Source of the DNA: a virus
Virus genome (UHGV): UHGV-1844214
Reading direction: 5' to 3' (one strand)
Length of the DNA stretch: 16,776 bases
In this document: positions 1 to 16,776 of the stretch, in pieces
How positions within the stretch are numbered: the stretch's first letter is position 1
Layout: each line of letters starts with the position of its first letter
Program-made: the position numbers and the translations under genes
Notes under the pieces: generated by a model
Seen by the model: the letters and a program-made list of their open reading frames with translations, nothing else
What the model was told of the DNA's origin: nothing
Databases searched by the model: none

Positions 1-370
1 AGATATTGCTGCAACGGTCGATAGCCTGACGAATATCACCGCGATCAATCATCGGCAAAGCGCCACGCTCCTTAATCTGCTGCAATGCAACAGCATCCTG
101 GCTTTTAGGAGAGAAGTCTTTCAGGCCAAGCTGCTTACGATAGGCATCCCACCAACGGGAAAGAAGCTGGTAACGCCCGGCGGCTGTTGATTTGAGTTTT
201 GGGTTTAGCGTGACAAGTTTGCGAGGGTGATCAGAGTAATCAGTGAATAGCTCTCCGCCTACAATGACGTCATAACCATGATTTCTGGTTTTCTGTCGTC
301 CGTTATCAGTCCCCTCTGACCACGCCAGCATATCGAGGAACGCCTTACGTTGATTATTGATTTCCACCAT
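1..370 (-). CDS. R: Endolysin R (lambda-type lytic transglycosylase); C-terminus runs off the window
   Basis: Minus-strand translation from ATG at 370..368 reads [53 protein letters not shown]..., matching lambda R as recalled. Start overlaps the S stop as in lambda. Confidence 0.9.
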
Positions 371-677
371 CTTCTACTCCGGCTTTTTTAGCAGCGAAGC
401 GTTTGATAAGCGAACCAATCGAGTCAGTACCGATGTAGCCGATGAACACGCTCGTTATATAAGCGAGATTGCTACTTAGTCCGGCGAAGTCGAGAAGATC
501 ACGAATGAACCAGGCGATAATGGCGCACATCGTTGCGTCGATTACTGTTTTTGTAAACGCACCGCCATTATATCTGCCGCGAAGGTACGCCATTGCAAAC
601 GCAAGGATTGCCCCGATGCCTTGTTCCTTTGCCGCAAGAATGGCGGCTAACAGGTCATGTTTTTCTGGCATCTTCAT
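354..677 (-). CDS. S: Holin/antiholin S (107 aa, Met1-Lys2-Met3 dual-start motif)
   Basis: ORF-track protein [39 protein letters not shown]... is essentially lambda S as recalled. Sits directly upstream of R. Confidence 0.95.
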
Positions 678-1081
678 GTCTTACCCCCAATAAGGGGATT
701 TGCTCTATTTAATTAGGAATAAGGTCGATTACTGATCGAACAAATCCAGGCTACTGTGTTTAGTAATCAGATTTGTTCGTGACCGATATGCACGGGCAAA
801 ACGGCAGGAGGTTGTTAGCGCAGCCTCTTGCCATCCGCTTTCACGAAGGTCATGTGTAGAAGGCCGCAGCGTAACTATTACTAATGAATTCAGAACAGAC
901 AGTGGCTACGGCTCAGTTTGGGTTGTGCTGTTGCTGGGCGGCGATGACGCCTGTACGCATTTGGTGATCCGGTTCTGCTTCCGGTATTCGCTTAATTCAG
1001 CACAACGGAAAGAGCACTGGCTAACCAGGCTCGCCGACTCTTCACGATTATCGACTCAATGCTCTTACCTGTTGTGCAGAT

Positions 1082-1142
1082 ATAAAAAATCCCGAAACCG
1101 TTATGCAGGCTCTAACTATTACCTGCGAACTGTTTCGGGATT
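1082..1142 (-). terminator. tR' terminator ending the short pR' leader transcript
   Basis: Minus-strand reads ...GCATAACGGTTTCGGGATTTTTTATATCTG: inverted repeat AATCCCGAAAC/GTTTCGGGATT followed by a T-run, matching lambda tR' as recalled. Confidence 0.7.
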
Positions 1143-1276
1143 GCATTTTGCAGACCTCTCTGCCTGCGATGGTTGGAGTTCCAGACGATACGTCGAAGTG
1201 ACCAACTAGGCGGAATCGGTAGTAAGCGCCGCCTCTTTTCATCTCACTACCACAACGAGCGAATTAACCCATCGTT
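1083..1276 (-). ncRNA. Short late leader transcript (6S RNA) from pR' to tR'
   Basis: Distance from the inferred pR' start (about 1276) to the tR' U-tract (about 1083) is about 194 nt, the expected lambda 6S RNA length. Confidence 0.55.
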
Positions 1277-1312
1277 GAGTCAAATTTACCCAATTTTATT
1301 CAATAAGTCAAT
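1262..1312 (-). promoter_or_regulatory. Late promoter pR' with overlapping qut (Q-utilisation) site
   Basis: On the minus strand, -35 TTGACT (1311..1306) and -10 TAAATT (1288..1283) with a 17-bp spacer; flanking sequence TTGACTTATTGAATAAAATTGGGTAAATTTGACTCAACGATGGGTTAATTC matches lambda pR'/qut as recalled. Confidence 0.75.
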
Positions 1313-1353
1313 ATCATGCCGTTAATATGTTGCCATCCGTGGCAATCATGCTG

Positions 1354-1977
1354 CTAACGTGTGACCGCATTCAAAATGTTGTCTGCGATTGACTCTTCTT
1401 TGTGGCATTGCACCACCAGAGCGTCATACAGCGGCTTAACAGTGCGTGACCAGGTGGGTTGGGTAAGGTTTGGGATTAGCATCGTCACAGCGCGATATGC
1501 TGCGCTTGCTGGCATCCTTGAATAGCCGACGCCTTTGCATCTTCCGCACTCTTTCTCGACAACTCTCCCCCACAGCTCTGTTTTGGCAATATCAACCGCA
1601 CGGCCTGTACCGTGGCAATCTCTGCATCTTGCCCCCGGCGTCGCGGCACTACGGCAATAATCCGCATAAGCGAATGTTGCGAGCACTTGCAGTACCTTTG
1701 CCTTAGTATTTCCTTCAAGCTTTGCCACACCACGGTATTTCCCCGATACCTTGTGTGCAAATTGCATCAGATAGTTGATAGCCTTTTGTTTGTCGTTCTG
1801 GCTGAGTTCGTGCTTACCGCAGAATGCAGCCATACCGAATCCGGCTTGTGATTGCGCCATCCCCATAGCAGCCATCACATCAGTACCGGAAAGAGAGTCA
1901 GAAGCCGTGGCCCGTGGTGAGTCGCTCATCATCGGGCTTTTTGGCGAATGAAATTTAGCTACGCTTTCGAGTCTCAT
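1354..1977 (-). CDS. Q: Late antiterminator Q (207 aa)
   Basis: ORF-track protein [83 protein letters not shown]... matches lambda Q in sequence and length as recalled; Cys-rich zinc-binding region (CRDCHG...CGRCKG); lies directly upstream of pR'. Confidence 0.95.
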
Positions 1978-2639
1978 GCGCCTTCTCCCTGTACCTGAAT
2001 CAATGTGAGGTTTCCGCAGAACACTGCGCCGGTATCGATATACATCTGGTTGGCAAACTTGAGTGGTTTCACTGCTGGCGTATGACCAAAGATGAACGTG
2101 TCCGCGCCTTTGATTTCTTTCACGATCCCGTCTTGTGAGTTGCTGATTCGTTCGCGGTTCCAGATTACCTGCTGATGATCAACTGGCTTTCCAAACTCGT
2201 ATTCGTCACAAGGATAATCGGCGTGGCAGATGACATATTTTTTTCCTTTACTCACCAGTTCGATGATTAACGGAAGTTCATCTGCTTTATGGGCAAGAGC
2301 TTTAGCCAGAATTTCTTTGTCGTAATCGAGATTAAAGAACCAGCCACCGCCATTAAGCAGCCAGTGATTGACGTTTCCACGCTCTGATAAGCCATCAATC
2401 ATCATTTGCTCATGGTTTCCACGTACAGCTCTGAACCAGGGGAATGTGATTAATTCCAGACATTCGACGTTCTCTGTACCGCGATCAACCAAATCGCCCA
2501 CCGAGATAAGCAGGTCTTTTTTGGTGTCGAATCCTATCGTCTCCAGTTTTTTCATCAGGTTCGTGTAGCATCCGTGCAGATCGCCAACTACCCAAATATT
2601 TCGGTATTTGCTGCCATCAATTTTTTCGTAATAGCGCAT
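1974..2639 (-). CDS. ninI: NinI serine/threonine protein phosphatase (lambda ORF-221 type)
   Basis: Internal start [24 protein letters not shown]... gives 221 aa; metallophosphatase motifs GDLHG, GDLVDRG, GNHE; 23-bp overlap with ninH as in lambda. The ORF-track start at 2714 is an upstream in-frame extension. Confidence 0.85.
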
Positions 2640-2823
2640 CTCTTTCACTCCATCCGCGATGAACCATGAGAACGTCGTTGACGATGGCGTGCATTTTCCC
2701 GTCTTTATCATCAACGTATTTTCTGACCGTACCGCGACTACATTTCAGTCTGCGTGCTACTTCTGTCTGGTTTCCGTATGCTTCAACGAGCATGTCTGGA
2801 ATGGTTTTTACTGAGAACGTCAT
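2617..2823 (-). CDS. ninH: NinH (68 aa)
   Basis: ORF-track protein [37 protein letters not shown]...; position and size match lambda NinH; ATGA overlap with the ninG stop. Confidence 0.85.
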
Positions 2824-3431
2824 GCGGCCTCACTTCTGCTATTTCGCAGGTCTTTGAGTTTCTGCTGATACTCCGCCTTGATGGCCCTGCACTCTTCGAC
2901 AGTCCAGCGATGGCGGTTATGGTTTGATTCGATTTCGTCTACTGCTTCCTGCCCGATGCGATTAATCAGTTCGACGCGATACGGAACGAGATTTCCGCTT
3001 TTGTGCTGGTTGCACACCACGCATTGCTTGTGAATATTGCGTTCATCAAATCGGAGTTGAGGTGCCGCAGCAGTTGTCCGGTAATGTCCGGCATCCCACT
3101 GAGCAGACGTGAGCGTTCCGCACGAGATACATGGTAAGTCGCGGTCTCTTTCTCTGATGAAGGCGTTTACGGCTTGTTGGGCTTGTTTAATCCAGTAACT
3201 GCGGGGCTTTAAGGCGAGTTTTCGAATCTTAAGTTTATCTTTCTGTCTCTGATCCTCTCGTCGTCGTTTCTTCTCTGCTGCTTTTTCCGCTTTTTCGCGT
3301 TCTTTACTTCGTCGTTCGAGTGCTATCTTGGTTCCACACTCTGGAGAGCACCACCACTGATTAGCGAATGCAGGGTGAAACCATTCCCGACATTCATCGT
3401 TTTTACATCGTCTTCGCGCTGGTTTAGCCAT
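2820..3431 (-). CDS. ninG: NinG / Rap recombination-associated protein (203 aa)
   Basis: ORF-track protein [41 protein letters not shown]... with Cys-rich N-terminus, lambda NinG-like; start overlaps the ninF stop. Confidence 0.9.
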
Positions 3432-3594
3432 CGTCTTCTTCCTCGTACATTGAGCTATTCGGATCGCTCATCAGTTCTGCGCAGCAGTGCTCACACACGT
3501 GAACTTCCAGCACATGCAGCTTCTGGCCGCAGTTAGCGCACGTTAAAGCCCGCTCGACGCTTCCTTGTTCGTAACTTCGATTTTGGTCAATCAC
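3424..3594 (-). CDS. ninF: NinF (56 aa, GTG start)
   Basis: Hand translation of the minus strand from GTG at 3594: (V/M)[55 protein letters not shown]. Below the ORF-track size cutoff. GTGA overlap with ninE stop, ATGGCTAA overlap with ninG start. Confidence 0.7.
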
Positions 3595-3773
3595 CTTGTT
3601 TTCCTCGCACGTTCTCTAAGCCACCGGATATCCCACAGGTGAGCCGTGTAGTTGAAGGTTTTTACGTCAGATTCTTTTGGGATTGGCTTGCGTTTATTTC
3701 TGGAGCGTTTCGTTGGAAGGTATTTGCAGTTTTCACAGATTATGTCGGTGATGCTTCGTCGCTGTCGTCTCAT
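3591..3773 (-). CDS. ninE: NinE (60 aa)
   Basis: Internal Met of the 90-aa ORF-track entry: [52 protein letters not shown]..., lambda NinE-like; ATGA overlap with the upstream methyltransferase stop. Confidence 0.8.
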
Positions 3774-4297
3774 GCCGCCCTCCTGACGCCCTGCCCGATC
3801 GCCATCAATGCCGCTTTGGATACGGTAGTAAACATCCGTCGAGGACTGATGAACGGTCGCCAAATCAGCAGCATGGAGCCTTTGCTGTTTCCCTTCTTCT
3901 CCAGCCCTGTCGATGGTTCGATAAAATTAATCCGTCCATCAGTGATAATACGAACTTCGTCAACACTCTCCAGAGCCTTGCTGAACCATCCGACAGACAT
4001 ATCCTCTGGCACAAGCATCACTACCGTCTGTCGTTGTTGTATGCACTGCTCAGCGGCTTTTTCCACCCACGGCCTGATATTGCTGTACGGTGGGTTATTC
4101 CAGATTGCACCGTGGCTTATCCACTCAGAATTTAGCGCGTCGTCGGCCTCAGTTAGCCAGTGAGCGCACAGAGCATTTTTGTCGCTCGCTGCCGAATCCA
4201 GCCAGAATCCAAACTCAATATCCAGTGCATCAAAAAGCCAAAGCGGCGTTTGCCAGCAGTCCTTGTCGTGTGCTGGCGTATTTGATTTGATAGTCAT
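3770..4297 (-). CDS. Phage Dam-like DNA N6-adenine methyltransferase (about 175 aa)
   Basis: Motif IV NPPY (..[15 protein letters not shown]..) plus upstream FGFWLD segment; sits where lambda has ninC/ninD. Start taken at ATG 4297 (ATGA overlap with the ninB stop, AAGGGAAGG upstream); an alternative ATG at 4324 lies inside ninB. Confidence 0.75.
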
Positions 4298-4740
4298 GCA
4301 GCCTTCCCTTTTCGTTGTGACCATTCATACTCTCGCCGGGAGTCATCACTCCACCGCACGTTGCGCTCTGAGCCGAACCAGAACATGATTTCGATAAGCT
4401 CAGTCATGCTGGCCTTTCGCATTTTGCTGGTACGCACTCCAAGCATAACAACGCCACCGTCGATACCAGGCGCACTTCGTTGCTCCAGTTTTTTGGTCTT
4501 AAGCCACAGAGCAGTGAACAGATCTTTCCAGTCCTCCGGCGCAAGTCTCTGTCCATGCCAAAGCACCTGACGCGAAACATCGTTCAGCATCGGCCACATA
4601 CGGTCATTCTGCGCTTTGCTCCGCTTGGGTTCTTTAATGTGGACTTCGTGAGGTGACTTGTCGTCGATGGGAAGTGAGAGTATTGCGTCTATGGCGTTGT
4701 TTCTGATTGCTTCGTTGCGAAGCATGTATATTTGCTTCAT
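4294..4740 (-). CDS. ninB: NinB-like protein (148 aa), divergent allele
   Basis: ORF-track protein shares the lambda NinB pattern (..DVSRQV.WHG..L..E.WK..FTA..K.......G..VV.G..TS.M.......L.E.....G.ER.V.WSD..R...EW...). Similar but not identical to lambda as recalled. Confidence 0.75.
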   Translation of the reverse strand: MKQIYMLRNEAIRNNAIDAILSLPIDDKSPHEVHIKEPKRSKAQNDRMWPMLNDVSRQVLWHGQRLAPEDWKDLFTALWLKTKKLEQRSAPGIDGGVVMLGVRTSKMRKASMTELIEIMFWFGSERNVRWSDDSRREYEWSQRKGKAA

Positions 4741-4762
4741 CGTTACCTCGACTTAATTCTGC

Positions 4763-5089
4763 TCATTGATACCCTCTCTCACTTAATCGCCTCCACGCTT
4801 CGTTAAACTCCTCTCTGGTTGCGCCGGATTTTCTTTCTTCAAACATCATGCATTCGCTGATGTCTCCCCATGACTTTGGTCGCTTTTCAGCGAACAGATC
4901 ATCCCATTCGAATACCCAGCGGCCTGATTTTCGGTAGTGGTAAATGGTCAGCCATGTTGTGCTGTTCGCTGGATACCCATAGAGAACTTCGACTTTTTGA
5001 TCACGGTCTTTATGCTTTTTCAGCAGGATAAAGCCAGCAACCAGTGAAGCTCCGGCAAGAATGATGATTGGAATTTGCCAGTCAGCCAC
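4763..5089 (-). CDS. Hypothetical membrane-anchored protein (108 aa, one N-terminal TM segment; GTG start)
   Basis: ORF track; hydrophobic N-terminus IPIIILAGASLVAGFILL then a charged soluble domain; GGAGGG 4 nt upstream of the GTG start. Occupies the lambda ren position. Confidence 0.5.
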   Translation of the reverse strand: MADWQIPIIILAGASLVAGFILLKKHKDRDQKVEVLYGYPANSTTWLTIYHYRKSGRWVFEWDDLFAEKRPKSWGDISECMMFEERKSGATREEFNEAWRRLSERGYQ

Positions 5090-5101
5090 ACTTCCCTCCG
5101 C

Positions 5102-5308
5102 TTAACTCACAAAACTCCACGCCATTTTTGCTACGACAACAGGCATAACACCGATAATCACCCACAGGAGAATGCTACCGAAAAGCACACCCACCATGTC
5201 TTTACCTTCGCCTACCAACCGGACAAAACTGCTGGCAACCACAATGAACGTCGCCACCATCCACATAGCACCGAGAATCCTCAATGCAGAGAAAATTAAC
5301 TCAACCAC
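5102..5308 (-). CDS. Hypothetical small membrane protein (68 aa, two predicted TM segments; GTG start)
   Basis: ORF track; two hydrophobic stretches (MWMVATFIVVASSFV and VLFGSILLWVIIGVMPVVV); GGAGAG 6 nt upstream of GTG; stop 12 nt before the next gene. Confidence 0.45.
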   Translation of the reverse strand: MVELIFSALRILGAMWMVATFIVVASSFVRLVGEGKDMVGVLFGSILLWVIIGVMPVVVAKMAWSFVS

Positions 5309-5322
5309 GATTTACTCTCCCC

Positions 5323-5355
5323 CAAATAAAAAGGCCTGCGATTACCAGCAGGCCT
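5323..5355 (-). terminator. Intrinsic terminator candidate downstream of the helicase gene (tR2-like position)
   Basis: Minus-strand RNA would form AGGCCTGC-(8-nt loop)-GCAGGCCT followed by TTTTATTT. Lambda has tR2 at the equivalent place between the replication genes and the nin region. Confidence 0.45.
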
Positions 5356-5383
5356 GCTATCAGCTCAGTGATGTAGATGGTCA

Positions 5384-6820
5384 TCAGAATCCTCCTTTCT
5401 TCTTGGACTGCGGTTCCTCGCGTTCACGGCGGCGCATTTCAGCAGACTGTTGGTCTGTGTCATAAATAGCGCCATTTGCCTGAATGCAATACACCGTGCC
5501 GGTATTGCCATGACGATTGAGACGAAGGATTAGTTCAGTTTCACCAGGTGGAACACTGTCATCAAAAGCGCCTTCACGATGGATCCCCACCCAATAATCG
5601 CAATCCTGTTCAATCTGCCCTGTATCTCGTGAGTCACTTGGTAATGGGCGTTTATTGGTTCGGCTTTCCAGTGCGCGGTTAAGCTGCGTCAGAAGCACAA
5701 CAACGCAATCAAGCTCTTTGGCAAGGTTCTTCAGTCCTTTGGTGATCATGCCGTAGGCAAGGTCGTTGCGATCGGCCTTCTCAGCGGTCATTAGTGTCAG
5801 GTAATCGACCAGAATCATGCCAACACATCCTTTTTCTCGCTTGATTCGACGGCTTTCGCTGACGATTTGAGCCAGAGATAATCCCGGCGTGTCGTCGATG
5901 TAAAGCAGGTCGATTTCACTCAAGCGATTGGCTGTTTCGATCGCCCTGTTGAAGTCACCATCGTAATCACCCTGATAGCCGTCATCAGCGTCATTTGTCG
6001 CCGGAAGGTAAAAAATATTCGGGTTAACACCTGACTTCTGTCCTACCAGTTTTTCCAGTATCTGGTCACCGGGCATTTCAAGGCTGAACATCAGAGCAGG
6101 CTTTTTCTCATGCACTGCGCAGTTGATTGCCATCTGGCTGTATAGTGTCGTTTTCCCCATCTTAGGGCGAGCGCCAATGACAAACAGAGAGCCTTTCACC
6201 AGACCTTTCGGTGACAGCATCCTGTCCAGCGATGGGATCCCTGTGCTCATTCCTCGCTGTTCGCCTGACGGGTCAAATCGCTTCTCAAGGTCGCTAACCC
6301 AGTCTTCCATGACCTCACCAAATGAGCGAAGGCCGCGACGCGATCCGGTTTTTGCATGGTCTGTCAGTTGCGTGAAAATCGCCTGAATAGCTTCGTACTT
6401 CTGCGTTGCAGTCATTCCGTTGCGGGAATAGAGCAATTCCGTCGCTTCAGTCATGCGGTTGATGGCGTAGCGTTCCATTGCGGTTTCACGAACCTGCATT
6501 GCATAGGCAACGATGTTTGCGGCGCTTGGCGTGTTCTTTGCGATCTCAGCGATATAAGCAAAACCGCCAACAGACGCCGTTAACGATTTACGCTCCAGTT
6601 CATCGAAAAGCGTCAGGCCATCTACTGGCTTTTGCTCCCGGTGCATTCTGGTTATTTCTTCGAAAAGGATTTTGTGTGGTCGGCTGTAAAATGAATCAGG
6701 CTTCAGCATCGCCAGAACTTTCTGGACGCGCTCACTGCTGTCATCATCCAGAAGCAATCCACCAATCACCGCCTGCTCTGCCTCGATGCTATGGGGCGGC
6801 GCATAAAAATTATCGGTCAT
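5384..6820 (-). CDS. Replicative DNA helicase, DnaB family (about 478 aa)
   Basis: Walker A GARPKMGKTT, DnaB-type N-terminal domain (HSIEAEQAVIGGLLLD), Walker B-like LILVDYL; replaces lambda P. Start taken at ATG 6820 (GAGGGTG upstream), overlapping the O-like stop by 11 nt; the ORF-track start at 6835 is a GTG. Confidence 0.85.
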   Translation of the reverse strand: MTDNFYAPPHSIEAEQAVIGGLLLDDDSSERVQKVLAMLKPDSFYSRPHKILFEEITRMHREQKPVDGLTLFDELERKSLTASVGGFAYIAEIAKNTPSAANIVAYAMQVRETAMERYAINRMTEATELLYSRNGMTATQKYEAIQAIFTQLTDHAKTGSRRGLRSFGEVMEDWVSDLEKRFDPSGEQRGMSTGIPSLDRMLSPKGLVKGSLFVIGARPKMGKTTLYSQMAINCAVHEKKPALMFSLEMPGDQILEKLVGQKSGVNPNIFYLPATNDADDGYQGDYDGDFNRAIETANRLSEIDLLYIDDTPGLSLAQIVSESRRIKREKGCVGMILVDYLTLMTAEKADRNDLAYGMITKGLKNLAKELDCVVVLLTQLNRALESRTNKRPLPSDSRDTGQIEQDCDYWVGIHREGAFDDSVPPGETELILRLNRHGNTGTVYCIQANGAIYDTDQQSAEMRRREREEPQSKKKGGF

Positions 6821-7709
6821 CGTGTTCACCCTCACGAACTTTCAGGTAGGTATTGTCGTTAAGCAGGAAATCAAATCCCTTTTTGTGCCAGACAGTTCCG
6901 CGTTGATGGTTTGGACGCTCTTCGAACATCCATCGGCAATTTTCGCCTACGTAGCTCAAATAATTTCTCCAGTCCTGCATCGTGAACCCATGCCCGTCAA
7001 GCTGGCGGGTTATCACTCCGGCTTTGCGCCAGAACGTTCGGATCTGGTTTTTACGCTTGTCATTCAGTGCGCGGATTCTTGGCGCTTCAGGAAGGATTTC
7101 GTGGTAAGCATCGACAACATCCTGACAGCTGACGGAAGGTTTTTTCTTGTCAGACTTTTTGTCTGCTGTGGCACTCTCTAATACGTCAGTATTAGAGATA
7201 ATATTATTATATTCTTTATCTGTGGTAATTTGCTGGTAATCTGCTGGTACAGCATTGCTTACAGGCATTGGTATTGCTGGCTTTGAGGTGGTAATTTGCT
7301 GGTAATCTGCTGGTACAAAATTTGACTGATAATCGTCATATTTCTCTACCGAGAAAACTGAGAATTTACCGTGTGAAACCCAGTCAATCATGCCGAGTTT
7401 TTTGAACTTTCTAAGCAGGTACTGAACGCGATCTGGTTTGAGTCCTGTTTCAAACGCCAGAGAGTTTCTACCGCCAAGTAGCTTCCCTCTGCCTACCAGA
7501 ATTTCTCCTGCGTCAGTCATTACATACTCAGGCGTATGCTTTGCTTTGAGGATTAAGTGAACCCACAGATGCGCAGCTTCTGCGTCCTTGTAAAACGGCA
7601 CATCCATAATTTTACGGTGCAGCAAGGCATACCCCTTACCGCTGCTTTGATGCGGTTGTTGTAGCCTTCTGGCCTCTCTGGCTTCGGCTAGATTAGATAT
7701 GTTACTCAT
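6810..7709 (-). CDS. Replication initiator, O-like (299 aa), with iterons inside the coding sequence
   Basis: Sits directly upstream of the helicase in the lambda O position; coding sequence contains direct repeats (peptide [10 protein letters not shown] encoded twice) and an adjacent AT-rich tract; conserved phage replisome-organiser-like C-terminus. Confidence 0.8.
7175..7317. repeat. Putative origin of replication: iteron array plus flanking AT-rich tract inside the O-like gene
   Basis: The 30-bp unit GTGGTAATTTGCTGGTAATCTGCTGGTACA occurs identically at 7222-7251 and 7288-7317, with degenerate TGCTGG copies between; each unit contains repeated TGCTGGTA sub-motifs. AT-rich stretch at 7175-7220. 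Confidence 0.6.
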
Positions 7710-7848
7710 GACCTTTCTCCTTCTGCATCAGCTTCACCTTTTCCAACTCAGCCCGGAATCGACCAGGCTGCTTGAAGCTGGACAGGAAGCGATCACGTAG
7801 TATGTGTTTGTGAATTTTGTCCTGGTAAGGACTGAGTTGTTTTGTCAT
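7702..7848 (-). CDS. Hypothetical small basic protein (48 aa), stop overlapping the O-like start
   Basis: Hand translation from ATG 7848 (AGGAG 5 nt upstream): [48 protein letters not shown]; stop TAA overlaps the O-like ATG (ATGAGTAA). Not in the ORF track (under 60 aa). Confidence 0.4.
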
Positions 7849-7859
7849 AATGACTCCTG

Positions 7860-7936
7860 TGGATTGATCCAGTAATGACCTCAGAACTCCATCTGGATTT
7901 GATCAGAACGCTCGGTTGCCGCCGGGCGTTTTTTAT
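7860..7936 (+). ncRNA. oop: oop antisense RNA (about 77 nt) overlapping the 3' end of cII
   Basis: Plus strand ...GATCCAGTAATGACCTCAGAACTCCATCTGGATTTGATCAGAACGCTCGGTTGCCGCCGGGCGTTTTTTATT matches lambda oop as recalled, including the terminator hairpin and U-tract; convergent with cII. Confidence 0.7.
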
Positions 7937-8174
7937 TGGTGAGAATCGAAGCAACTTGTCGTGCCAATCGAGCCATATCGTCGTCAACGACGCCCCATTC
8001 AAGAACAGCAAGCAGCATTGAGAACTTTGGAATCCAGTCCCTCTTCCACCTGCTGATCTGCGACTTATCAACTCCCACAGCTTCCGCTGTCTTCTCAGTT
8101 CCAAGCATTGCGATTTTGTTAAGCAACGCACTCTCGATTCGTAGAGCCTCGTTGCGTTTGTTTGCACGAACCAT
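7881..8174 (-). CDS. cII: Transcriptional activator CII (97 aa)
   Basis: Internal start [75 protein letters not shown]... is essentially lambda CII as recalled; start context AAGGAAATACTTACATATG matches lambda. Confidence 0.9.
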
Positions 8175-8208
8175 ATGTAAGTATTTCCTTAGATAACAAT
8201 TGATTGAA

Positions 8209-8230
8209 TGTATGCAAATAAATGCATACA
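8209..8230 (-). terminator. tR1-region palindrome between nutR and cII
   Basis: Perfect inverted repeat TGTATGCA-aataaa-TGCATACA, matching the lambda sequence recalled just upstream of cII (tR1 region, Rho-dependent in lambda). Confidence 0.45.
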
Positions 8231-8253
8231 CCATAGGTGTGGTTTAATTTGAT

Positions 8254-8286
8254 GCCCTTTTTCAGGGCTGGGATGTGTAAGAGCTG
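8254..8286 (-). promoter_or_regulatory. nutR (boxA-like plus boxB hairpin), N-utilisation site of the rightward operon
   Basis: Minus strand reads CTCTTACACATCCCAGCCCTGAAAAAGGGCATCAAATTAAACC; boxB GCCCTGAAAAAGGGC is identical to lambda nutR boxB as recalled; the boxA-like element reads AGCTCTTACA. Confidence 0.7.
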
Positions 8287-8293
8287 GAATGTC

Positions 8294-8509
8294 TTAAGCG
8301 GCTTTGTGTTCCGGCGGGAACACGTCATCAAGACTGACTTTTGCGCCTAACTTGTTTAGGCACTCAACAAGAGCACGGCATGTTTTAAGGTCTGGGAAGC
8401 GACGACCAGATTCCCAATGTCCGATAGCTCCCTGTGTGCATCCAACTGCCTTAGCAAGTGTTGTTTGAGAGATATTCAGTGACTCTCGATATTTTCGTAG
8501 GTTGCTCAT
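8294..8509 (-). CDS. cro: Cro-like repressor (71 aa, HTH), heteroimmune relative to lambda
   Basis: Internal start MSNLRKYRESLNISQTTLAKAVGCTQGAIGHWESGRRFPDLKTCRALVECLNKLG... with GGAGGG SD; HTH (ISQTTLAKAVGCTQGAIGHW) closely parallels the cI HTH; divergent from the adjacent cI across the operator region. The ORF-track start at 8680 is an upstream non-ATG extension. Confidence 0.75.
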   Translation of the reverse strand: MSNLRKYRESLNISQTTLAKAVGCTQGAIGHWESGRRFPDLKTCRALVECLNKLGAKVSLDDVFPPEHKAA

Positions 8510-15726: not shown

Positions 15727-15875
15727 TGCCGCCAGTTAAAGTTGTGATTATCACTTTGGTGATGATAGTGATTGCGAGAATCATGTCTGGTGAAATTGGG
15801 TGGATATGGTAATGACCAAGGCAGCAGCAGAGCGCAACTAACAATCCTCGCACTCGCGGGGATTTCTTTTATCTG

Positions 15876-15900
15876 AACTCGCTACGGCGAGTTTTGTTTT
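15876..15900 (+). terminator. Intrinsic terminator
   Basis: AACTCGC-tacg-GCGAGTT hairpin followed by TTGTTTT. Confidence 0.5.
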
Positions 15901-15913
15901 ATGGAGATGATAA

Positions 15914-16081
15914 ATGCACTTCCGAGTCACAGGTGAATGGAATGGAGAACCATTCGACAGGGTTATCGAAGCAGAGGACATCAACGACTGCTATAACCAC
16001 TGGATGATATGGGCGCAGATAGCACATGCAGACGTAACCAATATTCGAATTGAAGAACTGAAAGAACACCAAGCCTCCTGA
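15914..16081 (+). CDS. Hypothetical small protein (55 aa)
   Basis: Hand translation from ATG 15914 (GGAG SD): MHFRVTGEWNGEPFDRVIEAEDINDCYNHWMIWAQIAHADVTNIRIEELKEHQAS. Confidence 0.35.
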   Translation: MHFRVTGEWNGEPFDRVIEAEDINDCYNHWMIWAQIAHADVTNIRIEELKEHQAS

Positions 16082-16107
16082 TGGCGGTTTTTTATTGGAG
16101 ACAAGAA

Positions 16108-16452
16108 ATGTCAGATTTGACTATAAAGGTTTTGAAATGGCAATCTACTGGCGATGTCGGCATCAGTAGCGCAACTCTTGCCTCAATCGCATGTGGACTG
16201 AAAAAGAATATCTATGGTCATCACTTCGACGCACCCTATGACGCAGCAGATTTCCGGCGATGCGTTGCACTTGTTGAGCAGATTCCAGAAATCAGAGATT
16301 CATTCGGCAAGGTTGCAAAGCGCGTTCCGGCATTCAAAGGCATCCTCAACGAATGGGATTCACTCGTTGCTCTGTTGAAGTCTGAAATGAAGACGTACGG
16401 GAACAAAGCACCAGAGACTTACAGAAGAATCAGCGAGCTACGCAAGGACTAA
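16108..16452 (+). CDS. Hypothetical protein (114 aa from ATG 16108; 123 aa if ATG 16081 is used)
   Basis: ORF track 16081..16452; the internal ATG at 16108 has a GGAG SD at proper spacing, the 16081 ATG has none. Confidence 0.5.
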   Translation: MSDLTIKVLKWQSTGDVGISSATLASIACGLKKNIYGHHFDAPYDAADFRRCVALVEQIPEIRDSFGKVAKRVPAFKGILNEWDSLVALLKSEMKTYGNKAPETYRRISELRKD

Positions 16453-16509
16453 CCCGCCTCACACTCGATGAGGCATTTTCATTTATCAAGATATCCAGAC
16501 CTACCATCG

Positions 16510-16530
16510 CCGCATCAATGCGGTTTTTTT
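16510..16530 (+). terminator. Intrinsic terminator
   Basis: CCGCA-tcaa-TGCGG hairpin followed by TTTTTTT; a second hairpin with a U-rich tail lies at 16456-16484. Confidence 0.55.
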
Positions 16531-16575
16531 ATTGCCTGATTTGCAGGTTCGATTCCCTATTCGGAGATAGCACTC

Positions 16576-16776
16576 ATGCAACACGAACTACAGCCTGATT
16601 CCCTGGTTGATTTGAAATTCATCATGGCCGATACTGGCTTCGGTAAGACCTTCATCTATGACCGGATTAAGTCCGGAGACCTGCCAAAAGCCAAAGTTAT
16701 CCACGGGCGAGCAAGATGGTTATATCGTGACCATTGTGAATTCAAAAATAAGCTCTTAAGCCGCGCCAATGGGTAA
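16576..16776 (+). CDS. AlpA/Xis-family small DNA-binding protein (66 aa), putative excisionase or regulator
   Basis: Pattern ..LKFIMADTGFGKTFIYDRIKSGDLPKAKVIHGRARWLYRDHCEF.. resembles AlpA-family regulators and excisionases as recalled; lies at the far end of the early-left operon where xis/int are expected. Confidence 0.55.
   Translation: MQHELQPDSLVDLKFIMADTGFGKTFIYDRIKSGDLPKAKVIHGRARWLYRDHCEFKNKLLSRANG

Follow-up and report, generated by a model that had tools for sequence, protein, structure and literature searches.

The system closest to the locus described here is the methyltransferase gene found in Stx-converting phages and in phages 434, mEp213, HK140, Sf101, Nil2 and Phi24B, where it is named dam. 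These copies, of the M.EcoVT2Dam type, have in common a ninB-methyltransferase-ninE gene order with overlapping junctions, and their DNA is 96-99% identical to that of the window, i.e., the whole stretch of 16,776 nucleotides of virus genome UHGV-1844214 that was analyzed. M.EcoVT2Dam itself is an orphan methyltransferase of prophage VT2-Sa, whose target is given as 5'-GATC-3' in a passage of PMC6602927 that cites Radlinska and Bujnicki 2001; M.EcoVT2Dam and the MT-A70-type M.EcoGV are separate entries in that source. The cloning paper for M.EcoVT2Dam is also cited among phage Dam enzymes, beside those of P1, the T-even phages and HP1, in an excerpt of PMC7556043. By elimination, we identify M.EcoVT2Dam with orf32, the nin-region gene of VT2-Sakai, because the part of VT2-Sakai that the elimination covered (bases 1-30000 of 60942) contains no methyltransferase gene other than orf32 and because M.EcoGV is listed apart. 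VT2-Sakai orf4, a second candidate for the name, was ruled out, since it encodes a DUF551 protein.

More distant relatives belong to the same Pfam family, PF05869. The Dam protein of phage T1 (ST20) is 33% identical to the window protein (PF05869 E-value 1.7e-70); it is 237 residues long, with a 45-residue N-terminal extension and an insertion, and comes from a virulent siphovirus. Orf13 of Haemophilus phage HP1 is 36% identical (E-value 7e-75) and is encoded at the end of a P2-like early operon. Both proteins match PF05869 over its full length and have in common with the window protein an NPPY motif, a D-x-W-x-T-P signature and an L-D pair. Both are described as phage Dam methyltransferases. 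T1 Dam was purified as a GATC enzyme in the literature of the 1980s.

A third relative, M.Phi93DAM from the Lactococcus 936-type phage Phi93, is an orphan enzyme of 140 residues (PF05869 E-value 6e-34; 30% identity), which lacks the C-terminal ~35 residues and in which NPPY is the only recognizable classical motif. Its gene is flanked by the terminase genes of this virulent phage of Gram-positive bacteria. SMRT sequencing revealed G6mATC on native Phi93 DNA, and both the phage DNA and a plasmid from expressing cells were DpnII-resistant and DpnI-sensitive (PMC4190342). Within PF05869, M.Phi93DAM thus provides the strongest direct evidence of anti-restriction. Protection is an obvious benefit for Phi93, because its hosts are without Dam but have DpnII-type systems; it is not an obvious benefit in Dam+ E. 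coli. The alpha-class enzymes E. coli Dam, T4 Dam and DpnM (PF02086, MethyltransfD12) have in common with these proteins the reported product, G6mATC, the cofactor and a Rossmann methyltransferase fold.

In the window, the gene and its immediate surroundings consist of the following features:

4294..4740, minus strand: ninB, encoding the Orf recombination mediator (Pfam NinB, E-value 2.8e-48)
4302..4308, minus strand: Shine-Dalgarno-like GGGAAGG, 4 nucleotides 5' of the methyltransferase ATG and within the 3' end of ninB
3770..4297, minus strand: coding sequence of an orphan phage N6-adenine DNA methyltransferase of the M.EcoVT2Dam type (PF05869 / TIGR01712)
3784..3779, minus strand: Shine-Dalgarno-like sequence of ninE, AGGAGG, within the methyltransferase gene
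3591..3773, minus strand: ninE (Pfam NinE, E-value 3.2e-43)

According to the open reading frame list and the sequence, the methyltransferase frame encodes 175 residues on the minus strand, from an ATG at 4297..4295 to a TGA at 3772..3770. An earlier note on this DNA had placed a gene at 3770-4297; the reading frame is real, and its strand, which the note did not give, is minus. The note had also described ATGA overlaps with ninB and ninE, and both junctions can be read directly from the sequence: the ninB stop codon (4296..4294) overlaps the methyltransferase start codon, and the methyltransferase stop codon overlaps the ninE ATG (3773..3771). It is reasonable to predict from these overlaps that translation is coupled across ninB-dam-ninE. 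An alternative in-frame ATG at 4324 would yield a protein of 184 residues, i.e., nine residues longer. The 175-residue form is preferred, because the annotations of related phages give it and because TIGR01712 aligns from residue 2; more generally, the Pfam and NCBIfam profiles align to the protein from residues 2-4. The frame is intact, with no truncation or frameshift, and has the same length as the phage Nil2 protein, to which its product is 100% identical. The plus strand has a frame of 174 codons antisense to it (3639..4163), in all probability a non-coding shadow.

Profile searches place the protein in a well-defined family. It matches Pfam PF05869, "DNA N-6-adenine-methyltransferase (Dam)", with an E-value of 8.3e-65 and 218 bits (cutoff 28.1 bits) over profile positions 1-167 of 169, and the NCBIfam equivalog TIGR01712, "phage N-6-adenine-methyltransferase", with 264.2 bits (cutoff 97.05 bits) over positions 1-165 of 165. 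It also matches phrog_111 (PHROG 111), "DNA methyltransferase", and the orphan-methyltransferase models of PADLOC. These full-length matches above the cutoffs exceed chance by far and bear out the proposal that the gene encodes an NPPY-type N6-adenine methyltransferase. PF05869 is the only Pfam family that the protein matches; the same search found no match to PF02086, the family of E. coli Dam. Nor does the protein have the other hallmarks of E. coli Dam, T4 Dam and DpnM, namely a DPPY motif and, as an insertion between motifs III and IV, a target-recognition domain; it is a single small domain without a separate target-recognition domain. That is, judged by its profiles, the window methyltransferase is unrelated to E. 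coli Dam at the family level. The term Dam-like, used in the earlier note, therefore holds for the reported GATC specificity, given the near-identity to M.EcoVT2Dam, and fails for ancestry, given the missing PF02086 match.

No cognate restriction endonuclease gene is adjacent to the methyltransferase gene, which is flanked by NinB and NinE, followed by NinF, NinG and NinH. We consider it very probable that the frame is an intact copy of the known lambdoid orphan phage N-6-adenine-methyltransferase of the M.EcoVT2Dam type.

The conserved segments of the protein map to the DNA as follows:

4244..4261, minus strand: N-terminal family signature D13-x-W15-x-T17-P18, conserved in the family
4184..4207, minus strand: F31-W-L33-D34-S-A-A-S38, a putative AdoMet-binding (motif I-like) acidic loop, 5' of motif IV
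4085..4096, minus strand: catalytic motif IV, N68-P69-P70-Y71 (AAC CCA CCG TAC), read from the sequence

NPPY is invariant in 30 homologues and is likewise present in the HP1, Phi93 and VT2 proteins. F31, L33 and D34 are also invariant, both among the 30 homologues and in an alignment of the window protein with the VT2, HP1 and Phi93 enzymes; the F31-S38 segment may form the cofactor site. In this four-protein alignment, the invariant residues are D13, W15, T17, P18, F22, F29, F31, L33, D34, N41, T49, L55, W59, N68-P-P-Y71, V93-M-L95, E114, I118, R122 and F125. The catalytic motifs, whose loss would have spoken against the assignment, are therefore all present in the alignment.

A search of the PDB by sequence yielded no relative of the window methyltransferase, the best E-values (0.18 and 0.72) being spurious, and no solved structure of any PF05869 member. 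The structural comparison therefore relied on an AF2 model of moderate confidence, in which the pLDDT is below 50 at residues 33-42 and residues 33-51 are poorly defined. In this comparison, the modeled fold is closer to gamma-type enzymes than to E. coli Dam; the scores of E. coli Dam, DpnM and T4 Dam are lower (5.8, 5.6 and 5.1, respectively). The order of the segments is such that the L-D acidic loop precedes NPPY. The modeled protein looks like a minimal gamma-like Rossmann catalytic core without a recognition domain, because it comprises only 175 residues, has no PF02086 match and has the acidic loop before NPPY.

The window protein and VT2-Sakai orf32 (NP_050531), which also has 175 residues, are identical at 174 of 175 positions (99.4%), the sole change being conservative (I60V relative to VT2-Sakai). 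This identity to M.EcoVT2Dam, whose specificity is known to us from secondary citations, together with the Phi93 homologue, is the reason why we predict GATC specificity; in all likelihood, the enzyme carries out SAM-dependent N6-methylation of the adenine in GATC.

Other prophage enzymes called Dam homologues act differently, which raises the question of whether the substrate here might be something other than GATC DNA, with non-specific adenine or RNA methylation as the activity. One such homologue from Stx prophages, M.EcoGV / M.EcoPA8orf6770P, is a 16S rRNA methyltransferase of the MT-A70 type with a DPPW motif (PMC10810198). It is likewise annotated as a GATC "Dam homologue", but it is encoded in the early-left region, has a METTL3/14-like structure and a partner, PNB-2, and is unrelated to the window gene. 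Hia5 and Hin1523, the non-specific adenine methyltransferases of Mu-like prophages, have DPPY and an FxGxG motif I, and are Dam/DpnM-like (PMC3299994). We rejected both assignments for the window protein: it has NPPY rather than DPPW and no MT-A70 match, and its sequence contains no FxGxG. The enzymes with these other activities thus belong to other families (MT-A70 with DPPW; Dam-related with DPPY and FxGxG), whereas within PF05869 the VT-2 enzyme (in the passage of PMC6602927 noted above) and the Phi93 enzyme (PMC4190342) are documented as GATC-specific, and the T1 and HP1 enzymes are described as Dam methyltransferases. A substrate other than GATC DNA is therefore extremely unlikely.

The gene is widespread. 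Copies at least 95% identical in DNA sequence occur in 244 phage records, including phage 434, mEp213, HK140, Sf101 and many Stx-converting phages, and nearly all the phage records listed are annotated in the order NinB, methyltransferase, NinE. Among 5426 complete E. coli genomes, 1566 (about 29%) have a copy at least 95% identical, with up to 5 copies per genome, and these copies are already annotated "phage N-6-adenine-methyltransferase". A relative is encoded, according to tblastn, in 2130 of 50,697 phage records, and clusters of near-identical proteins in a large protein collection have thousands of member sequences. Homologues with 60-86% identity extend across Enterobacterales (Pectobacterium, Serratia, Yersinia, Providencia, Photorhabdus and Edwardsiella). 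A full-text literature search yielded nothing on a phage dam methyltransferase together with ninB. Curated Pfam and NCBIfam models exist, the records are annotated, and a protein with a single residue different has a REBASE-style name; the gene is therefore not new, and nothing is unusual about this copy.

The Pfam assignments give the gene order NinB, methyltransferase, NinE, NinF, NinG, NinH, calcineurin-like phosphatase, Q. At the same position lambda has NinB-NinC-NinD-NinE, which confirms that the methyltransferase gene stands in place of ninC/ninD, as the earlier note had it. Positions 3766..1301 of the window, which start at base 7 of ninE and extend past Q, are 98% identical to lambda 42097..44562, and positions 4741..3586 (ninB, dam and ninE) are 96% identical to VT2-Sakai; at the DNA level, the ninB genes of the window and of lambda do not match. 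Since the identity to lambda starts at 3766 and that to VT2-Sakai spans 4741..3586, the mosaic joint to lambda-like sequence is the dam/ninE boundary, at the start of ninE, and ninB and dam travel together. Downstream of ninE, the window has the lambda-like ninF-ninG-ninH-phosphatase-Q arrangement (98%), whereas VT2-Sakai has an ant/roi insertion there. Mosaic joints are thus seen at 3766 and 4741, and further upstream only a 71-bp block containing tR2 (5315-5385) is common to lambda and VT2-Sakai. Among the E. coli genomes and phages searched, no single source covers more than 66% of the window; that is, the prophage is a mosaic.

Between the gene for a DnaB-like helicase and ninB, where lambda has ren, lie two minus-strand frames encoding a 108-residue protein (4763-5089; phrog_5903) and a hydrophobic 68-residue protein (5102-5308; phrog_1165), both of conserved phage families and without a Pfam or PADLOC match. 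The replication module (5384-6835 and 6810-7709, both minus strand) comprises an O-like initiator and the DnaB-like helicase; it is of the type found in VT2-Sakai and Sf6, not of the lambda P helicase-loader type. The pL operon (12249-13626, plus strand) encodes RecT and a Sipho_Gp157 family protein instead of lambda exo/bet/gam, with several conserved frames around them (phrog_3486, phrog_4658 and phrog_8967). Directly after the N antiterminator gene, a plus-strand frame at 9893-10576 (phrog_1965) matches PF18757, Nmad5 or "nucleotide modification associated domain 5", with an E-value of 2e-70 and has no PADLOC match; it is the second prophage gene nominally linked to nucleic-acid modification.

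The 71-bp block, which is 96% identical to the ren-ninB spacer of lambda (40566-40636), contains one further feature:

5332..5355, minus strand: strong intrinsic terminator at the lambda tR2 position, with a stem of 8 pairs, 6 of them GC, followed by TTTTATTT

By analogy with lambda, reading through this tR2-like terminator would require N antitermination, and the methyltransferase gene would be a delayed-early gene transcribed from pR once N has acted. In cultures of Phi24B lysogens, the 528-bp dam gene could be detected, and induction with norfloxacin changed its expression significantly; these data are consistent with expression in the lytic cycle.

To consider what such an enzyme might contribute, it is useful to begin with lambda, which is without this gene. 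The GATC sites of lambda DNA are methylated to 46% on wild-type E. coli, and to 77% when host Dam is over-produced. Host Dam is thus limiting for a replicating lambdoid genome, a gap that a phage-borne enzyme would close. In the mechanism we propose, ninB-dam-ninE would be expressed when the phage grows lytically or has been induced, as soon as N antitermination operates, and the methyltransferase would probably be translated by coupling within this group. The enzyme would then turn the GATC adenine of both strands into N6-methyladenine, raising the methylation of fast-replicating phage DNA above the level set by limiting host Dam. As a benefit, the phage DNA would resist nucleases for which unmethylated GATC is the target, i.e., MboI/DpnII-type restriction enzymes and MutH, and there may be regulatory effects. 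Both the timing of expression and the biological benefit are, in this proposal, what we infer for the window enzyme.

An anti-restriction role, suggested in the earlier note, is plausible by analogy, because the Lactococcus homologue blocks DpnII. The host already has Dam, however, so the selective benefit would be less certain here. A review-type statement in PMC7556043 calls the role of phage Dam enzymes not well understood.

The window contains 38 GATC sites. Base composition predicts 65, a first-order model 75 and a second-order model 88, so that the observed number is 0.43-0.58 of expectation. Four of the sites are clustered at 7791-8055, around cII. CTAG is also strongly depleted, with 3 occurrences versus 16 expected. 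Because GATC is still depleted in the window, carrying the methyltransferase gene has evidently not relaxed whatever selects against GATC.

The same GATC methyltransferase might have as its main benefit the protection of fast-replicating phage DNA from MutH, rather than escape from restriction. MutH is the host's nuclease of methyl-directed mismatch repair and can cut both strands where GATC is fully unmethylated. Without methylation, both strands are susceptible to MutH, and lambda DNA is indeed undermethylated, as noted above. According to Deschavanne and Radman 1991, as cited in a passage of PMC5014478, phage yields are lower in dam- mutH+ hosts, and enterobacteriophages counter-select GATC; the depletion of GATC in the window points in the same direction. 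Yet that depletion persists despite the methyltransferase gene, and the rise in lambda methylation from the wild-type to the over-producing host left mutant frequency unchanged. We regard protection from MutH as the main benefit as possible, but rather doubtful.

Alternatively, the main role of the methyltransferase might be epigenetic control of the phage itself, exerted at GATC sites of control regions, with an influence on the lysis-lysogeny decision, prophage stability, origin use or packaging. Stx phage 933W reportedly requires host Dam for stable lysogeny, and the authors who studied Phi24B suggest that phage Dam might supplement host Dam (PMC3342100); efficient packaging of phage P1 requires GATC methylation, as summarized in a passage of PMC4190342. 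The cluster of four GATC sites around cII would also be in keeping with regulation. The location of the gene downstream of a terminator, in a delayed-early operon of lytic growth, fits less well, as does the significant change of its Phi24B counterpart on induction, unlike lom, which is expressed in the lysogen. Moreover, lambda can do without its nin region, and in many lambdoid phages ninC/ninD occupy this position instead; no essential circuit therefore depends on the methyltransferase gene. A mainly regulatory function thus seems unlikely.

A further idea concerns the association of the gene with ninB, namely that the two genes form a functional module, which would suppress host mismatch repair and favor recombination between diverged phages. 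Over-production of Dam impairs mismatch repair. Rapid methylation of GATC on both strands would erase the hemimethylated signal that MutH needs, and this local shut-off of mismatch repair would lift the block on recombination between diverged sequences, so that the adjacent NinB/Orf and NinG/Rap would be helped in shuffling mosaic lambdoid genomes. A hint in this direction is that ninB and dam form a single block of 96% identity, with the mosaic joints outside it. Even so, we consider such a module highly improbable.

Returning to the reading that we prefer, i.e., a copy of the M.EcoVT2Dam-type enzyme that would top up GATC methylation, the fitting annotation is phage N-6-adenine-methyltransferase, with predicted specificity GATC. 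This wording avoids confusion with E. coli Dam, as well as with the MT-A70-type "Dam homologue" of Stx phages. Among lambdoid prophages the gene is a routine component, and the practical value of the finding lies in annotation.

Follow-up and report, generated by a model that had tools for sequence, protein, structure and literature searches.

In lambdoid phages the nin genes are tightly interlinked by ATGA overlaps, are non-essential and depend on N (PMC8022706; PMC10695390). Ahead of the first nin gene, lambda carries the terminator tR2 and a short frame known as NinA; NinA or gene 45 is annotated in P22, HK620, HK630 and Sf6, and in Sf6 and HK620 the same bases are annotated as tR2. The NinA initiation site has been described as "not weak" and is active in a lambda-derived reporter, and tR2 remains largely efficient under translation of the ORF, with a loss of about 10% (Li et al. 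2015, PMC4824070). The window analysed here, the whole stretch of 16,776 nucleotides of the virus genome UHGV-1844214, contains a copy of this junction. On its sequence, the region belongs to the early-right (pR) operon of a lambdoid prophage, where it opens a typical mosaic nin region. We put at roughly 80% the probability that the locus consists of the tR2/NinA element followed by two independent, N-dependent accessory genes at the start of the nin region.

The gene order on the minus strand, as obtained from Pfam and PHROGs, is cII, an O-like gene, the DnaB-type replicative helicase, NinA/tR2, a 68-aa gene, a 108-aa gene, NinB, Dam, NinE, NinF, NinG, NinH, a phosphatase and Q, and the same operon annotation places an N-like antiterminator gene at 9525-9941. 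The helicase (5384..6835, minus strand; Pfam DnaB_C 3e-60, DnaB 3.5e-31; phrog_19) is the last replication gene of the pR operon, and the NinB/Orf recombination mediator (4294..4740, minus strand; PF05772, 2.8e-48) is the first canonical nin gene, lying 22 nt past the 108-aa stop. Between them, the preliminary description had reported three small ORFs with Shine-Dalgarno (SD) motifs and minimal spacing, and their coordinates were confirmed: a 27-aa ORF (5301..5384), a 68-aa ORF with a GTG start (5102..5308) and a 108-aa ORF, also with a GTG start (4763..5089), all on the minus strand. Neighbours overlap or nearly abut in each case. The helicase TGA and the ATG of the 27-aa ORF share one nucleotide, the A (TGATG), and not the ATGA that had been reported, and the stop of the 27-aa ORF overlaps the GTG of the 68-aa gene (cGTGGTTGA). 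The SD-like motifs are AAGGAGG before the 27-aa start, GGGGGAGAG before the 68-aa start and GGAGGG before the 108-aa start.

Hydropathy gives one hydrophobic segment in the 27-aa ORF, two in the 68-aa protein and one, N-terminal, in the 108-aa protein. The 27-aa ORF matches phrog_5907 (2e-17), and the homology search that had been proposed for the two longer ORFs returned full-length matches to phrog_1165 (E = 2.7e-35 over 1-68/68) and phrog_5903 (E = 9.1e-76 over 1-108/108), values that place all three ORFs far beyond chance. No Rfam family matched anywhere in the window. A consensus scan confined to sigma-70 found no promoter-like site on either strand in 4200-5800, so that the 68-aa and 108-aa genes are probably transcribed from pR under N antitermination. 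A moron was also considered for this region and set aside, since the same scan gave no promoter of its own.

The preliminary description had noticed a terminator-like hairpin within the 27-aa ORF, and this hairpin is indeed tR2 (5324..5355, minus strand). The terminator scan identified an 8-bp stem at 5355-5332 in which 6 pairs are GC, and TTTTATTT comes next at 5331-5324; the arms AGGCCTGC and GCAGGCCT enclose an 8-nt loop, with the TTTTATTT U-tract behind, and the RNA folding energy is -16.2 kcal/mol. The hairpin sequence is identical to that of lambda, P22, Sf6 and HK620, and the element as a whole is near-identical in lambda, P22, Sf6, HK620, HK630, mEp235, mEpX1 and Oslo, regardless of the flanking genes. 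Nearly the same bases were found in more than 100 further copies besides these named phages. Positions 5301-5384 hold a pan-lambdoid tR2/NinA element, the "boundary sequence" of the Sf6 annotation. A two-anchor NinA pattern scan of genome contigs recovered mostly lambda DNA contaminating unrelated assemblies, and is uninformative on diversity.

The 68-aa protein is modelled by AlphaFold2 as a helical hairpin (helices 2-33 and 38-67, pLDDT 90.6), and for the 108-aa protein the model gives an N-terminal helix followed by a beta/alpha domain (pLDDT 86). The hydropathy fits the earlier assignment of the former as a two-TM and of the latter as a TM-anchored protein. The 197 homologues of the 68-aa protein, all labelled "hypothetical", come from Escherichia and Salmonella, and many lambdoid and Stx prophages carry the gene. 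It encodes a conserved membrane protein in which certain glycine, tryptophan and proline positions and a loop (RLVGEGKD) are conserved, and which is under purifying selection (pooled pN/pS 0.52). The N-terminus is conserved across subfamilies with 54% identity, and the Emek variant of the gene has an ATG start. Several records of the family annotate a shorter, 52-aa version from an internal ATG, unlike the 68 aa found here, and the longer form is favoured by the N-terminal conservation. Our best guess is that this hairpin would sit in the inner membrane and act on the host envelope while the phage grows lytically. A class II pinholin was considered and discarded: two helices are present, but the C-terminus (KMAWSFVS) has no charged tail, its gene is placed before Q in the nin region, outside the lysis cassette, and no holin PHROG was matched.

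In the 108-aa protein a basic linker joins an N-terminal TM helix to a conserved soluble domain with the motif YGYP..TWLTIYH.R..W.FEWDDLF..RPKSWGD, and the protein is under purifying selection. This domain, which we call Sf6 gp46-like, is common to temperate lambdoid phages, DNA-polymerase-A siphoviruses, Shuimuvirus/T1-like phages and the jumbo phage Goslar, and the TM anchor is absent in the virulent phages IME207 and Goslar. It is phage-restricted, with 38 clusters at 50% identity among 1.84 billion representatives, and the search for a known fold relative found none. Relatives in other phage lineages adjoin DNA polymerase, helicase or lambda P genes, a position that could merely reflect placement in the early region. 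As a best guess, the protein would be a cytoplasmic, replication-cluster-associated domain that happens to have a membrane anchor in the lambdoid subfamily. On a more speculative reading, the domain would target a replication component of host or phage, or would work against a host defence, and would be tethered to the membrane only in the lambdoid branch. The functions proposed for this protein and for the 68-aa protein are drawn from two sources, architecture and gene neighbourhood.

The preliminary description had placed the cluster in the ren slot. In lambda, ren is followed by the same tR2/NinA element, and in mEpX1 and the E. coli prophage CFSAN018748 ren lies upstream of tR2, with the 68-aa (and 108-aa) genes downstream. 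Since ren is upstream of the element, the cluster occupies the tR2-ninB slot and not the ren slot, and none of the three ORFs gave a Pfam or PHROG match to Ren. Accessory genes of lambdoid early regions, for example ren and rex, sometimes mediate exclusion, and both proteins carry hydrophobic segments, as would be expected if they formed a superinfection-exclusion or abortive-infection module in the ren position that guards the lysogen. Such a module is nevertheless very improbable, given the co-occurrence of ren upstream of the same tR2 element and the independent assortment of the two genes: of 5426 E. coli genomes, 454 carry the 68-aa gene and 108 the 108-aa gene, but only 11 have the two side by side. 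Moreover, tR2 precedes the genes in the pR operon, which is repressed, and the scan gave no promoter-like site; none of the three proteins matched a PADLOC family at E<=1, and virulent phages have the 108-aa domain with no TM anchor attached. With no Pfam or NCBIfam match for the three ORFs either, the more general suggestion of a defence or toxin function is not supported; literature searches on the protein accessions and PHROG identifiers found no papers.

The distribution bears equally on the suggestion that the two longer ORFs form a pair. They are small, adjacent and on the same strand, which would suit a toxin-antitoxin-like pair or the fragments of a single disrupted larger gene, the latter a possibility that the preliminary description had itself raised against its reading. 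Stand-alone full-length homologues of each, with the same end positions, are however abundant: the 108-aa gene occurs without the 68-aa gene in Sf6, the 68-aa gene occurs without the 108-aa gene in HK630, mEp235 and mEpX1, and the 68-aa gene is also absent from Oslo. As there is no match to a toxin-antitoxin family either, and co-occurrence is limited to the 11 genomes, the pair and fragment readings keep almost no probability and are effectively refuted by the distribution; the two genes appear to be independent, non-essential accessory genes of the tR2-ninB slot. A narrower proposal concerns the 68-aa protein alone, which by analogy could be a lytic-phase membrane effector that blocks DNA injection by superinfecting phages in the manner of T4 Imm, or that modulates a host inner-membrane protein. 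Its small two-helix hairpin with the conserved positions and loop, its location in the early operon and its frequency in E. coli genomes and in lambdoid and Stx prophages are in line with such a role, but no characterised protein resembles it in sequence or fold and its pN/pS indicates only moderate constraint, and we regard this proposal as unlikely.

Whether the 27-aa ORF is a gene is a closer question. The hairpin arms and the U-tract read G-L-L-V-I-A-G-L-F-I-W, so that NinA is hydrophobic largely as a side effect of the sequence, and hairpin and U-tract are invariant in nucleotides among the hairpin-anchored copies. In addition, RefSeq PGAP leaves the ORF uncalled, Sf6 labels the same bases as boundary sequence and tR2, and by our estimate the chance of a 27-codon open frame alone is roughly 1 in 4. 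These observations would fit a stretch made up of tR2 and a recombination boundary, with an incidental open frame and no gene. Against this, the frame is open in 113/113 copies, which were chosen by an exact hairpin anchor and therefore sample variation outside the hairpin. On one side the frame borders on several distinct upstream gene ends, which fall into 7 sequence contexts, and on the other on the starts of downstream genes of at least 8 kinds; in every case the stop and start codons overlap or abut. An SD-like motif lies 6-10 nt ahead of the ATG in 7/7 unrelated upstream contexts. The 5' segment differs from lambda and P22 at few positions, mostly wobble positions, and codons 2-10 carry an excess of synonymous variants, with 7 of 18 possible synonymous and 6 of 63 possible non-synonymous changes observed (p=0.013, against p=0.92 and p=0.13 in control frames), a coding signal that is modest, with 13 variant alleles. 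As the initiation site is also active experimentally (PMC4824070), the non-gene explanation is doubtful, although it retains appreciable weight, and NinA behaves like a conserved translated linker in every mosaic context examined, as far as the sequences can indicate.

By analogy with lambda, unmodified RNA polymerase would stop at tR2, whereas N-modified polymerase would read through. Ribosomes that complete the helicase may start again on NinA, read across the hairpin and pass on to the 68-aa gene. The tR2/NinA element of about 75 bp is also the conserved junction where lambdoid phages exchange modules. The 68-aa and 108-aa proteins would then be delayed-early, N-dependent products of the lytic cycle, not expressed in the lysogen. 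More tentatively, and with rather low confidence, the Sf6 gp46-like domain could be an early-replication accessory factor and, separately, NinA could be a translated bridge by which ribosome traffic over tR2 couples the nin and replication genes.

The stretch is ordinary and already catalogued, and matters little as a discovery. Its value lies in correcting a plausible misreading: where lambdoid prophages show hydrophobic mini-ORFs behind their replication genes, these represent the tR2/NinA junction and shuffled nin accessory genes, and not a module for defence or toxicity. A start-codon mutant of NinA, taken as a conserved linker, would be informative on coupling through an intrinsic terminator, and the Sf6 gp46-like domain, a small family beside replication genes in temperate and virulent phages, is possibly a useful lead.

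Compared with known systems, the cluster has only the general neighbourhood after the replication genes in common with lambda Ren. Ren shows no homology to it, sits upstream of tR2 and, in some prophages, is found together with the 68-aa and 108-aa genes. T4 Imm and P22 SieA are small inner-membrane superinfection-exclusion proteins and, like the 68-aa protein, are small, membrane-embedded and phage-encoded; the analogy is functional only, with no sequence or fold similarity found between them. The closest likeness is to the tR2/NinA copies of lambda, P22, HK620 and phage 21 and to Sf6 gene 45 (bsq6): hairpin and U-tract are identical here, the element sits in the slot it has in lambda, P22 and HK620, from the last replication gene or ren to the first nin gene, and NinA of P22, HK620 and phage 21 and Sf6 gene 45 have the same overlapping frame of 24-31 aa. 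The differences lie in the flanks, with a DnaB-type helicase upstream and the 68-aa gene downstream, and in the C-terminal tail of NinA, which is VNRG here and GKS in lambda. The 68-aa protein is 82-94% identical to gp69 of the Stx2-converting phage 86 and to its counterparts in HK75, HK630, mEp235 and mEpX1, which have the same overlap with the NinA stop. Finally, the 108-aa protein is 98% identical over 107 residues to the product of gene 46 of Shigella phage Sf6, which lies in the same slot after tR2; in Sf6 gene 46 comes straight after NinA and before gene 47, whereas here the 68-aa gene is interposed and ninB comes next.

The window covers the part of a lambdoid prophage that holds its immunity and early genes. 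It contains a CI-like repressor (8579-9280, + strand), an N-like antiterminator (9525-9941, + strand) and, on the - strand, a pR operon in the order cII, O-like gene, helicase, three small ORFs, NinB, Dam methylase, NinE, NinF, NinG, NinH, metallophosphatase and Q, so that the nin region opens with the three ORFs. Published work portrays the genes of this region as delayed-early and non-essential, as linked by ATGA overlaps in an exceptionally tight chain, and as dependent on antitermination by N (PMC8022706; PMC10695390). The preliminary description was correct in its observation of close-packed small ORFs between helicase and ninB, but its interpretation is mostly not supported. On the - strand, the DnaB-type helicase (5384-6835) is followed by ORFs of 27 aa (5301-5384), 68 aa (5102-5308, GTG start) and 108 aa (4763-5089, GTG start), then by NinB (4294-4740). 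One base belongs both to the TGA of the helicase and to the ATG of the 27-aa ORF (TGATG), whose own TGA overlaps the 68-aa GTG (cGTGGTTGA); between the 68-aa stop and the 108-aa GTG lie 12 bases that include GGAGGG. All three have full-length matches to PHROG families, each uncharacterised (E = 2e-17, 3e-35 and 9e-76 for 27, 68 and 108 aa). The Dam-type N6-adenine methyltransferase (3770-4324, - strand; PF05869, 1e-64) sits between NinB and NinE, where it overlaps the end of ninB, and is a common insert of nin regions, for example in Oslo and VT2-Sakai. Between cII and the O-like gene, a 48-aa ORF (7702-7848, - strand) matches phrog_1913 (2.7e-28), labelled 'tail protein'; this category looks wrong for an early-region ORF, and its syntenic counterpart in an E. 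coli prophage carries the label DUF2740.

By its sequence, the 27-aa ORF corresponds to NinA/tR2. The suspected terminator-like hairpin within it is real, with an 8-bp stem (5355-5332) followed by TTTTATTT and a folding energy of -16.2 kcal/mol, and the hydrophobic G-L-L-V-I-A-G-L-F-I-W is what both stem arms, loop and U-tract encode. The surrounding ~75-bp sequence ATGACCATCTACATCACTGAGCTAATAACAGGCCTGCTGGTAATCGCAGGCCTTTTTATTTGGGGGAGAG is near-identical in lambda, where it sits between ren and ninB, and in P22, Sf6, HK620, HK630, mEp235, mEpX1, Oslo and E. coli prophages; the flanking genes vary while the element is kept. GenBank records call it ninA in P22, HK620 and HK630, terminator tR2 in Sf6 and HK620, and, also in Sf6, gene 45 ('similar to phage 21 NinA') and the mosaic 'boundary sequence bsq6'. 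Contigs 99.4-100% identical to lambda 39.5-41.2 kb (L130, L134, L136-L141, L143, L144, L146, L148-L151) were found in assemblies of Pseudomonas, Oceanobacillus, Bradyrhizobium, Psychrobacter, Pseudoxanthomonas, Nocardioides, Shewanella and others, with low coverage where titles give it (mostly ~1, 9.6 for L130); these look like lambda DNA contaminating public genome assemblies.

The suggestion that the 27-aa ORF is non-coding tR2-like sequence holds insofar as it contains the terminator, but the frame is most likely a translated linker that also houses it. The exact hairpin served as anchor for collecting 113 copies from IMG/VR and reference phages, and every one of them has an open frame (24-31 aa). 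Upstream, its ATG abuts or overlaps several distinct gene ends (seven sequence contexts); downstream, its stop does so with the start codon of at least eight kinds of gene, including ninB, the 108-aa gene and two 68-aa subtypes. A GGAG-type motif lies 6-10 nt 5' of the ATG in 7/7 unrelated upstream contexts. Variant alleles in codons 2-10 are enriched in synonymous changes (7/13 against 18/81 possible, p=0.013; control frames p=0.92 and p=0.13). In the same codons, five synonymous differences and one Ile/Val exchange separate P22 from lambda. In a lambda-derived reporter, the NinA initiation site was 'not weak' and tR2 efficiency only ~10% lower with the ORF translated (Li et al. 2015, PMC4824070). 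Together these data leave a purely non-coding reading as the less likely one. All these NinA/tR2 findings are already known.

Hydropathy and AlphaFold2 agree with the proposed topology of the 27-mer (a single hydrophobic stretch by hydropathy), 68-mer and 108-mer. The 68-mer is a helical hairpin (helices 2-33 and 38-67, pLDDT 90.6) and a real gene, with 197 homologues, only in Escherichia or Salmonella and every one labelled hypothetical, and a pooled pN/pS of 0.52. Two subfamilies share 54% identity, with invariant loop and Gly, Trp and Pro positions. Conservation as far as residue 1 supports the 68-aa start rather than the 52-aa version, from an internal ATG, to which several records are restricted. 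In HK620 (AF335538, L009:1643-1849), the ninA-ninB gap is unannotated and contains an intact 68-aa ORF belonging to the divergent subfamily (54% identity).

The 108-aa ORF is also a real gene, with an N-terminal helix (5-27), a sheet of four strands and a helix at the C-terminus (pLDDT 86); under the positive-inside rule, the basic linker KKHKDRDQK after the TM helix would make its soluble domain cytoplasmic. Its sole structural relatives are uncharacterised proteins of jumbo phage Goslar and Shuimuvirus IME207, both lacking the hydrophobic N-terminus, and tblastn detected the domain (residues 31-105) in ~88 virulent-type phage records (Seszw, IME207, NX263, HC6, Goslar). In several lineages, relatives are neighbours of replication genes: phage contigs of ~19-78 kb have one directly downstream of DNA polymerase A, another lambdoid prophage has one after lambda-P and a further ORF, and in IME207 it immediately precedes the helicase. 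This tie of the Sf6 gp46-like domain to replication clusters of temperate and virulent phages is the one lead with some mild novelty. Five homologues from E. coli, E. fergusonii and Salmonella (P0001, P0002, P0004, P0006, on 14 contigs, and P0011) are in-frame NinA::108-aa fusions of 133-137 aa stemming from indels in G/T runs after the terminator, which could be genuine or homopolymer sequencing errors.

A superinfection-exclusion or abortive-infection role had been proposed. No sigma-70-like promoter was found on either strand between 4200 and 5800, and no Rfam family matched anywhere in the window. Since CI represses the operon and the 68-aa and 108-aa genes come after tR2, they would, by analogy with lambda, be expected only in N-antiterminated lytic transcripts, which argues against protection of the lysogen. 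The proposed 'ren slot' was dismissed, since ren precedes tR2 in lambda (P, ren, NinA/tR2), mEpX1 and the E. coli CFSAN018748 prophage, and in the latter two the 68-aa gene follows tR2, with the 108-aa gene next in CFSAN018748; the two larger ORFs thus occupy the tR2-ninB slot.

Nor do the three ORFs form a module: no phage record holds them all, and among 5426 complete E. coli genomes the full arrangement occurs in only 11, against 454 with the 68-aa gene and 108 with the 108-aa gene. In the 68-to-108 junction GCGGAGGGAAGTGTGGCTGA, the tail of the tR2-to-gene-46 junction of Sf6 (GAGAGGGAAGTGTGGCTGA) recurs, as it would if the 68-aa gene had been inserted as a cassette. Both genes begin GTGGYTGA, and the GAGGGAAGT leader of the 108-aa gene is also found where the tR2 element ends in lambda and Sf6; cassettes may be exchanged by recombination at this short repeated junction (window 5090-5110, compared with L001:2630-2650). 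The cluster is an ordinary mosaic start of a nin region, composed of the known tR2/NinA junction and two independently shuffled, catalogued, uncharacterised accessory genes. In Sf6 the 108-aa gene directly follows NinA, in Oslo it follows a different primase-helicase, and HK630, mEp235, mEpX1, HK75 and Stx2-86 carry only the 68-aa gene of the two; the slot between tR2 and ninB is empty in lambda and holds both genes in the window.

Follow-up and report, generated by a model that had tools for sequence, protein, structure and literature searches.

The window analysed here is the whole 16,776-nt stretch of the virus genome UHGV-1844214. Its positions 5384 to 7860 raise the question of what has replaced the lambda replication genes, and what role is played by a 48-codon open reading frame whose stop codon lies over the start of the replication initiator gene. 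The region appears to be the early-right replication region of a mosaic lambdoid phage or prophage. On the minus strand it carries a lambda-type cII, the 48-aa ORF (orf48), a 299-aa initiator and a 478-aa DnaB-family helicase. Nucleotide sequence identity across cII-orf48-O-helicase is 96-98% to HK022, HK620, mEp235, phiv205-1 and VT2-Sakai (97.7% over 2590 nt to HK022; 96.4% over 2778 nt to HK620), and the records of these phages annotate the same genes. By sequence comparison, positions 5384-7860 are almost certainly an HK022/HK620-type replication cassette of lambda-like phages, and the same degree of certainty applies to the identity of orf48. The first-pass annotation had proposed that lambda O/P are replaced here by an O-like initiator and a phage-encoded DnaB-family helicase. 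The lambda alignment and the Pfam and NCBIfam matches support a replacement, in which orf48, the initiator and the helicase stand in for lambda O-P-ren. It had also called the arrangement P22-type. This is correct for the gene architecture, but the module itself is that of HK022/HK620, and the helicase shows 31% aa sequence identity to P22 gp12.

Window positions 8287-7841 align to lambda 38247-38693 without gaps at 97.8% identity. Lambda homology stops at 7841, in codon 3 of orf48, and resumes at 5385. The lambda-like part covers all of oop, the -10 element of the oop promoter pO, the Shine-Dalgarno (SD) sequence and the first 8 nt (ATGACAAA) of the 48-aa ORF. The breakpoint had earlier been placed at 7860-7875, within or just upstream of oop; this position is wrong, as the alignment puts the end of the lambda-like sequence at 7841. 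The right boundary is the helicase stop codon, where lambda 40566-40636 (the end of ren and the tR2 terminator) aligns to 5385-5315 with 95.8% identity. The tR2 terminator (5325-5355, minus strand), which forms the conserved right flank, was assigned by homology to lambda and contains a terminator-like site at 5355-5332. In comparisons with P22 and with phages of the primase-helicase type, the homologous sequence ends exactly at the stop codon of orf48 (7702) and starts again at 5384. For P22, the nucleotide homology is limited to 7702-7873 and 5315-5384, with none inside the cassette. The cassette proper, 5385-7701, encodes two proteins. Lambdoid phages would exchange such replication cassettes between two conserved flanks, with oop plus the 147-bp orf48 (DUF2740) on the left and tR2 on the right. 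As judged from these alignments, orf48 and oop form a conserved left flank common to three different initiator/helicase cassettes, a finding that is new here.

The upstream neighbour is cII of the lambda type (7881-8174, minus strand; Pfam Phage_CII, 161.7 bits), located within the 97.8% lambda match. The 3' end of cII overlaps the gene for the oop antisense RNA (7859-7935, plus strand), which was assigned by gap-free homology to lambda 38675-38599. For the two ends of lambda oop we followed general knowledge of this RNA and Hayes et al. (2012). The oop terminator hairpin (7905-7932) is followed by a T run, a terminator-like site, and the 78-nt RNA has a predicted folding energy of -26.3 kcal/mol (z = -3.1). 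An Rfam scan of the whole window found no family at the gathering score; Rfam holds no oop model. A sigma-70 consensus scan of 5200-8400 called no promoter, pO included, and pO (7823-7851, plus strand) was therefore placed by homology and read from the sequence. The P22 record annotates the equivalent position, with the oop promoter overlapping the orf48 start. The -10 element CATAAT (7846-7851) and an upstream TG (7843-7844) are found on the lambda side, and the -35 element TGGTAA (7823-7828) is inside orf48 on the non-lambda side. Since the lambda-like sequence runs to 7841, pO is a hybrid. The expectation that any pO must lie on the non-lambda side holds for the -35 element but not for the lambda-like -10 element. 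A hybrid pO has been described in a lambda/P22 hybrid carrying orf48-18-12, with divergence at lambda 38694 (Hayes et al., 2012; PMC3349717). The same study reports that orf48 is absent from lambda, in agreement with our sequence comparison and with the earlier statement that lambda lacks this ORF.

The helicase gene ("P" of HK022/HK620; 5384-6820, minus strand) encodes 478 aa from an ATG start; from a GTG codon the ORF would extend to 6835. The first 11 nt of the gene are shared with the 3' end of the initiator gene, stop codon included. The protein matches NCBIfam TIGR03600 (phage_DnaB) with 584.5 bits (cut-off 498.65, residues 11-446) and contains an N-terminal DnaB domain (PF00772; 107.8 bits, residues 8-112) and a RecA-like C-terminal domain (PF03796 DnaB_C; 204.2 bits, residues 190-445). 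These matches support the DnaB-family assignment made previously from the Walker A motif GARPKMGKTT (residues 216-225, window 6146-6175). The phage supplies its own helicase and therefore would not need to borrow the host DnaB as lambda P does.

The initiator gene ("O" of the HK022/HK620 type; 6810-7709, minus strand; 299 aa) was identified by its identity to HK022/HK620 and by a match to phrog_345 "replication initiation O-like" (295 bits). Its N-terminal part gives hits to DnaD-like loader PHROGs and is probably a winged-helix domain. An origin-bearing linker connects this part to a C-terminal domain with weak similarity to the C-terminus of P22 gp18. The similarity to gp18 covers the C-terminal 144 residues only (25% identity, E = 1e-4); the N-terminal domain has no match to gp18. 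BLASTP against lambda O gave E = 4.8, and no Pfam Phage_rep_O hit was obtained at E <= 0.01. In hhalign, initiator residues 2-113 aligned to residues 1-102 of the lambda O family with 54% probability and E = 1.3e-4, from profiles of only 5 and 6 sequences. A PDB sequence search with the initiator profile gave no hit. The description "O-like" is thus apt for the layout, with iterons and an A+T-rich region in the protein's own gene, but it does not extend to detectable sequence similarity to lambda O. Based on the 25% gp18 match and by analogy with P22 gp18/gp12, we infer that the C-terminal domain would bring the phage helicase to the origin.

The origin lies within the initiator gene and is made of iterons followed by an A+T-rich stretch. 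The iterons (7222-7317, direct repeat family D1) are two 30-bp blocks at 7222-7251 and 7288-7317 with a spacing of 66 bp. Each block contains two 11-bp units TACCAGCA(G/A)AT plus TACCAC, which gives four units in all. Each block also encodes a 10-residue peptide, and the repeated peptides change in step among homologues. The blocks coincide exactly with the rep_origin of HK620 and the "ori iteron 1/2" of VT2-Sakai, so the iterons were already annotated in these two phages. Additional iterons were considered in Stx phages, in which the matches are ~266 bp longer, and were rejected: the extra DNA is gene H0100 after the helicase. The A+T-rich stretch next to the iterons (7165-7221; GC 25-33% in 60-nt windows) includes a 10-bp perfect palindrome at 7175-7184/7189-7198 (inverted repeat I1). 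By its likeness to lambda ori, it is probably the unwinding region of the origin.

The remaining component, orf48 (7702-7848, minus strand; 48 aa, 5.8 kDa), is the same gene as P22 orf48, HK620 hkaW and HK022 gp53/Orf48, and belongs to DUF2740 (PF10872; 99.4 bits, cut-off 27, 43 of 43 profile positions). Its ribosome-binding site and ATG are those that serve O in lambda, with the SD sequence AGGAG at 7854-7858, 5 nt upstream of the ATG. The first-pass description of a basic 48-aa ORF with a strong SD and a stop codon over the initiator start proved accurate (pI 10.1; 8-nt overlap), and the DUF2740 match found in the homology search shows that the peptide is conserved, so the lack of conservation named at first as a refuting condition is not seen. 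Its amino acid sequence is 100% identical in HK022, HK620 and VT2-Sakai, 85% identical in P22 and 58% identical in an Erwinia phage. No homologue has a disrupted reading frame, even where identity falls to 58-59%. Synonymous changes exceed non-synonymous ones three- to five-fold per site, and dN/dS is 0.21-0.35; all five E. coli nucleotide variants are synonymous. The gene is under purifying selection, which is also new here. Twelve residues are invariant in a 15-sequence alignment (A3) and 22 in a 14-sequence subset (A4), located in both predicted helices. The AlphaFold2 model (pLDDT 81) has helices at residues 7-23 and 28-44, a predicted two-helix hairpin. A Foldseek search of this model against the PDB found 0 matches, and a two-helix hairpin is uninformative. 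Searching the DUF2740 profile against 1.84 billion representative proteins gave 15 hits. Nearly all of these are small ORFs, or pieces of ORFs, that belong to this family; the others are one predicted c1-orf48 fusion and two long proteins matched weakly over several stretches. The distant relatives provided no functional lead, and literature searches (DUF2740, hkaW, orf48 in P22/lambdoids) found no functional study and no phenotype. In RefSeq phage records, orf48 is mislabelled "tail protein" via PHROG 1913.

Intact orf48 is found in prophages of Escherichia, Salmonella, Citrobacter, Klebsiella, Enterobacter, Atlantibacter, Shimwellia, Erwinia and Biostraticola, always directly 5' of an initiator and a helicase. 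Of 5426 complete E. coli genomes, 441 (~8%) carry the gene. It occupies the same slot, from a cII-like gene/oop to the initiator with stop over start, in the window, P22, HK620, HK022, the Erwinia phage and nine prophage lineages. One exception within the slot is a Biostraticola locus (L096), in which a 249-aa ORF is found upstream where a cII-like gene is expected. Among 80 IMG/VR loci with identical copies of orf48, 35 have it before an HK022-type O and DnaB and 44 before an initiator with a lambda-O-type N-terminus. Most of the latter encode a 286-aa initiator followed by a ~626-aa primase-helicase. Classic gp18 and gp12 follow orf48 in P22 itself and in one further locus (L090). A phage helicase (DnaB type or primase-helicase) was encoded in every context found, and lambda P in none. 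An IMG/VR locus with orf48 followed by tail genes (L082) was considered as a different context and judged to be a rearranged or degraded prophage.

The last 8 nt of orf48, ATGAGTAA (7702-7709), overlap the initiator start. Every homologue examined retains a stop/start overlap, which measures 8 nt in eleven lineages and 4 nt in L097 and has the sequence ATGAGTAA, ATGGATAA or ATGA; it is present before three unrelated cassette types. Initiators that follow orf48 all begin with MSN or MDN, whatever their family. MFE folds of the mRNA predicted a helix whose 5' arm (7791-7802, minus strand; UACU-A-CGUGAUC) lies in orf48 codons 16-20, encoding ILRDR. The predicted 3' arm (7703-7713, minus strand; GGUCAUGAGUA) holds the initiator start (7707-7709) and the orf48 stop (7702-7704). 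In nine lineages, the initiator AUG has a probability of 0.64-1.00 of pairing with codons 16-20 of orf48, versus 0.05-0.32 in synonymous recodings, and the fraction of recodings that reach the native value of this AUG-to-ILRD pairing is 0-0.17. Arg18 is encoded by CGT in nine of nine lineages; CGT makes up 22% of the Arg codons in neighbouring genes. In ten homologues, the native mRNA exceeds its recodings in stability by 7-16 kcal/mol. In L099, which was added later, it is 7 kcal/mol more stable, and in L097 native and recoded RNAs are indistinguishable (-38.6 versus -35.9, fraction 0.30). RNAalifold of 10 homologues retained the AUG-masking helix with every pair invariant, and for this reason it yields no covariation.

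The native and recoded sequences are separated only by the specific AUG-to-ILRD pairing and the total MFE. In about half of the sequences, the "TIR paired" and "SD paired" measures failed to distinguish the two, and general pairing of the AUG is frequent in recoded sequences as well (0.5-0.98). The recoding tests are not independent because the lineages are related, and several of the individual p-values are only 0.05-0.17. Coding requirements limit what can vary in both helix arms: one specifies the invariant ILRDR and the other is dual-coding (GHE-stop and MSN). The initiator has a good SD of its own (AAGGAG, 7717-7722, spacing 7 nt), and independent initiation is therefore possible.

The predicted pairing of the AUG with codons 16-20 favours translational coupling from orf48 to the initiator, which is plausible and would be the most likely role of the overlap arrangement. 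The initiator AUG would be held in the long-range helix with codons 16-20; ribosomes translating orf48 would open this helix and terminate on top of the initiator AUG. Initiator synthesis would then be tied to translation of orf48, whichever cassette comes next. Taken together, a known cassette with orf48 as a real translated gene, masking of the start codon, and coupling is an explanation that we regard as probable, with moderate confidence. Masking and coupling taken as a single step is predicted more tentatively. The cassette is ordinary apart from this computed hint that the initiator start codon is unmasked by translation of orf48.

Given its amino acid conservation, the orf48 peptide itself probably acts in trans, for which the coupling model does not account. 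It could be proposed that orf48 is mainly a trans-acting small protein, a cassette accessory or an inhibitor/modulator of a host factor, and that the overlap reflects compact packing. The two proposals are mutually compatible. Purifying selection at the amino acid level (dN/dS 0.21-0.35), the invariant residues across both predicted helices and the confident two-helix model (pLDDT 81) are in line with a trans-acting protein. So are the constant association with a phage helicase, never with lambda P, and the 85% identity of orf48 between the window and P22 next to unrelated initiators and helicases of 31% identity. However, neither profile search nor Foldseek detected homology or a structural match to a characterised protein, the literature searches turned up no phenotype, and the helicase link may merely reflect the shared ATGAGTAA junction. 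The extra structure of the native mRNA relative to synonymous recodings would also be left unexplained. We consider a mainly trans-acting role rather unlikely.

It is very unlikely that orf48 is not a functional gene and that its 147 bp are kept as DNA or RNA, for the pO -35 element or as an exchange "linker", around an incidental ORF. The first ~30 nt do overlap the oop promoter, and the segment behaves as a separate mosaic unit, sharply bounded on either side. HK97 has an unrelated 53-aa ORF in the orf48 slot, so the particular protein is dispensable for the design. An incidental ORF, however, is hard to reconcile with a frame that stays intact to 58-59% identity under a three- to five-fold synonymous excess per site, with a strong SD identical to that of lambda O, and with a family recognised by both Pfam and PGAP. 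The origin of the region as the gp18/gp12 module of the Salmonella phage P22, suggested by the same gene order, the 85% identical orf48 and a helicase homologous to gp12, is refuted at the sequence level and highly improbable, as the initiator N-terminal domain shows no sequence match to gp18, the helicase is only 31% identical to gp12, and nucleotide homology to P22 is confined to the two flanking segments, 7702-7873 and 5315-5384.

Little of this is new biology. GenBank annotations and Hayes et al. (2012; PMC3349717) already cover the module, the extra ORF, the iterons and the hybrid pO; that paper describes orf48, the hybrid promoter and the divergence from lambda at 38694. DUF2740 is present in the Stx phage VT2-Sakai and in P22. 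Masking and coupling, if real, would explain why orf48 is retained as the common left flank of interchangeable cassettes and how the initiator level is set in these phages, among them the Stx phages that carry this cassette. As a speculation, and a doubtful one, orf48 might be a portable translational adaptor: a 147-bp unit that bears the pO -35 element, the ribosome entry site and the start-codon mask of the initiator behind ATGAGTAA, and that would gate initiator synthesis, hence origin firing, in at least three unrelated cassettes. Its peptide might also act on cassettes that bring a helicase.

Coupled genes in which the start codon is masked by long-range mRNA pairing are known from the MS2 coat/replicase pair. 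The orf48/initiator pair resembles pairs of this type in its overlap and in the predicted helix between the downstream AUG and codons ~90 nt upstream. In contrast to them, the helix here is a prediction only and the downstream gene has its own strong SD. Among lambdoid phages, HK022, HK620, mEp235 and VT2-Sakai share with the window the genes, overlaps, iteron blocks and tR2 (96-98% nucleotide identity over 7942-5353). The genes after tR2 differ from those of the window, and HK620 has a P22-c1-like cII, whereas cII and oop in the window are of the lambda type. P22 orf48-18-12 has the same architecture, an 85% identical orf48, the ATGAGTAA overlap, an oop promoter over the orf48 start, an origin inside the initiator gene, and a DnaB-family helicase. 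The N-terminal domain of P22 gp18 is of the lambda O type (43% identity to lambda O), whereas that of the window initiator shows no sequence match to it; the HK022 record describes its own genes as "similar to P22 gp18 / gp12". Lambda O-P-ren occupies the same place between oop and tR2, with the same ribosome-binding site and ATGACAAA start, and has origin iterons and an A+T-rich region in the linker of the initiator gene. Lambda differs in having no orf48 and in using P to load the host DnaB in place of a phage helicase; the window has no ren. The left junction has a parallel in the lambda cI857(18,12)P22 hybrid (Hayes et al., 2012; PMC3349717), which has lambda cII, oop and pO -10, divergence at 38694 and a non-lambda pO -35 inside orf48. 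That hybrid carries the P22 cassette, whereas the window carries the HK022/HK620 cassette.

Four genes on the minus strand make up this part of the window: cII (7881-8174; Pfam Phage_CII, 161.7 bits), a 48-aa ORF, orf48 (7702-7848; Pfam DUF2740, 99.4 bits, gathering score 27), a 299-aa initiator (6810-7709; phrog_345 'replication initiation O-like', 295 bits) and a 478-aa helicase (5384-6820; Pfam DnaB at 107.8 and DnaB_C at 204.2 bits). The helicase start was taken at the ATG as in the annotation of its relatives; the mechanical ORF begins at GTG 6835. The helicase also scores 584.5 bits against NCBIfam TIGR03600 ('phage replicative helicase, DnaB family'; cut-off 498.65), and its Walker A motif is at residues 216-225 (window 6146-6175). 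By these profile matches it is assigned to the phage DnaB family, and the DnaB-type helicase with Walker A proposed in the first-pass annotation is confirmed by the Pfam and NCBIfam hits. Between the terminator tR2 and ninB (4294-4740) there are two non-lambda ORFs spanning 4763-5308, one of 108 aa with a hydrophobic segment at its N-terminus (4763-5089) and one of 68 aa that is very hydrophobic (5102-5308).

The initiator had been called O-like. This holds for the gene layout but not for the sequence: BLASTP against lambda O gave E = 4.8, and membership in the lambda O family is not demonstrable. Pfam gave no significant match (its sole one, DUF7376, scored 19.5 bits and fell short of the gathering score) and NCBIfam none at all; among PHROGs, the N-terminal part hits those labelled 'DnaD-like helicase loader'. 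Similarity to P22 gp18 is restricted to the C-terminal ~140 residues (25% identity, E 1e-4). P22 gp18 shares 43% identity with lambda O in its N-terminal domain, whereas the N-terminus of the window initiator has no such match. Profile-profile comparison with the lambda-O-type N-terminal domain gave 54% probability; a distant winged-helix relationship of the two N-terminal domains fits these data but is not established. In P22 (gp18/gp12) and lambda (O/P) the C-terminal domain of the initiator recruits the helicase, and by analogy that of the present initiator may do the same.

Two 30-bp origin iteron blocks (7222-7251 and 7288-7317), 66 bp apart, lie inside the initiator gene. Each consists of two 11-bp units TACCAGCA(G/A)AT plus TACCAC, and beyond the iterons is a 25-33% GC stretch containing a perfect 10-bp palindrome. 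The positions of both blocks agree base for base with the rep_origin annotation of HK620 and with 'ori iteron 1/2' of VT2-Sakai. The blocks encode a 10-residue peptide in duplicate, and both copies vary in step among homologous initiators (loci L092, L093, L094 and L096), the versions being CPADVQPVS, VPTE[F/C]QQSA and NP[T/K]E[V/I]Q. Such paired change is expected if iterons and specificity co-evolve, and it suggests that iteron sequence and initiator binding specificity do so.

On the left, lambda 38247-38693 aligns with window 8287-7841 without gaps at 97.8% identity; on the right, lambda 40566-40636 (ren end and tR2) corresponds to window 5385-5315. The left junction falls within orf48 codon 3, where lambda and the window both read ...ACAGGAGTCATTATGACAAA and diverge after it, and the Shine-Dalgarno sequence and ATG of lambda O serve orf48 here. 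The breakpoint had been placed at 7860-7875, which is 19-34 nt too far left, since the alignment ends at 7841. The whole antisense RNA oop (7859-7935, plus strand; terminator hairpin 7905-7932) is lambda-like by homology. Its promoter pO had been expected on the non-lambda side. The -35 element (TGGTAA, 7823-7828, plus strand), located inside orf48, is indeed there, but it is the sole pO element on that side: the -10 element (CATAAT, 7846-7851, plus strand), with TG ahead of it at 7843-7844, is lambda-like. An equivalent arrangement is found in a lambda/P22 hybrid (Hayes et al., 2012; PMC3349717), and in the P22 GenBank record the oop promoter likewise lies over the orf48 start. A small predicted 5-bp hairpin (GTCCT-GGTA-AGGAC, 7819-7832, plus strand; orf48 codons 6-10) covers the pO -35 region; it is present in the MFE fold of 11 of 12 homologue mRNAs and missing in the Biostraticola locus. 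The immunity region (8294-9280) is a mosaic as well. Over 8870-9274, which holds the C-terminal part of the repressor gene, identity to lambda cI (37233-37637) is 93.6%, and no lambda match was found for the N-terminal HTH part of that gene or for the cro-like gene (minus strand, about 8294-8510).

The cassette borders were mapped against phages with different replication genes, namely P22 and loci from IMG/VR or Shimwellia that carry a putative primase-helicase. Nucleotide homology to these ends exactly at 7702, the final base of the orf48 stop, and restarts exactly at 5384, at the helicase stop. These breaks define the exchangeable cassette as 5385-7701 (initiator and helicase). Judged from these alignments, orf48 and oop form its conserved left flank and tR2 (hairpin 5332-5355) its right flank; the left flank and the exact borders go beyond what the first-pass annotation had claimed.

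Among 80 IMG/VR loci encoding an identical orf48 protein, 35 carry the HK022-type initiator and DnaB behind it, 44 an initiator with a lambda-O-like N-terminus (mostly 286 aa, then a ~626-aa putative primase-helicase), and one is a degraded prophage. A third cassette was seen behind the identical orf48 in L043, L089, L095 and about 40 other loci (~4140-7000 of each locus). It consists of the 286-aa initiator with the lambda-O-like N-terminus, a ~100-nt gap and a 626-aa protein read as a primase-helicase; an IS element splits the copy in L078, and that in L040 is fused (968 aa). Species-representative genomes and two look-ups added Enterobacter, Citrobacter, Atlantibacter, Pseudescherichia and Biostraticola, and also Klebsiella, 'Ca. 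Erwinia dacicola' and Shimwellia. In every added genus DUF2740 is followed by the initiator and then the helicase, with a cII-like gene upstream except in the Biostraticola locus. No lambda-P-type or DnaC-type partner was seen behind orf48 among the loci examined (a small census), an absence that may reflect only the shared junction.

On its Pfam score orf48 is placed in DUF2740. HK022 gp53 ('Orf48'), HK620 hkaW and VT2-Sakai H0097 are each 100% identical to it, P22 orf48 85% and Erwinia phage Midgardsormr38 ORF62 58%. Of 5426 complete E. coli genomes, 441 carry it (PGAP name 'DUF2740 family protein'). The family appears narrow: a word-seeded search gave 54 clusters, with named sources all Enterobacterales except one 386-bp 'Xanthomonas' contig, and a profile search run exhaustively over 1.84 billion representative proteins (15 matches) found no distant relatives. 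Conservation of the ORF in related phages is borne out by the DUF2740 match, the P22 homologue and a reading frame unbroken across the family. Twelve columns are invariant in a 15-sequence alignment, including H13, K14, I16, R18, D19, R20, E34, K39, H47 and E48. Pairwise dN/dS is 0.21-0.35. The window and P22 genes differ by 8.5 synonymous changes in 29.5 sites and 8.5 non-synonymous in 114.5 sites; against the Erwinia gene dS is 1.17 and dN 0.32. All five nucleotide variants among E. coli copies are synonymous. The low dN/dS together with the synonymous-only E. coli variants argues that the product is selected, not just the act of translation. AlphaFold2 (14-sequence alignment) predicted a hairpin of two helices, residues 7-23 and 28-44 (mean pLDDT 81, pTM 0.38), with no match in the PDB by Foldseek. 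A literature search for orf48/DUF2740 found no paper assigning a function. PHROG 1913, which is this family, is labelled 'tail protein', and RefSeq phage records such as NC_019708, NC_008464, NC_002371 and NC_070949 copy the label for an early-region 48-aa ORF beside the replication genes; it is almost certainly a propagated misannotation. Some entries join orf48 to the upstream c1/cII frame (P0059, a 152-aa c1-orf48 chimera) or are longer (P0001, P0012 and P0055, 58-77 aa), probably owing to frameshifts or gene-caller choice of upstream starts.

orf48 (...GHE-stop) and the initiator (MSN...) overlap at ATGAGTAA. The overlap is retained before three unrelated initiator types; in the most divergent homologues it is ATGGATAA (Pseudescherichia) and a 4-nt ATGA (L097). 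The initiator has its own AAGGAG 7 nt before its start. The same slot in HK97 holds an unrelated 53-aa basic ORF, gp53 (L102 1221-1382; HK97 29720-29881), with the same Shine-Dalgarno sequence and ATGACAAA start as orf48. Its overlap with the gp18-type initiator that follows is 14 nt, and the next gene encodes a DnaB-type helicase. A small ORF overlapping the downstream initiator is a recurring design even with a different peptide.

The minus-strand mRNA of 7660-7880 folds at -64.8 kcal/mol (z = -2.95 against dinucleotide shuffles). In the predicted long-range helix, the 5' arm UACU-A-CGUGAUC (7802-7791; orf48 codons 16-20, ILRDR) pairs with the 3' arm GGUCAUGAGUA (7713-7703), which includes the initiator AUG. 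As a control, orf48 codons 2-41 were recoded synonymously with neighbouring-gene codon usage (150-200 recodings per sequence). Native mRNAs of ten homologues exceeded the recodings in stability by 7-16 kcal/mol (fraction at least as stable 0-0.085). Of the homologues added later, L099 behaved alike (fraction 0.047) and L097 was not set apart from its recodings (0.30). The probability that the AUG pairs with the I-[LI]-R-D-[RQ] codons was 0.64-1.00 in nine lineages that share ancestry, against recoding means of 0.05-0.32, with 0-0.17 of recodings reaching the native value and unspecific AUG pairing common in recodings too. All nine lineages encode Arg18 as CGT, while CGT makes up 22% of Arg codons nearby. 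RNAalifold detected no covariation in the helix, the pairs being invariant, and coding tightly constrains both arms. The helix would mask the initiator start codon and so couple initiator synthesis to orf48 translation. The coupling idea of the first-pass annotation survived the tests run, through the conserved overlap and the predicted AUG pairing, and we infer from the modeled folds that start-codon masking with coupling is the most likely mechanism.

Megablast of 5300-8300 matched 433 phage records. The top matches (phiv205-1, mEp235, Stx2-converting phage 86, HK022 and VT2-Sakai, each ~98% identity) annotate the same series of CII, hypothetical protein, O and DnaB-like 'P'. At most 52% of the whole 16.8-kb window is covered by any one phage in the collection, and the element is thus a mosaic that combines known parts in a new way. 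Published work or GenBank annotations already contain the module swap, the additional ORF that lambda lacks, the hybrid pO and the iterons of the origin; the finding is accordingly known and ordinary. Residual interest lies in orf48 as common flank of exchangeable cassettes, in its function and in the predicted start masking, which is testable. The module had been described as P22-type, which is right for the gene layout but not for the cassette identity: HK022 is 97.7% identical to window 7942-5353 and HK620 96.4% identical to window 7873-5101. The stretch is an HK022/HK620-type replication cassette and not the P22 one, though it works like both.

Follow-up and report, generated by a model that had tools for sequence, protein, structure and literature searches.

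In this phage, the middle part of the O-like gene holds repeats, an AT-rich tract and a palindrome that very probably form the replication origin of a lambdoid module of the HK022/VT2-Sakai ('Eru3') type, placed within the linker of its own initiator gene; both sequence comparison and analogy with known origins point to this reading. An earlier note on the same DNA, made from its letters alone, had proposed a likely origin here, and the comparison supports that proposal. The same coordinates are already labelled in the public record. In GenBank AP000422 (phage VT2-Sakai), 'ori iteron 1' and 'ori iteron 2' are each entered as misc_binding, and they correspond exactly to positions 7288-7317 and 7222-7251 of the window (the whole stretch of 16,776 nucleotides that was analysed). 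The O gene of the window is 99% identical to its counterparts in VT2-Sakai, the Stx1 phage of Morioka V526, Stx2 phage 86, mEp235, HK630 and HK022, for VT2-Sakai and HK022 in both DNA and protein. The origin reading is thus already known from the annotation of a 99%-identical phage, and the element is an ordinary feature and no discovery, because the same two 30-bp units are already called 'ori iterons' in GenBank.

Related phages carry comparable annotation. At the homologous place, rep_origin features are recorded in phage L and Sf6, with the wordings 'putative origin of replication' and 'repeat region reminiscent of the phage lambda origin'. Six 11-bp repeats were described as the likely origin of phage L (Zaworski et al. 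2021, PMC8022706), and genetic evidence that the replication region of L replaces that of P22 only as a whole is cited in the same paper. The module was named 'Eru3' by Llarena et al. 2021 (PMC8044961), where the origin is not discussed and the word 'iteron' has 0 occurrences. Our literature search found no paper with binding, unwinding or replication experiments on an HK022-type origin.

Many prophages are amplified by the HK022/Eru3 module, among them the Stx2a prophage of E. coli O157:H7 Sakai, and toxin output depends on phage replication. The 166-bp element has a match in 374 of 5,426 complete E. coli genomes, and in 219 of these the match covers at least 80% of it. Mechanistic work on origins of Stx phages has so far dealt with lambda-type O/P origins only (PMC7466680). 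What is new here is incremental, namely a comparative map for the Eru3/HK022 type, with an 11-bp unit, a family-wide 66-bp phasing, an invariant CCA read in three frames, repeats that follow the N-terminal domain (N-domain) of the initiator and a covarying palindrome, to which a remote link to the SPP1 organiser is added. This map is precise and testable, and it leaves the presumed nature of the element as before.

Architecture of the repeat array

The element lies in the middle of the O-like gene, at codons 131-179, and the array starts at gene nt 393. In the direction of O transcription the iterons come first, followed by the AT-rich tract and then by the palindrome:

6810-7709, minus strand: O-like gene, 299 codons, 99% identical to HK022 O and VT2-Sakai O
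7323-7709, minus strand: codons 1-129 of the O-like gene, N-terminal winged-helix-like domain, the putative iteron-binding domain
7285-7317, minus strand: iteron cluster 1, registers I1-I3 (TGTACCAGCAG ATTACCAGCAA ATTACCACCTC), three 11-bp direct repeats containing the first 30-bp unit (7288-7317)
7252-7284, minus strand: spacer of 33 bp, registers I4-I6 (AAAGCCAGCAA TACCAATGCCT GTAAGCAATGC), which sets the clusters 66 bp (6 x 11) apart
7219-7251, minus strand: iteron cluster 2, registers I7-I9 (TGTACCAGCAG ATTACCAGCAA ATTACCACAGA), containing the second 30-bp unit (7222-7251)
7199-7218, minus strand: AT-rich tract, O-sense TAAAGAATATAATAATATTA, 20 nt with 5% GC, A-rich on the O-sense strand, the putative DNA-unwinding element (DUE)
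7175-7198, no strand: perfect palindrome TCTCTAATAC-TGAC-GTATTAGAGA, with 10-nt arms and a 4-nt loop
6810-7174, minus strand: C-terminal part of the O-like gene, the putative helicase-interaction domain
5384-6835, minus strand: DnaB-like replicative helicase gene, 483 codons (Pfam DnaB, E = 3.5e-31; DnaB_C, E = 3e-60)

The earlier note had described two identical 30-bp units made of repeated sub-motifs, and both statements hold. The 30-mers at 7222-7251 and 7288-7317 are identical to each other, and with up to three mismatches allowed they remain the only two copies in the window, where 0 are expected (200 shuffles). TRF detected a period of 11 at 7218-7249 and at 7289-7315, one within each unit, and the exact 8-mer TACCAGCA occurs six times in the 16.8-kb window, four of the six being in the array region, all on the minus strand. 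Read in the O sense, the array region consists of nine 11-nt registers, I1-I9, in which the 11-mers are direct repeats without internal dyad symmetry. To judge from the sequence, the working unit is most likely the 11-bp direct repeat, in a 3 + 3 arrangement, and not the 30-bp unit.

Two other statements of the earlier note needed correction. Degenerate copies had been placed between the units; one in-phase copy, AAAGCCAGCAA (7274-7284), is indeed present, but the remaining 22 nt have no resemblance to the repeat, and the spacer is the least conserved part across relatives. Likewise, an AT-rich stretch had been placed at 7175-7220, and the GC content of 7175-7224 is as low as 0.24; this stretch is now refined into the 5%-GC tract at 7199-7218 and the palindrome at 7175-7198, which the note had missed. 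The palindrome is part of the origin element, and with it the order of repeats, AT-rich tract and palindrome is that of ori-lambda and of the P22 origin, in line with the ori-lambda-like layout inside O that had been suggested. An Rfam scan of the whole window matched no family. A role of the conserved CCACA end of the last repeat as a DnaA box was considered and rejected: no TTWTNCACA with at most one mismatch occurs in 7100-7400, and the window as a whole has fewer copies of the motif than expected.

Palindrome and repeats across related loci

The comparison set comprised 9 phage records, 37 genome loci of different Enterobacterales species and two Firmicute MAGs; conservation and co-variation were counted over 41 arrays (loci), and self-match lags over 36 genome loci. 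For the palindrome, 16 distinct variants from related loci were aligned without gaps. Compensatory changes were found at 10 of 10 stem pairs, with 97.5% of cells paired, and 0 of 500 shuffles were as good; when the pairing partner was shifted by 1-3 columns, pairing fell to 28-48%. The palindrome variant goes with the C-terminal side of the mosaic junction described below, not with the iteron class. At the level of sequence, pairing that is kept in this way is suggestive of a hairpin or cruciform in the DNA, or else of a symmetric site for a protein, inherited together with the C-terminal module.

Hairpin pairing kept by covariation also speaks for cis-regulation unrelated to an origin, in which the repeats would be autoregulatory or titration sites for O, and the palindrome with its T-rich run would be an antisense intrinsic terminator, or a hairpin in the mRNA. 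Indeed, a pattern scan scored 7175-7198 as terminator-like on the + strand (antisense to O), and the record of phage L has predicted minus-strand terminators at the same place. However, the stem is AT-rich, with 3 G-C pairs, and the tail is no clean U-tract; the number of terminator-like sites was near chance (2 found versus 1.2 expected), and no promoter-like site was found by the pattern scan in 6800-7900. Moreover, the same palindrome and A/T asymmetry are present in lambda and P22, the model origins of this layout, and regulation of this kind would leave unexplained why repeats that segregate with the N-domain lie beside a DUE-like tract. We consider such a regulatory function, in place of an origin, improbable.

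The segregation itself is seen in natural recombinants. Over all pairs of the 41 loci, iteron identity had a Spearman rho of 0.61 with N-domain identity and of -0.02 with C-domain identity. In 11 pairs with a common C-domain (>90%) and unlike N-domains (<70%), the iterons were 61% identical and the palindromes the same (97%), and in 18 pairs with a common N-domain and unlike C-domains, the iterons were kept, at 97.5% identity. Between the window and Sf6 gene 43, DNA identity is ~50% as far as gene nt ~500 and ~100% over the rest of the gene, and this step places the window/Sf6 mosaic junction at the AT-rich tract and palindrome. Erwinia phage vB_EhrS_59 (Ehr59) has an HK022-type N-domain, 3 + 3 eleven-mers and the palindrome, together with a C-domain 70% identical to that of lambda O (E = 6e-63) and a next gene annotated as lambda-P type. 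The matching of iteron type to N-domain, which the earlier note had read from one sequence, thus recurs as co-variation across the recombinants. This co-segregation supports, short of proof, recognition of the iterons by the N-domain; the correlation alone is no proof, because linked inheritance contributes to it.

The position of the window/Sf6 junction and the many recombinant combinations of N- and C-domains could also be taken to mean that repeats and palindrome are chiefly a boundary or hot spot of recombination for the exchange of lambdoid modules, without a role in initiation. A junction between the domains is, however, expected anyway, because only such recombinants are viable, and a boundary would leave unexplained why the repeats are phased at 11 bp with an invariant CCA, why the spacing is fixed at 66 bp and why the six copies are homogenised within a genome. 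Since a boundary is compatible with origin function and no true alternative to it, we regard a boundary without initiation as very improbable.

Conservation within the array supports the origin reading further. CCA at positions 5-7 was found in 41/41 arrays in each of the six repeats (I1-I3 and I7-I9), and the spacer registers showed no CCA-like conservation across the 41 arrays. Since 11 is not divisible by 3, each unit presents its three copies in three codon frames; in the window, CCA codes for Pro133 in one of them and falls within Tyr136-Gln137 and within Thr140-Thr141 in the other two. An invariant CCA that is read in three frames indicates a constraint on DNA, not on peptide. The two units within one genome are 93% identical (mean), the same unit is 73% identical between genomes, and the spacer 56%; units that are more alike within than between genomes are what one would predict when every copy has to fit a single co-evolving binding protein. 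The best self-match lag was exactly 66 bp in 32 of the 36 genome loci, and the exceptions were two loci with 12-13-bp repeat spacing and two Firmicute loci with 8-10 contiguous 11-bp repeats. The 11-bp repeat has the variants TGTCCAACGGA in L and Sf6, TGTCCAGCCGA in CobraSix-like phages, GTGCCAACAGA in phages of Klebsiella, Yersinia and Erwinia, and GTACCAGCAGA in the window. By eye, dyad symmetry inside the 11-mer (TCC..GGA) was seen in the phage L class only and is not general.

The repeats do encode a duplicated 10-residue peptide, as had been noted (residues 132-141 and 154-163 of the O-like protein), and every enterobacterial homolog has a duplication of ~10 residues at this alignment position, with a sequence that differs by lineage. 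Selection of this linker peptide as protein, for example as a docking site for the helicase or a host factor, with the DNA repeat as its coding image only, is scarcely credible and is rejected because the same 11-mer is read in three frames, giving non-repeating tripeptides around a CCA invariant in 6 x 41 copies, while within a genome the two units agree at all synonymous sites and between genomes they diverge, the peptide is in a predicted disordered region and the Firmicute relatives have their eleven-mers contiguous. The duplicated peptide is a by-product of coding through the repeats.

The O-like protein and a proposed course of initiation

The region has a lambdoid immunity layout, with a cII homolog upstream of the O-like gene and the helicase gene directly downstream, overlapping the end of O (O stop at 6810; the annotated helicase start of VT2-Sakai corresponds to window 6820). 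The O-like protein matches PHROG 345, 'replication initiation O-like', and its N-domain matches phrog_2514, 'DnaD-like helicase loader' (E = 4e-19). The earlier note had called the N-domain non-lambda, and this proved correct: by BLASTP, no similarity of the window protein to lambda O could be detected (E = 4.8), and Pfam Phage_rep_O was not matched even at E <= 10. None of the Pfam initiator families was matched at threshold, NCBIfam gave no match, and a PDB sequence search with the O-like protein returned nothing meaningful. Pfam Phage_rep_org_N (PF09681) was hit below threshold by the window protein (E = 0.12, 12.8 bits versus the 23.3-bit cut-off), and independently matched by 9 of 40 remote homologs of its N-domain (best E = 5.2e-6). 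From these sequences the N-domain appears distantly related to SPP1-type replisome organisers. For the C-domain, a weak similarity to the C-domain of P22 gp18 was seen (E = 1e-4), and gp18 likewise has a helicase of the DnaB type as its partner.

An AF2 model built on a 40-sequence alignment gave pLDDT ~90 for residues 26-128, predicted as helix-helix-beta-hairpin-helix-helix-wing, and pLDDT < 50 for residues 131-180. On the latter value, codons 131-179, which hold the entire origin, encode a linker between the domains that is predicted to be disordered. In a Foldseek search of the PDB with the N-domain, the top matches were all winged helix-turn-helix (wHTH) DNA-binding domains (CodY, CAP, SmtB/ArsR, MarR and TubR). 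Because these matches are weak (E >= 2.7e-3), we treat the modelled fold as consistent with a DNA-binding wHTH domain and not as proof of DNA binding.

In the mechanism that we propose, the winged-helix N-domain would bind the 11-mers and build an O-some-like nucleoprotein complex. With one site per helical turn and the triplets six turns apart, all six sites would lie on one face of the DNA; a binding stoichiometry of one monomer per 11-mer, or any other, is pure inference. The complex, acting along with negative supercoiling and with rightward transcription across the gene, would melt the adjacent AT-rich tract, the C-terminal domain would then bring the DnaB-type helicase that the phage itself encodes, in the next gene, to the melted DNA, and host primase and Pol III would take over after helicase loading. 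As a hairpin or cruciform, the palindrome may mark or stabilise the distal limit of the melted stretch.

Comparison with known origins

The closest systems are HK022, VT2-Sakai (Sp5), the Stx1 phage and mEp235, in which the gene order is the same as in the window (cII, orf48, O, DnaB-like helicase), and from HK022 and VT2-Sakai we see no difference of substance. In the VT2-Sakai annotation each 30-bp unit is one iteron, and the 11-bp substructure and the palindrome are unmentioned. The gene-18-type loci of phage L, ST64T, Sf6 and HK620 (MW013502, AF547987) have a homologous initiator of 45-66% identity, six 11-bp direct repeats (3 + 3) at 66-bp spacing and an AT-rich tract. The palindrome sequence of phage L and Sf6 is the same as in the window, and Sf6 has both C-domain and palindrome nearly identical to those of the window. 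These loci differ in their iterons, TGTCCAACGGA in the L/Sf6 type versus GTACCAGCAGA / TTACCAGCAAA in the window type, which matches the divergent N-domain.

In lambda O, origin recognition is the task of the N-half, and the C-half is matched to the helicase or loader. A similar division is seen in window-type loci, where the origin repeats go with the N-half, and the partner (helicase or loader) goes with the C-half. In lambda and P22 the origin also lies inside the initiator gene (starting at nt 349 and 353, respectively, versus 393 in the window), with iterons, AT-rich tract and palindrome in the same order and arms of ~10-12 nt; the palindrome at the equivalent place has 12-nt arms and a 4-nt loop in lambda and is CCCCCTAAAGGGGG in P22. 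In contrast, lambda and P22 have four iterons of ~19-20 bp, each an internal inverted repeat, spaced 20/24/23 bp apart, whereas the window has six 11-bp direct repeats in one orientation. Each lambda iteron is bound by O as a dimer (PMC7466680). The N-domain of P22 gp18 has no detectable similarity to that of the window, but the partner in the window is a DnaB-like helicase, as in P22 and unlike lambda, where it is the P loader.

A more distant likeness is to iteron plasmids (RepA, pi, TrfA), in which helically phased direct repeats of ~17-22 bp are bound by winged-helix initiators next to an AT-rich DUE. The window too has direct repeats in helical phase beside an AT-rich tract, but its iterons are 11 bp long, the origin is inside coding sequence and, unlike typical iteron plasmids, there is no DnaA box (at most one mismatch) in 7100-7400.

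The oriL of SPP1 combines direct repeats with an AT-rich DUE inside gene 38, where the organiser G38P binds, and SPP1 uses a helicase of the DnaB family (PMC6316719). The window likewise has direct repeats as well as an AT-rich tract in the initiator's own gene, and a phage helicase of the DnaB family. It differs from SPP1 in that no gene lies between O and the helicase, whereas SPP1 has a separate loader gene (G39P), and in that no second copy of the origin was seen in the window. It is possible, though in our view doubtful, that HK022-type O represents a distinct class of lambdoid initiator, tied to SPP1-like organisers and not to lambda O, in which monomers would sit head-to-tail on 11-bp direct repeats, one per helical turn, in two three-protomer arrays exactly six turns apart, and in which the covarying palindrome would be a required hairpin that loads the DnaB-type helicase without a dedicated loader.

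Repeat arrays and the spacer between clusters

Among the 41 arrays compared, the final repeat ahead of the AT-rich tract (I9, window 7219-7229) nearly always ended in CCACA, whichever class of iteron the array carried, with C in 93% and A in 100% of the arrays (n = 41). This ending is loosely reminiscent of how a DnaA box ends, but a search of window 7100-7400 for TTWTNCACA, allowing at most one mismatch, returned no match. Moreover, the spacer (window 7252-7284 and its equivalents in related loci), which is variable elsewhere, contained short stretches shared across iteron classes, namely CGCAAAsCC at the junction of the third and fourth 11-nt registers (I3/I4) and GGCT...GAGGT ahead of the second cluster; these may stem from coding or from a further binding site.

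Repeat spacing itself was found to vary. Two related loci, L035 (Silvania) and L038 (Leclercia), carry TTACCA repeats at about 2880-3080 with a spacing of 12-13 bp, not 11, and a cluster-to-cluster distance of 80 bp instead of the usual 66. In two Firmicute MAGs (L050, 2870-2961; L051, 2797-2914), 8-10 contiguous 11-bp repeats followed by an AT-rich stretch come after distant relatives of the window N-domain (32-33% identity), and on these sequences the 11-bp unit is suggested to be a trait of a wider initiator family.

Other features in the window

Two further features were considered, and no Rfam family was reported in the window:
7837-7870, reverse complement: match to the 33-bp sequence that PMC3349717 gives as conserved at the oop promoter/5' end
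6822-7181, plus strand: ORF of 119 codons that runs antisense to the O C-domain and that AP005153 lists as a hypothetical protein

Because the first of these matches the conserved oop sequence, the window probably has an oop-like antisense RNA opposite cII. The ORF is probably spurious.

The palindrome and its travelling partners

At all 10 stem positions of the palindrome adjoining the AT-rich tract (window 7175-7198), compensatory changes among 16 sequence variants keep the pairing perfect. The palindrome goes with the sequence on the C-terminal side of the mosaic junction in O, and not with the iterons. Locus L010 (1486-3137, Erwinia phage vB_EhrS_59) holds a natural chimera: the N-domain is of the HK022 type, with 3 + 3 repeats of 11 bp, the C-domain joined to it is a lambda-O C-domain (70% identity), and the next gene is of the lambda P type. 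Similar loci are L037, L039, L040 and L049, and in all five the AT tract ahead of the palindrome is just 9 nt.

A pattern scan also picked out the palindrome together with the following TAATATTATT (window 7175-7208, plus strand) as a terminator-like site antisense to O. In the origin palindromes of lambda and P22, a T-rich run likewise follows on the antisense strand.
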